Source: a candidate division WOR-3 bacterium (GTDB taxonomy: Bacteria; Hydrothermota; Hydrothermia; LBFQ01). From it: 10,188 nt of DNA. Made by a program: the position numbers and the translations under genes. This document shows, piece by piece, positions 1-10,188 of this stretch. Each line of letters begins with the position of its first letter. The first letter of the stretch is position 1. The DNA is taken from assembly GCA_039802605.1 (NCBI GenBank), contig JBDRWW010000020.1:1-10188 (forward strand). The letters are read 5' to 3'. Under the pieces are notes generated by a model, which saw nothing but the letters and a program-made list of their open reading frames with translations, searched no databases and was not told the origin of the DNA.

Positions 1-36
1 ACCCTTGGGTGCCACCCTGTAAGACTCGCCTATCAT
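1..36 (-). CDS. Possible 5' end of a gene running off the left edge (MIGESYRVAPKG...); product unknown
   Basis: ATG at 36-34 is open to the window edge (12 codons). It is preceded by purine-rich GGAAAGGGT and lies downstream of a near-consensus promoter at 54-81. Too short to identify, and could instead be a 5' UTR or ncRNA. Confidence 0.35.
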   Translation of the reverse strand, partial: MIGESYRVAPKG

Positions 37-53
37 TATTACCCTTTCCGGGT

Positions 54-81
54 ATTATAAGGGTGAAAAACTTGAAGTCAA
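54..81 (-). promoter_or_regulatory. Sigma70-type promoter firing leftwards
   Basis: Minus strand reads TTGACT (81-76), a 16-nt spacer, then TATAAT (59-54). The -35 is overlapped by the palindrome ACTTGA-AG-TCAAGT (70-83). Confidence 0.7.
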
Positions 82-83
82 GT

Positions 84-229
84 GTTCGGGAATCTCCAAT
101 AGTGTAAAAACCCCCGGGGGTTGCCGAACGGTTTTTGTGTGGCTTCATTATTAAGAAAACGCATTTATAACGCAAAAATAATGATTTAAATAAAACGAAA
201 CGGCCTTTTAAGAAGGGGGATTGCCGAAC
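84..229. repeat. Tripartite 14-bp motif: an inverted pair plus a direct copy, resembling a CRISPR leader
   Basis: GTTCGGGAATCTCC (84-97) is inverted relative to GGGGGTTGCCGAAC (116-129; 11/14 match), around the spacer AATAGTGTAAAAACCCCC. GGGGATTGCCGAAC (216-229) is a 13/14 direct copy of 116-129, exactly 100 bp downstream. Confidence 0.8.
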
Positions 230-264
230 ATCGTATAAAATCAATTTCAAAGCCATAAAAAGGG

Positions 265-303
265 TTTAAAACGCAAATAAAATTACACTTTTTAAAACGC
301 AAA
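265..303 (+). repeat. 13-bp direct repeat TTTAAAACGCAAA x2
   Basis: Exact copies at 265-277 and 291-303 (26-bp period); related AAACGCA/AACGCAAA words occur at about 156-177. Confidence 0.7.
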
Positions 304-365
304 CAACGGTATAATTGAAACAATACAAAACCGCTAATTAATCAACTTGCAAAAACAACGAATTT

Positions 366-401
366 TTCGCATTCTTTTGGGCTAAGAAGGAACACAGAAA
401 C
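366..401 (+). CRISPR. Possible solitary or degenerate CRISPR repeat after a leader-like region (no array)
   Basis: 36-nt TTCGCATTCTTTTGGGCTAAGAAGGAACACAGAAAC has an internal hairpin TTCTT(372-376)/AAGAA(384-388) and a 3' GAAAC end, and follows the AT-rich leader-like tract. There is only one copy and no cas gene in the window. Confidence 0.25.
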
Positions 402-1253
402 CTACGAAAAAACCCCCTCTACAAAAACCGAAACATCGCCAAGGGTTATAACCTTGGGCTTTATTTTTGGATAAACCAAAATAGCCCTATTAACACCCAA
501 AACCTTCGCATATGTAAAAGCCTGATAAACATCCAAGCGCTGAACCTTGGTTTTATATTTGGCATCCAAAGGCGTATTGTCTTCTAAGATATAATCGGGT
601 TTTATCAATTTATCGCCTTTGTACCTTTTTCCCCCATAAACCTCACCGACGAATTCCTCAAACAAAAGGGGTGTATTTATTAAAAATCCCGAATATCCAT
701 AACCAAAAACCCCGATGGAAATTAGATAAGCCAAAAGCCAGAGTTTTTTATTTTCGGAATCTTGCAAATACTTGACCTTGAAAAATTCGGGCTGAACTTT
801 CATATATTCATCAACCTCAAAGCCCAAAAGGTGGAGTATATAGTTTAGGTATAAAACATCCTCGGGCAAACCCAAACTGTGCTTTTTTGCCGGTATTTCA
901 AAAACCTTATAAACCTTATACCTTTCAAGCATTATCTTCCCCACACCCTTTTTATTTTCCGTAATCTTATAGCCCTTAACATTCCCCACAAATTCCCTAT
1001 AAAGCCTTAAAAACTCCCCCTTTATTTCTTCCTTAACGCCGTTAAAACCCCCAAAACCCTTTATGTTATACACCCTTTTAAGCATCTCGTATATCACCTC
1101 CCAACCCCACCTCGGCAAAACCTCGTAATCGAATATTTTACCCGCACCCCGTATTTGATAAACATTTTTACCGACCTTCCTAAAAGCCCATTTTAAATAT
1201 TTTGGAGGGTTTTCCGGAAGCTTTATATACGAAAACTCTTTAATCCTCTTCAC
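402..1253 (-). CDS. Compact McrC-family (McrBC restriction subunit-like) PD-(D/E)XK nuclease, 283 aa
   Basis: C-terminal McrC-type motifs LFEEFV, IKPDYIL, LDAKYK, DVYQAFTY and ILVYP; the N-terminal GKI..YEVLPR...YEML also fits McrC. The GTG start overlaps the upstream TGA (GTGA at 1253-1250). Confidence 0.8.
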   Translation of the reverse strand: MKRIKEFSYIKLPENPPKYLKWAFRKVGKNVYQIRGAGKIFDYEVLPRWGWEVIYEMLKRVYNIKGFGGFNGVKEEIKGEFLRLYREFVGNVKGYKITENKKGVGKIMLERYKVYKVFEIPAKKHSLGLPEDVLYLNYILHLLGFEVDEYMKVQPEFFKVKYLQDSENKKLWLLAYLISIGVFGYGYSGFLINTPLLFEEFVGEVYGGKRYKGDKLIKPDYILEDNTPLDAKYKTKVQRLDVYQAFTYAKVLGVNRAILVYPKIKPKVITLGDVSVFVEGVFS

Positions 1254-4200
1254 CTTTTTATAAACTTGAAAACCTTACCCCCAACCTTAACCATATACAC
1301 ACCCCTTGGCAAACTTAGGGGGATTTCCTTATCGCCATCAACATAAATGCTTAAAACCTTTCTACCACCTATGGAATAGACCGACAACCAAGCACCCTTT
1401 AATCCTATAACCCTTATACCGTCCTTTGTGAATACCACATCAAACCTATTAATCGTTTTATCCTCCTTAACCGATATTAAAACGGGTTCATCCGGAAGGG
1501 AATCTATTGGGGAATTGGTGGCCCACCTGTTATAAAAGGGCATACCCCATATAACCTTACCCCCGTATATCCTCCAAGAGTAGAGTTTATTCGCTTCCGT
1601 TGGGGCAAATATGTAAAGGTATCCGTTGTATGTGGTTGCACTTGGAGTTGAAAATACAACATTATTCCTAAAACGATTGTGGTCTGAAAGGTCTATGGGA
1701 AAACCGTAAAGGTCCCTCCTAATGTTTGAATAGGCGTGTAAATAACTCCTCGCATCGGATATTAAAACCTCTCCCTTTCCGTCCTCATCAATATCAACCG
1801 TTGTTGCCATCCTCCCCCTTAAAGAGGCATCCTCTGAAAATGTGTCTATCGCCACAAACTGCGTATCTATGTAATAAACATTTGTGTAAGGGGAAGTTTC
1901 GCCGTACATAGCTATATCGCTTTTACCATCGCCATCAAAATCAACGGGAATACAGATACCGTTGGGGTTATAAGCGTTTGAATCAACGGTTATTATTCCA
2001 CCGGAGAAGGATACAAGGGTATTCCTATGTCCGCATGTCAATATTTCCGGAACACTATCACCCACAAAATCCCAAACCACAAGCCACCTTGAAGTCCTAA
2101 CGCTCAACGGATAACCCGAAATATCGTTAAGGCTCTGGTCGAGTATGTGTAAGTAATTCCCCGCTTTAACCACTATCTCCCAATTCCCATCGTTATCAAA
2201 ATCATAAGTTGCGGGTGGGGATATTAAGAGCGGATCGCCCACGCTATCAAGTTTGTAATTCAAAAGTGTCCCAAATCCGTTATAAAGTAAGACGCTACCC
2301 CTTCTGGTTATCAAGACTATCCTTACATCCGTTCCGGCCTTTGTTAGCATTAAATACATGGGTCTTGGGGTTGAATCCGGTCTCCCGGGGAAATATGGGT
2401 AATCAACACTCCAAATGACATTTCCGTTTGAACCGTTTAAAGCGTACAGTTTAAATGTTGTGGCAACAACCACTTCAAGTTTCCCATCGTTGTTTATATC
2501 TCCTATAACTGGGAATGTTTCAACCCAACTACCCAAATAGTTCTGCCATATAGTTGAACCGTCCAACCTCAAAGCATAAATCTTATTAAAGGCCGAAGCG
2601 CTTACAAATTCCGGCTCAGCCGTATTGGTTAAAAGTTGCCCGAATATAGGCCCCGAAAGCTTGCTATACCTTGCAACGGATGAGAAGTATATGTATTCTA
2701 TATCTTTTACAAACCATAAGTTGGGGTTTGGCCTTTCCTCAACGGAAAACACCGTATCACCCTCTATACCATCCTGAACAACCGAAACAGAAAACCTCCT
2801 TTTAACGAAGTTGTTATTAACATACATAAAGTTTGAACCCGTCAATGTATCAAGGTTTGCAGGATAACCATCAACAAAAACCCTCCAAGAATACCTTTTC
2901 GTTGAATCGCCCGAATACTTCCACCTGAGTATAACGCCGTTATTGACCGGTTCGGAGGAAAAAGCGGAAATGCTAACCCTTGGGGTATCTATCCTTATCC
3001 TGTAATCCCCATAATATATAGAACCCGCATACAGTTTTAGCCTTATCCATTGGCCATAAGGGGATGTACCCCGCAAATAATAGTTTAAAGCATAGTTTGA
3101 GAATTCTCCGGGTGCTAGCCTTGGCAAGACATTGCCCCCCACGGGGATAAAAGAAGAACTATCAACCACAACCCTAACATTGAACGCCGTATCGCTTCCG
3201 GAGTTTGAGACCTCAAACATCAAGAGCAATGTATCCGAATAGTACCTCCATTTTGCCGAGTGGAATACTAACCTTGGTCCCCCAACCCATACAAAAGCGG
3301 AATCCACATACCCACCCATAAAAACCTTTATTTTTGAAAACCTATTCCCCGAGAAAAACGGAGACCTTACAACCGTCCAAGAAAAAGGTATTGAAGCCCC
3401 AGGTGTAATAATTGCTGGGGAAGGTATTGATATGGGCATTAAGTCCGATGATGTTAAAATTGGGGAAACCGTTGTTGCGGAGGAACCGAGGTTTTTTATC
3501 CAAACGGTTAGATTTGCCGTATCGTTGGGGGATGACAGATATACGGAGTCTATAACGAGATAATATCCGTTGTAGTTTGCGGAAACTTCTCCAAGATATA
3601 CCAAACTACCCGGGTGCCAAGCGCCCCAATTAAGTGTGTCCGTTCTCTTAACATTAAAGGAAACCATTCCGGAAAAGTCCGTAAATCCGTACATCACAAC
3701 CCCCCTTTTATCGGAAAGGGAAACCTTAACAAAGGGTTTGGGGGATAAACTTACCGAATCAACAACATTAAAAGTTATTATCGTATCGCTTATGGTATAA
3801 CTTATCCCGAGTTTTTGCCTTCTATCGTTGAAAACCCTAACAAACGGGTCCCCGATAATATTGTAAGCCATAAGTAAATACCTGAAAAGGGTGGAATATT
3901 GCGAAACATATGAATACGCGATTTTCCCGTAATTCACAACCAAACCTATATATGGAAAGCCCGCAAATGCGTTTATCGAGTCGTATATTACACCCCATAT
4001 GCTTGATACGGATAATCCAAAATCGGCCTTAGTTGCGCCTATGGAGGCCAACGCCTTACCCCTCTTAACCGCTTCCAATCCTATGGAGTTTGAAAAGGGG
4101 TCGTTTACAAAACACCCGACCCATCCCGCTATGAACTTAAAGCCCGACAGTTCGTTTATCCTCCTGTAATCAAAGGCATCATATGCGGAAGAGGAGTTTC

Positions 4201-5437
4201 TCGTCATTATAACCCTATGGTTTGAGTGTCCTATACCAAATAGCATTACGGGTTTAAAGTTGTTTAATGTATCCCTTACGGCCGCCGATGGACGCTCGCA
4301 AATAATCCTCTTTTGGGATGGATCTATCCTAGTTAATCTGTTTGCCAAATCCATTGCCAACAAACAACCGTCTGCGCTATCAGGATCTGCGGTATCTCCC
4401 CAAAGGTTTGAACCCATAAAGGCAAATTTCGGGACATCAAAGTTGTTATTCGTCTCGTATTCTATTAAGGAGTTTATGTAATTATCAACCCCCTCGGGAA
4501 GGTCAAAGGGCAACCTTCCAATTATTATATCCGGAAAGAGGTCCGCAAAAACATCCCCCTCATCGCCATCCCATTCGTCGTTGTTCAGGTTCCAATCGCC
4601 GTCCAATGCGGAATAATAATAATCCGTAAGTAAAAAGTTGCGAAAGGATTGTCCATAAGGGTCGCCAATGGTATCGTAGAATAAGGTTACATTTGTCCTT
4701 AAAGGGGGTATCCTTTGGGCGTCTGCCCCTATGAGTAGTGCGGAAAGTCCAAAGTTTTCATACATATACCTCAAAAAGTTTCTTATTCTTTCGGGTATTG
4801 AGTTTCCGGGGAAATGGGAAACCACCCACTCAACGGTGAAGACCTCGGTTTTTATACCCATTGAGTTGCGGAATTCCGCCAACCTAAGCCAATTGGGTTT
4901 CAAACCCTCTGTTGTAAGTATTACGAAATCCACCCTATCCTGAGGTATAAAGTTAAGGGTTGAATATTCGTTTATCCCCAAAACCTTAAATGTCCCCGCC
5001 CATATTTCTGGGTTTGAGTATTTCGGCTTTGAAAACCGCTTTGTATTTTCACCTTTTATAACCTCAAAGCTAACCTCTTCGTTTAGGAAAACCCTACCGT
5101 TTTTTATCTGAATTGCACTAACCACTATAAAGGCGATGTTGTGCCCCCTAAAAAACCCCTGATTTCCCACAAATACCACATCCTTAGGGTATATGTTGGG
5201 GATAAATGTTTTTATAGGTTTGGCGTTGGGGGTATCTATCGGAAGCGCAAAGGTAATTTTATGGTTTATAGGCCTTTGCTTTAAAGAAGTTATCCTTATA
5301 CCCTCAACCCTTTCGTCTGGGTTTAAATGGACGATTACAACCTTAAAGGGAATTTCCGGAAACCCCGCATAATTTGAAAATCTCGGCAAATTGCCAATGT
5401 CCTTAAACGAAACCGTAAAAGCGGTTAAGAACAACAT
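1250..5437 (-). CDS. C25-family (gingipain-like) cysteine peptidase with propeptide, Ig-like domains, FG-GAP/VCBS repeats and T9SS type-A C-terminal sorting domain, 1395 aa
   Basis: C25 motifs FVILT, IRNFLRYMY, LLIGAD, TDYYY, PDIIIGRLP and YNIIGDP; candidate catalytic His (IGHS) and Cys (GCFVN). Five DxxxDGxx(E/D)-like repeats (GDINNDGKLE, DFDNDGNWE, DFVGDSVPE, DFDGDGKSD, DIDEDGKGE). CTD signature VYSIGGRKV...LPRGVYMVKV...KFIKR. Confidence 0.9.
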   Translation of the reverse strand: MLFLTAFTVSFKDIGNLPRFSNYAGFPEIPFKVVIVHLNPDERVEGIRITSLKQRPINHKITFALPIDTPNAKPIKTFIPNIYPKDVVFVGNQGFFRGHNIAFIVVSAIQIKNGRVFLNEEVSFEVIKGENTKRFSKPKYSNPEIWAGTFKVLGINEYSTLNFIPQDRVDFVILTTEGLKPNWLRLAEFRNSMGIKTEVFTVEWVVSHFPGNSIPERIRNFLRYMYENFGLSALLIGADAQRIPPLRTNVTLFYDTIGDPYGQSFRNFLLTDYYYSALDGDWNLNNDEWDGDEGDVFADLFPDIIIGRLPFDLPEGVDNYINSLIEYETNNNFDVPKFAFMGSNLWGDTADPDSADGCLLAMDLANRLTRIDPSQKRIICERPSAAVRDTLNNFKPVMLFGIGHSNHRVIMTRNSSSAYDAFDYRRINELSGFKFIAGWVGCFVNDPFSNSIGLEAVKRGKALASIGATKADFGLSVSSIWGVIYDSINAFAGFPYIGLVVNYGKIAYSYVSQYSTLFRYLLMAYNIIGDPFVRVFNDRRQKLGISYTISDTIITFNVVDSVSLSPKPFVKVSLSDKRGVVMYGFTDFSGMVSFNVKRTDTLNWGAWHPGSLVYLGEVSANYNGYYLVIDSVYLSSPNDTANLTVWIKNLGSSATTVSPILTSSDLMPISIPSPAIITPGASIPFSWTVVRSPFFSGNRFSKIKVFMGGYVDSAFVWVGGPRLVFHSAKWRYYSDTLLLMFEVSNSGSDTAFNVRVVVDSSSFIPVGGNVLPRLAPGEFSNYALNYYLRGTSPYGQWIRLKLYAGSIYYGDYRIRIDTPRVSISAFSSEPVNNGVILRWKYSGDSTKRYSWRVFVDGYPANLDTLTGSNFMYVNNNFVKRRFSVSVVQDGIEGDTVFSVEERPNPNLWFVKDIEYIYFSSVARYSKLSGPIFGQLLTNTAEPEFVSASAFNKIYALRLDGSTIWQNYLGSWVETFPVIGDINNDGKLEVVVATTFKLYALNGSNGNVIWSVDYPYFPGRPDSTPRPMYLMLTKAGTDVRIVLITRRGSVLLYNGFGTLLNYKLDSVGDPLLISPPATYDFDNDGNWEIVVKAGNYLHILDQSLNDISGYPLSVRTSRWLVVWDFVGDSVPEILTCGHRNTLVSFSGGIITVDSNAYNPNGICIPVDFDGDGKSDIAMYGETSPYTNVYYIDTQFVAIDTFSEDASLRGRMATTVDIDEDGKGEVLISDARSYLHAYSNIRRDLYGFPIDLSDHNRFRNNVVFSTPSATTYNGYLYIFAPTEANKLYSWRIYGGKVIWGMPFYNRWATNSPIDSLPDEPVLISVKEDKTINRFDVVFTKDGIRVIGLKGAWLSVYSIGGRKVLSIYVDGDKEIPLSLPRGVYMVKVGGKVFKFIKR

Positions 5438-5443
5438 CCCACA

Positions 5444-5452
5444 ATTATAAGG
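5444..5452 (-). promoter_or_regulatory. -10 element for a probable leaderless C25 peptidase transcript
   Basis: Minus strand CCT-TATAAT-TGTGGG-ATG: TATAAT (5449-5444) lies 6 nt before the start codon, with no Shine-Dalgarno. Confidence 0.6.
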
Positions 5453-5458
5453 CCGAAA

Positions 5459-6055
5459 TCATATTTCCACCACCTTCCATTCAACCTCTTTTGGCATTGG
5501 GTTTTCGTCCGCATAACCTAGGTTTAAGGCAAAGGCTATGTTTAGTTCCCTCTCACCCAAAAATTCCAAAACCTCCTTTTCAACGGATACATTGGAAAAT
5601 GTAAAACTCCCCGTGTCAAGGCCGTTTTTCTTTGCAACTAGCATTATAATTTGCGCTATCATCCAGGAAACTTTAAGGTTATAAACCCTATCTTCCGGCC
5701 AGTTTTTATCCATCCAATCGTGAAGTTTGGTTAGACCTATAAGGGTTATGGGTGCCCCTCCCAAGTCCTTTAAGAATTCTTTCATAAGGTTTTCATAGTA
5801 AGGCCTTACTTCTTCCGGTGCGATTTTACCGAGTATCACCAAATCCTTTGCGGCCGAATAGTTCAACCTCATAACCTTTACCGCCTCCTCCCTAGCATTA
5901 CCATAAAGGACATAAAGTTTAAACGGTATTGGATAATAGCTTAAAACACTCCTTATGGCGGAGTATATCTCCTCCAAAATCCCCCTATCCGGCATATCCT
6001 TTTTATACTTCCTTATGGTTCTCCTGTTCTTTATGAAATCCAATACCATACTCAC
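5459..6055 (-). CDS. Nitroreductase-family (FMN-dependent oxidoreductase fold) protein, 196-198 aa
   Basis: N-terminal IKNRRTIRKY motif, GAP, AQIIMLVAKKNGLDTG helix-turn and C-terminal LNLGYADENP. The start is GTG 6055 (overlapping the upstream stop) or ATG 6049. Confidence 0.85.
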   Translation of the reverse strand: MSMVLDFIKNRRTIRKYKKDMPDRGILEEIYSAIRSVLSYYPIPFKLYVLYGNAREEAVKVMRLNYSAAKDLVILGKIAPEEVRPYYENLMKEFLKDLGGAPITLIGLTKLHDWMDKNWPEDRVYNLKVSWMIAQIIMLVAKKNGLDTGSFTFSNVSVEKEVLEFLGERELNIAFALNLGYADENPMPKEVEWKVVEI

Positions 6056-6519
6056 CCCCTTTCTACGAATTCAACATTTACCTCTTGCTTCCTTAATTCC
6101 CTTTCAGGATAACCTACAAAGGCGGCGGCGGAGAGTTCCCATGTTGTGTTGGGTAATCCCGAAAGTTTAAATGCCTCGTTATAAAAATCCCTCGATGGAT
6201 TTATGTCTATAAAGCATCCCAAACCCATACTCTCGCATTGAATCGCCAAATTAACGGCCTGGGCAACACCGGAAACCAAGTTCGTTAGGTGGTTTGGTTG
6301 CATAATACCCCTACGGATGAAGAATAAAAATATAACCGGGGCATTAACTTTATGCAAAGATGACAGCTTTTTCACATTTTCCGGGGTTTTTACTACTACG
6401 ACATTCCAAGGTTGGGGTGGGTTTAAACCATAAGGCGCATAAAGTGTAGCCTCTTCCAAAACTTTTAACTTTTCATCCTCAACCGGCAAATCTTTAAATT
6501 TATCGTATAGGCGGAACAT
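6052..6519 (-). CDS. Nitroreductase-family protein, 155 aa
   Basis: EEATLYAPYGLNPPQPWNVVVV matches the APSxxNxQPW motif; also NAPV, AVNLAIQCESMGLGC and VGYP. Confidence 0.85.
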   Translation of the reverse strand: MFRLYDKFKDLPVEDEKLKVLEEATLYAPYGLNPPQPWNVVVVKTPENVKKLSSLHKVNAPVIFLFFIRRGIMQPNHLTNLVSGVAQAVNLAIQCESMGLGCFIDINPSRDFYNEAFKLSGLPNTTWELSAAAFVGYPERELRKQEVNVEFVERG

Positions 6520-6524
6520 ATGAC

Positions 6525-6545
6525 GGAAATTATAAGGAGGTAAAA
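6525..6545 (-). promoter_or_regulatory. Promoter/regulatory element upstream of the nitroreductase pair, shared with 7675-7695
   Basis: Minus strand TTTTACCTCCT-TATAAT-TTCC; TATAAT (6534-6529) lies 9 nt before ATG 6519. It is 18/21 identical to 7675-7695. Confidence 0.6.
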
Positions 6546-6551
6546 CCCTAC

Positions 6552-7670
6552 CTATGCGCGAATTACAAAGGCAAAGGCCTCGCCCTCAACCCCTAAGGCC
6601 AATAAAAGGCCGGTTTTAAGGTTGTTATCCCTCAAAGCGTATATCAGCCTAACCAAGGCCATTGTTGGTGCGGCGGATAGGGTATATCCAAAGGCCAAAA
6701 GCCCTCCGTATATATTAACCTTATCCTTTCCAAACTTTTCTTCGGCCCATAGGCCTATTGCGGATGAGTGGTCTTCAACTTCAAACAGGTCTATTGTTGG
6801 ATTTCCGGCTTTTTTAATTGCGTCATCAACCACCCTTTGGGCCGTTTCAAATATTTCCTCGGGCTTTCCGGCGGCAAAGGAATAGGAAACTATCTCGGCC
6901 AAACCTTCGCCATCCTTTGCCAAAACAAACGCCGCAGCCCCATCCGCCTTTTGCGCCAATGTGAATTTCGTTAATTTACCGTTCTCGAATAAAGGTTCCG
7001 CCTTTGATGCCCTTGCCGGTGATAAAGCCGGGTCTATGGTTCTATCTTCTAAAACAACCTCCTCAACCTCCCCGCTTCCCGGGACCTTCTTCTTGTATTT
7101 TATCGGAACTATTTGGGGCTTCAATTTCCCCTGCCTCAAAGCCATAAAGGCCTTCCTGTTTGACCTAACGGCGTAATCGTCCAAGTCTTCTCTCTTAAAA
7201 TCTTTAGCCAAAAATTCGTTCCATTCGGCGTATCCGTTAAGGAATTCCTCAACTGGGTCATGCGAAACCGTATGCCCACCCCTAACACCAAACCTTATGG
7301 TTTTTAATAAATAAGGGGATGTGGATGGAACATCAACGGAACCCACAAGAATGGGTTTATTTTCAAACTTAACCTTTCTAATGCCGTCAAGCAATGCCCA
7401 TATTCCCCCTTCGTTTTTCCCCTGAAAACTCATAGCGGGGACTTCAATGGGAAAGTCCGCCAAAAGCCAAGAAACCCTTGCAATGTTTGGCGCTTCGGAT
7501 GTTTGTATTCCCCAACCTGCCAAGGCCTCAAAAAATTCCTTTGGCTCTACCCCACTTTTTGCCACCGCCTCTTTATAAACCTGCGCCAAGAGTTCGGCGG
7601 GTGGTACATCCCTAAAAGAACCTCCGTATGTGTTTGAAGGGCTCCTTATCGCCGATAGAATTTTCACCAT
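6552..7670 (-). CDS. Thiolase-fold (acetyl-CoA acetyltransferase-like) protein lacking the canonical catalytic residues, 372 aa
   Basis: Thiolase landmarks AIRSP..YGGSFRD, PNIAR, REDLDDYAVRSNRKA, QIVPI, ADGAAAFVL, IDLFEV and KVNIYGG are present. The protein contains no cysteine, and the NEAF, GHP and CxGGG motifs are all replaced. Confidence 0.85.
   Translation of the reverse strand: MVKILSAIRSPSNTYGGSFRDVPPAELLAQVYKEAVAKSGVEPKEFFEALAGWGIQTSEAPNIARVSWLLADFPIEVPAMSFQGKNEGGIWALLDGIRKVKFENKPILVGSVDVPSTSPYLLKTIRFGVRGGHTVSHDPVEEFLNGYAEWNEFLAKDFKREDLDDYAVRSNRKAFMALRQGKLKPQIVPIKYKKKVPGSGEVEEVVLEDRTIDPALSPARASKAEPLFENGKLTKFTLAQKADGAAAFVLAKDGEGLAEIVSYSFAAGKPEEIFETAQRVVDDAIKKAGNPTIDLFEVEDHSSAIGLWAEEKFGKDKVNIYGGLLAFGYTLSAAPTMALVRLIYALRDNNLKTGLLLALGVEGEAFAFVIRA
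7634..7661 (+). promoter_or_regulatory. Candidate sigma70 promoter for the nuclease/McrB-like operon, inside the thiolase-like CDS
   Basis: TTGAAG (7634-7639), 16 nt, TAGAAT (7656-7661); the divergent intergenic gap is only 28 bp. Confidence 0.4.
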
Positions 7671-7674
7671 AAGT

Positions 7675-7695
7675 GGGAATTGTAAGGAGGTAAAG
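7675..7695. promoter_or_regulatory. Overlapping minus-strand -10 element (TACAAT) and plus-strand Shine-Dalgarno (AAGGAGGT)
   Basis: TACAAT (7684-7679, minus) is 8 nt before thiolase ATG 7670. AGGAGG (7685-7690, plus) is 8 nt before ATG 7699. Confidence 0.65.
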
Positions 7696-7698
7696 GTT

Positions 7699-8886
7699 AT
7701 GAAAAAACATTTTTATGAAATCGTCCTGCCGGAGATAAGGGAGGTATTAAAGTGGATAATACCAAGGGGAAAGGGTGTTGATTTGGCGGTTTCGGGAAGG
7801 GGGAAGTTGTCGTTTTTGGTATTTCTCATACACAAAAGCGAAGGTTTTTACGATAACTTACGAAAACTCATACTTTACATATCCCAAAGGCCATCTTTGA
7901 GGGTTGAAGATGTTTATAAGGTCGTTAATGCTTATGAGGTTAAGTATGTTAGGCCATACGATTACGAAAAGTATCTTTTATCCCAAAGGAACATAGGGTA
8001 TAAGTTTTACAACTACAATACTAAGATAACTTTAAATACCCCAGAGAACAGGTTTTTGGCCTTTTTCGTTGATAGAATTATTTGGGATTTGGAGGATATA
8101 CTTTACAGGTTTGAAAGTAAAGTTTTTAAGAATGAATTAAACGAAGCCCGCAAAATTTTAAGGGATTTTAAGTTTTTAAGGGATTTCACATTTTTACAGA
8201 ATTTTGGACGATTTCCCGAATTTAACGTTTCTGAAAGGATAACCCACAACCCGATTTATGCAAAGGCTTTTAGAATGTTTTTAAACTACGGGGGTTTTAT
8301 TACAACGGAGAAAAATACCCAATCTTTGGATAAGGTTTTGGAGGATTGGAGGATATTTGAACTGTATGTGTTTTTCAGAATAAAGGGGATAATACAAGGC
8401 GTTTATGGATACCCCAACAAACCGCCGAAACTTCCGAGATTGGATAAGGAAATGCCTGCGGACGAGATCTTCAAAAATTGGACTTATGAATTTAACGGCC
8501 TAACCCTGCACTATCAGTTAGAAATTCCAAGGTATAAGCCTTATACAAGGCAAAAAGTTTTTTCTACAAGTTTATCTTTAAGGCCCGATGTGGTTATAGA
8601 AAAAGGGGACTGGCTTTACATTTTTGATGCTAAGCACAAAAACAGCCCCGAAGATAGCGATTACAGACAAATGCATACTTACAGGGACGCCATAAGGAAG
8701 AGGATAAGCGGAAAGCCCGAGAAAAGGGTAAGGTTTGCCATTATGATTGTTCAGAATAAGGACATTTTGGAGGAATTGAAGGGAGGGGATATATTAACCA
8801 AGTGGAGTTATATAAAGAATGCAAGGGTGGGATATATTACGCCTTCAAGGTTGAGGGGGGTGTTAAAAAGATTAAACATAGTTTAA
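7699..8886 (+). CDS. DUF2357 / PD-(D/E)XK (McrC-like, DUF524-type) nuclease, 395 aa
   Basis: NTPENRF motif, HNPIY, IFELYVFF, and nuclease core LRPDVVI...IFDAKHK...DYRQMHTYRDAI. The start is moved from GTG 7630 to ATG 7699 because of the strong SD and to avoid overlap with the thiolase gene. Confidence 0.85.
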   Translation: MKKHFYEIVLPEIREVLKWIIPRGKGVDLAVSGRGKLSFLVFLIHKSEGFYDNLRKLILYISQRPSLRVEDVYKVVNAYEVKYVRPYDYEKYLLSQRNIGYKFYNYNTKITLNTPENRFLAFFVDRIIWDLEDILYRFESKVFKNELNEARKILRDFKFLRDFTFLQNFGRFPEFNVSERITHNPIYAKAFRMFLNYGGFITTEKNTQSLDKVLEDWRIFELYVFFRIKGIIQGVYGYPNKPPKLPRLDKEMPADEIFKNWTYEFNGLTLHYQLEIPRYKPYTRQKVFSTSLSLRPDVVIEKGDWLYIFDAKHKNSPEDSDYRQMHTYRDAIRKRISGKPEKRVRFAIMIVQNKDILEELKGGDILTKWSYIKNARVGYITPSRLRGVLKRLNIV

Positions 8887-8909
8887 GTCGGTTATAAAAT
8901 ATCCACCTT

Positions 8910-10188
8910 ATGGAAAACGGGAAAAGTTTGGAAAGGATAAAGGAATTTTTTAACAGAATGAACTATTTTTTGGATGAGGGAATTTTAAAGCGTTTTTACG
9001 CCGCAATAATGACAAAGCCGAGGTTTGTTATACTTTCCGGACCACCCGGAACGGGTAAAACTTCGTTTGCTTTGCTTTTTGCAAAGGCTTGGGAGATGGT
9101 TGGGTATGGGGGAGATGGTGAGGAAGGTAAAGGGGAAATAAGTAATGTGGTGGATATTAATGGGGAAAAATATGGGATATTTAGGTATTGGGTTTATATA
9201 TGTCCAAATGAAAAATGTGAAAATTTGCAGGCTATAAGGACAAATAATTATTTGGTGAGTTTTGAGGGAAGAGGCATAATTAGGTGTATTGATTTAAAAA
9301 CGGGAAAATCGTATTCAAGGGGTTTAAATTTTACCGACTTTGGCATTACTTTTGATAGCATTTCATATGTTGCTATAACTTATGACGAAAAGTATATTTT
9401 TATGGGGTTTAAAAAGTCAGATAGCGAATACATATCCTTTGTTTTTAAATTGGAAGATTTACAAGAGGTTGAAAAGTATGAAGATAAAGTAGATTCATAT
9501 TGGATTGGTATCTATCACATTTTTGGCCCTCAAACTTTTAGGTTAATAAAAGAATTGAAGGGTTTTAAAGGATATGAATGGATTTTGGATAGGTATTTGG
9601 TAGTTTGGGGTAATGTAATACGGGTTTATGATATGAAAAAGGGCGAAATAGTACGGGAATATGAAGCGAAGGACAGCTGGGTAAGTACTGAACTTTCACC
9701 AGATAACAGATATCTGGTTTTGAAATTCAAAGGAGAATTAAAGGTAATAGATTTGAAAAAAAGAAAGGAGATTTTTTTGGAAAGTAATGTTGAAAGATTT
9801 GAAATTTTGTATGACAAATACTTGGTTGTCTTAGCATCGGATTATGCTGTAATTTACGATTTGGAAAAAAACGAGGAAATTGGTACATTTAGGCGGGAGG
9901 GATGTTATAAAATAGAGAAAATTGAATTTCCGTTCTTTTATATTCACAATTATAAGGAGTGTGCGATTATTTACGATTTAAGAAAAAGGAAACCTTATTA
10001 TCTAAGCGGCGAAATAATTGATAAAGAGGGAAACATTATTGTTATAAAAGATGATAAGGGCAATTATTATTTGTTTGACCTTGAAACGGGAAACAATATT
10101 TCGGGTAATTTTGATAAGGCAAAACTAATAAATGATAAATACTTCTTAGCGAATCCCAAAGGTGGAAAATGCACATTATATTACATTG
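8910..10188 (+). CDS. McrB-like AAA+ NTPase N-terminal segment followed by beta-propeller-like repeats; partial, at least 426 aa, absent from the ORF track
   Basis: Manual translation from ATG 8910 is open to the window end: MENGKSLERIKEFFNRMNYFLDEGILKRFYAAIMTKPRFVILSGPPGTGKTSFALLFAKAW. Walker A is at aa 44-51 (9039-9062) in an McrB-type context. It is followed by repeats ending IDLKTGK, VYDMKKGE, VIDLKKRK, IYDLEKNE, IYDLRKRK and LFDLETGN. The gene lies directly downstream of the DUF2357 nuclease. Confidence 0.85.
   Translation, partial: MENGKSLERIKEFFNRMNYFLDEGILKRFYAAIMTKPRFVILSGPPGTGKTSFALLFAKAWEMVGYGGDGEEGKGEISNVVDINGEKYGIFRYWVYICPNEKCENLQAIRTNNYLVSFEGRGIIRCIDLKTGKSYSRGLNFTDFGITFDSISYVAITYDEKYIFMGFKKSDSEYISFVFKLEDLQEVEKYEDKVDSYWIGIYHIFGPQTFRLIKELKGFKGYEWILDRYLVVWGNVIRVYDMKKGEIVREYEAKDSWVSTELSPDNRYLVLKFKGELKVIDLKKRKEIFLESNVERFEILYDKYLVVLASDYAVIYDLEKNEEIGTFRREGCYKIEKIEFPFFYIHNYKECAIIYDLRKRKPYYLSGEIIDKEGNIIVIKDDKGNYYLFDLETGNNISGNFDKAKLINDKYFLANPKGGKCTLYYI

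Follow-up and report, generated by a model that had tools for sequence, protein, structure and literature searches.

McrBC is known from textbooks as a reader of modified DNA; within its family, the large NxD branch is without a characterised member. In the systems of Escherichia coli K-12 and Thermococcus gammatolerans (6HZ4, 6UT5), McrB assembles into a hexamer with McrC in the ring, hydrolysis is stimulated and DNA is cleaved (Niu et al. 2020, PMC7680126). An NxxD loop together with an N-linker confers GTP specificity, the role of the N-linker being taken from 10.64898/2026.08.31.748284. Bell et al. 2024 (PMC11090510; preprint PMC10542128) defined an NxD clade, in which NxD is usually followed by E or D, reported that McrB GTPase domains frequently hold insertions likely encoding specificity domains, and announced that the other NxD systems would be treated in a later paper. 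WD40 sensors occur in bacterial Apaf-1-like STANDs (PMC13581612), and the propellers of fungal HET-D/E carry hypervariable sites on their interaction surface (PMC12222747).

The locus described here pairs a McrB-like NTPase gene with a McrC-like gene (Table 1). It resembles McrBC (PMC7680126) in its AAA+ fold, its Walker motifs (A and B) and its adjacent DUF2357-PD-(D/E)xK nuclease, and departs from canonical McrBC in having NxD instead of NxxD, neither an N-terminal DNA reader nor an N-linker, a 700-aa propeller inside the AAA+ domain, a Ser instead of an aromatic residue right after the P-loop, and one Arg at the position of the canonical sensor II/arginine finger pair. With the NxD-clade McrB proteins, including the CoCoNuTs (PMC11090510) and PDC-M26A, it shares NxD followed by Glu and a DUF2357 partner, and inserts in the GTPase domain are described as frequent; unlike in CoCoNuTs, there is no coiled coil, HEPN or helicase, and the McrC nuclease motifs are intact, so that the nuclease is predicted to be active. 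As in STAND/NLR proteins with WD40 repeats (PMC13581612; HET-D/HET-E, PMC12222747), a P-loop NTPase, a (double) WD40 propeller and an effector are combined, and as in HET-D/HET-E the variable sites lie on one propeller face; in contrast to these proteins, the NTPase is McrB, the propeller lies inside the NTPase rather than C-terminal to it, and the effector is a separate McrC. The propeller-Mrr nuclease (Vassallo et al. 2022, PMC9519451), which acts in phage defence, likewise joins a propeller to a restriction-type nuclease function, but does so in a single protein without an NTPase. Finally, the non-canonical McrBC systems LlaI and BsuMI (10.64898/2026.08.31.748284) also have a motor without N-terminal reader, motors of this type taking several nucleotides; there, a separate R1 reader gene and methyltransferases accompany the motor and DNA sites are the targets, whereas here the repeat module is internal.

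Results

The McrB-like gene continues beyond the window

The window, that is, the whole stretch of 10,188 nucleotides that was analysed, is the entire contig C20 of a 1.65-Mb genome (G000, 90% complete), and the McrB-like frame runs off its 3' end. The rest of the gene product is supplied by P0208, a database protein of 1026 aa, whose residues 1-426 are identical to the window ORF and whose last 75 residues are identical to the 5'-open frame that begins contig C11 of the same genome; ~525 codons fall inside the assembly gap between C20 and C11. C11 also shows synteny with the end of the locus in genome G002 (84% over 328 nt). No overlap prolonging C20 was found among the G000 contigs; one contig from a sequencing run reaches 1154 bases beyond the window end. 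When a relative's C-terminal core was used as query, P0093 (1031 aa) was retrieved, which departs from the window ORF at 11 of the 426 residues. The P0093 cluster comprises 29 members, and the named ones among the 15 listed are 'candidate division WOR-3 bacterium'. The stretch is present in 20 of the 24 listed runs, from 11 studies and mostly labelled hot springs metagenome, and the one RNA run contains only a 0.05 share of its words.

An earlier note on this DNA, made from the window alone, had predicted that the AAA+ core would resume past position 10,188. Indeed, Walker B and NxD follow ~700 aa of WD40-like repeats. We reject a misassembly or fragment fusion, as the junction at 9090-9150, which the note had expected reads to span, is bridged by contigs in 4/4 runs examined, from four studies (X2 being possibly the source of the same DNA), and P0208 carries the whole protein.

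Table 1. Location of the gene pair, its parts and related proteins
Feature	Location	Strand	Basis or remark
N-terminal part of split McrB-like NTPase	8910..10187	+	ORF of 426 aa, 3' end open
C-terminal end of McrB-like gene	G000:C11:2-229		75-aa identity to P0208
AAA+ N-terminal stub (aa 1-65): pair of helices, first strand, Walker A, next helix	8910..9104	+	Model secondary structure
Walker A GPPGTGKT (aa 44-51)	9039..9062	+	
Gly/Glu-rich low-confidence linker into insert (aa 66-105)	9105..9224	+	pLDDT <50 for 66-106
First half of WD40-like insert (aa 106-426)	9225..10187	+	Structure model, strain variation
McrC-like partner, 395 aa, DUF2357 + PD-(D/E)xK nuclease	7699..8886	+	Pfam, aligned motifs
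McrC-like nuclease motifs	E in FELY 8356-8367; PD 8584-8589; DAK 8626-8634; Q 8668	+	
Propeller-insert proteins	P0001, 747 aa (G003); P0002, 783 aa (G010); P0090, 688 aa; P0222, 945 aa		

Two separated halves of a McrB domain

The motif positions read by the note from the letters are correct, both for Walker A with its K50 and for the Asp residues at aa 128, 241, 281, 317, 356 and 390, and a re-scan of the first 426 aa likewise yielded no hhhhDE and no McrB-type NxD. Walker A lies at aa 44-54 in all full-length forms with only AAA+ helices ahead of it, and ~6 residues precede the first helix of the NTPase in the model; the N-terminal reader domain is thus absent, as the note had stated. After the insert, P0093 carries the strand-2 motif RPEW at 808, Walker B at 852-856 and then GTINRDETT, and P0208 has the same Walker A, Walker B and loop motifs. 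The loop reads N-R-D-E, that is, NxD followed by Glu, which fits the NxD clade of McrB.

A structure model of P0093 was built from a 6-sequence alignment (pLDDT 64.9, pTM 0.36, which leaves the domain positions unsure). Among 48,161 chains its best match is E. coli McrB (6hz4_A; Z 17.7, rmsd 4.5, 252/290 aligned), and Thermococcus McrB reaches Z 14.6. In this alignment, residues 9-1007 of the model are paired with 168-457 of E. coli McrB; as this match spans both sides of the insert, stub and far core form one McrB domain in the model, and the two split halves are predicted to rebuild a single McrB AAA+ domain. The insert enters in the loop that leads from the helix following Walker A into the next strand. 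Moreover, a profile of uninterrupted sister cores matches E. coli McrB (E 4e-11), and the McrB-like core matches the PADLOC candidate PDC-M26A (E 2e-25). A STAND identity of the NTPase was not borne out, an nSTAND3 match being sub-threshold and covering Walker A only, with the repeats internal; the long helical region of CoCoNuTs is absent from the model, and CoCoNuT-type genes (tandem nucleases, HEPN or others) were not found beside the pair in the loci examined. We conclude that the gene pair belongs to the McrB/McrC family, NxD clade, and is neither a canonical Type IV McrBC nor a CoCoNuT nor a STAND. As almost no sequence precedes the first helix and there is no N-linker (cf. the LlaI preprint, 10.64898/2026.08.31.748284), the motor may lack GTP specificity and may use ATP as well as GTP.

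A WD40-like insert within the AAA+ domain

The note had described a single propeller of ~350 aa inside the AAA+ core. Its place inside the core stands, and its size has to be revised: the entire insert ends at ~aa 745 in P0093 and comprises ~700 aa, and the ~15 blades counted on the model make it likely that it forms two propellers. The repeats do model as a propeller, with residues 352-681 of P0093 aligning to 8-9-bladed propellers (Z up to 14.7), and the Foldseek list for the model is headed by tandem WD40 proteins. The first propeller is modelled less well (TM ~0.25, rmsd >20 Å), its blade number and closure being uncertain. A sequence search with P0093 against the PDB gave no significant match.

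Of six (D)(R/K)YL...DL repeats claimed, three carry the full pattern; none of 10,000 shuffles reaches three, a result that overstates the case because the pattern was written after the sequence had been seen. Pfam returned only sub-threshold WD40/propeller matches for the 426-aa ORF (best E 0.0014), and P0001, P0002 and P0090 exceed the Pfam WD40 cut-off. A single-sequence fold of the 426-aa piece (pLDDT 60.5) left the stub unfolded and gave propeller matches with poor TM. The insert as a whole is not basic, with 99 K+R vs 106 D+E; on the top face the count is 27 K+R vs 33 D+E, and aromatic residues are abundant on both propeller faces.

The McrC-like partner and its neighbours

The McrC-like gene is separated by 23 bases from the McrB-like ORF downstream on the same strand, and its database proteins are 395 aa long, which places the start at 7699. 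Pfam recognised DUF2357 over the cut-off (E 3.8e-6), and PDDEXK_7 scored 22.0 bits against a cut-off of 22.1. The nuclease E, PD, DAK and Q are invariant in 6/6 aligned partners, and the catalytic motifs are intact. The DUF2357/PD-(D/E)xK nuclease adjoins the insert-bearing McrB in 4/4 genomes, in agreement with the partnership that the note had proposed, lying upstream in G000 and G002 and downstream in G003 and G010.

Genes for a thiolase and for a small class I methyltransferase flank the window locus, with no defence island, which counts against a defence role. The latter gene (Methyltransf_11; G000:C11:226-873) overlaps the McrB gene end by 4 bases, as a class I methyltransferase gene also does in G002; we take it to be a bystander rather than a part of the system, because it is lacking at the G003 and G010 loci. 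In G003 the pair lies between a Csx3-AAA gene and, by eye, apparent restriction-modification remnants (L012:4694-5557 and 9299-10500). In G015 a propeller gene stands on its own next to the pair and resembled an unfused form; it was not counted as one, as the near-identical L038 pair has a different gene there. A promoter scan gave no excess over shuffles, and Rfam gave 0 matches. Among the run contigs, one from X9 has a stop in nuclease codon 92 as one of three adjacent changes (window 7970-7977), and one from X10 has an in-frame 27-base duplication in the insert (window 9489).

Further McrBC-like genes and other features of the genome

Window positions 1-370 hold an AT-rich sequence that is repeated at six contig ends (87-97% alike). 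Because its copies in C9, C15 and C18 directly follow CRISPR repeat arrays, it is most likely a CRISPR leader, C20 beginning at an unassembled array. Beside it, at 402-1253 (-), lies another McrC-like nuclease gene, a short one (sub-threshold PF10117 match, E 7e-4), with no McrB adjacent; elsewhere in the genome, L035:5020-6606 is a McrB-like gene with no McrC seen adjacent, and the two are possibly a separated pair. A canonical NxxD McrB at L034:5329-6633 (-) (G000:C2) has no N-terminal domain, carries an insert of ~130 aa in that same position behind a Walker A that reads GTSKT, and has a McrC ~4 kb away. A 1395-aa peptidase C25 protein (gingipain/PorU-like) is encoded at window 1250-5437 (-); it contains FG-GAP repeats and has a weak tail of the T9SS type. 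Similar tails end many G000 genes.

Distribution and the site of insertion

The core was matched in 15/272 genomes of the phylum, four with the propeller, ten without and one unscored. The search for homologues of the same split architecture, which the note had proposed, thus recovered it in 4/272 genomes, all of one family, where it occurs in 3/11 other genomes at differing chromosomal places. Full-length forms are P0093, P0208, P0213, P0220, P0222, P0001, P0002 and P0090, and four full-length alleles have open frames of 1026-1036 aa. G002 carries the same build across a scaffold gap, and in G025, G084 and G167 frameshifts or stops disrupt the relatives.

To place the insertion, Walker A-B distances were surveyed in the best 80 of 586 loci, the best 80 of 580 loci and, among proteins, the best 120 of 369, which gave 265 distinct cores with both motifs after 19 rows without Walker A had been dropped. 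The span is <100 aa in 238 cores, 100-130 aa in 8, 130-400 aa in 15 and >400 aa in 4, and all of these last four are WD40-like. The 15 other cores with spans of 130-400 aa indicate that the insertion site is not unique; by these sequence comparisons, the site after Walker A is an insertion point of a known kind, with the propeller as the rare part. Since such insertions are also described in PMC11090510, the novelty that the note had seen in an interrupted McrB GTPase was overstated. The insertions of Thermococcus McrB were set aside as examples of the same site because they apparently lie elsewhere in the domain. A word search of the PMC11090510 text and four supplementary files found neither 'propeller' nor 'WD40', a McrB-propeller build is not described in the available passages of PMC9519451, 10.64898/2026.10.19.760177 and PMC7159879, and a propeller insert in McrB was not found in the literature searched, which lacked most subscription papers and preprint supplements.

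A tree of the core halves joins the five propeller rows with weak support (81/41), inside a clade of 23 rows (96/96); given this weak monophyly, one and two insertion events are indistinguishable. N-terminal tandem repeats (z at least 10) are present in 6 of the 16 non-propeller rows examined in this clade and absent from 10, some of the rows being near-duplicates. NxD McrB proteins with N-terminal tandem helical/HEAT repeats are P0098, P0099, P0103, P0020, P0097, L014:3786-5951, L021:1486-2844 and L023:340-2304; these repeats have a period of 28-41 aa and high internal identity and stand in place of the small DNA reader. Two proteins outside the clade also carry HEAT repeats.

A whole-library search with the 426-aa fragment gave 87 matches, one a close relative and the others generic WD40 or Walker A. 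The search for longer fused forms gave one match among 777 candidates, an ordinary contiguous McrB. Plasmid records matched partly in 414 cases, with 0 covering 80%; viral contigs held five loci with the core, and viral loci are absent from the long-insert rows of the survey. The ESM Atlas gave no match at 0.9, which is uninformative on novelty.

The insert is the fast-changing part of the protein

P0002 and P0090 share 99% identity in the core vs 36% in the insert, and P0093 and P0092 share 85% vs 47%; the insert is the fast-changing part of the protein. Blades were recently duplicated in P0001, P0002 and P0090 (z 27-59). The P0093 repeats are without recent duplication and have lost their internal similarity (z 1.5).

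Eight longer alleles (of 15 listed and 29 in the cluster) were compared with P0093 as reference. Variable sites number 51/640 in the insert vs 2/280 in stub, linker and core, the lid excluded. Among strains, variation falls on the propeller face with the d-a and b-c loops; in terms of the top/bottom convention for WD40 blades, variable sites amount to 31/187 in top-face, 14/198 in mid-strand and 0/155 in bottom-face regions, with 13 variable-site clusters on the top, none on the bottom, and seven sites with three states. Strands a-d were labelled by hand on the model of pLDDT 64.9 and pTM 0.36, after the variants were known; the top/bottom contrast persists when raw strand limits are used and when two long loops are left out (21/144 vs 0/155). 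Between lineages, 0.29-0.45 of bottom-face sites diverge, so the bottom face is not frozen; the top face, at 0.62-0.70, is again the more divergent, which counts against a ligand-driven reading, the top-face loops of WD40 proteins being generally freer.

Relative to G002, the insert has a dN/dS of 0.52 (0.30-0.94, 120 codons), as compared with 0.16 in the nuclease, 0.22 in the stub and 0.25 in the lid. Being below 1, the insert value indicates that the insert is kept by selection, and relative to the nuclease it changes ~3x faster. Among the listed variant codons of the McrB-like ORF in run contigs, 12/12 are non-synonymous and all lie within the insert (nine further variant rows lie outside this list), compared with 1/17 in the thiolase and 4/7 in the nuclease; against a neutral expectation of 0.74-0.80 the 12/12 is only marginal (P 0.03-0.07). 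Positive selection on the insert is suggested. The AAA+ lid has 23/106 variable sites, apparently one exchanged block common to P0093, P0219 and the distant P0222. Here (P0093 aa 921-1031), two haplotypes occur among close alleles, one of them also in the 64% identical P0222, and this sharing points to recombination between lineages. A diversity-generating retroelement was looked for in G000 (90% complete) and neither an RVT_1 match nor a second copy of the insert DNA was found.

Discussion

We give about an even chance to the reading that the locus is a two-gene defence module of the McrBC family, NxD clade, with a WD40-like propeller within the AAA+ domain as its recognition module. That the propeller binds a phage protein and thereby switches on or places the nuclease, as suggested by analogy, we regard as evenly balanced between right and wrong. 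By the example of E. coli and Thermococcus McrBC, a McrB hexamer would bind one McrC, and McrC would stimulate hydrolysis and cut DNA. On the analogy of WD40 NLR sensors, the ligand of the variable propeller face would be a macromolecule of foreign origin, in the likeliest case a phage protein; ligand binding would license or place the motor-nuclease, and the latter would then cut phage DNA or kill the cell. The gene pair may thus work like an NLR-type receptor. The note had proposed that the propeller replaces the modified-DNA reader; a recognition role is supported indirectly, by the turnover of the insert and its one variable face. Two points from the literature count against our preferred reading: no NxD McrB has been characterised, according to Bell et al. 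2024 (PMC11090510), and the characterised McrB proteins described in 10.64898/2026.08.31.748284 bind DNA via a reader.

The ordinary logic of Type IV systems, in which the propeller would read modified, damaged or otherwise unusual DNA and restriction would proceed as in canonical McrBC, appears unlikely to us, and has several observations on its side. DDB2-type propellers bind DNA, both propeller faces are rich in aromatic residues, and other inserts occupy the same site in 15/265 cores. The propeller takes the place of readers that, in this family, are DNA binders (10.64898/2026.08.31.748284), Bell et al. take McrB inserts as likely specificity domains (PMC11090510), and the propeller-Mrr nuclease fusion is a validated defence protein, propellers being able to hold protein or DNA (PMC9519451). 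However, the insert is neutral to acidic, its top face included, the whole insert turns over on a 99% identical core, and strain changes and loop indels over ~15 blades would exceed the small set of base modifications. This same fast change suits an arms race against an inhibitor no less than one against a ligand, as would be expected if the propeller kept the motor-nuclease shut or watched a host complex and released it when a phage inhibitor or protease touched the propeller; a 700-aa module on each hexamer subunit could block access of DNA or McrC. Such a guard or decoy arrangement is nevertheless improbable in our estimate, as no host partner gene accompanies the pair at the loci examined and the single variable face fits direct binding.

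Least probable of all, we think, is that the insert is a passenger, relaxed or decaying, which drifts in a permissive loop where it is tolerated, or that the pair has no defence role. The rarity of the architecture (4/272 genomes), the broken relatives in G025, G084 and G167, the single nuclease stop at codon 92 in X9 and the lost internal similarity of the P0093 repeats would all suit it; against it stand the open frames of 1026-1036 aa in four full-length alleles, an insert dN/dS below 1 with invariant catalytic motifs, and a propeller face wholly free of variation among strains.

Beyond the preferred reading of this one pair as a protein-sensing module, we tentatively consider that this McrBC branch is a protein-pattern receptor, in which a McrB motor with exchangeable repeat sensors would recognise phage proteins and fire the McrC nuclease. 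It is possible, and no firmer than that proposal, that these sensors are WD40 propellers inside the AAA+ domain here and N-terminal tandem helical repeats in the sister proteins.

The architecture is rare, having been seen in a single family of uncultured bacteria. From the insert it can be read what size of module is tolerated by an AAA+ domain when placed between its Walker motifs A and B, and P0002 and P0090, a natural pair with 99% identity in the core and 36% in the insert, allow a direct test of specificity. If a diversifying WD40 propeller is the only recognition module, a restriction motor-nuclease would have been re-aimed at proteins, converging on the NLR design, and, if the receptor reading of the branch is true, NLR-like immunity would have been built independently on a restriction motor.
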